From positions 864,001-928,000 of the forward strand of contig CAWEYL010000001.1 in assembly GCA_963813335.1 (NCBI GenBank): a stretch of DNA of 64,000 nt, written 5' to 3'. This document shows, piece after piece, positions 1 to 64,000 of the stretch. Numbering within the stretch: the stretch's first letter is position 1; each line of letters starts with the position of its first letter. This DNA comes from an uncultured Chloroflexia bacterium. Its GTDB lineage: Bacteria > Chloroflexota > Limnocylindria > Limnocylindrales > CSP1-4. The notes beneath the pieces are model-generated. The model was not told the origin of the DNA. It saw only the letters and a program-made list of their open reading frames with translations, and made no database searches. Both the position numbers and the translations under genes were made by a program.

Positions 1-2
1 GG

Positions 3-773
3 CGCGAGGAGGTCGCGCTCCTCGCCGGGATCAGCGTCGAGTACTACACGCGACTCGAGCGCGGGAATGCGCGCGGCGTCTCCGAGGGCGTGCTCGACGC
101 CGTGAGCACCGCTCTCCAGCTCGACGAGGCGGAGCACGACCACCTCATCGACCTTGCCCGCACGGCCAACGCCGAACTGGCGCCGCGGCGGGCCGCTGCG
201 GCGCAGAAGGTGCGGCCGACCATCGCGCGGATCGTCGATGCCATGGTCGACATGCCGGCCGTCGTGCGGAACGCGCGCCTGGACATCCTGTATGCGAACG
301 ACCTGGGGCGCGCGCTCTACTCCGAGTTGTATCGCGACCCGCGCGGCCCCAACACGGCCCGGTTCACATTCTTCGATCCGAGGTCGCACGCGTTCTGGGC
401 GGACTGGGAGCGTGCCGCAGCCGACACCGTGGCGATCCTGCGCGCCGAGGCGGGGCGCAACCCCTACGACCGGGCGATCTCCGACCTCGTCGGCGAGCTG
501 TCGACCCGCAGCGACGAGTTCCGGGTCCGCTGGGCCGCCCACGACGTGAAGAACCACCGCAGCGGCATCAAGCGCCTGCACCATCCCCTCGTCGGCGACC
601 TCACCCTCACGTACGAGGTGCTGGAGCTGCCGGCGGACCAGGGTCTGACACTGCTGACGTACGCGGCCGAGCCGGCCTCGCCGTCCGAGGAGCGGCTGCG
701 CGAGCTCAAGGCCTGGGCGTCGACTCGCACGAAGCTCGTGGCGGTCCACCCAGCAGGGGACGCCACCACCTGA
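3..773 (+). CDS. MmyB-like XRE-family transcriptional regulator (5' truncated by window edge)
   Basis: Frame from nt 3 reads REEVALLAGISVEYYTRLERG (XRE HTH), followed by an MmyB-type ligand-binding domain (PAVVRNARLDIL...F..RW..HDV...HHPLVG.L.L.YE). Confidence 0.9.
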   Translation, partial: REEVALLAGISVEYYTRLERGNARGVSEGVLDAVSTALQLDEAEHDHLIDLARTANAELAPRRAAAAQKVRPTIARIVDAMVDMPAVVRNARLDILYANDLGRALYSELYRDPRGPNTARFTFFDPRSHAFWADWERAAADTVAILRAEAGRNPYDRAISDLVGELSTRSDEFRVRWAAHDVKNHRSGIKRLHHPLVGDLTLTYEVLELPADQGLTLLTYAAEPASPSEERLRELKAWASTRTKLVAVHPAGDATT

Positions 774-846
774 CGTCCTCGGGTCCTTCGGCACTCGTCA
801 GGTCGACGTTCGGACGCCATCCTCGGATCACGCGGAGGAGGACGTC

Positions 847-1581
847 ATGTCTGGCACCACGATCGACCAGCTGGCCCCGGACCGGGTCGCCCGGATCACC
901 GGGGGCCTCTATGTCACCTACATCCTCGCGGCAGTGCTGGCGGACGCCCTCGGCCATATCGGGCTGGGGAGTACCGAGCAGATGTACCAGTCGATCCTCA
1001 CGGAACCTGGGTCGTTCCGGCTGGGCCTGGTCGTCGCCCTGGTCACGGGGTTCCTGTTCGTCATGGTTGCCTGGGGCCTCTACGTCCTGCTGCGACCGGT
1101 CCACCACACCCTGGCGCTGCTCTTCCTCCTGCTGAATGCCGTCGGGGTCGCCATCCAGGGCGCGGCCATGCTGGGACTGGTGTCCGCGCTGCTGCTCGGG
1201 ACCGGGACGACCAGCGTGCAGGCGTTCTCGGCGCCACAGGTTGAGGGACTCGCGTACCTCTCGCTCGACGCCTACAAGCTGGGCTGGGTCACCGCCCAGC
1301 TGTTCTTCGGAACGTGGCTCTTCCCGCTGGGGTACCTCGTCTACCGGTCCGGCTTCCTCCCACGGTTCCTCGGCGTCCTCCTTGTGCTGGACGGCATCGG
1401 CGTCATGGTCTGGTTCCTGCAGGCCCTGCTCTTCCCGGACTACCACGCGATCATCTACCCCGGGCTGGCGGTGAGCTTCGCCGCCGAGGTCGGACTGGCG
1501 CTGTGGCTTCTGGTCAAGGGCGTCAAGGCCAGCGAGGCCGGTCCGCGGCCGGCCGGGCTGGTCCCGCGACCCTTGACGTAG
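847..1581 (+). CDS. DUF4386-family membrane protein
   Basis: GGAGGA RBS upstream; ARITGGLY start motif; multiple TM segments; LFFGTWLFPLGYLVYRSGFLPR motif. Confidence 0.75.
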   Translation: MSGTTIDQLAPDRVARITGGLYVTYILAAVLADALGHIGLGSTEQMYQSILTEPGSFRLGLVVALVTGFLFVMVAWGLYVLLRPVHHTLALLFLLLNAVGVAIQGAAMLGLVSALLLGTGTTSVQAFSAPQVEGLAYLSLDAYKLGWVTAQLFFGTWLFPLGYLVYRSGFLPRFLGVLLVLDGIGVMVWFLQALLFPDYHAIIYPGLAVSFAAEVGLALWLLVKGVKASEAGPRPAGLVPRPLT

Positions 1582-1729
1582 GCGCCGTCGGGCCTCTCGC
1601 CCCCGATCCGGCCCAAGGGACTACGCGAAACGGGCCGAATGGCCGATGCCCGGCCCGTTCCTGCCATCCGAGACTGGACCGTTGTGTTCCGGGAGTAAGC
1701 GCCGCCTCGCGCGGCGGCTAGGGGAGACG

Positions 1730-2683
1730 ATGACGCTCGAGATCCACGGTCTCCGGAAGCGGTTCGGCGACGTACAGGCCCTCGACGACGTGACATTGAC
1801 CGTCACGCCGGGTCAGGTCTTCGGGTTCCTCGGGGCCAACGGCGCCGGCAAGACGACCACGATGCGCGTCGTCCTGGGGTTCCTCCGCGCCGACGAGGGC
1901 ACGGTCACCTGGAAGGGTCGCGAAGCCCACACCTGGCCGCGTCGCACGTGGGGATACCTGCCCGAGGAACGGGGCCTCTATCCACGGATGCCCGTCCTCG
2001 AGCAGCTCGTGTTCTTCTCGTCGCTCTATGGCATCCGGCGCGACGTGGCCCGCCGCCAGGCGCTCGACTGGCTGGCGCGCTTCAGGATCGGCGAGTACGC
2101 CGACCGGCGGGCGGACACGCTCTCGAAGGGCAACCAGCAGAAGGTGCAGTTCATCGCCACGATCCTGCACGACCCGGACGTGCTCCTCATGGACGAGCCG
2201 TTCAGCGGCCTGGATCCGGTCAATGTGGCCATGCTCAAGGACGCCTTCCTCGAGATGCGCGACCGGGGCAAGACGATCATGTTCAGCACGCACCAACTGG
2301 ACATGGCCGAGGAACTTTGCGAGTCGGTGGCGATCATCGACCACGGGCGGATCGTCGTGTCCGGTCCCACCCGGGACGTCAAGCACGCGACCGGTCACCA
2401 GGTCGTCCGGGTCGCCACCTCGACCGACGGCGACGCGAGCTGGCTCATGTCGCTGCCGCACGTGACGGTCACCCGGCCGGGCGAGGACTACACGGAGCTC
2501 CGGGTCGACGAGGGCACCGACCCGCAGGTCGTCCTGCAGGCGGCGTTCCAGCATGGCGGCGACGTCTTGCGCTTCGAGGTCGCCGATCCGTCGCTCGAGG
2601 AGGTCTTCGTCGAGCGCGTCGGCGCCCTCGACAAGGAGGAGCGCACCCTGGCGGCGGCAGGTGCCACGGGAGGCGACCGATGA
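1730..2683 (+). CDS. ABC-2 type exporter ATP-binding protein (NatA/YhaQ-like)
   Basis: Walker A GANGAGKTT, signature LSKGNQQK, Walker B LLMDEPFSGLDP; ATG at 1730 after GGGGAG. Confidence 0.92.
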   Translation: MTLEIHGLRKRFGDVQALDDVTLTVTPGQVFGFLGANGAGKTTTMRVVLGFLRADEGTVTWKGREAHTWPRRTWGYLPEERGLYPRMPVLEQLVFFSSLYGIRRDVARRQALDWLARFRIGEYADRRADTLSKGNQQKVQFIATILHDPDVLLMDEPFSGLDPVNVAMLKDAFLEMRDRGKTIMFSTHQLDMAEELCESVAIIDHGRIVVSGPTRDVKHATGHQVVRVATSTDGDASWLMSLPHVTVTRPGEDYTELRVDEGTDPQVVLQAAFQHGGDVLRFEVADPSLEEVFVERVGALDKEERTLAAAGATGGDR

Positions 2684-4005
2684 GCACGGTCTCGAATGTC
2701 TACGCCGTGACCCGGCGCGAGTTCCTGACGAGGGCGATGTCGCGAACGTTCGTCGTCTCCACGGCCCTGCTGGTCGTCGGCGTGGTGGCGATCGCCCTCG
2801 CGCCGGTGATCATCCGCTACGTCGACCGGACGGACGCGCAGCGCATCGCCGTCTGGACCGGTGCGCGCGACCTCGGCATCGACCCCGCCTCGTCGATCTC
2901 GGTGCTCCTCAACGCCCGATCGACGGCCGATACCCCGCCGGCGGATGCGGAACCCGATTTCACGGTCACTGCCGTTCCCGACCTCGCCGCTGCCCGGGCC
3001 GCCGTGACGCGCGGCGACTACGCGGCGGTCCTGGCCATCGAGCGTGGCGTTGGCGGCGATCTCGCGTTCACCCTCTACACGAACGAGGGCGCGACCGGAC
3101 GGGCCCCGGCGCTGATCCGCCAGGCGTCCACGACGATCGCGATCAGCGACCGTCTGGCTCGCCTCGGCGTGGCGCCGGCCAGCCAGGCCGGTGTCTTCCA
3201 GCCCGCGCCGTACGAAGTGATGTGGCCGGATCCGACCAGGGCGGAAGCGCCGCGCAGCCTGTCGGACGAGACCGCCAACGGCCTGCTCGGATTCGGGATG
3301 ACCATCCTCGTCTACATGATGATCATCATGTACGGGAACTGGGTCGCGAGCAGCGTCGTCGAGGAGAAATCCTCGAGGGTGATGGAGGTCATCCTCAACG
3401 CGGCGACACCGTTCCAGCTGCTGTCCGGCAAGGTGCTCGGGGTGAGTGCCGTGGCGCTCCTGCAGTACGCCGCGGTGCTGGTGGCGGGCTCGATCGCGCT
3501 CGCGGCGCAGGCATCGGTCGCGTCGGCCGCCCTGGGCGCGGGTTCCGCGAGCCTCTCGCTCCCGGCGGGCCTCACGTTCGGGATGCTCGCGATGCTCTTC
3601 GTCTATGGCGTGCTCGGCTTCGTGCTCTATGCCGTGCTGTTCGCGGCCGCCGGCTCACTCGTCAGCCGGCAGGAGGACGTCAACACGGTGGTCATGCCGC
3701 TGACCCTCATCTGCACGGCCGGCTATTTCGTCGGCGTCTACGCGGGGATCGGCCTGCTCGACATCCGCTCCGCCTGGATGCCGGCCCTGTCGCAGGTGCC
3801 GTTCATGAGCCCGTTCATGATGCTGAGCCGCATCATGGTCGGGGGCGTGGAACCGTGGGAGATCGTCCTCTCGATCGCGCTCCTCGTCGCAGCGATCGTG
3901 GCGGCGCTGTGGGTCGCCGCAAGGATCTACGCCGTGGGTGTCCTGCTTTATGGGCAGCGCCCGGCGCCCAAGGTGGTCTGGCGGCTGGTCCGGTCCGGGA
4001 TGTGA
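2680..4005 (+). CDS. ABC-2 exporter permease (NatB/YhaP-like)
   Basis: ATGA overlap with the ATPase gene; VVEEKSSRVMEVIL and LLSGKVLG motifs; several TM helices. Confidence 0.9.
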   Translation: MSTVSNVYAVTRREFLTRAMSRTFVVSTALLVVGVVAIALAPVIIRYVDRTDAQRIAVWTGARDLGIDPASSISVLLNARSTADTPPADAEPDFTVTAVPDLAAARAAVTRGDYAAVLAIERGVGGDLAFTLYTNEGATGRAPALIRQASTTIAISDRLARLGVAPASQAGVFQPAPYEVMWPDPTRAEAPRSLSDETANGLLGFGMTILVYMMIIMYGNWVASSVVEEKSSRVMEVILNAATPFQLLSGKVLGVSAVALLQYAAVLVAGSIALAAQASVASAALGAGSASLSLPAGLTFGMLAMLFVYGVLGFVLYAVLFAAAGSLVSRQEDVNTVVMPLTLICTAGYFVGVYAGIGLLDIRSAWMPALSQVPFMSPFMMLSRIMVGGVEPWEIVLSIALLVAAIVAALWVAARIYAVGVLLYGQRPAPKVVWRLVRSGM

Positions 4006-5273
4006 CGACGCCACCACGCGGGCCGGCCACGAGTGGCCGATCGGGTGGACATTGCCCGATCGCCGTCGTCCTGGTCGCTGCGCTCGCGATCACCGCCCTG
4101 GCCCTCAGCGCATGCGGCGGCACCAGCCCCTCAGGGTCCTCGCCAGTGGCGAGTCCCGCAGCGCCGGCAGCGACCGTCTCGATGGCGCCCGCCCCGTCCC
4201 CAGTCGGCTCGCCGGCCACCGCGCAGACCATCCTCGACACGGCGCGCCAGACATACGGGGCGCCGGGCGCGCTCGCGGTGATCCGGCACGGCAACGAGCG
4301 GACCTTCCTTGGCTCAGGCGCCGCCGACACCGCAGGGACGCCCATCTCCGAGACGACCCGCTTCCGCATCGCCAGCATCACGAAGCCCATCGTGGCGGCG
4401 CTGGTCCTGGACGCCGTCGCGCGAGGGGAGATCGGCCTCGACGACGTGGTCGGAGATCTCCTGCCCGGCGTCCTGCGGCCCGAGCCGCCCGTCACGGTCC
4501 GCCAGCTTCTCGACCACACGAGCGGCATCTTCGACGAGAGCAACGGCGTCGCGACGCAGGCGGAGATCGAAGCCGACATCGCGAAGCTGGACGACCCGGC
4601 GCTCCGCGACGAGGCGGACGCGACCCTGCGACAGGTGCTCGCCGGAAAGCGGTCCATCGCGTCGGACCGCGTGCTGATCGCGCTCTCGGAAACCCACGAT
4701 CGCCTGTTCGCGCCGGGGACGCAGTACGCGTACAGCAACATCAACTACCAGGTCGCGGCGATGCTCCTCGAGCGACGCACCGGGACGTCGCTCGCCGACC
4801 TCCTGCAGGCCAGGCTCGTCGAGCCGCTCGGGCTCCAGCGGGTGTCGATCGCACCGCCGGACACGGCGTCCCCCGAGTTCCGCGGCTACGGGACGTCCAC
4901 CGCCGACGGATCGCTCGTGGACATGACCGACGACCTGGGCTGGTTCGGCAACGGCGGGAACGGCGGGATCATCTCCACCCCCGATGACCTGCTCACCGCC
5001 ATGCAGGCGATCGTCGGAGGCAGGTACGTGCCCGCCGGGCTGACCAAGGCGATGCTGACCCTGGGCCAGGGCTCATACGGGCTGGGGATCGGCGGCTATC
5101 CGTTCGCCTGCGGCACCCTCTACGGCCATCAGGGCGGGGTGAACGGCACCGCATCCATCGCCGCCGCGTCCACCGACGGCAAGGACGGCGTCGTCGTCGC
5201 CTTCAACCTGCGCAGCGCCGGCGATCCCGACCTGGTCGGCCTCGCGGAGGACCTGCTCTGTTCGAGCAGGTAG
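4002..5273 (+). CDS. Secreted/lipoprotein serine hydrolase, beta-lactamase (class C / D-Ala-D-Ala peptidase) family
   Basis: Lipobox-like LSAC; FRIASITK (SxxK), LLDHTSG, YSN and GHQG motifs; start approximate. Confidence 0.85.
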   Translation: MTTPPRGPATSGRSGGHCPIAVVLVAALAITALALSACGGTSPSGSSPVASPAAPAATVSMAPAPSPVGSPATAQTILDTARQTYGAPGALAVIRHGNERTFLGSGAADTAGTPISETTRFRIASITKPIVAALVLDAVARGEIGLDDVVGDLLPGVLRPEPPVTVRQLLDHTSGIFDESNGVATQAEIEADIAKLDDPALRDEADATLRQVLAGKRSIASDRVLIALSETHDRLFAPGTQYAYSNINYQVAAMLLERRTGTSLADLLQARLVEPLGLQRVSIAPPDTASPEFRGYGTSTADGSLVDMTDDLGWFGNGGNGGIISTPDDLLTAMQAIVGGRYVPAGLTKAMLTLGQGSYGLGIGGYPFACGTLYGHQGGVNGTASIAAASTDGKDGVVVAFNLRSAGDPDLVGLAEDLLCSSR

Positions 5274-5294
5274 GCACGGCTGTTCGACAAAGCG

Positions 5295-5753
5295 TCAAGA
5301 CGTCACCCGTGGACGCACCGTCGCGCCCCCGGACGGGTCCTCCAGGCGCCGGAGGGCATCGAGGACCTCCGCGACGATCCGGGCCATGGGCGTGAACGAC
5401 GACGCCACGCGGATCGTGGCGGACTGGCTCAGCATCGCGTTGTAGGAAGCGCCGCCGCTTGCCTGGCTCCGGATGTCGGTCCGGATGAGCACGATCGGCT
5501 TCTTGCCATAGGCGTAACCGCACTCCCAGGCAGTCCCCGAATCGGGATCCGAGCCATCCATGATCGCGACGAGGGCGTCCGCCCGATCGATCCCGTGGAC
5601 ATCCGTGGCGAAGATCCCTGCGGCGTCCATGCCGGGTTCCTGCTCCTGGGGCAGGAAGACCTCGTGTCCCCCGTCGCGAAGGGCTGCCGCGAGCTCGTCA
5701 TTCCAGGCCCGCTCCGCGGCCGAGAAGAGCGGCGCGGCGAAGTACACCTTCAT
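5295..5753 (-). CDS. Nucleoside 2-deoxyribosyltransferase / Rcl-like nucleotide N-glycosidase
   Basis: MKVYFAAPLF, DSGTAWECGYAYG and YNAML motifs. Confidence 0.85.
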   Translation of the reverse strand: MKVYFAAPLFSAAERAWNDELAAALRDGGHEVFLPQEQEPGMDAAGIFATDVHGIDRADALVAIMDGSDPDSGTAWECGYAYGKKPIVLIRTDIRSQASGGASYNAMLSQSATIRVASSFTPMARIVAEVLDALRRLEDPSGGATVRPRVTS

Positions 5754-5893
5754 CGCCTTCCAGTATCGCTGAGGGCCGGTCTCCATCGTCGGCCGATCCC
5801 ACGCCGTGTGCCCTCCGGCACTGGCGCTGAAGCCCTGGGCAGCAGGACCATGGTCGCGGCTGCTGAGCACAGACTCGAAGGAGCGACACGACC

Positions 5894-6376
5894 ATGGTCA
5901 GCGAGACGATCAAGAACATCCCCAGCCTGTCGGAAGAGGGCGGCAACGGCTTCGAGAAGGCCAAGGCGGAAGCCACGAACGCGGTCGGCTCCGGGCCGCT
6001 TGACGAGGCGATCGCGCGCATCGTCGAGAAGATCGGCGCGAAGGCCGGTGTCCAGGCGGCATTCGGTCAGCCGGTCACGAACGGCGACGTGACGGTGGTG
6101 CCCGTGGCGCGCGTGCGCTGGGGCTTCGGCGCCGGCTCGGGCATGGGTCCGGATCCGAAGACGTCGGCGGACAAGGGCGCCCCGACATCGAGCGGGTCGG
6201 GTGCCGGCGGCGCGGTCGGCGTCACGCCCGTCGGATATCTCGAGATCCGCACGAGCGGGGCCGAGTTCAAGCCCCTCTCGCCGGTCACGCCCAGCCCGCT
6301 CTTCGTATTCGTGGGCGGCCTGGCCGCGTGGCTTGTCTTCCGCGGCATCGCGGGCATCATCCGCGCCGCTCGCTGA
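5894..6376 (+). CDS. GerW/YtfJ-family protein
   Basis: FGQPV...TVVPVARVRWGFGAGSG and GGAVGVTPVGYL motifs; AAGGAG RBS. Confidence 0.75.
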   Translation: MVSETIKNIPSLSEEGGNGFEKAKAEATNAVGSGPLDEAIARIVEKIGAKAGVQAAFGQPVTNGDVTVVPVARVRWGFGAGSGMGPDPKTSADKGAPTSSGSGAGGAVGVTPVGYLEIRTSGAEFKPLSPVTPSPLFVFVGGLAAWLVFRGIAGIIRAAR

Positions 6377-6417
6377 CCGCCAGGCGACGAACATCTCCCG
6401 ACCACTGGAGGACATTG

Positions 6418-6612
6418 ATGCGTCGCCGATCCAGCCCACTGTGGATCCTGATCCTCGGTGGGACCGTCGCCGTCGCGATCGTCCTTGGCGCCGTTTGGGC
6501 GGTGGCTCCGGCGGACGCGCGCGGACTGTTGATGCTTGCCGGCGGGGCGTTGACCGTGGCGGTGTACGTGGTCCTCTACGCCATCCAGCGGCGCCGCCAC
6601 TGGGGTTCGTGA
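6418..6612 (+). CDS. Small two-TM membrane protein
   Basis: GGAGG RBS before ATG 6418; two hydrophobic segments. Confidence 0.55.
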   Translation: MRRRSSPLWILILGGTVAVAIVLGAVWAVAPADARGLLMLAGGALTVAVYVVLYAIQRRRHWGS

Positions 6613-8826
6613 TCCGGTCGACGCTCGTCGACTGGGTCGCCCTGGAGCGCCGCCCACACCCGCCCCGAGGTCATCGGGAGCTCGCGGAGGCGCACGCCCG
6701 TGGCCGCCGCGATCGCATTGGCGATGGCCGCCGGGGCTGGGAGGACCGGAGCCTCGGCCATGCCGCGCGCGCCGAACGGGCCCTCCGGCGCCGGGATCTC
6801 CAGCCAATGGGTCTCGATCGGCGGGAGCATCGACGCCCGAGGCAGCGCGTAGTCCATCAGCGTCCCGGTGAGCAGCTGACCGGCGTCGTCGTGCACAAGC
6901 GCCTCGACCAACGCCCGGCCGATGCCCTGGACGACGCCGCCGACCATCTGGCCCTCGACAAGCGCCGGGTTGAGCGCCCGGCCGACGTCTTGCACCGCAA
7001 CATAGTCCAGCAGCGTGACCATGCCGGTCTCCGAGTCCACGCGCACATGGACGAGGTGCGCCGTGGCGGTGGGGGCTTGCTCGGTGTGAGCGGTGGCGCC
7101 GTGGCCCTCGACCGGCGGATGCGGCGACGCCCAGGTCGTGGCCAGCTCGTGCGCCAGATCCGCGACGACGATCCCCGACGACGAGCCATCGCTGGGCCGG
7201 ATCACCCCATCGACGAGCTCCAGGTCGCGCGGGTCGATCTCCAGGTCCTCCGCGGCGATCGCAAGCAGTCGATCCCGGGCATCCTTGGCGGCCGCCCGGA
7301 CGGCAGGCCCGACCGCATAGGTGATCGCGCTCGCGTTCGTCGCGGGCGTCGGCGGCGCGCTGTCGGTGGACGGGACCACCACGCGCACCGCCTCGAACGG
7401 GATGCCGAACTCCTCCGCGGCGATGGCGCCGAGGATCGTCAGGCTGCCGGCCAGGTCGACGACGCCAGTGACGACCGTGAGCGTGCCGTCGGGCTCGAGC
7501 CGGCACGTCGCCGCCGCCGGCTGCATCGAATTGCGCCACACGCCGACTGCCACGCCGACGCCCTCGCCTGCAGGGAGCGCGTCGCGCCCCACCCACAGCG
7601 GATGGGCTCGGACCGCCTCGAGGCACTCGACGAGACCGATCCGGGGCCATCGGTCCTCCGCCGATCATCGGGTCGCCCTCGGCGACGAGGTTGCGCAGAC
7701 GAAGATCGATGGGATCGACGCCGAGCGTCGCCGCAAGCTCGTCGAGCAGGGACTCGAGGGCGAACAGGCCCTGCGGCCCGGAGGGAGCACGGTAGTTGCC
7801 GGACCCGAATCTGTTCGTCCGGACGCCCGCCGAGCGCACGTCGATCGCAGGCCATCGGTACGGGCCTGAGATCAGGCCCGCAGCGAACCACTCCCACGAG
7901 GCGTCGGGAAACGCTCCCGCGTCGTAGACCATGTCGGCCTGGAGGCCGGCGAGCCGGCCGTCGCGTCCGGCGCCGATCCGCAGCCGGGTCGTCACCGCCT
8001 GAGCGGGGTTCGTCGCCGCCATGTCCTCGCGACGGGTCAGCACCAGGCGGACGGGCCGGTGGAGACACAGCGCCGCGCCCGCCACGAGTGGCTCGATCAG
8101 CACCTCCTTGGAGCCGAACGCGCCGCCGATCGGCGGCGCCGTGACGCGGACCCGGCTCGGCGGGAGGTCGAACAGCGTCGCGAGCGTGTCGCGGGCGGCG
8201 AACAGGCCCTGCGTGCTCGATGCGACCACGAGGGTGCCGTCGTCATCGATCCACGCCGTCGCGGCGTGCGGCTCGATGTAGCCCTGGTGGACCCACGGGG
8301 CGGCGAAGCGGCCGTGGACCACCACGTCTGCGGTGGCGAGCGCGGCGGCGGCGTCGCCGTCAATGACGTGGTACCGCTCGAGTACTTGGTCGCCGCCGGC
8401 ATCGGCGACGGCCTCCGCGTCGAGGATCGGCTCGAGCGGCTGGGCATCGACGAGGACCAGATCGGCGCCATCCGTCGCCGCCGCTTCTGTGCGTGCGACG
8501 ACCAGGGCGACCGGCTGGCCCGCGAACACGGCCACGTCCCGTGCGAGCGGCACGGCGCGCCGCCCCTCGCCAGCCGCGACGCGGAAGTCGTTCGCGGTCA
8601 GGACCGCGACGACGCCGGGCACCGCAAGGGCGGCGGAGGCGTCGATGGATCGGATCTGTGCGTGCGCGTACACGGACGGCACGATCCGCGCGTGGAGGAG
8701 CCCAGCGGGCGCCGTCTGGTCTGCGGCGAAGCGTGCGGTGCCTGTCACCTTGGCGAGCGAGTCGGCGCGTGGTCGAGAGACCCCGATGACGCGGTAGGCT
8801 GCGCCATCCCCGCGACCTTTTGCCAT
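6576..8826 (-). CDS. Xanthine dehydrogenase/CoxL-family molybdopterin-binding subunit (frame break near 7650)
   Basis: KVTGTARF, HQGYIEPH, IGGAFGSK, YRAP, DVGRALNP..VEGQ..GG..QGIG and GPFGARGMAE motifs, split across two frames. Confidence 0.88.
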
Positions 8827-8951
8827 CCGCGCATTGTGCGCCGTACCGCGCGCGTGATCACCTGGCGACTCGCGAAGATGGAACAAACCGGTTCGCTCCT
8901 GCCCCAGACTGGACAGAGTGGTCAGACGACCGCCGCGCCGAAGGTTGACCG

Positions 8952-9509
8952 ATGCAGCGAGACCTCGTGGTTCGGGCGCAGGCAGGAGATCTCGATGCCT
9001 TCTCGGCATTGACGGCCGGCACGACCGATCGGCTCTTCGGGGCCGCACGGCTCATCCTCCGCGATGACGAGCGCGCCGCCGATGCCGTGCAGGATGCGCT
9101 CCTCCAAGCCTGGCTCGATCTACGCGGTCTGCGTGACTCGGACCGGTTCGACGCCTGGCTGCATCGCCTGCTCGTCCGGGCCTGCTACCGCGCCGCGAAA
9201 CGGGGCCGACAGCGGGAAGTGGTCGAGCTCGCCCTCGACTCGACGCTGGAGCCGATGACGCCCGACGCCCAGCGCGTCGTGGCCGTGCGTGACCAGCTCG
9301 ACCGGGGCTTCCGGCGCCTGTCGCCAGAGCAGCGGGCCGTGATCGTCCTCCACCACTACCTCGGCCTCTCGCTGGCCGAGTCCGCCGAGGCGCTGGCGAT
9401 CCCGCTCGGCACGATGCAATCCCGTCTCAGCAGGGCGACGCAGGCGATGCGGGCGGCCCTCGAAGCCGATGAGCGACCCGCCGTGGGCGCCGTGGAGGTG
9501 GCCCGATGA
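8952..9509 (+). CDS. ECF (sigma-70 group 4) RNA polymerase sigma factor
   Basis: Region 2 AADAVQDALLQAW...FDAWL; region 4 LSPEQRAVIVLHHYLGLS..E.A..L.IPLGT..SRL. Confidence 0.92.
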   Translation: MQRDLVVRAQAGDLDAFSALTAGTTDRLFGAARLILRDDERAADAVQDALLQAWLDLRGLRDSDRFDAWLHRLLVRACYRAAKRGRQREVVELALDSTLEPMTPDAQRVVAVRDQLDRGFRRLSPEQRAVIVLHHYLGLSLAESAEALAIPLGTMQSRLSRATQAMRAALEADERPAVGAVEVAR

Positions 9510-11290
9510 ACCCGAATGCACAGTTCGAACGGGACCTGGAGCAGTGGCTCCAGGCCGAGGCGCCCGCGAGTGCGCCGGCAGGTTTCCACGCCACGGTCAT
9601 GGATCGGGCCCGGACCATGCGCCAGCGGCCCGCCTGGGCCACCTCGTTCCCGGCCCGACGGTTGGGCCGGGGTCGCGGCATGACGCTGCTCGCGGCCGCA
9701 GCCGTGCTGCTCGTCGGTGGGGCGGTGGCGGCGGGCTCGGGACTGGTGCGGCCGGCGGTCGTCCCGCCGGCGCCTGCCCCATCGTTCGCTGTCGTCGCCA
9801 CGGCATCGCCGGACGCGACGTCCCCCGGCCCGAGCGAACCGGCGGCACCATCGGGAGGTTCGACCGTCTCCCCGGTCACGAGTCCGACAGGAGTCTGGAT
9901 CCCCACCGGGACGATGAACACCGCTCGCGAGGGCGGCACCGCCGTGCGGCTCCTCGATGGCCGCGTGCTCGTGGCGGGCGACCGATGGAACCAGGGCTCC
10001 GCCGCCGCGACCTCCGCCGAGCTGTACGACCCGGCCAGCGGGACCTGGTCATCCACCGGGGCGATGCTCCATCCCCTCGACGTCTTCCCGGCCACGTTGC
10101 TGCGCGACGGCAAGGTGCTGGTGGGTGACGTCACCGACGGCGACACGAACCACCCAAGCTTCGGCGCCGAGCTGTACGACCCGGCTACCGGGACCTGGTC
10201 ATCGGCGGGGAGGCTGGCTACTGTGGGAGCGCTAGACCATCCCGCGACCCTGCTGGCTGACGGGAAGGTGCTGGTGTCGGGTGGGGAGCCCTCCGAGCTG
10301 TACGACCCCGACAGCGGGACTTGGACCGCTACGGGAAAGATGGTCACCACCCAATGGAATCAAGCGGCCACGCTGCTGCCCGATGGCAGGGTGCTCGTGG
10401 TGGGCGGCGAATTCCCGAACGTCAAGGCCCAGCTCTACGACCCCGACACGGGGAAGTGGACTGCGACAGGGGATCTGCTCGAGCGCCATTCGGGACATGA
10501 CGGGGACGGCCCCGAGGCCACCCTGCTGAAGGATGGCACGGTGCTCGTGGCGGGCCTGGGCAGGGCCGAGCTGTACGACCCGGTTACCGGAACGTGGAGC
10601 GCCACTCGGGAGAAGCCGCTGGATCGGAACGCGATCTATCGGTCGGCCACCCTCCTGTCGGATGGCAGGGTGCTGCTGGCGGGTCATGGGGACGCCGAGC
10701 TATACGACCCGAGCACCGGGTCCTGGACGAAGGCCGGGGCCATGCTCCACGACGCACCCTCAGCCACGCTGCTGCTCGATGGAACGGTCCTCGTCGCGGG
10801 TGGCACCATCGACGGCGTCGTGACGGCCTCGGCAGAGCTGTACGTCCCTGCCGGCGTGTCGCCGCCAGCCGCGGTGGTCGCCCTCCCCACGCCGGCCCCG
10901 ACCCCGACACCCACACCGACCCCGACCCCGACAGCGGTCCCGACGCCGTTCCCGCCAGCGGCCGGTCCCGTCCCGACGAACGCACGGTCCTGGACCGTCA
11001 CCGTCACCAATACGAGCTCAGGACCCGGGACGTTGTTCCTGGCCGAGGACGGCGAGAACGGCATCGGCCGGCTGTGCGGGTCCGTGACCCCCAACGTCGT
11101 GGCAGCCGGCGTCACCGCGAAGGTGACCTTCCTGCTCCCGCCGAAGCGGGTGACGGATTGTTGGATCTGGGTGAACCCGGTTCCGGGCCTGGGTGGATCG
11201 ATGTTCCAGACGTCCGACGCACCCATGGCGGGCAAGTTCGTCATCATGGACGGCGAGAATGGCCCCCAGGGAGCCTGGGGAGGCCAGTAG
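9506..11290 (+). CDS. Putative anti-sigma factor with extracytoplasmic Kelch beta-propeller and Pro/Thr linker
   Basis: ATGA overlap with the sigma gene; short cytoplasmic N-terminus, one TM, seven (A/S)ELY(D/V)P...ATLL.DG.VLV.GG repeats, PT-repeat linker and a small C-terminal domain. Confidence 0.8.
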   Translation: MNPNAQFERDLEQWLQAEAPASAPAGFHATVMDRARTMRQRPAWATSFPARRLGRGRGMTLLAAAAVLLVGGAVAAGSGLVRPAVVPPAPAPSFAVVATASPDATSPGPSEPAAPSGGSTVSPVTSPTGVWIPTGTMNTAREGGTAVRLLDGRVLVAGDRWNQGSAAATSAELYDPASGTWSSTGAMLHPLDVFPATLLRDGKVLVGDVTDGDTNHPSFGAELYDPATGTWSSAGRLATVGALDHPATLLADGKVLVSGGEPSELYDPDSGTWTATGKMVTTQWNQAATLLPDGRVLVVGGEFPNVKAQLYDPDTGKWTATGDLLERHSGHDGDGPEATLLKDGTVLVAGLGRAELYDPVTGTWSATREKPLDRNAIYRSATLLSDGRVLLAGHGDAELYDPSTGSWTKAGAMLHDAPSATLLLDGTVLVAGGTIDGVVTASAELYVPAGVSPPAAVVALPTPAPTPTPTPTPTPTAVPTPFPPAAGPVPTNARSWTVTVTNTSSGPGTLFLAEDGENGIGRLCGSVTPNVVAAGVTAKVTFLLPPKRVTDCWIWVNPVPGLGGSMFQTSDAPMAGKFVIMDGENGPQGAWGGQ

Positions 11291-11296
11291 GCGACG

Positions 11297-11737
11297 TTAC
11301 CCCATCCGCTCGACCCACGCGGCTCGCCACGCGGGGGCATCGTATGGCGGGGCGAAATACCACGTCTCGCGATACACCTTGCCGCCTCGAAGCTGGATCA
11401 ACCCGGAGAGGAACCAGGTCGAGCCATCGGGGTAGACGCTCGTCCCATCGAAGAACCAGAAGTCGCCGCTACCGATGACGCGGTGGATCGTGTTCATTGG
11501 TGTCGCGATCCATTGGTCCTCGCTTCCGACGACACGGACCGTCAAGTCGCTCGGCCGCCCGCCTGGCCAGTTCTCCATGATCGCCCGGTCGTTCGCGCTG
11601 CCGCGAACCAGCTCGCCCGACTGGGGCCACTCGCACGACCAGTCGAGGTCGCGCAAGGCTTCGGCCGAGTCGTAGTCATGGGCGGCCCGCGCCTCGTTGT
11701 AACGACGGACGATCTCCTCGTTTGATGGGTTCGCCAC
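11297..11737 (-). CDS. SnoaL/NTF2-like fold protein
   Basis: EWPQSGE.VRG and GKVYRETWYFAPP..APAWRA.WVE motifs; GTG start after AGAGGAGAG. Confidence 0.8.
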   Translation of the reverse strand: MANPSNEEIVRRYNEARAAHDYDSAEALRDLDWSCEWPQSGELVRGSANDRAIMENWPGGRPSDLTVRVVGSEDQWIATPMNTIHRVIGSGDFWFFDGTSVYPDGSTWFLSGLIQLRGGKVYRETWYFAPPYDAPAWRAAWVERMG

Positions 11738-11939
11738 ACTCTCTCCTCTGGCGCGCTGAGAAGCAACCGTGATGCCGCCGGTCCGCTTGGTCAAGCGTTC
11801 ATCTTGGGGGTGAGGTGAGGTACCGTCGGGATCGGATGACGCGCCCTCCCTGCTGTCAGGAGGATCTGGTCGGGCGTATGGATCAGCACCGGTCCACGGG
11901 TCCGGTGCGGCCGTTCGTCGACGCGGCTCGCATGGAGCA

Positions 11940-11961
11940 CTGGCGCCCCCGGACGGATTCG
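11940..11961. repeat. Copy of the tRNA-Arg 3' end (att-like scar 1)
   Basis: CTGGCGCCCCCGGACGGATTCG is identical to 13369-13390. Confidence 0.85.
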
Positions 11962-12017
11962 GGCAGGCGAGACTCCCTTACCCCGCTCGCGGGACGTCCT
12001 GGTCGGAACGAGATGCC

Positions 12018-12123
12018 CTGCCTGCCTTCGTCGCCTTCTACGATCAGCGCCGCCCGCACCGCGCACTGGGCGGATGCCTCATCCTCGGCCGTTGTCAACA
12101 ACGTCCGTGGTGACCACATCTAG
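12018..12123 (+). mobile_element. IS481-family transposase 3' remnant with right end
   Basis: Reads LPAFVAFYDQRRPHRALGG, then after a frame shift VVNNVRGDHI*, matching the IS481 C-terminal pattern YN..RPH.ALG...NN..G.H; ends ...GACCACA at 12118. Confidence 0.7.
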
Positions 12124-12392
12124 GTCTGGGCCGGAGCTGTGTCGGCGATCCTGGCAAGGTCGAGTGCCTGCTTGATCGTCAGCCGACGGCCGATCTCCGT
12201 CGCTCGAGCGACATCCACATCCGACAGCGATGAGCGTTGCCGGGTCCGGTCGTTGTGCCCGATTTCGAACTGGTAGTCGCCGGCGTCGCCCCCTGGCGAC
12301 GTCTACCGCAGCTCATCGTTGGCGCAACCACGTCCCGCGCGACGTCTTGACGCTCGGGGCGCCTCGCCCAAGATCGCAGGTTGGGCAAGAGG

Positions 12393-12409
12393 TGGCGCCC
12401 CCGGACGGA
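12393..12409. repeat. Copy of the tRNA-Arg 3' end (att-like scar 2)
   Basis: TGGCGCCCCCGGACGGA is identical to 13370-13386. Confidence 0.75.
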
Positions 12410-12781
12410 CGCCGGGGCACACGAGGCAAAGCGAGAGACCCGCTCGCGTGGTATGCCAGCACCTGAGGAAACCGTGGTGGGAGGCGAACCTGGCGCCGGA
12501 CCTTCGATCTGCCTGCGCGTCCTGTTCCGATCCGACCCCAATCCCGGCTTGCGGCGCGGCCTGCGACGGCCCTGACGTGCTCCGTCCTCGCGAGGTGTCT
12601 GTGACCTCCGCCAGGTCCGGGGGCGCTTACCGGCGCTGGCGGCCGAGGCTCACGGGGGCCCCCTGATCCGGCCCCGGTCTCAAAGCCTCCCACGTTTCGA
12701 TGGAGGCGACGAGGGCGCGGAAGCATCGGGCATCCCGGTTTAGCGAGACGTAGGCTGTTGTACCAGCAGTAGGAGCGTCGC

Positions 12782-13189
12782 ATGCCTGACTCGCCGTTGC
12801 CGCCGGGCATCCGCCGGCCCGTCGCCCGATCCGCCTCGCAGCTCGATGAAATCCCTGCGCAGCAGACGCCCGGCATCTGCCGCCGCCAGGCGTTCGCCGG
12901 CGACGACCGCTGGGTCGGGTACGTCCAGACCCAGCTGGGCGAGTGGAGCGGCTGGCACCACCACGGGGAGACCGACACCTACATGTACGTGCTCTCCGGC
13001 GGCCTGGAGTTCGAGTTCGGTCCCGCGCGCGAGCAGCTCCTCGTGGGTTCCGGCGACTTCGCGCTCATGCCGGCCGGTGTGGTCCACCGCGAGCGGACCA
13101 CACCCGGAGCGCCCGGCGAGATCGTGCTGGTGCGCATCGGCCCCGGACCAGCCGTCGTGAACGTGGACGACCCACACGACCCGGTCTGA
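12782..13189 (+). CDS. Cupin-domain protein
   Basis: SGWHHHGETDTYMYVLSG and GDFALMPAGVVHRE cupin motifs; AGGAG RBS. Confidence 0.85.
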   Translation: MPDSPLPPGIRRPVARSASQLDEIPAQQTPGICRRQAFAGDDRWVGYVQTQLGEWSGWHHHGETDTYMYVLSGGLEFEFGPAREQLLVGSGDFALMPAGVVHRERTTPGAPGEIVLVRIGPGPAVVNVDDPHDPV

Positions 13190-13369
13190 ACCCAGCGCAT
13201 CGTGAGTGAACTGGAGCTCGCCTACGACCTTGGACGCCGCGGACGTTGTCGTCGGCGGGCGCGACGGCCCGGGGTTGTACGGATCCGCGGGCTCGCCGAC
13301 CGGATCCGGCCCCGCCCGAGGCTCGACACGCACTGGCTCTCGCACAACCTCTAGGGTTGGACGGGAACC

Positions 13370-13445
13370 TGGCGCCCCCGGACGGATTCGAACCGCCGAC
13401 GCAGGCCTTAGGACGGCCTCGCTCTATCCACTGAGCTACGGGGGC
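13370..13445 (-). tRNA. tRNA-Arg(CCT)
   Basis: Minus strand GCCCCCGTAGCTCAGTGGATAGAGCGAGGCCGT-CCT-AAGGCCTGCGTCGGCGGTTCGAATCCGTCCGGGGGCGCCA: cloverleaf, TTCGAAT loop, encoded CCA; TACGAT -10 upstream. Confidence 0.96.
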
Positions 13446-13607
13446 GCGGCGTCCATCGTACCGCGGGTTTCCGCGGCGTCAGCGGGCCAGGGAACCGATC
13501 CGGGGCGCATCGCGTCTTGCGGCGCATGGCCGCCGCACCTCCCTGCGGCGGCCTGCTTCGTCCCGAAGCGGGCGACATCGCGGCCCTCACCTACAATCCG
13601 GGACGCG

Positions 13608-13898
13608 ATGACCGCTCCCCTCCCCGACCTGATCCTCTACAGCCGACCCGGCTGCGGCCTGTGCCGCGAGACCCGTTCGCTGCTCGAGGCGCTGCTGCGG
13701 CAGCGAGCGACCGAGGGACGCGCGGTGCCACGCCTCCTCGAGCACGACATCGACACCGACGCCGAGCTCCAGCGGGCGTTCTTCCTGGTCATCCCGGTCG
13801 TCGAGCTCGGGGATCGACGGCTGGAGCTCGCCACGAGCGCGTCCGCGCTTCGCCGCCTGCTCGCGGACGTCCTCGACGCCGAGCCGGTGAACGGCTGA
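13608..13898 (+). CDS. Glutaredoxin-like (DUF836-type) protein
   Basis: LYSRPGCGLC CxxC and IPVV cis-Pro motif; TACAAT at 13592-13597. Confidence 0.8.
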   Translation: MTAPLPDLILYSRPGCGLCRETRSLLEALLRQRATEGRAVPRLLEHDIDTDAELQRAFFLVIPVVELGDRRLELATSASALRRLLADVLDAEPVNG

Positions 13899-13902
13899 CC
13901 CG

Positions 13903-14727
13903 ATGAACGGGACCGACCTCACGATCCTGGTCGCCCTCGCAGCCGGGGTCATCAGCTTCCTGTCCCCGTGCGTCCTCCCGTTGGTCCCTGCCTACATCGG
14001 CCAGCTGACCGCGATCGCGGTGGCCGCCGGCGAGCCCGGCGCCCGGCCATCGCGCTGGATGGCCGTCCGGCAGTCGCTCGCGTACGTGGCCGGGTTCGGG
14101 GCGGTGTTCACGATCCTCGGCATCACGGCCACCTTCATGGCCGGCCCGCTCGCCGACTACCTGGGGGCGCTGCGCATCGTCGGCGGCCTCCTCCTGATCG
14201 TCCTCGGCCTCAACCTCGCCGGGATCCTTCACGTGCCGATCCTGGAGCGCACCTGGCGGCCACTCGAAGCCGGTGCGTCGGGCTCGCTCGCGACCGCCAC
14301 GGGGACGGTCGCGCTCGCTTCGGGCGGCGCGGACGGATCGGCGGGTGTCGGCGACCGCGTGGGCGCCCGGATGGTCAGCCCCCGCGGCGGCTGGATCGCC
14401 TCGTTCGGCCTCGGGGCGATCTTCGCCATCGGCTGGACTCCGTGCATCGGGATCATCCTGGGCGCGATCCTGACGATGGCCGCGACCTCGGGCACGACCG
14501 CCCAGGGCGCGATCCTGCTGCTTGCCTACACCCTCGGGCTCGGGCTGCCGTTCATCGGCATCGCGCTGGTCTACGATCGGGCGCCCCGCCTGGTCCGTCC
14601 GCTGGTCCGGCATGGCCAAACGGTCTCGCTCATCGGCGGGCTGCTGGTCGCCTTCATCGGCGTCGCGATGGTCTTCGACCTGCTCGCGTTCCTGCCGCGC
14701 TACTTCACGTTCAACACGGCCATCTAG
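13903..14727 (+). CDS. ccdA: Cytochrome c biogenesis protein CcdA
   Basis: SFLSPCVLPLVPAY and GWTPCIG motifs; six TM segments. Confidence 0.9.
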   Translation: MNGTDLTILVALAAGVISFLSPCVLPLVPAYIGQLTAIAVAAGEPGARPSRWMAVRQSLAYVAGFGAVFTILGITATFMAGPLADYLGALRIVGGLLLIVLGLNLAGILHVPILERTWRPLEAGASGSLATATGTVALASGGADGSAGVGDRVGARMVSPRGGWIASFGLGAIFAIGWTPCIGIILGAILTMAATSGTTAQGAILLLAYTLGLGLPFIGIALVYDRAPRLVRPLVRHGQTVSLIGGLLVAFIGVAMVFDLLAFLPRYFTFNTAI

Positions 14728-15459
14728 GTGAGCGATCGACCCGAGTTCACCCACCAGCGCGAGCGCCACGGCCTCGTCGGCCCATTCAGCGGCCGGCAGA
14801 TCCTCGCCGCGTTCCTGGCGATCGTGGCCGCCGCGATCATCCTCGTCGGGATCACCACACCGCTCGGCAATACCGGCGGTCCGGCGCTCGTCGACCCCCG
14901 GGCCACGCCGTTCGTCATCGCCTCGCCGACGCAGGGCCTGCGCCCGGGCGACCTGGCCCCCGAGCTGACGATCCCGCTGCCCGACGGCACCACCTACCAG
15001 CTGACCGACCTCGACGGGAAGCCGATCCGACTCGCCGATCTGCGCGGCAAGGTGGTCTGGCTCAACTTCTGGGCGAGCTGGTGCCCGCCGTGCCAGCACG
15101 AGACGCCGATCCTGCGCGACCTGTCGGAACGGTACAAGGAGCAGGGCCTCGAGGTCATCGGCGTCAGCGTCCAGGAGACGACGGTGGACGACGTCAAGGC
15201 GTACGCCGAGCGCTACGACCTGCACTACACGATCGGCTTCGACGCCTTCGGGTACGTGTTCCACACGTACAAGGTCTTCGCGCTGCCGACGCAGTTCTTC
15301 ATCGACGTGAACGGGGTCATCCAGCAGGTGGCCAACGGCCCGGTCGACGAGGACGCCGCTGCGGCCCTGATCGAATCGATGCTCCCGCCCGCGGCGAGTG
15401 CTGGCCCTGGCTCGAGCGCGAGTCCCGTCTCGGCGGCGCCCTCCCCTTCCCCGTCCTAG
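14728..15459 (+). CDS. Membrane-anchored TlpA/ResA thiol-disulfide oxidoreductase
   Basis: N-terminal TM; LNFWASWCPPC; LPTQFFID..G.I. Confidence 0.9.
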   Translation: MSDRPEFTHQRERHGLVGPFSGRQILAAFLAIVAAAIILVGITTPLGNTGGPALVDPRATPFVIASPTQGLRPGDLAPELTIPLPDGTTYQLTDLDGKPIRLADLRGKVVWLNFWASWCPPCQHETPILRDLSERYKEQGLEVIGVSVQETTVDDVKAYAERYDLHYTIGFDAFGYVFHTYKVFALPTQFFIDVNGVIQQVANGPVDEDAAAALIESMLPPAASAGPGSSASPVSAAPSPSPS

Positions 15460-15754
15460 ACCGGTTCGTCGCAGTCGTGCGGCCTGTTCGATGCCGCGCC
15501 GAGCCCGAATTCCCGTCAGATGACCATCAGGCGGTCCTTGGTCAGCCGCGGACCCGGGCGGTCGATCCAGGTCACGCTCGCTGAGGCACCGACAGGACGC
15601 ACGTTCCTGTCAGATGACCATGTGGCGCGACATCTGGCAGGAAGTCGCTGACGAGCGACCGCCTGAGTCACATCTGTCAGAAGTCGGCGGGCGAGACGGG
15701 GCTCGGCCCGGGCTCGGGGGCGCCGGCGACCTCCCCTTCCCCGTCCTAGACCGG
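15440..15754. mobile_element. Putative non-autonomous fold-back (MITE/REPIN-like) insertion flanked by a 25-bp direct repeat
   Basis: CCTCCCCTTCCCCGTCCTAGACCGG at 15440-15464 and 15730-15754; nested inverted repeats inside. Confidence 0.6.
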
Positions 15755-16612
15755 CTCGTAGCGGAAGCGATCGCGGTCGCGGACCACGCGGCCGATCGGC
15801 TGGCGGGCCTCGTGCGAGAGCACGATCAGCCAGTCCTCGTCCGCGGCCTGGGCGAACAGCTCGCCCTTCCGCACGACCGAGTCGAGCGGGAAGTCGTCGA
15901 ACGCGGTGACCCAGCGCGGGTTGGCCGCCCACGGCCGCATGAACAGGTCGCCGAAGAAGGCCAGCGTCCGGGCGCCGTCGCCCTCGCCGCGCACGACGAT
16001 CGCCTGGTGCCCCGTCGAGTGGCCGCCGGTCGGCACCACCGTCACGCCAGGGACCAGCTCCTTCTCGCCGTCGGCCCAGCCCTGCGCACCCCAGTCCTTG
16101 ACCAGCGTCAGCTCGGGCTGCACGTACGAGGCGACCAGCCGCGGGTTGTCGCCGAGCGCGACCTCCCACTCCGCCTTCTGGGCGACGATCTTCGCGTGCG
16201 GGAAGGCGCGTTCGCCGTCCGCGCGCAGCAGCCCGCCCGCGTGGTCGAAGTGGAGATGGCTCATCGCCACGACGTCGATGGTCTCCGGGAGGACGCCCGC
16301 CGTCTCGAGGGCGGCGACGACCCACGGCCCCTCGTAGGCGCGCATCGCGCGGGTCTTCTCGTCGACGCGCTCGCCGATGCCGGTCTCGACCAGCACGCGC
16401 CCCGACGGTGTCTCGATGACGAGGCAGTTCAGCGCCTGGAGGAGCCGTCGCTTGTCGTCGACCTCGTCGGCGACGAGGCCGCCCCACAGCACCCACGGCA
16501 CGGGGCCGAACAGCGTGCCGGCATCGGAGCGGAACGTTCCCGCCTGGATGAGCGCGACCCTCGTGCCGCCGCCGAGGTCGGCCTGCCAGTCGACCGCGTC
16601 GTTCAGCGCCAT
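15746..16612 (-). CDS. MBL-fold metallo-hydrolase (YtnP-like)
   Basis: DAGTLFGPVP, SHLHFDHAGG, GHSTGHQ and GDL motifs. Confidence 0.88.
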   Translation of the reverse strand: MALNDAVDWQADLGGGTRVALIQAGTFRSDAGTLFGPVPWVLWGGLVADEVDDKRRLLQALNCLVIETPSGRVLVETGIGERVDEKTRAMRAYEGPWVVAALETAGVLPETIDVVAMSHLHFDHAGGLLRADGERAFPHAKIVAQKAEWEVALGDNPRLVASYVQPELTLVKDWGAQGWADGEKELVPGVTVVPTGGHSTGHQAIVVRGEGDGARTLAFFGDLFMRPWAANPRWVTAFDDFPLDSVVRKGELFAQAADEDWLIVLSHEARQPIGRVVRDRDRFRYEPV

Positions 16613-16634
16613 CGATCGCTCATGGGGCCGCGGG

Positions 16635-17207
16635 TCAGGACTTCTCGAAGTCCTGGTGGAAGGCCGAGGCGGTCGGCTCCTTCTGGCCCTGGTAGCGCGA
16701 GCGCAGCTCGGGCGAGCCGTACGGCCGGTCGACCGGCGACGACATCTTGAAGAACGAGATCTGGCCGATGCGCATCCCGAAGTAGAGCGCGATCGGCAGG
16801 TTCGCGACGTTCGACAGCTCGAGCGTGAGGTTGCCCTTCCAGCCCGGGTCGACGTAGCCCGCCGTGGAGTGGATCAGCAGTCCGAGCCTCCCAAGGCTCG
16901 ACTTACCCTCCAAGCGGGCGACGAGGTCGTCGGGCAGCTCGACCCATTCGAGGGTCTGCCCGAGCACGAACTCGCCGGGATGGAGGATGAATGGCTCGTC
17001 GGCCTCCACGGTCAGCAGCTCGGTCAGGTCCGGCTGCGGCGCCCGGACGTCGATGTACGGGTAGCGGTTGTTGCGGAAGACGCGGAAGCTGTGGTCGAGG
17101 TGGAGGTCCACCGAGGACGGCTGCAGGTCCTGCGGGTCGTACGGGCGGACGGTGACCGCGCCGGACTCGAGGGCCGCGCGGATGTCGCGGTCGGAGAGGA
17201 CGCTCAC
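16635..17207 (-). CDS. dcd: dCTP deaminase
   Basis: [36 protein letters not shown] and YQGQ motifs. Confidence 0.96.
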
Positions 17208-17683
17208 GCGTCGAGCGCGTCGGGCGTGCCGCGCTCCTCGTACAGCGAGTCGACCTCGCGCTTGAGTGCCTCGAGGTCCTCGTAGCTCTGGTACACGCTG
17301 GCGAAGCGGATGTAGGCGATCTGGTCGATCGCGCGGAGCTGTTCCATCGCCATCGCCCCGACGCGCGACGAGGGGATCTCCGATGCGCCCGACGCGCGCA
17401 GCTCGGCCTCGATGGCGTCGGCCGCGGCATCGGCCGCACCGGCGGGCACGGGGCGGCGAGTCAGCGCCTTGCGCAGCCCCGAGACGAGGCGGTCGCGATC
17501 GAATTCCTGGCGCGAGCCGTCGCGCTTGATGACGACCAGGCGGGCAGCCTCGACCCGCTCATAGGTGGTGAACCGCGTCGCGCACGCCGAGCACTCGCGG
17601 CGGCGGCGGATGGTGGCGGAGTCATCGAGGTCCCGGGAGTCGACCACCCGGGTCTCGCGCTCTCCGCAACTGGGGCAACGCAT
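17204..17683 (-). CDS. nrdR: Transcriptional repressor NrdR
   Basis: MRCPSC...VVDSR...IRRRREC..C..RFTTYE zinc ribbon, ATP cone, AYIRFASVY. Confidence 0.97.
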
Positions 17684-17704
17684 CGGGCTCCTGTCGGGTA
17701 CGTA

Positions 17705-17751
17705 CCACTAGGTCTTGTGGTATGACCGCAGGATACCACTACATGGTGTGG
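17705..17751 (-). promoter_or_regulatory. Tandem NrdR boxes upstream of nrdR-dcd
   Basis: CCACTAGGTCTTGTGG (17705-17720) and CCACTACATGGTGTGG (17736-17751), 31 bp start-to-start; both fit the 16-bp NrdR palindrome acaCwAtATaTwGtgt. Confidence 0.85.
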
Positions 17752-18269
17752 TCGGCCTGCTTCAACTCGTCGGCCAGGACCGCCTGTCGCGCGATCGCCT
17801 CGCGGGCGTGGATGAGGTTCAGGTACCCGCGCTTGATGGAGGTCTGGGCCTCGAGCTCGCGCGCGCCGCCGCGCACCGACGCGAGGATATTCGTCCCATG
17901 CTCGACGGTCGAGAGCGCCCGGCCGGCACGCTCGAGCCCCAGCACCAGGTCCTCGCGGATCGGCGTCGCGCTCTTGGGCGCGTGCAGCGCCTTCGCCTCC
18001 TCGAGGTACTGCTCGACGGCATCGGAGGCGGCCGTCAGCGTGTCGCCCAGCGCCGCCGGCTCGAGGGCGTGATGGCGGACCAGGTCGATCCGCCCGGCGG
18101 CGCCGGTGAGCGACGCGTCGACCCGCGCGGTCAGGTCGCGGATGGCGGAGCGGAACGACTCCACCTCGCGCGTCTTCGCGACGATGCGGCCGGTCCCCCG
18201 GAAGACCACGATGAGCCCGGCCGCGAGCGCGACGAAGGCGAAGATCGGCAGGAGGATGATCCAGTCCAC
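17739..18269 (-). CDS. Hypothetical protein, N-terminal TM plus helical domain
   Basis: GTG start VDWIILLPIFAF; high-GC coding pattern; lies between etfA and nrdR. Confidence 0.7.
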   Translation of the reverse strand: MDWIILLPIFAFVALAAGLIVVFRGTGRIVAKTREVESFRSAIRDLTARVDASLTGAAGRIDLVRHHALEPAALGDTLTAASDAVEQYLEEAKALHAPKSATPIREDLVLGLERAGRALSTVEHGTNILASVRGGARELEAQTSIKRGYLNLIHAREAIARQAVLADELKQADHTM

Positions 18270-18288
18270 GCGGTCGCCCCGGCAGCCG

Positions 18289-19268
18289 TCAGGTCGCGCG
18301 AGCCCGGAGCGCCGCCAGCAGCGCCCGGCCCACGTCGAAGAGGTCCCCGACCACGAACAGATCGGCGAAGTCGGCGATCGGCGCATCCGGGTCGCGGTTG
18401 ACGGCCACGATCGTCCCCGACGTCTGCATCCCGACCTTGTGCTGGATCGCCCCGCTGATCCCCAGCGCGAGGTAGAGCTGCGGCTTGACGATCTTCCCCG
18501 TCTGGCCGATCTGCTGGCCGTACGGGATCCAGCCCGAATCGACGGCCGCGCGGGTCGCGCCGACCGTGCCGCCCAGGGCCGCCGCGAGCTCGCCGACGAG
18601 CGCGAACCCGTCCGCGCCGCCGACCCCACGGCCGCCCGCGACGATGACCTTCGCTTCCTCGATCGGCGCGGCGGCCGCCTCGGCGACGATCCGCTCGACC
18701 ACCGCGGCGGTCGGGCCGTCCGGCGCCGCCGGCGCGGCCGTGGCCTCCACCACGCCGGGCGTCGCCGCCGCCTCGGCGGTCACCACGTTCGGGCGCACGG
18801 TGACGATGCCGCGGCCCGCGGTCAGGACACTCCGCGTCGTGAGCTTGCCGCCGAAGACGCTGTGCTCCGCCTCGGGGCCGCCGTCGGTCCACGAGACCGC
18901 GGTCGCGTTGGCGAGGACGCCGAGACCCGTCAGCGCGGAGACGACGCCGGCGAGGTCGCGCCCCTCGGGCCCCGCTCCGGCGAGCAGGACCAGCGGCTCG
19001 TGCTGGCCCGTCGAGACCGGCCAGGCGGCGCGCCACGATGGTCCCAGCGGCGTTGTCCGCGGTCGCGGACTCCGACGATCGCGATGACCCGCGGCACGTA
19101 GCGCGCGAGCTCTGCGGCCGCGGCTCCAGGCGCGGACCCGACGACGACCCCGGTCACCGGCTCGCCGGACTCGTCGCCCAGCGCCCGCGCGATGGTCGCG
19201 ACCTCGGTGCTGATGCGGGCCAGCGACCCGTCGCCGGCCAGCTCGCCGTGGACCCAGATCCCGCCCAT
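18289..19268 (-). CDS. etfA: Electron transfer flavoprotein alpha subunit (frame breaks near 19020-19080)
   Basis: VAGGRGVG, GATRAAVDSGW and QIGQTGK.V.P.LY.A.GISGAIQH motifs. Confidence 0.92.
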
Positions 19269-20056
19269 CAGATGAGCCGTCGCTCGGCGAGGAACTCGAC
19301 GACCTGGCGGGCGGCCTCGTCGGCCGGCTCGCGAACCACCCTGGTGGCGCCACGCGCCTCCGGGGCCTGCGAGCTGGTCAGCCGCGTCGTCGCGACGCCG
19401 CCGCCCACCGTGGCGGCGTCCAGGCCGATGTCGGCGAGCGCCACGGTCGTGATCTCCTTCGAGCGCGCGGCCATGATCCCCTTGAGCGACGGGTAGCGCG
19501 GCTCGCCGAGCGCCTGCGTGCAGCTGATCAGCGCCGGCATCGGCGCCTCGAGGACGTCGTAGCCCGACGGCGTGATCCGCCGCACCCGGACCGAGCCCGC
19601 GACGGGGTCCGGCTCGATGGTCGCCGCGTACGACAGCAGCGGCAGCCCGGCGAGCACGGCCACGCCCGGCGCGACGACCCCGGCGCCGCCGTCGGACGTG
19701 TCGACGCCGGCCAGCACGAGGTCGAACGTCATGGTCGCGAGGGCCGCCGCGAGCACGCGCGTGGTCGAGACCGTGCAGGAGCCCTCCAGCGCCGGGTCGT
19801 TGACCAGCCGGCCGGCCGCGGCGCCCATCGCGAGGGCCTTGCGCATGGTCTCGGGCGCGCTGGCAGGCGCCATCGACAGGAGCGTGACCTCGCCGCCGTG
19901 GGCCTCGGTCAGCTTGAGCGCCGCTTCGAGCGCGTATTCATCGTTGCCGTTGACGACCGCGGGCACGACGCCGCGATCCAACCGGCCGTCCGGACCCAGC
20001 CGCTCGCCCGCTGACGCGGGGTCCGGGACCGGTTTCATGAGCACGACGATGTGCAA
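19268..20056 (-). CDS. etfB: Electron transfer flavoprotein beta subunit
   Basis: IVVLMKPVPD, DEYALEAAL, ALAMGA and EPRYPSLKGIMAA motifs. Confidence 0.93.
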   Translation of the reverse strand: MHIVVLMKPVPDPASAGERLGPDGRLDRGVVPAVVNGNDEYALEAALKLTEAHGGEVTLLSMAPASAPETMRKALAMGAAAGRLVNDPALEGSCTVSTTRVLAAALATMTFDLVLAGVDTSDGGAGVVAPGVAVLAGLPLLSYAATIEPDPVAGSVRVRRITPSGYDVLEAPMPALISCTQALGEPRYPSLKGIMAARSKEITTVALADIGLDAATVGGGVATTRLTSSQAPEARGATRVVREPADEAARQVVEFLAERRLI

Positions 20057-20080
20057 CGGGACGTGAACCTCCCTGCGCGG

Positions 20081-21256
20081 TCAGCCGCTCTTGCCGAGCA
20101 GCGCGCGCGCCAGGACCAGTCGCTGGATCTGCTGGGTCCCTTCATAGAGCTGGGTGATCTTCGCGTCGCGCATCATCCGCTCGACAGGGAACTCGTCGAT
20201 ATAGCCGTATCCGCCCATGACCTGCACGGCATCGGTCGTGACCCGCATGGCGGCGTCCCCGGCGACGAGTTTACACATGGCCGCCCAGCGCCCGGCATCG
20301 GGCGCTCCGGCGTCGATCTCGGTGCAGGCCTTGTACAGCAGCTGCCGGGCAGCCTCGGTGGCCGCGTCCATATCCGCGAGCATCGCCGACACCATCTGGA
20401 AGTCGCCGATGCGCTGGCCGAACTGCTTGCGCTCCTTGGCGTACGCCGTCGCGACCTCGAGGGCGCCCTGGGCGATGCCCACGGCCTGCGCGGCGATGCC
20501 CGGGCGGCTGCGCTCGAACGTCTGCATGGCGATCTCGAACCCGTCGCCCTCCTCGCCGATGCGGTTCGACGCCGGGATGCGCACGCCATCGAAGGCGAGC
20601 TCGGCGGTCGGGCTGCCGCGCAGGCCCATCTTGTGCTCCAGCCGGGCCACGCTGAACCCCTCGGTCGGCACCTCGACGACGAACGCGGTCAGGCGGCGGT
20701 GCTTCGGGGCGCTCGGGTCGGTGACCGCGAAGACCGTGACGAGGTTCGCCACCGAGCCCTGGCTGATGAACCGCTTCGAGCCGGTCAGGACGTACTCGTC
20801 GCCATCGCGGACGGCGCGCGTCCTGGCGGCGGCGGCATCGGAGCCGGCCTCCGCCTCGGTCAGGGCGAAGGCGATCAGGTGCTCGCCGCTGGCGAGCTTC
20901 GGGAGCCAGCGGGCCTGCTGCTCGGGCGTCCCGCGGTGGACGATCGGCAGCGAGGCCAGCTCCTGGACCGCGAGGATCAGGCCGGTCGTGGCGCAGGCGC
21001 GGCTGAGCTGCTCGATGACGAGGCAGACGCTCAGGAGGTCGCCACCGAGACCGCCGTGCTCGACGGGGAACGGCAGCGCCAGGATGTCCTGCTTCGCCAG
21101 GAGCTCCTTGATGTCCCACGGGAACTCGGCCGTGCGGTCGATCTCGGCCGCGCGCGGCGCCACCTGCTCGTCCGCCAGCACGCGAACGGCGTCGCGCAGG
21201 TCGCGCTGGGCCTCGGTCAGGCGGTAGGCGGGGCTCGGGTCGGTCGGAATGGTCAC
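20081..21256 (-). CDS. Acyl-CoA dehydrogenase
   Basis: FALTEAEAGSD, KMGLRGS, RKQFG and GGYGY..EFPVER..RDAKITQLYEGT motifs; GTG start 7 nt after TACGAT. Confidence 0.95.
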   Translation of the reverse strand: MTIPTDPSPAYRLTEAQRDLRDAVRVLADEQVAPRAAEIDRTAEFPWDIKELLAKQDILALPFPVEHGGLGGDLLSVCLVIEQLSRACATTGLILAVQELASLPIVHRGTPEQQARWLPKLASGEHLIAFALTEAEAGSDAAAARTRAVRDGDEYVLTGSKRFISQGSVANLVTVFAVTDPSAPKHRRLTAFVVEVPTEGFSVARLEHKMGLRGSPTAELAFDGVRIPASNRIGEEGDGFEIAMQTFERSRPGIAAQAVGIAQGALEVATAYAKERKQFGQRIGDFQMVSAMLADMDAATEAARQLLYKACTEIDAGAPDAGRWAAMCKLVAGDAAMRVTTDAVQVMGGYGYIDEFPVERMMRDAKITQLYEGTQQIQRLVLARALLGKSG

Positions 21257-21426
21257 CGACAGCATCGTACCGGCCGCGGAGCCCGTCGGCGCCGCCGCTG
21301 GGCGACGCGCCCCGCGTCAAAACGAGGCGGTCCGGTGCGGTCCAGGGCCGTTGGCGGCGGCGCGATCCAGGGCTACGCTGTCTGACAGGCGCGAGACGGG
21401 ACATCCGCGCCGGATCGGGGACGACG

Positions 21427-21648
21427 ATGGACGAGACGACGGGCCTGATCATGCTGATGGCGGCCGCCGGGGTCGGGGCGATGGCCACGCTCGCGATGCT
21501 GCGCCGGCAACGGATGCAGATGGCTGGGCCGCACGAGAGCCAGTACGCGGTGAGCACTGAGGGGATGAAACGCTGCCCGGCGTGCAATACGGGCAACCTC
21601 GTGACCGACGCGAACTGCTCCAACTGCGGGAAGCACCTCCCGGGCTGA
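21427..21648 (+). CDS. Small TM + double zinc-ribbon protein
   Basis: N-terminal hydrophobic helix; CPAC...CSNCG. Confidence 0.65.
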   Translation: MDETTGLIMLMAAAGVGAMATLAMLRRQRMQMAGPHESQYAVSTEGMKRCPACNTGNLVTDANCSNCGKHLPG

Positions 21649-21669
21649 TCCCGGGGTCGGAGACCGGCC

Positions 21670-23793
21670 TCAGAGGACCGCCAGGCGACGGTCCTCCGGT
21701 ACGGCCGCGAGCCGGGCGGCCAGGACCTCGCTGATGTCCATCGAGGCAACCGTGCCGGCGCCCGGCGACGCCGCGATGCCGTCGGACAGCATGACCATGC
21801 AGAACGGGCAGGCGGTCGCGACGGTCGCGGCGCCGGTCTCGAGCACCTGCCGGGTCCGCTCGGCGTTGATGCGCGTCCCGCGGTCCTCCTCCATCCACAT
21901 CCGACCGCCACCGGCCCCGCAGCAGAAGGTCGCGCGCCCGGACTTCTCCATCTCGGTGACGGCGATGCCGGCCGCACCGAGCACGTCCCGCGGCGCGGAC
22001 ACCACCCCGTTGTAGCGGGCGAGGTAGCACGAGTCGTGGACGGTGACGCTGCCCGGCCGGTGCTCGCCGCTCGACGCCTGGGCGTCCTCCGGCATCGTCT
22101 GCAGCCGCCCGGATGCCAGCAGCTCCGCGAGGTACGTCGAGTGGTGGACGATCCGGTACGAGCCGCCCAGCTGGCCGTACTCGTTGCCGATCGTGTTGAA
22201 GCAGTGCGGACAGGCGGTGACGATCGTCCGCTGTCCCATCCCGTATCGGTCGAGCGTCGCGACATTGCCCGACGCGAGGATCTGGAAGACGTAGTCGTTG
22301 CCCATCCGCCGGGCCGGGTCGCCGGTGCACGACTCCTCCTGCCCGAGCACGGCGAACGACACGCCCGCCGCGTGCAGGCAGGTCGCGACCGCGCGCGCCA
22401 CCTTCTGGTTGCGCGGGTCGAAGGCCGCCGCACAGCCCACCCAGTAGAGGACCTCGAGCTCGTCGAGCCGACCCGCTGCTGACACCGCCGCGACCGTCGC
22501 GACCTCGAACTCGAGCGGCTTGGCCCAGTCCAGCCGCGCCGAGGCGGGCTGGCCCCACGGGTTGCCCTGGTTCTCCATGGCCCGGAAGGCGCCGGTCAGC
22601 TCCGTCGGGAAGCGGGCGTCCTCGAGGACCAGGTTGCGGCGGAGCCCGACGATCTTGTCGACGTGCTCGATGAGGACCGGGCAGGCCTCGACGCAGGCCC
22701 CGCAGGTGACGCAGTCCCACACCGCGTCGTAGGGGATGGCGGTGTCGACGATGGCGGTCGCGAGGGCCGCCGTGCCGACCGTGGTGTCGTCGAGGCCGTA
22801 GGTCTCGCGCACGATCGGTGAGTTCGGGATGATGTCGATCCCGTGCTCGGCATCGACCGACATCTCGCGGATGCCCATGATGAAGTGCTTGGGGTTCAGC
22901 GGCTTCCCGGTGTTCCAGGCGGGGCACGCCTCCTGGCAGCGGCCGCATTCCGTGCAGGTGAAGCCGTCCAGCAGGTCCTTCCAGCCGAGGTCCTGGAGCG
23001 TCCGCAACCCGAACGCGGCGTCCTCGGCCTCGAGGTCGAGGGCCGGCAGCTCGCCCCGCGGCCGGAGCTTGCGGTACCAGATGTTCGGGAAGGCCGTCGC
23101 GATGTGGAGGTGCTTGCTGAACGGCAGGTAGCAGAAGAACGCCGCCACCAGCGCGATGTGGCCCCACCAGAGCAGCGCGAACAGCGCCTCGAGGACGGCC
23201 GCCGGGAGGGCACGCAGCGGGACCGCCAGGGCCGCCGCCACGAAGGCGCCCGGCTGGTCGCCGTAGCGGGCGAACTCCACTGCCTGGGCAAGGAGCTCGG
23301 TGGCGACCACGCCGCCGATCATCGCCAGGATCACGAGCGCGTCGCGGTTGAGGGTCAGGCGGGCCGGCTTCGTCACCAGCCGGCGCACGAAGGCCCAGCC
23401 GATGGCCGCGAGCACGATGACCGCGACCACGTTCTGCATCGCGCTGACCGCGGTCCAGAGGGCCCCGTCGAACGGGATCGAGACGACCGCCTGGATGATC
23501 CCGCCGGTGACGATGTTCGCCGTCCCGATGGTCAGCAGGATGAAGCCCCAGAAGATGCCGGCGTGCATCACGCCGGCGCGGGGGTCCTTGAACATCTTCG
23601 TCTGGACGAAGGCGTAGCGGACCAGGCCGGCGAAGCGCAGCGGGATGTCCGCGAATGGGCTGGGGCCGGCGGCGCGCACCGCGGCGAAGACCCGCAGATG
23701 GCGGGCCATCGCCAGCACGAAGAACGCCGCCGCGCCCCAGAACACCGGGAAGACCAGCGGGTAGGCCGGGACCTCGGCGAACGTCTCGAGCAC
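21670..23793 (-). CDS. FadF/HdrD-like membrane Fe-S oxidoreductase (ETF:quinone oxidoreductase candidate)
   Basis: NarI-like TM domain, CTECGRCQEACP and CVTCGACVEACP ferredoxin motifs, two CCG domains (TACPHC, CCGAGGG, TACPFC). Confidence 0.9.
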   Translation of the reverse strand: MLETFAEVPAYPLVFPVFWGAAAFFVLAMARHLRVFAAVRAAGPSPFADIPLRFAGLVRYAFVQTKMFKDPRAGVMHAGIFWGFILLTIGTANIVTGGIIQAVVSIPFDGALWTAVSAMQNVVAVIVLAAIGWAFVRRLVTKPARLTLNRDALVILAMIGGVVATELLAQAVEFARYGDQPGAFVAAALAVPLRALPAAVLEALFALLWWGHIALVAAFFCYLPFSKHLHIATAFPNIWYRKLRPRGELPALDLEAEDAAFGLRTLQDLGWKDLLDGFTCTECGRCQEACPAWNTGKPLNPKHFIMGIREMSVDAEHGIDIIPNSPIVRETYGLDDTTVGTAALATAIVDTAIPYDAVWDCVTCGACVEACPVLIEHVDKIVGLRRNLVLEDARFPTELTGAFRAMENQGNPWGQPASARLDWAKPLEFEVATVAAVSAAGRLDELEVLYWVGCAAAFDPRNQKVARAVATCLHAAGVSFAVLGQEESCTGDPARRMGNDYVFQILASGNVATLDRYGMGQRTIVTACPHCFNTIGNEYGQLGGSYRIVHHSTYLAELLASGRLQTMPEDAQASSGEHRPGSVTVHDSCYLARYNGVVSAPRDVLGAAGIAVTEMEKSGRATFCCGAGGGRMWMEEDRGTRINAERTRQVLETGAATVATACPFCMVMLSDGIAASPGAGTVASMDISEVLAARLAAVPEDRRLAVL

Positions 23794-23798
23794 GGCCG

Positions 23799-24282
23799 TC
23801 AGCCGCCGCGGCCGTGGTCGAACGGGCCGGCGAGCGTCTCGAGCGCGTGGTCGAGCACCGGCTCCACGGCCCCGAACGACTCGATGGCCCCCTTCGGGCT
23901 GCCGGGGACGTTGACGACGAGCGTCCGGCCGATGACGCCGACGAGCCCGCGCGACAGGTCGGCCAGCGGCGTGATCGGCGCGGCCCGCCGCGCGGATCGC
24001 CTCCGCGAGCCCCGGGACCTCGTAGTCGATGGCCCTGGCGGTCGCCTGCGGCGTCACGTCCCGCGGCGTCAGCCCCGTCCCGCCGGTGGTGACGATGAGG
24101 TGGTGCGACGGGGCGCCGTCCCCGAGCGCGCGCTCGATGGCCGCGGCATCATCGGGCACCAGCCCGCGGTCGACCTCGAAGCCGAGTGCCGCCAGCCGCT
24201 CTGCGAGTGCCGCGCCGGACCCGTCCTCGCGAACGCCGGCCGAGACCCCGTCGCTGACCGTGAGGACGAGTGCCCGCCTCAT
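23799..24282 (-). CDS. mog: MogA/MoaB molybdopterin adenylyltransferase (frame break near 23985)
   Basis: VLTVSD...REDGSG, TTGGTGLTPRDVTP.AT and NVPGSPK motifs. Confidence 0.88.
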
Positions 24283-24918
24283 CCGCCGCGGGGACGCCGG
24301 CTCGGCGCCTTCGGCTTGCCCGAGGCCTTGGGCCGCCCGTGCGACCCGGGGTTGATGCGACCCGCCGACCGGTCGCCGGGCTGGCGGACCGCTGACGCTG
24401 CGGCGGACCCGGCGGGACGCATCCACTCGCCGCTCTTGCCGCCGGTCTTGCTGAGCGAGGTGGATCGCGCCGATCTCGACGCCACGCTCGACGCCCTTGA
24501 CCATGTCGTAGACGGTCAGCGCGGCCACGGACGCGGCGGTCATCGCCTCCATCTCGACGCCGGTCTGGCCGGTCGTGGCGGCCTCGGCGCGGATGCGCAG
24601 CACCCCGGCCCCGCGGTCCGGCGTGATCGAGACCTGGAGGTCGGTCAGGGCCAGCGGATGGCAGAGCGGGATCAGCTCGCTCGTGCGCTTGGCGCCCATC
24701 ACGCCGGCGAGCTCGGCGACCCCGAGCACGTCGCCCTTGGCGCCGCCGCCATCGATGACGAGGCTCATCGTCTCCGGCGAGAGCGCGACCGTGGCCTCGG
24801 CGACCGCGCGGCGGGCGGTGACGGGCTTGGCCGAGACGTCGACCATGCGCGGTCGGCCGGTCCGGTCGACGTGGGAGAGGCGCCGGCGCTCGAAGCGCGG
24901 GGCGGGCTTCTGGTCCAT
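24279..24918 (-). CDS. moaC: Cyclic pyranopterin monophosphate synthase MoaC (frame break near 24460)
   Basis: LSHVD..G.PRMVDVS.K, KGDVL, LIPLCHP, TGVEMEA, YDMVK, KTGGKSG. Confidence 0.93.
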
Positions 24919-24941
24919 GCCGTCGAGGATAGCGGCCGCGG

Positions 24942-26285
24942 TCAGGCCCGGTCGAGCCACCACAGCTCGACCTCGGCGCCCACGGGCAGCTGGTCGTGGG
25001 CCTCCGGGATCACCGCCAGCGCGTCCGCGGCGGCCAGCGCCGAGATGACGTGGCTCCCCTGCCCGCCCGCCAGGCGGACCGGCACGCGCCCCTGCGCGTC
25101 GCGCACCGGCGTGCCCGAGGCGTCGCGCTCGGCGATCACCCGCTGGTAGCCGCGCCGACCGGGGCTCTTGCTGACGGCGTCGACGAGGACGGCCCGGTCG
25201 ACCGGCCGGTGCAGGTCGTCGTCGCGATGGCCCCCGAGCCGGCGGAGCGCCGGCCGCACGAATAGCTCGAAGGTGACGAAGGTCGAGACGGGGTTGCCGG
25301 GCAGGCCGAAGAGCAGCACCGACGAGCCCGAGTCCGTCGCGGTCGCGGTCGCGGTCCCGAAGGCGAACGGCTTGCCCGGCTGGACCGCCACCCGCCAGAG
25401 GTCGATCGACCCGATCTCCTCGATCGCGCTGCGCACCACGTCATATGGCCCCACGGAGACGCCGCCCGACAGGATGACGGCATCGACGCCGGCAGCGAGG
25501 CCGGCTTGCAGCCGTGCGCGCACGTCCTCGAGCCGGTCGAGCGCGATCCCGAGGCGGATCGCCTCGGCCCCCGTGGCCTCGACGAGGGCGGCGAGGCCGG
25601 GGCCGTTCGCGTCGGGGATGCCGGCCGGGCCGAGCGGCTCGCCAGGCGATCGCACCTCGTCGCCGGTGGCCAGGATCGCGACCCGCGGCCGGCGGTAGAC
25701 CGCGACGCGGTCCAGCCCGGCCCCAGCCAGGAGCGAGACCACCGCCGGCGTCACGACCGCGCCGGGACCGACGAGCGCCGCGCCCTCCGTGAGGTCGCCC
25801 CCGGCCCGCCGGATCGAGCCGCCTGGCCTGACCGCCTCGTGGACGAGGCACGCGGCCGGCAGCGGACCCGTGGCGTCGCGGCCGCGCGGACCGGCGCTCC
25901 CCGCCGCGTCGATCGGCGTCGTCGCCTCGACGGGCACCACCGCGTCGGCACCGGCCGGGACCGGGGCGCCTGTCGCGATGCGGACCGCCGTGCCCGCGCG
26001 GACCTCGGTGCCCGCCGGATCGCCGCCCGCGCGGACCTCGCCGACGACCTCGAGCCGGACCGGGGCGTCGTCGCCCGCTCCGGCGACATCCGCGGCCCGG
26101 ATCGCGTACCCGTCCATCGCCGAGTTGTCCCACGGCGGCAAGGCGGTCCGGCTGTGCGCCGTCACGGCCACGATCCGTCCCAGCGCGTCGGCAAGCGGGA
26201 CCGTCTCGGAGCCGACCGGGCCGGCGATGGCCGCCAGGACGCGGCCGAGCGCCTCCTCGACCGGGAGCAGCCGGTCGGCGGTCAT
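24942..26285 (-). CDS. moeA: Molybdopterin molybdotransferase MoeA
   Basis: PPWDNSAMDGYA, RIATGAPVP.GADAVV, TGDE, SGGVSVG..D, QPGKP and GLPGNPVS motifs. Confidence 0.95.
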   Translation of the reverse strand: MTADRLLPVEEALGRVLAAIAGPVGSETVPLADALGRIVAVTAHSRTALPPWDNSAMDGYAIRAADVAGAGDDAPVRLEVVGEVRAGGDPAGTEVRAGTAVRIATGAPVPAGADAVVPVEATTPIDAAGSAGPRGRDATGPLPAACLVHEAVRPGGSIRRAGGDLTEGAALVGPGAVVTPAVVSLLAGAGLDRVAVYRRPRVAILATGDEVRSPGEPLGPAGIPDANGPGLAALVEATGAEAIRLGIALDRLEDVRARLQAGLAAGVDAVILSGGVSVGPYDVVRSAIEEIGSIDLWRVAVQPGKPFAFGTATATATDSGSSVLLFGLPGNPVSTFVTFELFVRPALRRLGGHRDDDLHRPVDRAVLVDAVSKSPGRRGYQRVIAERDASGTPVRDAQGRVPVRLAGGQGSHVISALAAADALAVIPEAHDQLPVGAEVELWWLDRA

Positions 26286-26992
26286 CGGGCGGTCGCGCCA
26301 CCGGTCGTCGGCGCGGTCGCCGCGACCGCGCCGTCGGTCTCGTCGTCGTCCGCCTTCGTGTCGGCGACCCAGGCGACCAGCAGCGCAAGGACGATGGCGG
26401 CGACCCCGAGCACGATCGCGGTCTCCTGCCAGAACTGGAACGGGAAGAGCTGGACCAGCCGCTCCGTCGCCGGGTCGAAGGTGTACGAGCCCCCGGCGAA
26501 GAAGAGCTCGTGGAAGACCTCGAAGAGCGTGTCGAAGGCCACGAACGACACGAGCCCCAGGGTGACCAGCGTGGCGATCAGCCCGACCGCGCCGCCCCAG
26601 ACCGCCCGCCACGAGGCGGCGCGCGCCGCTCCACGACGGCGTGCCGCGATGACGAGCGCGACGACCCCGAGGACCACGGCGAGGGCGAAGAAGCCGATGA
26701 AGACGCCGCGGACGTCGCGCATGTGCTGGCGTTCCTTCTCGTCGAGCACCGGCGTGCCGGCGACGGACACCGCGAAGTCCGGCGGACCGATGACCAGGTC
26801 GCTCAGGATGCTGCCCGTGGCGGCGCCAAGGTCGGTCTCGCTGAAGCCCGTCCAGGCGGCCGCCTCGGCACGACCCTGCTCGAACGACACCCACAGCGGG
26901 TTCAGGAACAGCGGGATCGTGACGGCGATGATCACGAACGCGGTCGCCACGGCGATGAGGAGATCGGCGGCGCGGCCGGCGAGGCGGTTCAC
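26282..26992 (-). CDS. DUF1461 (TIGR01906-like) integral membrane protein
   Basis: E..HM.DVR.VF and FDTLFEVFHELFF....Y.F.P....L..LFP..FW motifs. Confidence 0.8.
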   Translation of the reverse strand: MNRLAGRAADLLIAVATAFVIIAVTIPLFLNPLWVSFEQGRAEAAAWTGFSETDLGAATGSILSDLVIGPPDFAVSVAGTPVLDEKERQHMRDVRGVFIGFFALAVVLGVVALVIAARRRGAARAASWRAVWGGAVGLIATLVTLGLVSFVAFDTLFEVFHELFFAGGSYTFDPATERLVQLFPFQFWQETAIVLGVAAIVLALLVAWVADTKADDDETDGAVAATAPTTGGATAR

Positions 26993-27042
26993 GGCTGCAT
27001 CGTAGCGGCTCGGGCCCGAGACCCCGGCCGGCGCTGGATCGC

Positions 27043-27433
27043 CTATTCGTCCTCGAGGGTCTTCGCCTGGTCCCACCAGCCCTCGATCGTGAGGTCGGTG
27101 GGCGGGTCGAGCTCGAGCTCCTTCGCGCCCTGGCGGATCCGCGCACCGAAGTCGTCGAGCGGCAGCTCGAGGATGTCGTGCAGCCCCTCGATCCGGGCCT
27201 GGATCATCATGAAGTGCTCGTCGGGGCCGAAGCTCGCGAGGTTCAGCATCAGGGCCTCGTCGCGCCACATCAGGACGTCGTTCGTGGTCGGCGCCGACCT
27301 GGTCGGCGAGCGTCTGGCGGCGGGTCGGGGTCTCCGATACCTCGAGGAGCAGGCCGGTGGTGAAGATCCCCTGGTGGTCGAGTCGGTCGAGGTGGACCGG
27401 CTCGATGCGCGTCAGCTCGTCGATGGGTGGCAT
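27043..27433 (-). CDS. DUF4332-like helix-hairpin-helix protein (frame break near 27290)
   Basis: IDELTRI....LDRL...GI.TT..LL.......RR..LA.. and C-terminal P....IE.W..QAK.L pattern. Confidence 0.6.
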
Positions 27434-27499
27434 GGCACGGATGATGCCACGGGCCGATGGGTCCCCGCCCGACGACCGTCCGGGCGTGGCGACGGATCC

Positions 27500-27516
27500 T
27501 CTCAGCCGGTTCTCAG
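27500..27516 (+). promoter_or_regulatory. OmpR/PhoB-family (MprA-type) direct-repeat operator
   Basis: TCTCAG-CCGGT-TCTCAG (11-bp period), with TACCGT -10-like element at 27528, upstream of the dioxygenase. Confidence 0.55.
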
Positions 27517-27572
27517 GCGGCGCGGCATACCGTGGGCCGCAGCAGCCACGACCACGGACGAAGGACCACGCC

Positions 27573-28444
27573 ATGACCGACCTGATCGACCGCCCGTTCC
27601 TCTACCAGGAGCCCCCCGACGACCAGCCCGACGAGACCGATCGCGGCCTCGTCTACGACCTGGGCACGCTGGACCGCCGGCGGATGCTCCAGCTGCTCGG
27701 CTTCGGGGGCATCTCGGCGGGCATGTTCGTCATCGCCGGCTGCACGCCGGGTGCAGGCGCGTCACCGTCCGCGAGCCCCAGCGCGGCGGCGAGTGCCGCT
27801 GCGGGCGCCAGCCTGCGCGGTGATCCCCGAGGAGACCGCCGGCCCCTTCCCGGGCGACGGCTCGAACGGCCCGGACGTGCTCAACCAGAGCGGGGTCGTG
27901 CGCAAGGACATCCGCTCGAGCTTCGGCTCGTCGACGACCACCGCGCAGGGCGTGCCGCTGACCATCCAGCTGACGATCCAGGACGCCGGCGACTGCGCCC
28001 CGATCGCCGGCGCGGCCGTCTACCTGTGGCACTGCGACCGGGACGGCAACTACTCGCTCTACTCCCAGGCGGCCGCGAACGAGAACTACCTGCGCGGCGT
28101 CCAGGAGGCCGACGCCAACGGCGTCGTGACCTTCGAGAGCATCTTCCCCGCGTGCTACTCGGGACGCTGGCCGCACGTCCACTTCGAGGTCTATCCGAGC
28201 CTCGACATGGCGACCAACGAGCACGAACAAGATCGCGACCTCGCAGATCGCGTTGCCGAAGGACATCTGCGACCAGGTCTACGCCACCGACGGCTACGGC
28301 CAGAGCGTGCAGACCCTGAGCCAGGTGTCGCTGACGACCGACATGGTCTTCCGCGACGACGGCGCCGCCCACCAGCTCGGGACGATCTCAGGCACGGTCG
28401 CCGACGGGCTCCAGGTCGCCCTGACGGTCCCGGTCGGGGCCTAG
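27573..28444 (+). CDS. Tat-exported intradiol ring-cleavage dioxygenase-family protein (frame breaks near 27810 and 28225)
   Basis: DRRRMLQLLG Tat signal; IPEETAGPFPGDGSNG, WHCD..G.YS.Y, YLRGVQ and Y.GRWPH.HFEV motifs. Confidence 0.85.
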
Positions 28445-28577
28445 TCGCTCGGTCGGGTCGGTCCTCGGGTCGGTCGCGCCGATGCCTCGCGGGCTTGTCG
28501 TCGCATCTCGATCCGCGCCGCGCACTACGATGCCGACCTCACTTCGCGACCCGCCCGGTCGTCGTCTGGAGGCTGCC

Positions 28578-30096
28578 GTGACCGAGACGCTCATCCCGCC
28601 GATCGAGGAATTGCTCGCCGACCTCGACCGTCTCGATCTCCGAACGAGGATGTTCATCGACGGTGCGTTCCGCGATGCGGCCGATGGCGAGCGGTTCGTC
28701 ACCGAGAACCCGGCCACCGGCCGCCCGATCACCGAGGTCGCCGAGGGCGGCCCGGCCGACGTGGATCTCGCGGTCGCCGCAGCCCGTCACGCCGCCGACG
28801 ACGGTCGCTGGTCGCGCCTGGACCCGGGCGCCCGCAAGCGGATCCTGATCGCGTGGGCGGATCTGATCGAGACGCATGCGCGCGAGCTGGGCTTGATCGA
28901 GACCATCGATGCCGGCAAGCCCATCACGGACACGGTCGGCCTCGACATGCCGGAGACGGCCGCCTGCATCCGCTGGCACGCCGAGGCGGCCGACAAGCTG
29001 TACGGGCAGGTCGCGCCGTCGCCCGAAGGGACCGTCGCCACCATCACCCGCGAGCCGTGCGGTGTCGTCGGGGCGGTCATCCCCTGGAACTACCCCGCGC
29101 AGATGGCCGCGTGGAAGCTCGGCCCGGCCCTCGCGACCGGGAACACGGTCGTGATCAAGCCCGCCTCCACGACATCGCTCAGCCTGCTGCGCATCGTGGA
29201 GCTCGGCAGCGAGGCCGGCCTGCCCGACGGGGTCGTCAACGTCGTGACCGGCCCGGGCGGCGTGGTCGGCGAGGCGATCGGCCGCCACCCCGACATCGAC
29301 TGTGTCGCGTTCACGGGGTCGACGGAGGTGGGTCGCCGCTTCCTCCACTACGCGGCCGATTTCGAACCTCAAGCGCGTCCTCCTCGAGCTTGGCGGCAAG
29401 AGCCCCCAGATCGTCTTCGGCGATGTGTCCGATCTCGGCGCGGTGGCGGCCAACGTGGCGATCGCGATCTTCTGGAACATGGGCGAGAACTGCAGTGCCG
29501 GCTCGCGCCTCATCGTCCATCGCTCACGGAAGGCCGCCCTCCTGGAGGCGATCGAGGCCGAACTCGCCTCGTGGCCGGTGGGCGACCCGCTCGACCCGGC
29601 GACCCGTATCGGCGCGCTCATCTCGAAGGACCAGATGGAGCGGGTCCTCGGCTACATCGACATCGGACGCCAGGAAGGCGCGCGCGTCGTGACCGGCGGC
29701 TCGCGGATCCTCGAGGAGACCGGCGGCTGGTTCGTCCCGCCGACGGTCTTCGACCGCGTCACGAACGACATGCGCATCGCGCGTGAGGAGATCTTCGGTC
29801 CGGTCCTGTCCGTCATCGAGTTCGACACCGAGGCCGAGGCGGTGGCGATCGCGAACGACACGCCCTACGGCCTGGCCGCCTCGCTGTATACGCACGATCT
29901 GGACGTCGCCCATCGCGTCGCCCGCGAGGTGCGGGCGGGCGTGGTCGGCATCAATGCCTATTCGGAAGGGGACATGACGACCCCGTTCGGCGGCTACAAG
30001 CAGTCCGGTTTCGGCGGGCACGACAAGTCCCTTCACGCTCACGACCAGTACACGGAAACCAAGACCACCTGGATCCAGCTCCGGCCGCCGGCCTAG
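28578..30096 (+). CDS. Aldehyde dehydrogenase (PuuC/phenylacetaldehyde-DH-like; frame break near 29362)
   Basis: IPWNYP, FTGSTEVG, LELGGKSP, GENCSAG, EEIFGPV and PFGGYKQSG motifs. Confidence 0.92.
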
Positions 30097-30698
30097 GTCA
30101 CGGACGAGGCGCGGGTGTAGCGGAGCGGCTTGATCGGCCGGCCGGCCGCCGAGTCCTCGAGGAGCGACGCGAAGCGCCGCTCGCGGGTGGCGGCCTGCTT
30201 GGCCCCGGCCAGCCAGCCCAGGACGGTCCGGCGGTACGACGGCGGTCGGCGTTCCCAGTCCGCCCAGGCCGCGGCGTCGGCCCGGAACCGTGCCTCCTCG
30301 TCCGGTGTCAGCGCCCCGGGCGGGCGCTCGTAGGTGTAGACCGCCGTCCTCGCGTCGGTCCGGGCGTCGAACGCGGCGAGGCCGGCGGGCCGCATCCGCC
30401 CCTCCGCGGTCAGTGCCGCGACTTTGGCCACGTTGATCGCGCTCCAGTTGCTCCCCTTGCGCCGCGGCGTGAACCGCTGCGCGTGGGAGTCCTTGTCCAG
30501 GCTGTACCGGACGCTGTCGATCCAGCCGACGCACAGGGCCTCGTCGACGGCGAGGGACCACTCGATGCTCGGCCGGCCGGTCGACTTCTTGTAGCCGCCC
30601 AGCCACAGCTCCGTGGCGGTGTCGGCGTTGGCGTCGAACCAGTCGCGCAACCCCTCGGGCGTCTCGAAGAACCGGACGTCGCGCGGCTCGGGCTTCAC
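30093..30698 (-). CDS. YdeI/OmpD-associated (bacteriocin-protection) family protein
   Basis: AVDEALCVGWIDS, RFTPRR..S.WS..N and AKQ.ATR.RR motifs. Confidence 0.85.
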   Translation of the reverse strand: MKPEPRDVRFFETPEGLRDWFDANADTATELWLGGYKKSTGRPSIEWSLAVDEALCVGWIDSVRYSLDKDSHAQRFTPRRKGSNWSAINVAKVAALTAEGRMRPAGLAAFDARTDARTAVYTYERPPGALTPDEEARFRADAAAWADWERRPPSYRRTVLGWLAGAKQAATRERRFASLLEDSAAGRPIKPLRYTRASSVT

Positions 30699-32179
30699 GG
30701 CGCCTGCTGGGCGACGGCAGCGTGGCGGAGCAGCGCCCAGGCCCGCTCGAGGTGGCGCGGCTCCGTCCGCAGGTTCCCGACCGACACGCGGATCGTGAAC
30801 CGGCCGGCGAGGCGCGTATGCGAGAGGAAGACCTCGCCCGTCCGATTGACGGCATCCATGATCGCGGCGTTCGCGTCGTCGAGCGCCTCGTCCGACCCGC
30901 TCCAGTCGCGCGGGTGCCAGCGGAAGCAGACCGTCGAGAACGGGACGGGCGCCAGCCGCTCCCAGTCCGGGTCGGCGTCGACCTGGGCCGCCAACCACGC
31001 CGCCATCGCGAGGTGCTCGCGGATCCGCCGGCGCAGCCCTTCGAGCCCGAACCAGCGCAGCTGGATCCACAGCTTGAGTGCGCGGAACCGGCGGCCGAGC
31101 TGCGGCGTGTAGTCGGTGTAGTCGCGGACCGGCGCGACCCGGTCGAGCGTGCGCAGGTACTCCGGGTGGAGGCTGAACGCCGCGTGCAGCACGTCCATGC
31201 GGCGCGTGAGCAGCAGCGATGCGTCGAGCGGGGTGAACAGCCACTTGTGCGGGTTCACGACGATGGAATCGGCGCGCTCCCAGCCCGCGAACGGACCGCG
31301 GCACTCCGGCAGCAGGGCGACGGCGCCGGCATAGGCAGAATCGACGTGGAGCCAGAGCCCTTCGGCCTCGGCGATGTCGGCGATCGCGGCGACCGGGTCG
31401 ACCGAGGTGGACGAGGTCGTGCCGACGGTCGCGACGATCGCGATGGGCCGGTGGCCGGCCGCCCGGTCGGCGGTGATCGCGGCGCGGAGCGCATCCGGCT
31501 CGAGCTCGAAACGGGCGTTCGTCGGGATCCGCACCAGCGCGTCCCGCCCGAGGCCGAGCGTCATGCACGCTTTCTCGATCGAGCTGTGCGCCTCGGCCGA
31601 GGCATAGACCCGGAGCGCGGGGAGGTCCGCGCGCCCCGTCAGGCCCTCCTGCGCGGCGTCGATCCCGGCCGCCTGGCGTGCCGCCGCCAACGCGATGAGC
31701 GACGACGTCGAGGCCGTGTCGGTCAGCAGGCCGTCGAAGGCCTCGGGCAGCCCGAAGCCCTGGCGCAGCCAGTCGACGACGACCCCCTCGAGCTCGGTGC
31801 CGATCGGCGAGGTCCGCCACAGCATCGGGTTCTGGCCGAGGGTCGCCGTGAGCATCTCGCCGAGGATCCCGGGCCCGGACGCGGTCGTCGCGAAGTACGC
31901 GAGGAAACCGGGGTGCTGCCACCCGGTGGCGTTCGGCTCGATGAGCCGCTGGTAGTCGGCCAGGATCGCGTCGATGGGCTCGGGGCCCTCCGGCGCGCTC
32001 GCCGGGAACAGCGGCCGCAGCGATCCGGGTTCGATCGACGGGAAGACGTCCCGCGTCTCGATGGTCTCGAGGTAGTCGGCCATGATGTCGACCACGGCGT
32101 GCGCCGCGGCACGGAACTCGGCGGGCGACATGTCGCCGGTCGGCGGGCGGGCGGGGTCGTCGGGTCGCTCGTCGGTCAC
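30695..32179 (-). CDS. Group II PLP-dependent (aromatic-L-amino-acid-type) decarboxylase
   Basis: WQHPGFLAYF, AHSSIEKA, HVDSAYAG, NPHKWL (PLP lysine) and GRRFRALKLW motifs. Confidence 0.92.
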   Translation of the reverse strand: MTDERPDDPARPPTGDMSPAEFRAAAHAVVDIMADYLETIETRDVFPSIEPGSLRPLFPASAPEGPEPIDAILADYQRLIEPNATGWQHPGFLAYFATTASGPGILGEMLTATLGQNPMLWRTSPIGTELEGVVVDWLRQGFGLPEAFDGLLTDTASTSSLIALAAARQAAGIDAAQEGLTGRADLPALRVYASAEAHSSIEKACMTLGLGRDALVRIPTNARFELEPDALRAAITADRAAGHRPIAIVATVGTTSSTSVDPVAAIADIAEAEGLWLHVDSAYAGAVALLPECRGPFAGWERADSIVVNPHKWLFTPLDASLLLTRRMDVLHAAFSLHPEYLRTLDRVAPVRDYTDYTPQLGRRFRALKLWIQLRWFGLEGLRRRIREHLAMAAWLAAQVDADPDWERLAPVPFSTVCFRWHPRDWSGSDEALDDANAAIMDAVNRTGEVFLSHTRLAGRFTIRVSVGNLRTEPRHLERAWALLRHAAVAQQAP

Positions 32180-32206
32180 GCGCCCGAGTGTACCGAGCGG
32201 CGTCCT

Positions 32207-33133
32207 CTAGATGGAGTCGCCGACCCGCGAGAGGATGTCGATGACCGGCGCCGCCGAGGAAGATAGGCCGACGATCCCGATGATGAAGAAGACCAGGATC
32301 AGCCCGATGATGACGGCGCAGGCCATCGCAAGCCCGCGCGACCCGGCGCCGGCGGGGCGGACGAGCGCGGAATTCGCGAACTTGTCGTGGAGTCCCTGTT
32401 TCGTCGGGCTCAACGCGGTCGAGACCAGCAGCGCCAGCCACCACAGCAATTGGACACCGCCCAGCCAGGTCTGGTTCGGGGGCAGGACCAGCTCGAACAC
32501 CGAGAGGAACAGGCCGAGCCCCACCCAGCGCTTGACCGCCTGCTCGGTCGAGAGCGGCTGCCCGTCGAAGGCGTTGCCGACCTGGATCCCGAAGATGCGC
32601 TGGCCGATCGTCGCGCGACGGCCGCCGGACCAGCAGAACACGAAGTAGGCGAGGCTCAGGACCACGATCGGCACGGTGAACGCAGCCCCCGAGACACGAT
32701 AGGCGTAGTCGAACCGGCCTGTGGTGATCGTCGCCGTGGCCTCCCCGAGACCGATGATCGAGGCGATGATCCCCGCCACGATGCCGATGAGGATGAGGTC
32801 GACCACGTAGGCGATGAACCGCGAGACCGTGTCGGCGAAGGCGAGGCCCGGCGCGACCTCGCGCGGCGGGGGCGGGGGTGCCCAGCCGACCGTCGCCCCG
32901 GTCGACGGCGGTGGCGGAGGCGTGCCCGCGGCCGGCGGCTCGGCCGGGGCGCCCCAGCCGACGGGTCCGGCCGGGGGCGGCGGCGCGGTCCATCCGACGG
33001 GCGCCGCCGAGATCAGGCCGGGCTGGGCCGGCGGCGCGGGCGTGACGGTGGTCGGATCGGTCGGGGCGACCGGTGGCGTCGGATCCGATGGTGTCGCTGG
33101 CGGCGCGGGCTGGTCCGGCGTTCCCTCGGTCAT
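32207..33133 (-). CDS. RDD-family membrane protein with Pro-rich N-terminus
   Basis: RFIAYVVD, T.G.R..GI.V and QGLHDK motifs. Confidence 0.85.
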   Translation of the reverse strand: MTEGTPDQPAPPATPSDPTPPVAPTDPTTVTPAPPAQPGLISAAPVGWTAPPPPAGPVGWGAPAEPPAAGTPPPPPSTGATVGWAPPPPPREVAPGLAFADTVSRFIAYVVDLILIGIVAGIIASIIGLGEATATITTGRFDYAYRVSGAAFTVPIVVLSLAYFVFCWSGGRRATIGQRIFGIQVGNAFDGQPLSTEQAVKRWVGLGLFLSVFELVLPPNQTWLGGVQLLWWLALLVSTALSPTKQGLHDKFANSALVRPAGAGSRGLAMACAVIIGLILVFFIIGIVGLSSSAAPVIDILSRVGDSI

Positions 33134-33240
33134 GCGCGCATCCTACGCGACTTGTCACGCCCGCGAGGACCCGTTCGCCGAGCGTGCCCATGACGTTCGG
33201 GTGACGGACGAGCCGGCCCGGCCGCGGGCACGCTGCCGCC

Positions 33241-33444
33241 ATGCGAGATCGCGGCTTCTGCAACCAGTGCGGCACCGTCTACGAGCCTGGTGACGCCTTC
33301 TGCACCCGGTGCTCCAGCCCGCTGTCAGACGTCGCCACCCATCGGCGTCTCGGGCGTGCCGAGATGGCCTGGCTGGTCACGATGGCGATCCTGTGCGTCT
33401 TCGCCGTCGCCTATGTCGGGCTGATGGAGCACGGCCGGATCTAG
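33241..33444 (+). CDS. Small double zinc-ribbon + TM protein
   Basis: FCNQCG....GDAFCTRC followed by a hydrophobic helix. Confidence 0.55.
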   Translation: MRDRGFCNQCGTVYEPGDAFCTRCSSPLSDVATHRRLGRAEMAWLVTMAILCVFAVAYVGLMEHGRI

Positions 33445-33459
33445 TGGGTCGTCCCGGTG

Positions 33460-34290
33460 CTATCCGGGCTGCGCGGCCCGCCGCCGGATCGCCAGCACGG
33501 CACCGGCGAGCGACACGATCGCCAGGAACGCGGCCGGTCCGGTGTCCGACCCTGACACGGGCGTCGGGCCGGTCAGCGCATCGGTCGGCGGCGGCGTCGG
33601 AGCCGGGGCGGGCGGCTCGGTCGGCCCCGGGGCAGGCGGCTGGGTCGGCCCGGGGTCGACCGGCGGGGGCGGCGAGGTCAGCACGAACGACACGGCATCG
33701 ATGAGATTGCCCACGGAGTCGTTCCCCGTGGCCGTGCTGACCGCACGGAACGCGAAGCGCGTGCATGTCTGGCCGGCAGGCACGACGTAGTCCGCGGTGT
33801 GGGTGCCCCAGGCGCCGACGCCATCGGTCAGAGGCCCGGAGTCGAAGTCCCACCCGGTCGTCCCGGTGACGTCGGCGGCGTTGGCGTCGCCGATGAGGAC
33901 CTGCATGACGTCGTCGCCTTCCCGGCCATGATGGGCCAACGACCATGTCATGGTGGCGCCGGGCGTGCTGACCACGTCCTGGTAGAGCGTGCCGGCCGAA
34001 TTGGCGTTCAGTTCGGCGAACGCGTTGCCATCATTCGCCGGCACCCCGAGGAAGCCATCGCCCCAGATCTCGATCTGCCCGAGCGTGTCCGTGGTCTGCC
34101 ACGGCGGCACCAACGCCGCCAGGAGCAGGGAGTAGGTGTTCGCCGTGACGACGGGTGTCTCGAAGGACCCGTTGCCGAGCGAATCGGACGAGCCGTCGCA
34201 GACTGCCGCCATCGCGGACCCGGCGCCGGCCAGCCAGCCGAATGCCAGGACAAACGGAAGAGAAAGGGCGCACACACGCTTATCGCGCAT
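33460..34290 (-). CDS. Secreted surface protein with galactose-binding-like domain and C-terminal anchor
   Basis: Signal peptide; NGSFETP...FAELNA...LYQD...GNLID; Pro-rich linker; PPPTD, TM helix, RRR tail. Confidence 0.75.
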   Translation of the reverse strand: MRDKRVCALSLPFVLAFGWLAGAGSAMAAVCDGSSDSLGNGSFETPVVTANTYSLLLAALVPPWQTTDTLGQIEIWGDGFLGVPANDGNAFAELNANSAGTLYQDVVSTPGATMTWSLAHHGREGDDVMQVLIGDANAADVTGTTGWDFDSGPLTDGVGAWGTHTADYVVPAGQTCTRFAFRAVSTATGNDSVGNLIDAVSFVLTSPPPPVDPGPTQPPAPGPTEPPAPAPTPPPTDALTGPTPVSGSDTGPAAFLAIVSLAGAVLAIRRRAAQPG

Positions 34291-34415
34291 CGCGGTCACG
34301 CTCCTTGAGGCCCCCCGTCGGCCCCCAGCGCTCGAATGATGACATAGGGCGCAGGCCGGATCGGGCCGTCCCGGCACCTCGACGCGGCTCGATCGGCCGG
34401 TTCCGGCGCCGATGG

Positions 34416-34917
34416 TCAGCCGGCCGGCACCGCCGTGAGCGCCTCCGCGATCGAGGTCGCCCACTCGCGGATCGCCGCCCAGTCGCGATGGTCCCCGTAC
34501 GGGTTCTTGACCATCCGAAGGACGGTGCGCTCGGTGAAGCCGAGCGTGACCTTGTCCGCCTTGCCCGCGAACACCCGGTGGTCGCGGGCTCCGACGAGCG
34601 CGAGGAGCTTCATCCCCTCCGCGGCGTCGGCCGGGTCGGCGATGTCGCGTCCCATCGGTCCGCTCGAGAACAGCCACACCGGTCGCGTTCGCAAGCGCAT
34701 CCGCGGAGCGGTTCACCAGCTCGCGAGCCGGACCCATCCAGCGACCCATGTGGAGCGCGCTGCCGACGATGACGGCGTCGTAGTGGTCGACGGCCCCGAC
34801 ATCCTGGGCGTCGGCGACCTCGACCTCGATCCCCGCGTCACGGATGGTCGCGCCGATCGACTCGGCGATCTCGCGGGTACTGCCGTGCTTCGAGGACACG
34901 GCGATCAGCAGCGTCAC
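34416..34917 (-). CDS. Flavodoxin-domain protein (HemG-like; frame break near 34690)
   Basis: SKHGSTREIAE, YDAVIVGS, PVWLFSSGP and GD.RDW.AI.EW motifs. Confidence 0.85.
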
Positions 34918-34935
34918 GGCGCTCTCTCCTCTCGG

Positions 34936-35484
34936 CTACGCGACCGGCACGCGAGCGCGGGCGAGCGCCGGGTCGCGCATCGCCATGAGCGACACGCCGA
35001 TGCCGTACGTCAGGAACCGCCCCTCTGGCTCGAGCTCGATGATGACGCTCGTCTCCTTGCGATCCTCGGGGACAAGCTTGGCGAGCTCCTTCGACACCGA
35101 CCGCACGTCGAGCGAGCCCGCCGGGTGGACGGTCGCCGTCGCCCGGAACGTGATCGTGGCGGGCGGGATGGGCACCAGCAGCGACAGGAGGCCGCCGCGT
35201 CGGACGGGCACGGTGACGGAGACCTCCTGACCGGTCTCGATCTGGCGTGCCTTCCAGCCGTCCGTGGCGACCGCCAGGTACAGCCGACGATCGACGACCC
35301 CGTACACGACCCCGCTGGAGCGCGGCTCGCCGGCCGCGTTGACGTGGCTGACGACCGCGAACGAGGCGTGCGCCAGTGCCTCCCAGACCGCCTCACGGCT
35401 CAGATAGACCCGGTCGGTCCCAGCCTTGCTCGCCGCCTTGCCGGACGTGTGCGCCGGCCGCACGGTCATGCCCTTGGTGTCCAT
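34936..35484 (-). CDS. Pyridoxamine 5'-phosphate oxidase-like split-barrel protein
   Basis: FAVVSHV...GEPRSSGVVY and K.R.I......VSV pattern. Confidence 0.7.
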   Translation of the reverse strand: MDTKGMTVRPAHTSGKAASKAGTDRVYLSREAVWEALAHASFAVVSHVNAAGEPRSSGVVYGVVDRRLYLAVATDGWKARQIETGQEVSVTVPVRRGGLLSLLVPIPPATITFRATATVHPAGSLDVRSVSKELAKLVPEDRKETSVIIELEPEGRFLTYGIGVSLMAMRDPALARARVPVA

Positions 35485-35810
35485 CGGCGTCTCGCCTCCC
35501 GTCCGGGCCAGCGTGGCCAGATGGTGCCGGCGCCGCCAGAGGCATCGGTCATGAAGTCAAGGGAGCCGCTTGACGACCCGTTGCTCGGGTCGATCTCCGG
35601 TGGACCCGGTACTGCGTCAGCCTGCCGCCGCTGTCGATGAGGCTCTACGCCTCTCGAGCACCGGGACCATCGACCCATGGAACACACATGAACCCAGCGC
35701 GAGGCTGGTGCTTCAACTGCGATACGCCAACCGCCCTTCGGCAGACCGGGTGGCGGTCATCTTGGGCTTGGGAGCTGCAGTGGCTCCCGACCCTCAAAGG
35801 AGGTCGCCTG

Positions 35811-36617
35811 ATGCGATCCCGTTTCGTCGCCCTGGCCACCTGCGTGCTGGTCGTGGCTGCCTGCGGCGCCACGGCTCAGCCCTCGGTTTCGACACCTGAG
35901 GCGTCCGAAGCAGCCGGAGCGACCGAGCAGCCAATCGTCGAGTCCGCCAGTCCGACGGCCTCTCAGTCAGCGTCGCTCAGCCCGAGCCCGTCTTCCGAAG
36001 CTACGCCTGAGGCCACTCCCGAGGCCACTCCGGTCGTCACGCCCGTCCCCGCGGCGAAGCCGATCGTCCTGAAAGGCTCGGGAACGCGGAAGACGAAGCC
36101 CTTCGTCATGGTCAGCCCGGCGACAGTCGACCTCGCATACAGCGGCTCGGGCAACTTCATCAGTCACATCGTCCCGGTGGGTGGCGGCGTCTTTGACGGC
36201 GTGAGCCTCTCGAACACCATCGGCAAGACGAAGCTGAAGACCTACGTGTACGACGGCGATATCGACCAGGTCCGGTCATATGCGGACGTCCTCGCCGGAG
36301 GCGGCTCGTGGACGATCACGATCACGGCCGGCGTCCCCAGCCCGCTCCAGGCACCGGCCTCATTCAGCGGCAAGTGGGGCCTGAACACGCGCCTCGTCCA
36401 CCTGTCCGGCGACTACACGGTGACCTTCAGCCACGCCGGCAGCGGGAACTTCATCGTGCACTTGACCCCGCCCGGCGGGTCGGTCTTCGACGGCGAGTCG
36501 GTGGCCAACGAGATCGGCAAGGTGAAGAGCTCGACCGAGGTGTACGGCCTCGATGGCGACTACTTCTTCGATGTCACGGCGGATGGCGCCTGGACGATCT
36601 CGATCAAGCCGCAGTAG
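35811..36617 (+). CDS. Lipoprotein with two repeated beta-sandwich domains
   Basis: AAAGGAGG RBS; lipobox VAAC; S/P/T linker; duplicated SG.G...T...GSGNFI.H...GG.VFDG.S..N.IGK...WTI unit. Confidence 0.75.
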   Translation: MRSRFVALATCVLVVAACGATAQPSVSTPEASEAAGATEQPIVESASPTASQSASLSPSPSSEATPEATPEATPVVTPVPAAKPIVLKGSGTRKTKPFVMVSPATVDLAYSGSGNFISHIVPVGGGVFDGVSLSNTIGKTKLKTYVYDGDIDQVRSYADVLAGGGSWTITITAGVPSPLQAPASFSGKWGLNTRLVHLSGDYTVTFSHAGSGNFIVHLTPPGGSVFDGESVANEIGKVKSSTEVYGLDGDYFFDVTADGAWTISIKPQ

Positions 36618-36633
36618 TACCCAAGGCGACAGT

Positions 36634-36664
36634 GAGGCCCCGGCGGACGACCGCTCGGGGCCTC
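36634..36664. terminator. GC-rich hairpin beside the att fragment
   Basis: GAGGCCCCG / CGGGGCCTC inverted repeat; no clear U-tract. Confidence 0.45.
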
Positions 36665-36675
36665 GGTGTGTATCA

Positions 36676-36725
36676 GGAGATGGTCGGGGCGGCCGGATTT
36701 GAACCGACGACCACCAGTCCCCCAG
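36676..36725. repeat. att direct repeat (3' half of tRNA-Pro)
   Basis: 50 bp matching 42233-42282 with one mismatch (GATTTGAA vs GATTCGAA). Confidence 0.93.
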
Positions 36726-36914
36726 GCTTGCCAGTAGGGTCCGCCAAGGTCCGCTGACGCCGGTTTCGTGCGTGGATTGGCCAGATGCGGGCCTTCGCAA
36801 ACCGTCGACGTTCGCCCCTATTGCTACCAGCGTTGCCACCAGACCGGACAATCGCAATACAGTCCCGTTCTATGCTGTCGTCTGACTTAGGGATCGTCCT
36901 AGGAGCGCCGCCTG

Positions 36915-37780
36915 ATGACTGACCGAGAAATCTCTGTGGTGCTCGATGGCCCGCGAACCGAGAATCATCGGGTACCCCTTGATGACTACCTTCGGATCGG
37001 GCAGCACCTCCAAATCGCGATCAAACGCGCGGGCCTCGCGGCCATCGGCGACCGAGAACGTCTCCTCGGCCGGTTGCCAAAGGACGTCGAACAGGTGTGT
37101 TCGCTCGAAGTCGGGCTGCCAGCGGCGGGCTCGTTCTCTGCAACCTTCTACCTTCCGGAGCCACCCGCCTCATTGCAGACTGTTCGGGGACATCGGAGCG
37201 ATTGCGGCCAAGCAGGTGATCGATGGCGTTCAGTCGCTCGTGATTGGCGAGGGCTGGCCGAGCAACTTGGGCCAGGACGTTCGCGCGGAGGTCGCCGAGA
37301 TTGCCAGGGTGCTCGACCACGGCATCACCAGCCTTTCGATCTCGACGAGTGATGCGAAGGCGCTCGTCACCACTGAGAGCCGGCCTCGACTAGCACTCGG
37401 GCCTCGCGAGATCGCCAACGCCGAAGCGGTCATTGTCGGCAGGCTCATGGAGACCGACTACCACGACCTGACGTTGGAAATCCATCCGGCAGCAGGGCCC
37501 GTGGTAAAGGCTCACTACAGCGACGAAATCGAACGCGACGTAAGGGAACACGCAAAGAACCTCGTCTCCGCTAGCGGTTGGGCGAAGCGCGACTCTGCCG
37601 GCCGAAATCACCCACTTTGACGTGCGAACCCTCATGCCGGTCCGGCCAGCTCCCGGCGCGCGGCAGGAGCGAAACGCCCCCCCCTTCGCGTCATCCACGA
37701 TGTCGACGCAGCGTTCTCGGGGTACCCGGATGCCCGAGACGAGGACGAAATCCTGGCGGTCCTAGCAGAAATCCAGGTAA
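36915..37780 (+). CDS. Hypothetical protein upstream of the PIN gene (several frame breaks; probably one gene)
   Basis: AGGAG RBS; track ORFs 36915-37352 and 36946-37620 join, and reading continues in shifted frames to DEDEILAVLAEI; TAATG junction with the PIN gene. Confidence 0.6.
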
Positions 37781-38220
37781 TGGCAGACGACCCTTCTCGC
37801 CTGGTCATCGATACGAACATTGCGATCTTCCTGACCAAAGGCTCGGACAACGGCCGACGAGCCCGTCTCGCCGTCGAGTCGTACGCCATCTCTGTCAGCT
37901 TCTACACGGCCGCTGAGCTATTCCTGACCGCGAAGAAAGCAGCCGACCCGGAAGCGACACGAGACTATTGGGCGGAACGGTTTGACGACGGGCGCATCTC
38001 CGTCCTCTGGCCGGATCTCGACATGTGCCAGACCTGGGCCGATGTCTATGCCGAGTGCAAGGACGCCAAGTACAACCCGTCCTTGTCCGATCTGTGGGTC
38101 GCTGTTACGGGAATCCACCGACGGTCTCCCGGTCTTAACTCACAACGTCAAGCACTTCGAACACTTCGAACGCCTTGACCTGCGAACTCTCGGGCCATTG
38201 CCGAAGCAGCGGACTCCTAG
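37780..38220 (+). CDS. PIN-domain (VapC-like) ribonuclease (frame break near 38118; end approximate)
   Basis: LVIDTNI, AEL, SDLWVAVTG and LPVLTHNVKHF PIN motifs. Confidence 0.8.
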
Positions 38221-38484
38221 GCGGGCGCTCGGTCGCTACGGCGCCCGCGAGCTCCTGGCGACAGCGGATCAGGGACGGACCAGTCCTCGGCCAACACCTC
38301 GGCGAGCAGGACGCCGCATTCGGCCGCAGAGCGAAACCGAGCCGGCTGGCGACGATATGAACGGTAGGCCCCGGCGCCGACGTTCGGACGGGCGCGATAG
38401 ACCTCGACGTCAGGCATTGGAACTCACCTTACGGCGGACGTCCCCGATCAATGACGCCTGGAAGCCAAAGGAGCGTCTGGGTCG

Positions 38485-38848
38485 TCAGGGATTTTGACGG
38501 GTTTGGGCCGCGGGCGGGTCGAACTCCTGGCCGCAGTGGCGGCAGACGAGCGCCGGCGGACTTGATGCGCTCGGCGCAACGCGGGCAGACCTGCGACGAG
38601 CCCCGCCGGTTCGCGATGAACCGCCAGGTCATGTAGATCGCGAGTGGGTAGACCACGATCGTGCAGACGGCGACGACCCAGACCACGATCAGGCTCGTCA
38701 CGCTCGGTTCGGTGGATGGACCACGTCGCGCTGCCCGGCGCCCGGACGGCCGAACACGTACCGCAGGATCATGCTGATGCCGATGACGCCCGCGGGAATC
38801 CCGACGAACGGGATGAGGGTCAGAAGCGCAGCAGACCGCGATGCCCAC
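38485..38848 (-). CDS. Small membrane protein with C-terminal zinc ribbon (frame breaks)
   Basis: Hydrophobic segments, then CPRCAERIK.A..VCRHCG.EF across a frame shift. Confidence 0.5.
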
Positions 38849-39183
38849 GAAGCTCGGATATTCGATTCGCTCGGCAGGGGGCGTCAGGGTCAACGGGCAG
38901 GGGCCGAAGGGTGGCCCACGGCTCGGGGGTTGGCTCTGACGACATCCAGCGGTCCCCTGCATCGAGTCGTCGAGTCCCAGGCTGAGAGCCCGACAATCAC
39001 TCTCGGACGATGGCCCAGCCCTATGGGTGCCGAAACTAACCGAAGGTACTGCCACACAGCGAAGCCCAGGTCGCTCCGGCTCGGCTGGCCGCTTGCGCGG
39101 GATCGCCGTCCGGACGCGGACCCGGGGTGGAGTAAGGGTACCCGCCGGTCGTTATCCGCCGGTTGCGCGTTGGGCCGCGCGAC

Positions 39184-39733
39184 CTACCCGCTGCGGCGGC
39201 GGAAGGCGGAGGATAGCCACGATCGGCCGCCCGACCGCTTGGCCGCCCGCTGCGCTTGTTTGTCTTGTTCAGCGGCATCGTCCACCAAGCGCTCCCAGCC
39301 GGACGGGAGATCCGCCGAGGCGAACGCCTCCCGCCACATGCGCACCCGTGCCCGGTCATCCTCGGCCATGACGTACGCGTGCATCGCGTCCCCCTCCTGT
39401 GCTCCGGCGCAGAAGCCGCTGTCGAATCCGGCGGAACTCGGCGCTGAACGCTGCGAGGTAGGCACTCGCGGCATCGACGAAGGCGTCCGGTGACGCCACA
39501 GGTCCCGAGAGCGCGCCGATGCGAAAGCCGGCGAGGACCCCTAGGGCGGCATCGAAGGTCTCGTCCCATCCCCAGTCGCCGGCGTGGAATAGCGCGTTCG
39601 CCAGGCGCAGACCCGGCCACGGCCGCGCGGCTTTCGACTGCGAGGCAAGCACCGCCATGTAGACCATATGGGCCGCCCTGGCCTCGACGCGTGCCTGCTC
39701 TTCGGTGGGCACTCTGGAATGCACTCCGGACAT
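39184..39733 (-). CDS. Hypothetical protein (frame break near 39435)
   Basis: Track ORFs 39356-39823 and 39184-39474 join into one helical protein; no family recognised. Confidence 0.4.
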
Positions 39734-39928
39734 GGACGGTGCGCCCAAGTTATCCCTCGTTGGAGATCGTGTTGTTGGATATCGTGTTGGAGATTGATGC
39801 CTTGCCGATCGCGGCGAAGTCAACCGAAGGTACGGTCCGGATCGTCACGGATGGGTGACATGATCCCCCCGAGGTCCCGGCCTCCTCCGACGAGGTATCT
39901 GTCACGTAACTCGCGCTACGCTCGCCCA

Positions 39929-40183
39929 ATGGCACGACGGGGCGCCTCCGTGGAACGACGACGCGCCGCCGCGATACAGGGTGGCCAGCGGATGATCGCG
40001 ACCGGGGTCCGGCCGCTGTATCGGGTCACGATCGCGCAGGACGGCTCGTGGGCGGTCGAAGGGTGCCCGTGGCTCTCCGGTAAGGCGACGAGCCGCCACG
40101 AGGCGCTGGCGACTGCACGCGCGGCCGTGGCCGCGATGCTCGAGGTCGACGAGGATCGGTTCGACGCGGAGCCCGCAGGCTAG
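39929..40183 (+). CDS. Small HicB-like (partial RNase H fold) protein
   Basis: YRVTIAQDGSWAVEGCP.....ATSRHEALATARAAVAAML resembles the HicB N-domain; TACGCT 6 nt before ATG. Confidence 0.5.
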   Translation: MARRGASVERRRAAAIQGGQRMIATGVRPLYRVTIAQDGSWAVEGCPWLSGKATSRHEALATARAAVAAMLEVDEDRFDAEPAG

Positions 40184-40231
40184 GCAGGTCCGCGTGAGGA
40201 CAGCGTTGCGCTGAGCCAGTCGTATCCTTCG

Positions 40232-41390
40232 TTGTGGCGTCGACTCAAGGGAAGGTCACCGGAGGCGGGCCATGGGTTTCCTGCGACGGTTTCGGGGGAA
40301 GCAGAACGCGAGCATTCCGGCGGTCACCGAGGGAGAGATTCCACTCTCCTCGGCGGCTCGGAGGACCTCGAGGTCGTCGGCGAGTCGTACTACCAGGACG
40401 CCCTTCGATCGCTAGCAGGGGCGCCGGCCGGTCGGGTTCGCGCCCACGTGACCGCCGTCCTCGTACCTGAGACCGACAACTCATACGACGCGAACGCGAT
40501 CACCGTCGCGGTTCAGGGAATGCGTGTCGGCCGGCTGTCACGGGAGACGGCCGCGATGATGCGGCCTGGGCTGATGTTCCTTGAGCAGAAGCTGGGCACT
40601 CGGGTGGCACTCGCCGGGGTGATAGCTGGCGGCGGGCCATACGACACCCTTGGGATCTTCCTGAACTACAACCCAGCGGATTTCGGGCTGGAGGTAGTGT
40701 CGGACCGGCTGCCGTCCATCAAGCTGATGGTTCGATGCGAACGGGCTTCGGCGCAGCCATCGACCGCGACGCCGCTGACGAGAGGTATGACCTCGGGTGG
40801 GTCTCGGAGCTGCCGGCGGATCCGGCCGGGATCTTGGACTTCGTCTCGGCGCGTCTCGAGACCGAAACAGTATCCCGCTCAGCGCCACTTCCTGTGGACG
40901 CAGGCCGAGGAGAGCGTCTACCGGCTGCGAGACTCTCCGGGAGCCCTTGATCTCTTCGATCAGGCGTGCGGCGAACACGACAGCGAGATGTCCACGATAT
41001 CACCAGCGCTCATTGACGTATTCGGCGGGCTGCCACTGCTTGAGGTGTACAAGCAGGCATCGATCCGTCATCAGAAGGCCCACGATTGGGAGCGAGCGGA
41101 TTGGTGGGCGCGCCGGGGCCTGGAGGTCTATGGCGCCAGCGCACTTGACCCAGCCAACGTCAGCGACCTCAGCGAGCGAGTCGCGAAGATCGCTGCACGA
41201 GTCGACCGAGAGCAGCACGCCGTCGCGCGGACGCCGCCGCGCGCGGCGGGGCAGCATCAGCGCACCGTCGACGTACACACAGGTGCTCACCTGCACGGAG
41301 TGCGGGGTCGTCTGGGAACGGCCGCCAGTTCGCGGGCGCCCCCCGAAGTCGTGCCCGACCTGCCAAGCGACCGCCTCGACGCCAACGTAA
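40232..41390 (+). CDS. HIRAN-domain protein with helical-repeat region and C-terminal zinc ribbon (frame breaks near 40720, 40870, 41250)
   Basis: EVVGESYYQDAL...LVPE.DN.YD.NAI.V...G..VG.L.R HIRAN motif; helical segment; CTECG...RGRPPKSCPTC. Confidence 0.75.
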
Positions 41391-42190
41391 GCACGGTTAC
41401 GCTCAGAGCAAAGCACGCTTTCGCGCCGCCCGCCGACCGAGTCGCCGCGGCTCCGCCCGTGCCCGCTCCGGATAGGTCGCCCAGTCGGCCAGGGCAGCCG
41501 CGCAGGCCGCGCGAAGCTCGCCGGTCGGCTCGCGGCTGCCGCGCCACCTTTCGACCGAGCGGTCGCGAGTCGCCGCGGCACGAATCGACAGTCTGTTGAA
41601 GCGGCGCGATGCTACGGATGACAACGTCGGACCCCGTGCAAGTGGTTGGCTAGCTCTTGGAGACGACTCCATGGCCGTGTTCAGAGACCTGAGCCTCTCA
41701 CTAGATGTCGCCGACTTTGACGGCGAGTGGGTGCTCGTCGGCGCCGAGGAGCGCTTGTTCATTCGCGACGTCCATGTATTGAATGCCACTAGGATCACGG
41801 CCGCCGAAACGACAGTGACCGTCGCCGACGCTCAATTCGTCAATCTGCCTGGCGTCGTGATCTCCCGTGAGGATGTTAATCGGCTATACACGCGGCTTGA
41901 TCTAGCCTTGACGTCCCTCGCCCGATCAAATTCGCGATGGACCTTTAGGGAGGGGATCCTTTCGGAGCGTCTCCAGTGTGTTCGCGACAGTCTCTTCATT
42001 CCGGGGCATTTTCAGCGGGATCCCCGTTTCAGCGACGACCACGCAACAGGCGGAAGGGCCATGCCCAGGTCGTCGAGCGGCGGTCGGTCTGCATGGGATT
42101 TCCCGTCAGGCTTGCCTGGCCTAGGCAGGGCGTCGCTGACGCGCCGTCCCAGCCCTTGGCGCGCAGCAACTGCGGTCAGCAACTGCGGTC

Positions 42191-42222
42191 AGGCCCCGGT
42201 CCGCTCGACGCGGCCGGGGCCT
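42191..42222. terminator. Hairpin immediately downstream of tRNA-Pro
   Basis: AGGCCCCGG / CCGGGGCCT inverted repeat. Confidence 0.5.
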
Positions 42223-42237
42223 CTTCACGCTCGGAGA

Positions 42238-42314
42238 TGGTCGGGGCGGCCGGATTCGAACCGACGACCACCAGTCCCCCAGACTGGTGCGCTACCAGAC
42301 TGCGCCACGCCCCG
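42238..42314 (-). tRNA. tRNA-Pro(GGG)
   Basis: Minus strand CGGGGCGTGGCGCAGTCTGGTAGCGCACCAGTCT-GGG-GGACTGGTGGTCGTCGGTTCGAATCCGGCCGCCCCGACCA. Confidence 0.96.
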
Positions 42315-42353
42315 ACAGGGGTCGAAGTCTAGCACCCGACCGCGCGGACGCCC

Positions 42354-43406
42354 CTACCCCGCCGTGCGGCCCTCGCGGGCCAGCCAGCGCTCGCGTCGGC
42401 GAGCTCGTCCTTCGACTCGCGGGCGAGCAGGTCGACCAGGCAGCGCTGCACGCTCTTGCCCTCGAACAGCGCGCGCTCGACCTCGCGGGCGATCGGCATC
42501 TCGACGCCGTAGCGGTCGGCCAGCGCGAGCGCGGCCTGGACCGTGTAGGCGCCCTCGGCCGTGCCCGGCAGCGTGGCCTCGATCTCGGCCCAGGTCCGGC
42601 CCTTGGCCAGCTCCTCGCCCAGCCGGTGGTTGCGCGACAGCGCGCGAGCCGCACGTGGCGATGAGGTCGCCCATCCCGGCCAGGCCCGCGAACGTCAGCG
42701 GGTTGGCGCCGGCCGCGATCCCGAGCCGCGTCATCTCGGCGAGGCCGCGGGTCAGCAGCCCGGCCTTGCCGTTGTCGCCGAAGCCGAGCCCGTCGGCGGC
42801 GCCGGCCGCGATGGCGACGATGTTCTTGAGCGCGCCCGCACAGCTCGACGCCGAGGATGTCCTCGTTGACGTAGAGCCGGAAGCGCCGCCGCGCGAGCCG
42901 CGCGACGATCCGCTCGCGCGAGCTCGAGGTCCGGCGAGCCGCGACCACGGCCGACGTCGGCAGGTTGCGCGCGACCTCGGCGGCGAGGTTCGGCCCCGAC
43001 AGCGCCGCGATCCGCACGGGCGGCAGCCCGCTCGCCTCGGCGATCACCTCGCTCATCCGGAGCAGCGTGCCGCCCTCGAGCCCCTTGACCACCGACACCA
43101 TCGCCGCGGAGCCCGACAGGTACGGGGCGCACACGCTCGGTGGTGGCCCGCAGGTGGGCCGATGGCGCCGCGAACACGACCAGGTCGGTGGCCGCGGCCA
43201 GCGACTCGGGATCCGCGGTCGCGATCGACGGTCTTCGGCAGGTCCACGCCGGGCAGCCGCGCCTCGTTGCGGCCCGTCTCGCGGATCCGTGCCGCCGTCT
43301 CCGGGGAGTGGCACAGGAGCGTGACCGGCTCGACCCGGGCGACGAGCCGGGCGAGCGTCGTCCCCCACGCGCCGGCGCCGATGACCGCGACGCTCGGGGC
43401 GGCCAT
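42354..43406 (-). CDS. gpsA: NAD(P)H-dependent glycerol-3-phosphate dehydrogenase (multiple frame breaks; end approximate)
   Basis: GAGAWGT, KGLE, SGPNLA.EV, D..GVE, GLAG.GDL..TC and AEG..T motifs. Confidence 0.9.
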
Positions 43407-45029
43407 CAGGAGCGGCGGGTCTTCGCTTTGCCGGCGCGTCCGTCGTGCCGGCTTCGCGCCCGCGGCCGCGCCGGCCTTCTTGCGGCGGGGCAGCTTGACC
43501 GAGGCCCGGTCGCGGAAGACCAGCTTGATCGGCGTGCCGTCGAAGCCGAAGGTCTCGCGCAGCCGGTTCTCGAGATAGCGGCGGTAGCTGAAGTGGACCG
43601 CCGACGCGTCCGAGGCGAAGAACACGAACGTCGGCGGCGCCACCGCGGCCTGGGTCGCGTAGAAGAGCTTCGGGCGGCGGCCGCGGACCGGCGGCGGCGG
43701 CGTCCGCTCGGTCGAGGCGGCCAGCATGCGGTTGAGCTCGCCGGTCCCGATCCGGCGGCGCCGCTCGGCCCAGATGTCGACCGCCGCCTCCAGCACCCGC
43801 CCGACCCGCTGGCCGGTCTTGGCGCTGATCGAGAGGATCGGGGCGAAGTCGAGGAACGGCACCTCGTTGCGGATCCACTCCACGTACTGGTCGAAGGTGC
43901 GGTCGGTCTTCTCGGTCAGGAGGTCCCACTTGTTGACCGCGATGACCAGGCCCTTGCCCTCCTCGACCACGTAGCCGGCGACGTGCGCGTCCTGGGCGGT
44001 GAGCCCCTCGACGGCATCGATGACGAGCACCGCGACGTCGGCGCGCGACAGCGCCTTGAGCGCGCGCAGGGTCGAGTACTTCTCGGCGGCGGGCCCCGAC
44101 GCGACCTTGCCGCGCCGGCGGATCCCGGCGGTGTCGATGAGGACGACCTCGCTGCGGCCCCAGGCCAGGCGCGTGTCGATCGCGTCGCGGGTCGTCCCGG
44201 GCACCTCGGACACGATCGAGCGCTCCTCGCCGAGGAGCGCGTTGAGCAGGCTCGACTTGCCGACGTTGGGCCGGCCGACGAAGGCGATCGCGGCGGGCTC
44301 GGCATCCTCGGCGGCCATCGCGGCGTCCCAGTTCGCCGCCTCGGGATCGATCGCGGCGAGGTCGATGTCGGGCTCCTCGTCGTCGCCGTCGGCCGCCGTC
44401 GCGCGTCCGGCTCGTCGCCCGACGACGAAGGGCTCGAGGCGACCCGCGGCGACCTCGTCGGCCCACGCCTCGGCATCGGCCTCGCGCGTCTTGCGCGCGA
44501 GCTCGCGCTCGCTCTCGGGCGGCAGCGACCAGACGATGGCGTCGAGCAGGTCCCCGGTCCCGCGGCCGTGCGCGGCGGAGATCGCGTAGGTCTCGTCCCA
44601 GCCCATGGCGTGGAACTCGGCGCCCTCGAGCTCGCGCTTCTCGTTGTCGGCCTTGTTGACCGCCACGATGACCGGCGCCTTGGCCCGCCGCAGGATGTTC
44701 GCGGCCTCGCTGTCCGAGGCGGTCATCCCGGTCGAGGCATCCACCACGAAGACGATGACGTCGGCCTCGGCGATGGCCAGCCGGGCCTGCTCCTGGACGC
44801 GGGCCTCGATGGGGTCGTCCGGGTCGAGCTCGAGGCCGCCGGTGTCGACGATCACGAAGCGCCGGTCGTTCCACTCGGCGTCGCCGTAGAGGCGGTCACG
44901 GGTCGTCCGGGCGCGGTCCTCCACGATGGCCGTGCGCCCGCCGACGATCCGGTTGAAGAGCGTGCTCTTGCCGACGTTGGGACGCCCGACGATGGCGACG
45001 ACCGGGAGCCCGTCCGTGCTGCCGGCCAC
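43406..45029 (-). CDS. der: Ribosome biogenesis GTPase Der (frame break near the C-terminus)
   Basis: Two GRPNVGKS G-domains, DTGG/DTAG, NKAD/NKWD and KH-like tail FGF.GTPI; TGATG overlap with gpsA. Confidence 0.96.
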
Positions 45030-45032
45030 GGG

Positions 45033-46011
45033 TCAGGCGGCGCCGGGTGTGGCGATCCGGCCCGGGGTCGGGAGCGAGGTGGTCCGGCCGGCCGGCGTGG
45101 CGGCCCCGGCGAGGGCGGCGTCGGCGAGGCGCGCGGCGTCGGCCGCCACCTCGGGCGTGCCGGCGTTCGCGTAGGATCCAGCGCACGACGTCGCGCAGGT
45201 CCTCGATCGGGGTGGACGTGCCGCCGGTGACGCCGACGACGCGCGCGTCCGCGAAGACGGACGGGTCGGTCAGGTCGGCGACGCCCTGGATCTGGATCGC
45301 GCGCGTCCCGACGATCTCGCACAGGCGCGTCAGCTCCTTGGTGTTGGCGCTGGACCGGCCGCCGACGACGACCATCAGGTCCACGTCGCGGGCCAGCTCG
45401 ACCGTGTCCTCCTGGCGGCGGATCGTGACCGGGCAGACCGTGTTGACGATCTTGAGCTCGTGCGAGCGCGAGACCATCAGCGCGGCCAGCTTCTCGAACT
45501 TCCAGGGCGGCTGGGTCGACTGGCTGATGAGCGCGAGCTTCTTGCGCCGCGGGATCGCGGCGTCCCACTCGGGCTCCTCGTCGACGACGATGACGTCCGG
45601 GGCGAAGCCGAGCAGGCCGACGACCTCGGGGTGGTTGGGCGTGCCGAGGAGCACGATCGTGTAGCCCTCGTCGACCAGCTTGCGCAGCTCGCGCTGCTCG
45701 GCGATCACCCAGGTGCAGGTCCCGTCGATGACCTCGAGGCCGCGCGCCTCGGCGCGGGCCAGCACGTCCGGTCGGACGCCGTGGGCGCGGATGACGACCG
45801 CGGCGCCGTGGTCGACGTCGTCGAGCGCCTCGACGGTCTCGATGCCGAGGTCCTGGAGCTCGCGGACCACGCCGTCGTTGTGGACGACCTGGCCGAGCGT
45901 GTGCGTCGACTTGCCGGCCGCGGCCGACTCCTTCGCCTTGTCGATCGCCTCGCGAACGCCGTAGCAGAAGCCGGTGCGCTTGGCGATGCGGACGTCCTGC
46001 ACGGTTCCCAT
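45033..46011 (-). CDS. ispH: 4-hydroxy-3-methylbut-2-enyl diphosphate reductase (frame break near 45175)
   Basis: GFCYGV..A, VVHN, RAHG, TC, HPEV, TVC..T..RQ, SSANT and G.TGGTSTP motifs. Confidence 0.94.
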
Positions 46012-46018
46012 GGACCGA

Positions 46019-46783
46019 TTATCGCACGGGGTCCCCGTTCGACCCCCCGTACACGCCCCGCTGGGCCGGCGGCAGCAGCGCGGCGATGCGCCGCATGATC
46101 ACGTCCGTGGCCAGGCCCTTGGCGGTCTTGCGGTCCGTGTCCGGCGGCAGGACGTCGGCCAGGCGGAACGCCTCGCCCACCCGCACCGTGACCTTGCCAC
46201 CCGGGTGCGGCAGCTTCTGGCCGCGCGGCCAGACCCCGTTCGAGCCCGAGACGCCGATCGGCACGATCGCCGCTCCGGTGCGCAGTGCGAGCACCGCCAC
46301 CCCGTCGCGCGCCTCCTGGAGCGCGCCGTCGGCGCTCCGGGTGCCCTCGGGGAAGACGAACAGGACGTGGCCCTCGTCGAGGATCCGCTTGGCCAGGCGG
46401 AACGCCTCGACGTCCGCGGCGCCGCGGTCGACCGGATGGACCCCGCCGTGGCGCGCCACGTAGCCGACGACCGGCCAGTCGAACAGCTCCTTCTTGCCGA
46501 GCCAGTGCATCCGCCGGCCGAGCGCGGGCGTCAGCCACGCCCCGAGCACGACCGGGTCGAAGTTGGACGCGTGGTTGGCCGCGATGATCACCGGCCCCTC
46601 GCGCGGGATCGCGGCCAGGTCGCCCTCGATGTGGATCCGCGACATCCCGCGGGCGAAGATCCGGGCGCCGAATGCGACCGTCGCGATCAGCGGCGTGATC
46701 GAGCTCTCGAGCGGGGCCGGCGCGGCGGGTGGCGTCGGCAGGGCGCTCGGCGCTGCCGGGGTCGACTCGTCCAGCTCGGTCAT
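46019..46783 (-). CDS. plsC: 1-acyl-sn-glycerol-3-phosphate acyltransferase
   Basis: NHASNFD and FPEGTRS motifs. Confidence 0.9.
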   Translation of the reverse strand: MTELDESTPAAPSALPTPPAAPAPLESSITPLIATVAFGARIFARGMSRIHIEGDLAAIPREGPVIIAANHASNFDPVVLGAWLTPALGRRMHWLGKKELFDWPVVGYVARHGGVHPVDRGAADVEAFRLAKRILDEGHVLFVFPEGTRSADGALQEARDGVAVLALRTGAAIVPIGVSGSNGVWPRGQKLPHPGGKVTVRVGEAFRLADVLPPDTDRKTAKGLATDVIMRRIAALLPPAQRGVYGGSNGDPVR

Positions 46784-47458
46784 CGGCGCGCCGCCGCGTC
46801 ACGGATCGCGTTGACGACCGCGGCGACCGTGTCCTCGAAGCGGTTGCCGTCGGTCGAGATGATGCGGGCGTCCTCGGCCGGCCGGAGCGGCGCGATCGGG
46901 CGACTCTTGTCGAGCTCGTCGCGGCGGCGCAGGGCCGTCAGGATCGCCTCGGCGTCGGCCCCCGCCGGGTCGAGGCCGCGCTCCCGTGTCCGCCGGCGGG
47001 CCCGCTCCTCGACCGACGCGTCGAGGAACAGCTTGAGGTCCGCGTCGGGCAGCACGACCGTCCCGATGTCGCGGCCGGCCATGATGATCGCGCCGTCCCG
47101 GGCGATCGCGCGCTGCCGCGCCAGGAGCGCCGCGCGGACCTCGGGGACCGCGGACACGGCGGACACGGCCGCGTCCACCGCCGGCCCGCGGACTTCGTCC
47201 GTGTGGTCGACGCCATCGACGAGGACCCGCGACAGGCGGCCCTCGGCGTCGGGCGAGAGGAAGACCTCGTCGACCAGGGCGCTCAGGTCCACTGGGTCGT
47301 CGACCTCCACGCCGCGGTCCTCGGCCAGCCAGGTCACGGCGCGGTAGAGCAGGCCGGTGTCGCAGAAGCGGTAGCCGAGCGCGCTGCGCCGCGGCGGCCC
47401 CCACGCTGCTCTTGCCCGACGAGCCCGGCCCGTCGAGCGCGACGATCAATCCGTCCAT
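46780..47458 (-). CDS. cmk: Cytidylate kinase (frame break near 47380)
   Basis: ALDGPGSSGKSS, DTG..YRA and GRDIGTVVLPDA.LK.FL.AS.EERA.RR motifs. Confidence 0.94.
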
Positions 47459-47475
47459 GGCGGCAGGATAGGCGG

Positions 47476-48306
47476 TCAGCGTCCGGCGGCAGCAGGCGGC
47501 TTCGCGGGCCGGGCGCCCGTCGCTGGTCGCCGGCTGCTCCCGCCGCCGCCCGCCAGGCCGCGGATCTCGGGCGCCTTCAGCGGCCGCACGGAGCCGCTAT
47601 GGAGACCGTCGATGCGGACCGGGCCGATGCGCACCCGGACCAGCCGCTCGACCGGCGCCCCGACCGCGCCGAACATCCGGCGCAGCTGGCGCTTCCAGCC
47701 CTGCGCGAGTGTCGCCCGGTACCAATGCAGCTCCGGCGGCGCGGGGCGGATCAGCTCCACGAGCCGGGTGGTCTCGAAGCCGCTCATCGCCCGCAGGTTG
47801 GTGACCTCGGCGAGGCCCTCCTCGAGCGGGATCCCGGCCCGCAGGGCCGCCACCTGGTCGCCGTCCAGCGGCGTCCGCAGACCCAGCGCGTATTCGCGCT
47901 CGACGCCGAACCGCGGGTGGAGGACCCGCTCCGACCAGTCGCCGTCATTGGTCAGCAGCAGCATCCCCTCGGAATCCTGGTCGAGCCGGCCGACCGGGTA
48001 CAGCCGCGCGCCCTCCGGGACGAGTGCCGTCGGCAGCAGGTCGAGCACGGTCCGCGGCGCGTGCTTGTCGCGGACGGTCGAGGCGACGCCCATCGGCTTG
48101 TGGAGCAGCAGGTACGCGAGCACGCCAGCACCGCCGATGACCCGCCCGTCGACGGCGATGATCGAGCGTTCCGGGTCGGCCTGGTCGCCGACCCTGGCGA
48201 CCTTGCCGTCGACCGTGACGCGGCCCTCCGCGATGAGCGCCTCGCTCGCGCGGCGGGACGCCACGCCGGCCGACGCCAGGACCTTCTGGAGCCGCTCGGC
48301 CGGCAT
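47476..48306 (-). CDS. rluB: 23S rRNA pseudouridine synthase (RluB/RsuA family)
   Basis: S4 domain ERLQKVLA.AGVASRR; VGRLD.DSEG.LLLTNDG. Confidence 0.9.
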   Translation of the reverse strand: MPAERLQKVLASAGVASRRASEALIAEGRVTVDGKVARVGDQADPERSIIAVDGRVIGGAGVLAYLLLHKPMGVASTVRDKHAPRTVLDLLPTALVPEGARLYPVGRLDQDSEGMLLLTNDGDWSERVLHPRFGVEREYALGLRTPLDGDQVAALRAGIPLEEGLAEVTNLRAMSGFETTRLVELIRPAPPELHWYRATLAQGWKRQLRRMFGAVGAPVERLVRVRIGPVRIDGLHSGSVRPLKAPEIRGLAGGGGSSRRPATGARPAKPPAAAGR

Positions 48307-49010
48307 CAGCCGGGGTCGTCGGTCGCGGCGATCGCGTCGTCGAGGGTGAGGCTGTCGGCCTCGGGCGGCCGCGGTGGCGGCTCCGCGCCCTCCTCGGCGA
48401 GGCGGGCCGCGACGTCCGCCTCGAGGGGCGGCAGCTCCTCAAGACTGGTCAGCCCGAACCGCTCGAGGAAGTCGAACCCGGTGCCGTACAGGAACGGGCG
48501 GCCCGGCGCATCGGAGCGGCCGAGCTCGGCGATGAGCCGGCGGTGCAGCAGCGACCTGATCGTGTAGTCGGAGTCCACGCCGCGGATCCGCTCGACCGCG
48601 GCCTTCGTCACCGGCTGGCGGTAGGCGACGATCGCCAGCGTCTCGAGCGAGGCCGTCGAGAGGCGGACGGCGTCGGCGCCGACGTAGCGGGCGACCAGCG
48701 CCCCGGCCTCGGGCGACGTCGCCAGCTCGACGCGGTCGCCGTCGACCAGCAGGCGGATCCCGCGGGCACGGAGCGAGACCTCGAGGTCGCCGAGGCGCGC
48801 GTCCACGGTCTCGCGGTCGGTCACCGCGAGGGCCGCGATCTCGCGGCGCGTGAGCGGTCGCTCGGCCACGAACAACAGCGCCTCGAGCGCGGTCTCGGTC
48901 AGCTCGATCGGCGTCGGGACGGCCTCCTCGGGGACGCCGGCGGCCGCAGCGAGCCGGTCGATCGCGGCCTGGTCCTCGATCGCGATCTCGCGGGTCTCGT
49001 CGTCGATCAC
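48306..49010 (-). CDS. scpB: SMC-Scp complex subunit ScpB
   Basis: LEALLF, LS.ASLETLAIVAYRQPVT...E.IRGV and GRP.LYGT motifs. Confidence 0.94.
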   Translation of the reverse strand: MIDDETREIAIEDQAAIDRLAAAAGVPEEAVPTPIELTETALEALLFVAERPLTRREIAALAVTDRETVDARLGDLEVSLRARGIRLLVDGDRVELATSPEAGALVARYVGADAVRLSTASLETLAIVAYRQPVTKAAVERIRGVDSDYTIRSLLHRRLIAELGRSDAPGRPFLYGTGFDFLERFGLTSLEELPPLEADVAARLAEEGAEPPPRPPEADSLTLDDAIAATDDPG

Positions 49011-49873
49011 GCGAACGACTCCAGCGACTCGTCCAGCGGGGCGTCGACGGCATCCTCGGTCACGCCGGCCTCGGCGCGCTCCTTTGCCGTCGTCGCTCGG
49101 GCCACGATCGGGCCCCACGGGGCCGCCTGGGTGACCACGATCTCGCGCCGCTTCATCAGCTCGAGGAGGGCCAGGAAGGTGACCGCGATGACCGTCCGGT
49201 CCCGGACGCCGTTCAGCAGGTCCTGGAGCACCACCGTCGGCGCGTCACGCAGGGCGGCCCGGATGATGTCCGCGCGCTCGGTCAGCGTGATGACCCGCGG
49301 CACGACCTCGGGCGGGAGCTCCACCACCGGCGCCAGGACCACGAGGCGGTCGAGCACCTGGGCGAGCCGCCACGGGTCGATGGTCGGGGCGTCGGACGGC
49401 CGGGCACCGGCGAGCGCGGCCGCATAGGCCGCCGACGGCTCGCGCCGGAACAGCCCGATGCGGCGCGTGGCGCCCTCCATCAGGCGCAGCCCCGCGTCGC
49501 GGTGGGCGCGGTAGAGGATCAGCCGGGCGCGCAGCTCGGCCTCGGGGTCGGGCGCCTCGTCGCCGGCCGTGCCCGCCTCGAGCGCCGGCGGTCGCGGCAG
49601 CATCGCGCGGCTCTTGATCAGGATCAGCTGGCCGGCGATCGCGACGAACGAGCTGACGTTGCCGAGCCGGTCGGCCTCGAGGCCCGCCAGCGCGTCCAGG
49701 TACGCGTCGGCGAGCGCCCCGAGGGGCACCGTCAGCACGTCGAGGCGGCGCGCCTCGATGAGCGAGAGCAGCAGGCCCAGCGGCCCCTCGAACTCCGCGA
49801 CCTGGACGTGGGTGGCCGCCTCGGCCCGCCGGCCCTCCGCGATGCGCACGGCCATGACCGGCGTCCCGACCAT
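49007..49873 (-). CDS. scpA: Segregation and condensation protein ScpA
   Basis: FEGPL.LLL.LI, LI.IKSR.MLP and TFLALLEL motifs. Confidence 0.93.
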   Translation of the reverse strand: MVGTPVMAVRIAEGRRAEAATHVQVAEFEGPLGLLLSLIEARRLDVLTVPLGALADAYLDALAGLEADRLGNVSSFVAIAGQLILIKSRAMLPRPPALEAGTAGDEAPDPEAELRARLILYRAHRDAGLRLMEGATRRIGLFRREPSAAYAAALAGARPSDAPTIDPWRLAQVLDRLVVLAPVVELPPEVVPRVITLTERADIIRAALRDAPTVVLQDLLNGVRDRTVIAVTFLALLELMKRREIVVTQAAPWGPIVARATTAKERAEAGVTEDAVDAPLDESLESFA

Positions 49874-50364
49874 CAGTTCGCCTCGTCCGCGACGCGCAGG
49901 GCGGCGCCCGCCACCGGGTCGCGCGGGTCGTCCTGGTAGCGGATCAGGTCCGCGGCCCGGGCCGAGCAACCGGCACGGAGCGCCAGCGCGGCCGAGGTCT
50001 CGGCATGCGTCCGCAGCCGCTCGAGCGCGGCGGCGAACCCCGGCAGCCGCCGGCCCACCGACGAGATCCGCGTCCCGTAGTGCTGTCCCAGCGAGTAGAC
50101 GACCCGCGGCCAGATGCCCGTGTCGCCCTTGCCGGCGTCGTGGAGCAGGCCGGCCAGGAGCAGGTCCGGGTCGGTCGCGCCCTCGGCGCGCAGCGAGGCG
50201 ACCACGTCCAGGCCGTGCCGACGGTCGGCGACGTGCATCGTGTCGAAGAGCGCGAGCTGCGCCGGTGTGGTCCAGGCCGCCAGCTCCGCCCGCTCTCCGG
50301 GCGACACGCTGGCCCGCAGGTGCGTCCGGAACTGGCGGACCTTACCCGCCCACCAGGAAGCCAT
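49873..50364 (-). CDS. HD-domain protein
   Basis: DRRH..., AGLLHDAGK, H and AD motifs. Confidence 0.75.
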   Translation of the reverse strand: MASWWAGKVRQFRTHLRASVSPGERAELAAWTTPAQLALFDTMHVADRRHGLDVVASLRAEGATDPDLLLAGLLHDAGKGDTGIWPRVVYSLGQHYGTRISSVGRRLPGFAAALERLRTHAETSAALALRAGCSARAADLIRYQDDPRDPVAGAALRVADEAN

Positions 50365-51001
50365 AGATCCCGTCGATGAGGGGGAACAGGAGGCGACCGC
50401 CGATGGAGTTGCCGGGCGGCAGGAAGAAGATCGCGATGAGGACCAGGAAGCCGTACTGCTCGAGGACGGGGCGGATGCGGTACTCGGTCTGGCGGTCGAG
50501 CGCCGCGAACAGCACCTTGGAGCCGTCGAGCGGGGGGATCGGGATGAGGTTGAAGAGCATCAGGACGATGTTGATGTAGACGAACAGGTGGAGGACCTCG
50601 ATGACCATCGGGGCGTTGAGCTGGATCTCAGGGTTCGCGAGGGCGAACCGCAGCGGGATGGCGCCCGCGAGGGCCAGGACCAGGTTGGAGAGCGGCCCCG
50701 CCGCGGCCACGACCGCCTCGCCCTGGCGGCCGCCCTGCAGATTGTTCGGGTTGACCGGCGTGGGTTTCGCCCAGCCGAACCCGAACGCCCCCTGGGAGGC
50801 GATGAAGGATGCCGCCAGCAGGACGCCGCCGATCGGGTCGAAGTGGACGATGGGGTTCAGCGAGAGGCGGCCGAACAGCTTCGCCGTGCCGTCGCCGAGC
50901 CGGTACGCCGCGAAGGCGTGGGCGAACTCGTGGACGGGAAAGCCGACGAGCAGCATGATCGCCACGACGATGACGATCGGGATCAGGTCATCCAGGGTCA
51001 A
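50342..51001 (-). CDS. Site-2 protease (M50) family metalloprotease
   Basis: HEFAH, GWAKP, AGP.SN and FNLIPIPPLDG motifs. Confidence 0.92.
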   Translation of the reverse strand: MTLDDLIPIVIVVAIMLLVGFPVHEFAHAFAAYRLGDGTAKLFGRLSLNPIVHFDPIGGVLLAASFIASQGAFGFGWAKPTPVNPNNLQGGRQGEAVVAAAGPLSNLVLALAGAIPLRFALANPEIQLNAPMVIEVLHLFVYINIVLMLFNLIPIPPLDGSKVLFAALDRQTEYRIRPVLEQYGFLVLIAIFFLPPGNSIGGRLLFPLIDGIYGFLVGG

Positions 51002-51037
51002 GCGGCACCTCGTGACGGGTCCCGCGTATGGTAGCCG

Positions 51038-51810
51038 CTAGAGCCGCCCCAGCAGGTCCGCCTTCTTCGCCTCGTACTCCTCGGTGCTGATCGCGCCGCG
51101 TTCGTGCAGGTCCGCGAGGGTCGTGAGCGTGCGCGCGACCTCGTCCGGATCGGTCGCATGCGGGGCCGCCGCGGCGGGGGTCGCCGCCGCGGCCGGAGCC
51201 GCCATCGCGACGGTCGCGTCCGCATCGGCATCGCCGCCGGCCGCAACGGCATAGGCCTCGTCGCGGATCGGCGGCGCCGGCCGGAACCCGCCGGCCATGT
51301 CCAGCTCGTATTCGTGCTTGGCGTTGAGGATGGACTTCTTGAAGCCGATCGGGTCGATGATCATGTGGAACTTGCTGATCGCGGAGTCCGAGGCCGTCAG
51401 GATCTCGAGGTCGCCGAAGCCGAAGATCCGCCCGAAGATCGACTGCGAGAGCGCCGCGTCGTTGATCTTCTCGAGCCCCGAATCGAGGACCGTCTTGTTC
51501 AGGACGCCCTGGATCTGGATGACGCGGCGCGAGGTCAGCACGTATTCCTGGTTCAGGTAGCGCAGGGTGGTCCAGCCGAGGACGGCGAGCCCGCCGAAGA
51601 ACAGGACCACGGTGACCCATTGCAGGAGGGTGCGGAGCGCGCCCGCGGCGCCCTCGCTGCCGACATCCCGCTGCTCAGGATCGCCACGACGACCGCGATG
51701 ACGACCGCCAGGATCGTGAACCGCGCGCCCGCCACGAAGACGAACCAGTGCTGCTTCTTGCGCGCGACGATGCGCTCGCCGTCCGACAAGAGCTCCTCGG
51801 CATAGCCCAT
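51038..51810 (-). CDS. Membrane protein with bacterial PH domain and C-terminal SHOCT domain (frame break near 51640)
   Basis: LSDGE.IV....QHW; YVLTSRRVI..QG.L; GRIFGFGDL.I; L..L.ERGAIS.EEYEAKK.DLL. Confidence 0.8.
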
Positions 51811-51828
51811 CGCGCGTCGCTCCTCCTG

Positions 51829-52777
51829 TCAGGCCCGCGGATGGGCCTTGCGGTAGACGTCCCGGATCCGTTCGCCGGTCACGTGCGTGTACAGCTGGGT
51901 CGTGGAGATACTCGCATGGCCGAGCAACTCCTGGACGACCCGCAGGTCGGCGCCGCCCTCCAGCAGATGCGTCGCGAACGAATGGCGGAGCGTGTGCGGG
52001 CTGACGCGCTCGGCGAGACCGGCGCCCGCCGCCGCGTGCTTGACCGCCGCCCAGGCCTGCTGGCGTGCGAGCCGGCGGCCACGGTCGCCGACGAACACCG
52101 GGCCGCCGCGTGGCGCTTCGACGTCGGCGAGCGCGACCATGGTCTCGCGCGGCCCGTCGATCCAGCGGCCGAGCCAGTCGATCGCGACGTCCCCGACCGG
52201 CACGAGCCGCTCCTTGTCGCCCTTGCCGATGACGCGCACGAAGCCGCCGTCCATCGAGAGGTCCTCGGCATCGAGGCGAACGGCCTCGCTGACCCGGAGC
52301 CCGGCCGCGTAGAGCAGCTCGAGCAGGGCCCGGTCGCGCAGGTGCCGCGCGTGGGCCGGCTCATCGGGGTCGTCGCCACCGGCCGCCTCGAGCAGCGCCT
52401 CCGTCTCGGCGACGGTCAGCGTCTCGGGCAGCAGCCGCGACTGGCGCGGCAGGTCCAGGTGCGCCGCGACGTCGACGGCGATCAGCCCCTCGCCGTAGGC
52501 GAAGCGGTAGAAGCCCTTGAGCGCGGCCGCGCGACGACGCAGGCTGGTGGGCGCCAGGCCGGGCTCGCCGGGCTGGCCGCGCCTGGCCCGGGACGGCCAG
52601 GTAAGCCACCACCGGATCGGCCGACGCGCCCCACGAGCGCGCCACGCCCGGGCTCCGGGCGAAATCCGTGAGATCGGTCCGGTAGGCCCGGACGGTCGCA
52701 TCCGAGAGGCCCCGCTCGACGGCCAGGTGCGAGAGGTACTCGTCGATGGCGGCCTCGAGCGTGCCGGACGGGCTCAT
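51829..52777 (-). CDS. xerD: Tyrosine recombinase XerD (frame break near 52590)
   Basis: VERGLS..T..AY; RDRALLELLY..GLRVSE; GKG.KER.VP; SPHTLRHSFATHLL; VQELLGH.SI.TTQLYTHV. Confidence 0.9.
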
Positions 52778-54470
52778 CCGGCCGTCGCCGACGCTCCCCG
52801 CCATGCCTCGGCCCGGTCGAGCAGCTCGCGTGCGGCCGCGAGACCGGCCGCCGCCCCGCTGACCGCTGCCCAGCATCTGGGCGAGCTCGACGATGCGGCC
52901 CTCGCGGTCGAGCCGCTCGACCTCGGTCACCGTGCGCCCGTCCCGCTCGCGCTTGCTGATCCGGAACTGGGCGTCGGCGTGGGCCGCGATCTGCGGCAGG
53001 TGCGTGACGCACGAGGACCTGGTGGCGCCGGGCCAGCGTCCAGAGGCTGCGGCCCACGGGGTCCGCGCTCCGCCCGCCGATCCCGGTGTCGACCTCGTCG
53101 AAGACGAGCGTCGGGGTGTCGTCCGCCTCGGCGAGGACCTGCTTGATGGCCAGCGCGACCCGTGACAGCTCGCCGCCCGACGCGATCCGCGCGAGCGGCC
53201 GGAACGGCTCGCCGGCGTTCGGGGCGAGCCGGTAGACGACCTGGTCGATCCCCGCGGCATCGAAGGCGACCGCGTCGCCATCGACCTCGACCGCGGCCTC
53301 ACCCGACCCGGCCGTCCGGCGACCCAGCGCGACCTCGAAGACGCCGGCCGGGAAGCCGAGCTCGACGAGGACATGGCCCACGGCCGTGCTGAGCGTGGCG
53401 GCCGCGTCCACCCGGGCGCTCGAGAGCGCCGCCGCCGCCGCGCCGACCGATCCGAGCAGGCGCGCGTCGTCGGCCTCGCGCCGGGCCCGCTCGCCATCGA
53501 CGCCCTGCAGCCGCTCCGCCTCGGCCGCCGCCCGCTCGCCGTGGGCGATGACCGCCGCCTCGTCGTCGCCATAGCGGCGCTCGAGGCCGTAGATGACGCC
53601 CAGCCGCTCCTCGAGCGCGGCCAGGGCCGCCGGGTCGTGGTCGATGGCCTCGGCCAGGGTCCTGGTTTCCGCGGCGGCGTCCTCGAGCTCGGCCTCCAGG
53701 CCGGCGAGCCGCTCCGCCAGGTCCTCGAACCGCCCGTCGAGCCGGGCGATCGCCCGCGCCTCGTGGACGGCGCCGGCGACCGCCTCGCGCGCCCCGCCGT
53801 CGGCGGTCAGCGCCCCGTGGACCGCGGCGGCACCCCGGGCGATCGCCTCGCCGTGCTGGGCGGCGGCGAGCCGGGCGCGGATCTCGTCGGCTTCGCCGGG
53901 CCGCAGACGGGCCGCGGCGATCTCGCTCGCCTCGTACTCGAGCAGCTCCAGTCGGCGGGCGAGCTCGCGCGGGTCGGCCGTGAGCTCGTCGAGGGCGGTC
54001 CGGTTCGCCCGCCACGCGCCGACCGCGGCCGCCACCGCCCCGCGCAGCCCCGCATGGCCGCCGAAGCCGTCGAGCAGGTCGCGCTGCCAGCGCTCGTCGA
54101 GGAGGTGCTGCTGGTCGTGCTGGCCGTGGATCTCGACGAGCGGTCCGACCTCCTCGGCGAGGCGGGCGGCCGTGACGGTGTCGTCGTCGAGGCGGGCCGT
54201 CGAGCGGCCGCCGGCCGCCACCTCGCGGACGGCGATGAGCGGTTCCGGGAGCCGGTCGAAGAGGGCCTCCACCCGGGCGCTCTCGGCGCCATGACGGACG
54301 AGCGAGCTGTCGGCGCGCGCGCCGATGGCCAGCCCGAGGGCGTCGATCAGCAGGCTCTTCCCCGCCCCGGTCTCGCCGGTGATCACGTTGAACCCGTCGT
54401 CGAGGTCGAGCCGGACGCGCTCGATGACCGCGAGGTCGGTGACGGTCAGCTCGAGGAGGCGCCCGGTCAC
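52774..54470 (-). CDS. recN: DNA repair protein RecN (frame breaks near 53010 and 52850)
   Basis: ITGETGAGKS, IHGQHD, ASGGELSR, FDEVDTGIGG and VTHLPQIAA motifs. Confidence 0.95.
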
Positions 54471-55312
54471 GACGGCAGCAGCGCCACCTTGCGGCGCAGG
54501 AGGTCCCAGAAGGGCTGCGCCCCCGTGGGCTCGATCAGGCGGATGGGCCGCTCGACGGCGCGCACCTCGACGACGTCACCGACCGCGGCCGGGATGTCCT
54601 CGCGGCCGTCGATCGAGACCAGCGCCTCGTGCGCGTCGACCACCGTGCAGCGGACCGTCTGCCGCGGGCTGACGACGACCGAGCGGATGGCCGAGAGGTA
54701 CGCGGCGATCGGGGTCACGACGAGGTTGCGGCTCACCGGGTCGAGGATCGGGCCGCCGGCCGAGAACGAGTAGCCGGTCGAGCCGGTGGGGCTCGCGACG
54801 ATGAGGCCGTCGGCGATGAACGTGGCGAGGTGGGTGTCGTCGATGGAAACGTCGAGCCGGCACACTCGGGCGAGAGCGCCGCGAGCCACGACGATGTCGT
54901 TGAAGGCGACGTGGCGGACGACGTCGACCGGCTGCCCGCCGCGCAGGATGCGGCCCTCGAGCGCCATCCGCTCATCGATGCGGTAGTCGCCGGTCGCGAT
55001 CTTGCCGAGCACAGCGTCCAGCTCGCCGGCCTCCGCCTTGGAGAGGAAGCCGACCTTGCCGAGGTTGATGCCGAGGATCGGCACGTCGACCTCGGCGACG
55101 GCGCGGACCGCGCGCAGGAACGTCCCGTCGCCGCCGAGCACCACGAGGGCGTCCGTGGTCGGCAGCTCGCGGACCAGGCCAGCCAGGTCGTCCGCGGGCA
55201 GCTGCCAGTGGTCGATCGAGCGGACCTGGCACCAGCCCGTGGCGCGCGCGCTCAGCTCGATGGCCGGCTCGATCGTGGGGTTGTAGGCGAAGCCGATGCG
55301 GGTGACGGTCAT
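54467..55312 (-). CDS. nadK: NAD kinase
   Basis: GGDGT, GINLG.VGFL, ND and DGLIVASPTGSTGYS.SAGGP motifs. Confidence 0.95.
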   Translation of the reverse strand: MTVTRIGFAYNPTIEPAIELSARATGWCQVRSIDHWQLPADDLAGLVRELPTTDALVVLGGDGTFLRAVRAVAEVDVPILGINLGKVGFLSKAEAGELDAVLGKIATGDYRIDERMALEGRILRGGQPVDVVRHVAFNDIVVARGALARVCRLDVSIDDTHLATFIADGLIVASPTGSTGYSFSAGGPILDPVSRNLVVTPIAAYLSAIRSVVVSPRQTVRCTVVDAHEALVSIDGREDIPAAVGDVVEVRAVERPIRLIEPTGAQPFWDLLRRKVALLPS

Positions 55313-56127
55313 GGCCCGGTCACCGCGGTGATCCGGGCGTCGATCTCGGCACAGCCCGGCCCCGGCGCCAGGTGCAGGAGGAACTCGCGGTTGCCTTCCG
55401 GTCCGAGGATCGGCGAGGCGATGACATCCCGCGACCCGAGGCCCATCGCGCTCGCTGCCGCCACGACATCGCGCAGGACCTCGGCGTGGACGCCCGGGTC
55501 GCGGACGACACCGTGGTCGGTCCGCCCCTTCCCCACCTCGAACTGCGGCTTGACGAGCGCGACGATCGATGGCCGGGCGCCGAGCGCCGAGGCGATCGGC
55601 GCGAGCACCTTGCCGAGCGAGATGAACGAGACGTCGACCACGGCGAGCGTGGCCGGCTCGGGCAGCGTCGTCGCGGTCAGCGCCCGGGCGTTGGTGCGCT
55701 CCAGCGAGATCACGCGGGGATCGCGGCGGAGCGCGTCGGCGAGCTGGCCGCGTCCCACGTCGAGCGCGTAGACGCGGCTGGCGCCGCGCTGCAGCAGGAC
55801 GTCCGTGAAGCCGCCGGTCGAGGCGCCGACATCGAGGCAGACGAGGCCCGTCGGGTCGATCCCGAAGGCGTCCAGCGCCGCCGCGAGCTTGTGGCCGCCG
55901 CGGCTGACATACGGTTCCGGCGCATCGACGCTGACCGGTGTCGCGGCATCGACCAGGTCGCCGGGCTTGCGGTCGAGGCGGGCGGCATCGCCCTCCCCCA
56001 CCCGCACCTTGCCGGCCATCACCAGCGCCTGGGCGCGGCTGCGCGACTCGGCCAGCCCGCGCTCGACGAGCAGCTGGTCGAGCCGGATCCGCTGCGCCTT
56101 CGCGCCGGGAGCCGAGGTCGACGTCAC
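55309..56127 (-). CDS. tlyA: TlyA-family rRNA methyltransferase/hemolysin
   Basis: RLD.LLV, YVSRGG.KL, DVGASTGGFTD, DVSFISL, VKPQFE and GN.EFL motifs. Confidence 0.94.
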   Translation of the reverse strand: MTSTSAPGAKAQRIRLDQLLVERGLAESRSRAQALVMAGKVRVGEGDAARLDRKPGDLVDAATPVSVDAPEPYVSRGGHKLAAALDAFGIDPTGLVCLDVGASTGGFTDVLLQRGASRVYALDVGRGQLADALRRDPRVISLERTNARALTATTLPEPATLAVVDVSFISLGKVLAPIASALGARPSIVALVKPQFEVGKGRTDHGVVRDPGVHAEVLRDVVAAASAMGLGSRDVIASPILGPEGNREFLLHLAPGPGCAEIDARITAVTGP

Positions 56128-56440
56128 CCGCCTATCGTGGCACAGCGCGCTGCACCCGGACGTATGCCCGGGCGGGCGCGGCCGCGAGTCGGGCAGCGCG
56201 ATCATTTCACGGCACATGGCCTGGCAGACCCGAATCCTTGCCCGATGGTCCGGGGTCGACCGGTCAGGGTCGCCTCATGCCGGTCCCTGGGGTCCGGGAG
56301 TCCGCATTCGATGTGCGGGGGGTTGACCGCGGTGCCAACCAACGGGCGGACGCAGGCATCGTGGCATCCTGGTCCGCCCATGGGCGCGTCCCGAGCGGCT
56401 GATAAGCGGCAGATACGCGACGGCTGCTTCCATCGATCCC

Positions 56441-57199
56441 ATGCCGTTGGGGCCAGCCACCATCAAGCGCGAATCTGTCCGACGGTTGTCGCATCTCGAG
56501 CGGCAGGCTGGTGACGACGTCCGCAGGATGCGCCTCGATGCGAACGTGACCTTGGCGGAGCTCGCTCGGGCGACCATGTTGGACCCTCGTTACCTCGCCC
56601 GGATCGAAACGGGGACCGTCCATCCGAGCAACGCCGTCCTCGTTCGCGTCGGCGTGGCGCTGGGTGCCGACCTCAGCCTGAGGTACTTCCCCGGCAGCGG
56701 CCCGCGGATCCACGACCGCTTCCAGGCGCCGATGATCGAAGCGCTGCTGCGGACGCTGGATCAGCGGTGGCAACGCGAGCTCGAGGTCCCGGTCCTCCGA
56801 CCCAGCCGCGGTGTCATCGACCTCGTGCTTCGCGACCCGCTGACCATCGTTGCCACCGAGGTCTATTCGGATCTCCGTCGGCTCGAGCAGCAAGTCCGCT
56901 GGAGCGCGGAGAAGGCCGACGGCCTTCGCGTCCGACTCGATGAGCTGGAGCGGATCGGCGCACCGCACCAGGTCTCTCGGCTCCTCGTTCTTCGGTCCAC
57001 GGTCGCGACGAGATCACTCGCCATGGAGTACCGCGAGACCCTTGCCGCCGCATATCCAGCGCGATCCGCGGCGATCCACGCGGCCCTGACCATGCAGGAC
57101 GTCGCATGGCCCGGCCCTGGCATCCTCTGGATCCACCTCCACGGGAAGACGGCGACGGTCATGCGACATCCGCCACCCGGAGTCACACTCGGTCGCTGA
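56441..57199 (+). CDS. XRE-HTH plus restriction-endonuclease-like (PD-(D/E)xK / DUF559-like) protein
   Basis: N-terminal HTH (R......TLAELA......YLARIE.G); C-terminal W..EV.V...RGVIDLVL......ATEVYS pattern. Confidence 0.7.
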   Translation: MPLGPATIKRESVRRLSHLERQAGDDVRRMRLDANVTLAELARATMLDPRYLARIETGTVHPSNAVLVRVGVALGADLSLRYFPGSGPRIHDRFQAPMIEALLRTLDQRWQRELEVPVLRPSRGVIDLVLRDPLTIVATEVYSDLRRLEQQVRWSAEKADGLRVRLDELERIGAPHQVSRLLVLRSTVATRSLAMEYRETLAAAYPARSAAIHAALTMQDVAWPGPGILWIHLHGKTATVMRHPPPGVTLGR

Positions 57200-57402
57200 C
57201 GCGGTCCCTCGGTCCGGTTTCTCTGCTTCGGCAAGTCTTGAGCGGCGCATCGAGGCGCGTGACTCATGGTGCGGGGCTCGCCAGACCCGAACGACCGCGC
57301 CCTCGAGGATCGCGAGCGCGTCCTGCTTCCGTCATGCACGAGAACCGGACTCACCAGCCAGTCGGGCGCGATGCCTCGCAGGGCACCCGAGCGGGCGCGG
57401 GC

Positions 57403-59376
57403 TCAGTCGCCGATCGGCGCCTTCGAGCGCCCGGGCGCGGCCTGCAGCGACGCGAGCGTCTCGCGCACCTGCGCGGCGAGCCCCGCCGCGTCGAGGCGCA
57501 GGACCCGGCGCAGGTCCGTGACCGAACCGTGGTCGACGAAGCGGTCGCCCGGGATGCCGATCGCGTGGACGGCGACCTCGCGCAGCGCCGGATCGGTCAG
57601 CCGGGCATCCTCGAGCAGCTCGAGCACGCCGCTGCCGAAGCCGCCGGTGACCACGCTCTCCTCGAAGGTCACGACCAGCGACTTGCCGCGCGCGCCGTCG
57701 AGGATCAGCTGGCCGTCGAGTGGCTTGGCGAACCGCGCGTTGATGACGCCGACCGACCAGCCCTCGGCCGCGAGCAGGTCCGCGGCCTCCATCGCCCGCG
57801 CCACGATCGGCCCGAAGCCGACGAACAGCAGGTCGCGGCCCTCGCGCAGGACCTCGCCGCGGCCGATCGGCAGGATCGCCGGTTCGACCGGATCGAGCCC
57901 GAAGCCCGCGTCGCGCGGGTAGTGCAGGGCGAACGGGTGGTCCTGGGCGAAGGCCGTGCGGACCATCGAGCGCAGCTCCTGCTCATCGCGCGGCGAGGCG
58001 ATCACCAGGTTCGGGAGCTGCCGCTGGGCGGGCAGCGTGAACATCCCCTGGTGGCTGGTCCCGTCCTCGCCGACGAGGCCGGCCCGGTCCACCGCGATCA
58101 CGACCGGCTGGTCGTTCTGGCAGACGTCGTGGACGGTCTGGTCGAAGGCGCGCTGCAGGAAGGTCGAGTACAGCGCTACGACGGGTCGCAGCCCGCCGAG
58201 GGCGAGGCCGGTGGCGAACGTCATGGCGTGCTGCTCGGCGATGCCGACATCGAAGAAGCGGTCCGGGAACTCGGCCTGGAACCGCGACAGCCCCGTGCCG
58301 GTCGGCATGCCGGCCGTGATCCCGACGATCCGCCGGTCCGTGCGGGCGAGGTCGATCAGCTCCGCGGCGAAGACCGCGGTGTAGTTCGGGAGCTTCTTCG
58401 CGGCCGCGGGGAGCTCCGAGGGCGGCGCGGCGTCGTCGGCCATCGACTCGGTCGGCAGGATCGGCGCCATCGGTGGCAGCGCGGCACCGTGGAAGCCGAC
58501 CTGGTCGGTCTCGGCCGGGCGGTAGCCGCGCCCCTTCTGGGTCCGGACGTGGACGATCGTCGGTCCGGGCAGCGCCAGGGCGCGGCCAAGGGTCTCGACC
58601 AGCGCGTGCAGGTCGTGGCCGGGCACGACCCCGATGTAGGTGATGCCGAGGTCCTCGAACAGCTGCCCGGGCTGGGCGAAGCGCACGACCGAGGCGCGCA
58701 GGCGGCGCGACCACTCGAGCAGCGTCGGGCCGGCGACCGGGATGCGCTCCACGGTCCGGTCGTAGGCGCCCTTGCTCTGGCGCCACGCCTGCGACAGCTT
58801 GATCTGGCTGAGGTACCTCGAGAACGCGCCGACCGTCGGGCTGATCGACATCTCGTTGTCGTTGACCACGATCAGCATCTGGGTCTGGCGCTGGCCGATG
58901 TCGTTGAGGGCCTCGAGCGACAGGCCGCTCATCAGCGCCGCGTCGCCGACGACGACCGCGATCCGCTCGAGGCCGTGGCGGATGTCGCGGGCCTCGGCCA
59001 GTCCCTCGGCCACCGACAGCCCGGTGCCGGCGTGGCCGCCGTCGAAGACGTCGTGGGGCGACTCGGAGCGGCGAGGGAACCCGCCGATCCCGTCGAGCTG
59101 GCGCAGCGTCCCGAAGCGCTCGAGCCGGCCGGTCAGGAGCTTGTGCGGGTAGGCCTGGTGGCCCGTGTCCCAGACGATCCGGTCGCGCGGCGACTCGAGG
59201 AGCCGATGGAGCGCGATCGTGAGCTCGACGACGCCAAGTGACGAGCCCAGGTGGCCGCCCGTGTGGGCGACGGTCGCGATGATCGTCTCGCGGATCTCCA
59301 GCGCGAGCTGGGCGAGCTGGACCTCGTCGAGCCCGCGCAGGTCGGCGGGTCCGCTGAGGCTCGGCAGGATGGGCAC
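57403..59376 (-). CDS. dxs: 1-deoxy-D-xylulose-5-phosphate synthase
   Basis: GGHLGSSLGVVEL, WDTGHQAYPHK, GDAA..G...EALN, NDN.MSI, DVGIAEQH, YSTFLQRA.DQ and DRAG.VG.DG motifs. Confidence 0.97.
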   Translation of the reverse strand: MPILPSLSGPADLRGLDEVQLAQLALEIRETIIATVAHTGGHLGSSLGVVELTIALHRLLESPRDRIVWDTGHQAYPHKLLTGRLERFGTLRQLDGIGGFPRRSESPHDVFDGGHAGTGLSVAEGLAEARDIRHGLERIAVVVGDAALMSGLSLEALNDIGQRQTQMLIVVNDNEMSISPTVGAFSRYLSQIKLSQAWRQSKGAYDRTVERIPVAGPTLLEWSRRLRASVVRFAQPGQLFEDLGITYIGVVPGHDLHALVETLGRALALPGPTIVHVRTQKGRGYRPAETDQVGFHGAALPPMAPILPTESMADDAAPPSELPAAAKKLPNYTAVFAAELIDLARTDRRIVGITAGMPTGTGLSRFQAEFPDRFFDVGIAEQHAMTFATGLALGGLRPVVALYSTFLQRAFDQTVHDVCQNDQPVVIAVDRAGLVGEDGTSHQGMFTLPAQRQLPNLVIASPRDEQELRSMVRTAFAQDHPFALHYPRDAGFGLDPVEPAILPIGRGEVLREGRDLLFVGFGPIVARAMEAADLLAAEGWSVGVINARFAKPLDGQLILDGARGKSLVVTFEESVVTGGFGSGVLELLEDARLTDPALREVAVHAIGIPGDRFVDHGSVTDLRRVLRLDAAGLAAQVRETLASLQAAPGRSKAPIGD

Positions 59377-59485
59377 GGTCGGAGGACTCCTTCAGCTCGT
59401 GACGCGCGGAGCGAGTGTAAACCTGTTCCCTGCAGGTCGCTTGTTTCCGATGGGGGCGCGACCGACGCCCGCGGGGCCGGGCGCG

Positions 59486-60025
59486 TCACCGAGACGCAAG
59501 GGCTTGCAGCTTCGTGACGGTATTCCAGTTGCGGGCCGTCAGCGTCGCGCCGAGGCGCTTCTCGAGCACGTCGATCGTGAGCTTGGAGCGGCCGATCCCC
59601 TCGCGATACCAGAGATAGACGACGCCGTCACCGAGGCGGACGACCTCCGGGCCGAATGCGCTCGGGTCGAAGGCGGCGATGGTCGCCGCCGGCAGCGGGG
59701 TCACCAGGAACGCGACGAGCAGGTGCGCCGGGTCGGCGAGGGCCTCCGGCAGCGGGTTGGCGGCGATGACCCGGTCGAGCTCCGTCGCGCTGCGAACGGC
59801 GACCCGGACCTCGAAGCCGTGGTGCGCGGCGATGGCGGCCTCGATCGCCGCGGCGCTCGACATCCCGTCGCCGTCCGGCGCGTCGAAGACGGCGTTGCCG
59901 CTGTTCAGCAGCGTGACGACGTCCCCGTAGCCGAGCCCGGCCAGGATCGAGCGCAGGTCCGCCATCGCGACCCGCTTGTGGCCGCCGACGTTGATCCCCC
60001 GCAGGAACGCGATGGACGTGGTCAG
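59486..60025 (-). CDS. DUF1697-family protein
   Basis: AFLRGINVGG...V.MA.L, T...SGN.VF and T.RNWNTV.KL motifs; start codon ambiguous (reads CTG). Confidence 0.85.
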   Translation of the reverse strand: MTTSIAFLRGINVGGHKRVAMADLRSILAGLGYGDVVTLLNSGNAVFDAPDGDGMSSAAAIEAAIAAHHGFEVRVAVRSATELDRVIAANPLPEALADPAHLLVAFLVTPLPAATIAAFDPSAFGPEVVRLGDGVVYLWYREGIGRSKLTIDVLEKRLGATLTARNWNTVTKLQALASR

Positions 60026-60291
60026 GCGCCCGGCTCCTCGACCGGCTCCTCGGCGCTGACGGTGCGGACCTCCAGGGCCCCGCCGGCGCGCTGGACGAGC
60101 TGCTCGACCCGCAGCTGCGCATCGGTCAGGAGCTGCTCGCAGCGGGCCTGCAGGGCCACCCCGCGCTCGTACAGGGCGATGGCGGCCTCCAACGGCTGGC
60201 CGCCGGTCTCGAGGTCCGCGACCGTGCGCTGCAGCTCGGCGAGCGCGGCGTCGAACGCGAGCGTCTCGATGGCGGGTTCAGGCGTCGTCAC
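60022..60291 (-). CDS. xseB: Exodeoxyribonuclease VII small subunit
   Basis: FD.AL.EL...V..LE.G..PLE.AI.LYERG..L...C...L..AQ.RV. Confidence 0.9.
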   Translation of the reverse strand: MTTPEPAIETLAFDAALAELQRTVADLETGGQPLEAAIALYERGVALQARCEQLLTDAQLRVEQLVQRAGGALEVRTVSAEEPVEEPGA

Positions 60292-60460
60292 GTGGCTCCT
60301 CGGCGCGGGGCGGCTCGCTGGTGTCCGGCGGTCCATCGACCGGCTCGTCGTCGTCGCGACCCGCGAGGCGCCCGACCGATGGTGCCACCAGCATACCCAG
60401 CCGGACGCCCCCGACCGCGACCACGAGCGCGACCACGACCAGGATCACGAGGTCACCCAT
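60278..60460 (-). CDS. Small single-TM protein
   Basis: Overlaps the xseA stop and xseB start; hydrophobic N-terminus. Confidence 0.5.
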   Translation of the reverse strand: MGDLVILVVVALVVAVGGVRLGMLVAPSVGRLAGRDDDEPVDGPPDTSEPPRAEEPRDDA

Positions 60461-61817
60461 CGCGCTCGGCCGGCCGCTGATCGGCGGTGGCGGGCAGCTC
60501 GCCGTGGGCGACCCGCAGGACGAGCGAGGTGCCGGGGACCGCGTCGGCCGGGGATCGGACGATCGCCCCGTCCGCGGTGCGGCTCACGATCGCGTAGCCG
60601 CGCTCCAGTGTGGCCTGCGGACCGAGGACGGCCAGGGCGGCGGCGGCGGCGTCCAGGCTGGCGCGGGCATCCGCGCTCCGGCGGGCGATGAGGGCCGGCA
60701 GCCGGTCCGCCCGACCCACCCGGGTACGCCCGTCGGCGAGCCGCACCGTGACCGCCCGCGTCGCGCGGTCCAGGAGCAGGCCGACGCGCTCCCGCGTCGC
60801 CGCCAGCTGCGCCGCCGGACCGAGGCGGTCGAGCGCCCGGCGCTCCACGGCGAGGTCCCGTGCTGCCGCACCCACGCGGGCGGCGGTCGCGGCGGCGAGA
60901 CGCGATCCGGCCCGCCGCAGGGCGCCGAGCATCTCGGCGCGGTCGGGCACGACGATCTCGGCCGCGGCGGACGGCGTCGGTGCCCGGACGTCGGCGGCGA
61001 AGTCGGCCAGCGTCACGTCGACCTCGTGGCCCACCCCGCAGACCACCGGGATGGGGTGGGCGACCACCGCGCGGACCACTCGCTCGTCGTTGAACGGCCA
61101 GAGGTCCTCGAGCGACCCGCCGCCCCGGGCGAGGATCGTGACGGCCGGCGCCTCGCTCCCCCACCCCGCGTCCTCCAGCTCGGCCCGGTGGCGCTCCAGC
61201 CGGCGGAAGGCGGCGACGATGCTCGCGGGCGCGTCGGCGCCCTGCACCTGGGCCCCGACCAGGACGACGCGGACCAGCGGCCAGCGTCGGGCGAGCACGG
61301 TCGCGATGTCCTTCCAGACCGCGCCGGTGGGGCTGGTGATCACCGCGATGGTCGCGGGACGCGAGGGCAGCGGCCGCTTGCGGCCGGCGTCGAAGAGGCC
61401 CTCGGCGGCGAGCCGGGCCTTGAGCTCCTCGAAGCGGAGCGCCAGGTCGCCCATCCCGGCGGGCTGCAGCGACTCGACGTAGAGCTGGAGCGCGCCCTGC
61501 GGCTCGAACAGGTCCATCCGCCCGTGGACCACGACCCGGAGCCCGGACTGGGCCTCGAAGGCGGAGCGCAGCCGGTCGTCGCGGAACCAGACGCACTGGA
61601 GCTGGCTCTTCTCGTCCTTCAGGGCGAAGTAGGCGTGCCCCGCGGACGACACGGTCACCCGGCCGATCTCGCCCTCGATCCACAGGTCCGCGAGCCTTGG
61701 GTCCTCGCGGATCGCGCCGCGGACCGCCCGCGCGACCTCGGTCACCCCGAGGATCCGGACCCCGAAGGTCCCGGGCGCCGATGGCGCGGCTTGTTCGGTC
61801 GGCGACGGGCCGTCCAC
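60453..61817 (-). CDS. xseA: Exodeoxyribonuclease VII large subunit
   Basis: GH.YF.LKD, VITSPTGA, VQG, RGGGS.EDLW.FN, VGHE.D and RAPTPSAAAE motifs. Confidence 0.95.
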   Translation of the reverse strand: MDGPSPTEQAAPSAPGTFGVRILGVTEVARAVRGAIREDPRLADLWIEGEIGRVTVSSAGHAYFALKDEKSQLQCVWFRDDRLRSAFEAQSGLRVVVHGRMDLFEPQGALQLYVESLQPAGMGDLALRFEELKARLAAEGLFDAGRKRPLPSRPATIAVITSPTGAVWKDIATVLARRWPLVRVVLVGAQVQGADAPASIVAAFRRLERHRAELEDAGWGSEAPAVTILARGGGSLEDLWPFNDERVVRAVVAHPIPVVCGVGHEVDVTLADFAADVRAPTPSAAAEIVVPDRAEMLGALRRAGSRLAAATAARVGAAARDLAVERRALDRLGPAAQLAATRERVGLLLDRATRAVTVRLADGRTRVGRADRLPALIARRSADARASLDAAAAALAVLGPQATLERGYAIVSRTADGAIVRSPADAVPGTSLVLRVAHGELPATADQRPAERDG

Positions 61818-61818
61818 C

Positions 61819-62376
61819 TCAGACGCGGGTCTGGTACTCGCCCGTTCGGGTGTCGACCCGGATCGTGTCGCCGATCTCCACGAAGATCGGCACGACCACG
61901 ACGAGGCCCGTCTCGGTGGTCGCGTTCTTGCGCGCCCCGGTCTGGGTGTCACCCGCGAAGCCCGGCTCCGTGTCCGCGACGACGAGGTCCACCGTGACCG
62001 GGAGCTCGACGCCGATCGTCTCGCCCTGGTAGCTGGTCCGGTCGAGGGTCATGCCGTCCTTGAGGTACAGGGCGGTCTCGCCGAGCTGCTCGGTCGTCAG
62101 GACGAACTGGTCGTACGTGTCGTTGTCCATGAAGTGGTGGTCGGCGCCGTCCGAGTAGAGGTACTGGACGGGCCGCTTCTCCATCGACGCGCGAGGCCAC
62201 TTCGTGCCGGCCTGGAAGCTGCGCTCGACCGTCTGGCCCCGCTTGATGTTGCGCAGGGTGATGCGGACCTGGGCGGACCCGCGTCCCATCTTGATGTGGT
62301 GGTAGTCGAGGATCTGCCAGAGCTCGCCGTCGAGCTCGATGGCCACGCCCTTGCGCAGTTCGCCGGTGCTGATCAT
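61819..62376 (-). CDS. efp: Elongation factor P
   Basis: QYLY.DG...FMD..TY.Q, LP..V.L.V..TEPG..GDT, K.A..ETG..V.VP.F..G..I.VDTR.GEY..RV. Confidence 0.96.
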   Translation of the reverse strand: MISTGELRKGVAIELDGELWQILDYHHIKMGRGSAQVRITLRNIKRGQTVERSFQAGTKWPRASMEKRPVQYLYSDGADHHFMDNDTYDQFVLTTEQLGETALYLKDGMTLDRTSYQGETIGVELPVTVDLVVADTEPGFAGDTQTGARKNATTETGLVVVVPIFVEIGDTIRVDTRTGEYQTRV

Positions 62377-62514
62377 GTCGTGGTGGGCTCCTGGGGACCG
62401 CTGGGCGCGCGCACGCGGGGCCGCTGGGTCGGTGGGTGATGTCCGCGCATTCTAGCCCGCCGTCCCGCCCGGGGTCCGCGCGGGTCGCCGCCCGCCCGCT
62501 ACCATCGCCCGACG

Positions 62515-64000
62515 ATGGCACGAGACCGAGCTGGGACCACCACGGCGGTTGGCTTCGACGCCGTCCTCGCGACCCCGCGTCCGGCGTTCCCGCCAAGGGA
62601 GGCTGCGGCGATCGCGGCCCGCACCTTCGGCATCGCCGCCGCCGACGCGCGCGACCTCGGCAGCGAGCGCGACCAGACGTTCCTGCTCCTCGACGCCGAC
62701 GGCCGCGGACTGGGCATCTGCAAGCTCTCCAACACCGCCGAGACCCCGGCGATCCTCGACATGGAGGCCGCGGCCGTCCTGCACGCCCGGCGGGTCGACC
62801 CGGACCTGCCGCTCGCGGTGCCGTGGCGCGTCCCCGGCGCGACCGACGATGGCCCAGCCTCGCGCCGGGCCCCTGTCGAGGGACCGACCGGGACCCATCA
62901 CGTCCGCTGCTACGACCTGCTGCCCGGCCGCCAGCGGAGCGACCCGCGCGACCTGTCCGACGCGGCCCTGGTCGCCTGGGGCGAGACCACCGCCCGGCTG
63001 GGCCGCGCGCTCCGGGGGTTCGCCGACCCGGCGCTCCTGCGCACGATGCTCTGGGACATCCAGCATGCCGCGCGGACGCGCGAGCTCGCGCCGGCCATCC
63101 GCGATCCCGGCCAACGAGACCTGGTGGAGCGCGTGCTCGACCGCTTCGAGGCCGTCGTGGTGCCCGCCTGGCCGGGCCTCCGGGCACAGGCCGTGCACAC
63201 GGACCTGACCACCGACAACGCCCTCGTCGACGACGCCGGGCGCATCAGCGGCATCGTGGACTTCGGGGACATGGCGTACTCGGCCCTGCTGGTCGACCTG
63301 GCCGGTGCGCTCGATTCGGTGCTCGACGACCGGCCCGGCGACGAGGTCTTCCGGGTGACCCGGCTGGTGCTGGACGGCTACCAGCGGTTCACCCCGCTCG
63401 AGCCGGTCGAGCTGCGCCTCCTCGGCGAGTTCGTGGCGACGCGGGCCGCGGTGACCATCGCCATCTCGGCCTGGCGGTCGGCGCAGGGCCTCGAGGATCC
63501 GGGCTTCGCGGAGCGCTACAACGCCAAGGTGGCGCGCACGGCGACGATCCTGCTCGAGACCGGCTGGGACGAGGTCGCCCGCCGGCTCGGCGCCGATGTG
63601 CCGACGACCGGCGTGGTACGCCTCGCCGAACGCCGCCGCGCCGCCCTCGGTCCGGCGCTCGAGGACCTGTCCTACGTCGAGCCGATCCACATGGTCGAGG
63701 CGAGCGGCGTGTGGATGACGGACGTCGACGGGCGACGCTACCTCGACGCGTACAACAACGTCCCGTGCGTGGGCCACGGCCATCCGCGGGTGACCGAGGC
63801 GATCGCCCGGCAGTCGCGCCGGCTCAACACCAACCTGCGCTACCTCCACGAGTCCGCCATCGTGCTGGCGGAGCGGCTGATCGCGACGTGCCCGCCCGGC
63901 CTCGACACGGTCTTCTTCGTCAACTCCGGCTCCGAGGCGAACGACCTCGCGTGGCGCCTGGCCACCACCGCTACCGGGCGGCGCGGCGGGCTGTGTACGG
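62515..64000 (+). CDS. APH-like phosphotransferase fused to class-III PLP aminotransferase/phospho-lyase (3' truncated)
   Basis: Manual translation from ATG 62515: LGSERDQTF, HTDLTTDN, GIVDFGD, then YLDAYNNVPCVGHGHP, NTN.RYLH, VNSGSEANDLA. Confidence 0.9.
   Translation, partial: MARDRAGTTTAVGFDAVLATPRPAFPPREAAAIAARTFGIAAADARDLGSERDQTFLLLDADGRGLGICKLSNTAETPAILDMEAAAVLHARRVDPDLPLAVPWRVPGATDDGPASRRAPVEGPTGTHHVRCYDLLPGRQRSDPRDLSDAALVAWGETTARLGRALRGFADPALLRTMLWDIQHAARTRELAPAIRDPGQRDLVERVLDRFEAVVVPAWPGLRAQAVHTDLTTDNALVDDAGRISGIVDFGDMAYSALLVDLAGALDSVLDDRPGDEVFRVTRLVLDGYQRFTPLEPVELRLLGEFVATRAAVTIAISAWRSAQGLEDPGFAERYNAKVARTATILLETGWDEVARRLGADVPTTGVVRLAERRRAALGPALEDLSYVEPIHMVEASGVWMTDVDGRRYLDAYNNVPCVGHGHPRVTEAIARQSRRLNTNLRYLHESAIVLAERLIATCPPGLDTVFFVNSGSEANDLAWRLATTATGRRGGLCT

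Follow-up and report, generated by a model that had tools for sequence, protein, structure and literature searches.

Beyond the RAYT and Ssn systems, it is an open question how bacterial genomes come to contain scattered short intergenic repeats when no standard transposase mobilises them. RAYTs are HUH tyrosine transposases accompanied by hundreds of copies of REPINs, as far as the cited account goes (bioRxiv 10.1101/2021.07.10.451892), and Ssn proteins of Neisseria and other bacteria are single-domain GIY-YIG nucleases that act on single-stranded hairpins of NTS repeats, according to a report whose main text does not contain the word "duplication" (PMC11893778). Parts of the present case also recall C proteins with their C-boxes (PMC3488213) and free-standing homing endonucleases, including the PD-(D/E)XK-related I-Bth0305I (PMC3239194). 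The locus described here is best read as a RAYT-REPIN-like bipartite system, in which a predicted repressor-nuclease fusion would be paired with phased, probably double-stranded sites.

The cassette between dxs and tlyA and its protein

The window (the whole stretch of DNA analysed, 64,000 nucleotides) contains a solitary gene between dxs and tlyA, on the strand opposite to both. All features listed in the preliminary description were located where it had placed them, and the locus is laid out as follows.

55309..56127, minus strand: host gene, tlyA-type S4 + FtsJ methyltransferase; start 56127 taken from an upstream motif conserved in relatives
56167..56191, no strand: left copy of the target duplication, degenerate, without 12 bases present in another strain (run X1)
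56216..56377, no strand: left module, three 17-bp sites (56216-56232, 56289-56305, 56361-56377) spaced by 73 and 72 bp
56399..56434, plus strand: likely leaderless promoter region with a tandem short motif, from the upstream sequences of 42 family members; promoter role putative
56441..57199, plus strand: cassette gene, 252-aa protein; N-terminal helix and XRE HTH at residues ~5-81, PD-(D/E)XK fold at ~88-252 with D92, E115, D127, E140 and K158
57201..57361, no strand: right module, three 17-bp sites (57201-57217, 57273-57289, 57345-57361) spaced by 72 and 72 bp
57386..57410, no strand: right copy of the target duplication; covers the end of the dxs coding sequence, its stop (57403-57405) and a further 17 bases
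57403..59376, minus strand: dxs, host gene convergent with the cassette (Pfam DXP_synthase_N)

The short tandem motif upstream of the gene recurs among family members in a comparison of 42 upstream sequences. The slot neighbours are dxs and the S4-FtsJ gene, with no DNA methyltransferase adjacent.

The proposed combination of an XRE-HTH with a PD-(D/E)XK-like domain was borne out, the former by Pfam (HTH_31, E 8.8e-9) and the latter by the modelled fold. The C-terminal domain has no matching family in Pfam or NCBIfam and no model in PADLOC, and a sequence comparison with solved structures gave no meaningful match either. The structure model (pLDDT 91) contains the PD-(D/E)XK core alpha/beta fold; the single-sequence model of the nuclease domain is poor (pLDDT 44). 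Fold matches of this domain have moderate Z-scores (8.6-9.8), with NucS on top (Z 9.8, rmsd 2.7 over 102), followed by XisH (Z 9.7, rmsd 3.1 over 120) and SfsA (Z 8.6, rmsd 3.1 over 115). The fold of residues ~91-251 is shared with these three as well as with Bax1 and the nuclease domain of the R2 retrotransposon, at 12-20% identity and with no sequence-level match, and fold alone does not establish function. In a viral fold search, HTH matches dominate. Every one of 120 homologues retains D92, E115, D127, E140 and K158; among distant representatives D127 is kept in 112/113 and E140 in 111/113. The lysine position of the E-x-K motif (142) is occupied by Q, Y, H or N, so that any catalysis would rest on K158 or on a variant site. 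The invariant K158 may be a migrated catalytic lysine, a change described for PD-(D/E)XK enzymes in the part of the literature cited (PMC3424549). Both domains are under purifying selection (dN < dS in 6/6 pairs).

The two best structural matches of the HTH are C.BclI (Z 11.8) and C.AhdI (Z 11.4). The protein is predicted to form a homodimer via residues 3-92, with a score of 0.71 vs 0.00 for the best control, contact agreement of at least 93% and pLDDT of at least 82. The mark used is passed by 20/30 known pairs and 1/23 single chains, and the pass may stem from resemblance to solved XRE dimers. Domain searches of the cassette protein identified no DDE, HUH, serine or DEDD transposase and no strand-transfer or reverse-transcriptase domain. 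There is no GIY-YIG match, the protein being a two-domain one of another fold. Elsewhere in the 64-kb window, an ORF for a tyrosine recombinase was spotted by eye.

Phased sites, target duplications and gene-less modules

On either side of the gene, three palindromic sites of 17 bp form a module, with a spacing of ~72 bp or seven helical turns. The left and right flanks of the cassette do not align as simple repeats, and no terminal inverted repeats surround the cassette, the best inverted flank match scoring 10, equal to the null median. With a matrix trained on two solo modules only, the right module was the second-best and the left the third-best 71-73 bp triplet genome-wide; at a control spacing of 66 bp, one triplet scored 27.4, higher than the flanks of this cassette. 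Over 58 elements, we found 22 perfect core palindromes vs 1.2±0.9 in shuffles, and 85 site-to-site distances fit a 10.3-bp period with phase 0 (R 0.55); the site motif was derived post hoc from the same data, and relatives are not independent. The site is C-box-like, with two half-sites flanking a 3-bp spacer. Its outer bases differ by protein clade, and the recognition helix and the half-site appear to covary. The separate HTH domain together with the whole-turn spacing suggests binding to double-stranded DNA. Significance of the originally reported repeats against shuffled sequence was only partly upheld: the repeat at the cassette edges stands, whereas the shared 10-mer (reached in 168/1000 shuffles) and the right-flank inverted repeat (266/500) are, taken alone, not above chance. 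The shared motifs and the inverted repeat fall inside the right module, where they are pieces of the phased sites, and the triplet as a whole is significant.

The suspected duplication of the dxs 3' end is supported. The edge repeat in the window scores 12 (14/15 core), a value reached in 13/1000 dinucleotide shuffles and in 0/88 cross-genome pairings (p 0.011). In a near-identical strain (run X1), 12 extra bases in the left copy restore a duplicated dxs stop codon, and two substitutions in the right copy in runs X4 and X5 erase both mismatches to the X1 left copy; compared by hand, strain alleles from public runs thus give a 25/25 match. Judged by its sequence, the bracketing repeat that includes the dxs stop codon is a target duplication. 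A contig of the source strain that skips the cassette was found in none of 8 runs, contigs being prone to drop rare variants; the single cassette-skipping joint lies on a contig only ~84% alike.

Relatives provide the empty site, which, along with the lack of a transposase domain, agrees with the original idea of a mobile single-gene cassette. In 64 genomes scored, the dxs-tlyA slot holds a full cassette in 14, fragments in 3 and other DNA in 31, while dxs and tlyA are directly adjacent in 16, as had been anticipated; the gene is thus missing from the slot in 47/64. Unrelated genes also occupy this slot. Gene presence is unclustered on the host tree (12 changes over 15 rows; 366/500 shuffles as low). 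Species-specific duplications bracket the cassette in G009 (19/19), G014 (18/18) and the window (14/15). Removing one copy leaves spacers of 53, 60 and 45 bp, respectively, within or just over the 39-58 bp of 14/16 empty alleles. Ten of the 14 full copies have no duplication above chance, and in 27 slots with other inserts none exceeds the null. Outer repeats of a like kind occur at two other loci (19/19 and 26/27; null 99th percentile 15), and none was detected at cassette edges in 29 loci of the subfamily adjoining dnaK. Lengths of 12, 18, 19, 19, 25, 27, 33, 36 and 36 indicate that the duplication is not of one family-fixed length. Active targeting of gene 3' ends, proposed earlier, does not follow from these data, because the same pattern would arise if insertions into very short spacers were simply those that survive.

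The protein family has no name and, in the genomes searched, is confined to the Chloroflexota class Limnocylindria. Close matches to the protein number 1095; with E values up to 1e-30 there are 397 homologue clusters at 50% identity, among which a few multi-HTH proteins occur. The source genome itself holds six family genes, all divergent, the closest paralogue being 50% identical; plasmid and phage collections contain no match. No description of the family was found in the literature searched, which consisted largely of the main texts of openly accessible papers. For Actinobacteria, solitary nuclease genes bordered by repeats may have been described already. Each protein clade has one locus and its own site variant, and trees mostly follow the host. 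In the dxs-site clade 17/18 loci adjoin dxs or tlyA, and the gene tree agrees with that of the host in the main, though not everywhere (Spearman 0.36 over 105 pairs); AU tests rejected congruence for three groups, picked after the trees were seen (p 0.031, 0.012 and 0.0004). The notion of a freely spreading selfish gene is at odds with this clade, and the antisense orientation is not a general trait either, as in two other clades the gene is codirectional with its upstream gene. Since the gene clade is fixed at one place and its tree is mostly host-like, it is the modules without a gene that are dispersed.

Direct searches by similarity to the cassette flanks recovered no such copies; these came only from the model of sites and spacing, by which the cassette gene has its own solo modules elsewhere. 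One site variant is present 9-16 times in G009, G083 and G092, where the cognate gene is intact, and in G023, where it has been deleted with its flanks left; the same variant occurs three times in G061, and none of the remaining 76 of the 81 genomes has it more than once. Fourteen of its 20 solo loci are 139-bp three-site units. Three solos at unrelated loci of G083 share 76-84% linker identity vs a median of 36%. Three solo loci are flanked by duplications (30/36, 32/33 and 12/12), the remaining 17/20 having none above chance. At orthologous positions, close relatives lack the modules; G004 and G013 have an empty slot where G083 and G009 carry modules that are unrelated to each other (linker identity 30%). 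Modules often lie between convergent genes, far from promoters (4 clear cases of 9).

The window contains a further element of this kind:

15433..15759 (units 15509-15683), no strand: solo module of a different family member, bracketed by the two copies of a near-perfect 36-bp duplication, in which the upstream stop codon is contained

The dxs-site gene had been suggested as the autonomous counterpart of this class. The family link holds; the assignment to this gene does not. The element model matches 25/42 loci of the dnaK-adjoining subfamily and 0/61 others, which makes it an independent second gene-module pairing, with the cognate member adjoining dnaK, and excludes it as a passenger of the dxs-site gene. 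No gene-bearing version was found at its own slot (0 family genes in 50 loci), and 6/8 units of the class have no duplication above chance.

A possible mechanism and competing explanations

Our preferred explanation, which we consider reasonably probable, is that the repressor-type HTH and restriction-like protein binds the sites as a dimer, cuts DNA, and copies modules or the cassette into intergenic gaps. Site binding, DNA cutting and module mobility are here inferred from sequence. The cassette gene, with no recognisable transposase, likely drives the spread of the modules. Dimers on the 17-bp module sites would line up along one DNA face and together build a complex of higher order. The target would be opened by cuts staggered by 12-36 bp, and filling by host repair would leave the duplication. 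Host enzymes would join the ends, because the protein lacks any domain of the strand-transfer, reverse-transcriptase or HUH type. In this way modules, and on rare occasions the entire cassette with its gene and both modules, would be copied into short intergenic gaps; the gene would be inherited mostly vertically, often lost and now and then re-inserted in the same slot, which would renew the target duplication. It is tempting to extend this, more tentatively, to class-wide mobile elements lacking a strand-transfer enzyme: an HTH-restriction-fold protein on phased operator triplets might cut donor and target, and host repair might paste the module or cassette with 12-36 bp duplications, and every clade might use an operator code and a chromosomal home of its own, several systems running in parallel in a genome.

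Alternatively, the protein might do no more than recognise the modules, for targeting or regulation, another enzyme of the host or of a mobile element moving them. We know of no PD-(D/E)XK enzyme that joins DNA ends alone. The E-x-K motif without its lysine also fits such a role, and so does the presence among the nearest folds of XisH, an accessory factor of element excision in the cited account (PMC3424549). We nevertheless regard this as unlikely given the five catalytic-type residues invariant in all homologues and the source genome (81% complete), in which a search for PF00078 reverse transcriptase, PF01797 Y1 transposase and DUF559 found none of these three.

Somewhat less likely still is a free-standing homing-type endonuclease that passes from one relative to another at a single fixed slot, with solos being relics of cassettes that lost the gene through recombination between flanks. 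One locus per clade, patchy presence at a slot where some copies are broken and some remnants lack the gene, the three tree conflicts and the lack of plasmid or phage matches are all as expected of homing. Homing by gene conversion, however, would make no fresh target duplications, whereas species-specific ones bracket the cassette; moreover, no gene was found at many solo loci, the 15.4 kb slot among them, and nearly identical solos occupy three G083 loci that are unrelated. Finally, a domesticated regulator or chromosome organiser, with modules as binding arrays and flanking repeats as slippage in GC-rich DNA, would suit the C-protein-like HTH and C-box-like sites (in the part of PMC3488213 relied upon), a helical phasing apt for looping, purifying selection and mostly vertical descent, but it is the least credible of all in view of the gene's frequent absence from the slot, close relatives without modules at orthologous sites, the location of many modules off promoters and the duplications at insert edges, host stop codons included.

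Comparison with known systems

The nuclease-module family would add a third way for intergenic repeats to spread, based on another enzyme fold. Its design is readable: one 252-aa protein, a 17-bp site with clade-variable outer bases, a fixed spacing in helical turns, and target duplications of considerable length. Dozens of genomes supply matched pairs of protein and site, which opens the family to direct testing. The family also accounts for thousands of proteins annotated merely as XRE regulators in a class abundant in soil and wetland.

Unlike classical insertion sequences and MITEs, the cassette has no known transposase and no terminal inverted repeats, its duplication length varies, and near-identical gene copies are not found at several loci. 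It resembles free-standing homing endonucleases, as far as PMC3239194 describes them, in having one locus per clade, patchy presence, decayed copies and a nuclease as the sole gene, and differs from them in that the target duplications are long, arrays of sites flank the gene and modules without a gene are dispersed. The kinship to C proteins and C-boxes, in the portion of PMC3488213 considered, extends to the HTH and to the two half-sites with a 3-bp spacer; in contrast to C proteins, the HTH is fused to a nuclease fold with no adjacent methyltransferase, and in contrast to C-boxes, the sites are spaced by 52-83 bp, flank the gene left and right, and are also scattered through the genome. With Ssn-NTS, according to the main text of PMC11893778, it shares a solitary nuclease gene bordered by palindromic repeats of its own and many co-evolving gene-repeat pairs without a classical transposase; here, however, an HTH is present and binding is predicted to be double-stranded.

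The closest parallel is RAYT-REPIN, whose fixed locus, mostly vertical descent and dispersed repeats dependent on the cognate gene were all found here. As far as the preprint cited above goes, the gene is like a RAYT in being single, at a fixed extragenic locus, with a near-host tree and frequent loss; the modules are like REPINs in being cognate, non-autonomous repeats of ~100-200 bp between genes that decay without the gene; and several gene-repeat pairs coexist in a genome. The enzyme, an XRE-HTH with a PD-(D/E)XK fold, is unlike the HUH transposase of RAYTs, and the modules differ from REPINs, whose unit is an inverted doublet folding into a hairpin, in their three helically phased sites, poorly conserved linkers (36% median identity) and ~2-16 copies rather than hundreds. 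RAYTs are said in that account not to move, whereas here the gene-bearing cassette is itself bracketed by what appear to be fresh target duplications.

The cassette gene and its family

The cassette between dxs and tlyA, a single gene for a 252-aa nuclease-fold protein with a flanking module of 17-bp palindromic sites on either side, belongs to a real mobile-element system made up of a resident putative nuclease and dispersed repeats.

Cassette gene
Window 56441-57199, + strand: cassette ORF, the sole ORF between dxs and the tlyA-type gene, both on the opposite strand

Residues 24-81 of the protein form an XRE HTH, whose closest structural matches are restriction-modification controller proteins. 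The C-terminal part has no family match in Pfam, NCBIfam or PADLOC; in an AlphaFold model (38-row alignment, pLDDT 91) it aligns with NucS (Z 9.8), XisH (Z 9.7) and SfsA (Z 8.6), and its Foldseek matches include NucS, XisH, Bax1 and the R2 nuclease domain. D92, E115, D127, E140 and K158 are invariant in 120/120 homologues, and the E-x-K lysine position is taken by Q, Y, H or N in family homologues. Lysine migration is described for PD-(D/E)XK enzymes in PMC3424549, the accessible portions of which list HTH-fused families as likely regulators and yielded no entry for the cassette family. For both domains dN is below dS in 6/6 pairs. Two-copy prediction (score 0.71 against 0.00 for the best control) supports a predicted homodimer through residues 3-92; this mark is attained by 20/30 known pairs and 1/23 single chains, and the protein possibly passes it by its resemblance to solved XRE dimers.

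Source names of the homologues indicate Limnocylindrales. The family profile, whose weak matches take in plain HTH proteins, matches 80/81 congeneric genomes (at most 19 matches in each) and, in a phylum-wide draw, 11/121 genomes, all 11 from the window's own class; plasmid and phage collections hold no match. The count of paralogues proposed in the preliminary description gives six full-length family genes in the window's own genome (G000, contigs C1-C3), the closest 50% identical. Besides the cassette gene and a dnaK-side gene described below, four divergent family genes lie at C1 55446-56213, 1046916-1047548, 1135271-1135894 and 196455-197183.

The dxs-slot copies fall into one group of 18 in a tree of 60 family proteins, and 17 of the 18 adjoin dxs or tlyA. 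The exception, locus L007 of genome G010, lies elsewhere; the dxs-tlyA slot of G010 (L028) retains one palindromic site of the same type, and relocation of the gene is possible. The remaining clades each have a home of their own: next to an Lhr-like helicase gene, following an fdhD-like gene or following an ABC substrate-binding gene (neighbour names assigned by eye), and beside dnaK in 25/42 loci. Most groups of the element and host trees agree across 15 genomes (Spearman 0.36 over 105 non-independent pairs), with conflicts for which AU tests gave rejection (p 0.031, 0.012 and 0.0004) in groups chosen after the trees were seen. Mostly concordant trees, fixed clade loci, patchy presence and these conflicts together mean that the gene is resident, frequently lost and now and then exchanged, rather than freely jumping.

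Phased sites and dispersed modules

Palindromes with odd spacers are over-represented in the flanks of family genes. The site core consists of two 7-bp half-sites that are separated by 3 bp and have C-pyrimidine and purine-G as inner bases, the same form as the C-boxes bound by restriction-modification controller proteins in the accessible part of PMC3488213. Perfect core palindromes number 22 over 58 elements, against 1.2±0.9 in shuffles, with 2 inside the ORFs, the motif having been derived from the same data. The outer bases are clade-dependent and seem to follow the recognition helix. Distances between like sites cluster at 52, 61-62, 72-73, 113, 124, 133, 144 and 186 bp (93 pairs versus 6 in shuffles) with a best period of 10.3 bp at phase 0, which suggests proteins bound to one face of double-stranded DNA.

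Solo modules (modules without a gene) of the window-gene class
C3 494964-495126 (L210): with a short array of tandem repeats ahead of it
C3 442823-442990 (L211): missing from the corresponding position of G065, G078, G020 and G047

Each flank of the window cassette is a triplet of sites 72-73 bp apart. A matrix trained on only two gene-less modules (C3 near 495.0 and 442.8 kb) ranks the right flank second and the left flank third genome-wide, behind one training module. At three other loci both flanks share long direct repeats (L007 146, L012 110 and L003 34 bp), a sign that a cassette's two modules may have been homogenised or freshly copied.

Copies of one site variant number 9 in G009, 16 in G083 and 9 in G092, all with the cognate gene, 9 in G023, which has kept the flanks and lost the gene, and 3 in G061; the other 76/81 genomes, gene-less sister taxa included, have it at most once. 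Of the 34 matches in G009, G083 and G092, 20 solo loci were analysed, and 14 of these are 139-bp units with a site spacing of 61 bp. Linker identity is 76-84% among three G083 units from different loci, versus a median of 36%, and duplications flank three of the 20 loci (30/36, 32/33 and 12/12; null maximum 14). At one solo slot, G083 and G009 carry unrelated modules (30% linker identity), each accompanied by a repeat of the end of the upstream gene; G004 and G013 have nothing inserted there.

Second module class and its cognate gene
Window 15433-15759; C1 356783, 822131, 1147193; C2 92973; C3 153388, 164393, 218954: eight multi-unit copies
C3 152750-153420: family gene beside dnaK, frameshifted in the assembly, with one copy directly behind it

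The first of these copies, the 15.4 kb element, had been tentatively linked to the cassette gene. The kind of link was right and the partner wrong, since a model from five second-class units matches 25/42 loci of the dnaK-side subfamily, mostly at fixed positions, and 0/61 loci of other subfamilies. The slot of this element is mostly empty in relatives; G047 has a similar module there, and none of 50 loci held a family gene.

The dxs-tlyA slot and target duplication

Of 69 genomes with the tlyA region, 64 have both anchors. The slot holds a full or nearly full gene in 14 of the 64 (two broken), gene fragments in 3 and other DNA in 31, among it unrelated genes and a single gene-less remnant. 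Direct dxs-tlyA adjacency in relatives, raised in the preliminary description, was found in the remaining 16, with 13-58 bp to a conserved promoter-like motif. Two of the five genomes lacking the dxs anchor carry the gene, whose presence in the slot is scattered across the host tree. Unrelated slot genes occur in G080, G070, G051, G007, G077, G087, G045, G041, G091 and others; a frequent one, present in either orientation and at times with the nuclease cassette, encodes a membrane protein of 230 aa that by eye looks like an ion channel.

The motif before tlyA (window 56128-56165), conserved in all congeners examined, resembles one upstream of family genes, and the nuclease genes may share their regulation with the tlyA-nadK-recN run. 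It holds a five-base half-site match in 28/69 genomes, which might, as a lead only, be a clue to each clade's return to one slot. Judged by eye, the recN-like ORF (window 52482-54470) ends in an off-frame tail, which suggests that a frameshift or a sequencing error lies close to the 3' end.

We compared the end of dxs with the sequence ahead of the tlyA promoter, using a cross-genome null as threshold. Duplications were found in G009 (19/19), G014 (18/18), the window (14/15) and G083 (10/10); none exceeded the null in the remaining 10 full copies, in 4 remnants or in 27 slots occupied by other inserts. Removing the cassette and one repeat copy leaves spacers of 53 (G009), 60 (G014) and 45 bp (window), at or slightly over the 39-58 bp of 14/16 empty alleles. 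A contig from public run X1, possibly the window's source, has 12 additional bases in the left copy and is otherwise identical over 509 bases; its left copy matches the window's right copy at 23/25 positions, stop codon included, and two right-copy substitutions in contigs from X4 and X5 eliminate both mismatches. The left-copy and right-copy alleles come from separate runs, never from one molecule. Because this 25-bp species-specific repeat is too young for the 40% protein divergence of orthologous copies, the cassette has likely been re-inserted recently in the slot. The edge repeat noted in the preliminary description is above chance (reached in 13/1000 shuffles); the short motifs reported with it are present, none above chance taken singly. 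Two other loci of the 57 tested have outer repeats, of 19/19 and 26/27. Additional partial repeats beside target duplications (L003, L005, window 56167-56195) look like scars of earlier insertion cycles in the same slot.

Mechanism and known systems

We observed the architecture, phased sites, gene-module pairing in two subfamilies, empty sites and long variable duplications. The dimer would bind the module sites and make cuts close to the module ends and, staggered by 12-36 bp, in the target; joining and filling would fall to host repair. The window's own genome (81% complete) has no reverse transcriptase, Y1 transposase or DUF559 match, and other helper enzymes may be involved. Duplications often include a stop codon, but in spacers this short only insertions of that kind could persist, so the proposed active targeting of gene 3' ends is not supported; 4/9 solo modules lie in a clearly convergent gene context.

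Searches of the literature, covering openly accessible main texts, gave no description of the family. Judging from the accessible parts of the sources, RAYT-REPIN (bioRxiv 10.1101/2021.07.10.451892) works alike, and Ssn-NTS (PMC11893778) has the repeat-gene-repeat layout in common; the cassette system differs from both in its enzyme. Compared with insertion sequences, homing endonucleases and restriction-modification systems, it fits none of these classes, and there is a reasonable chance that its mobility chemistry is new.
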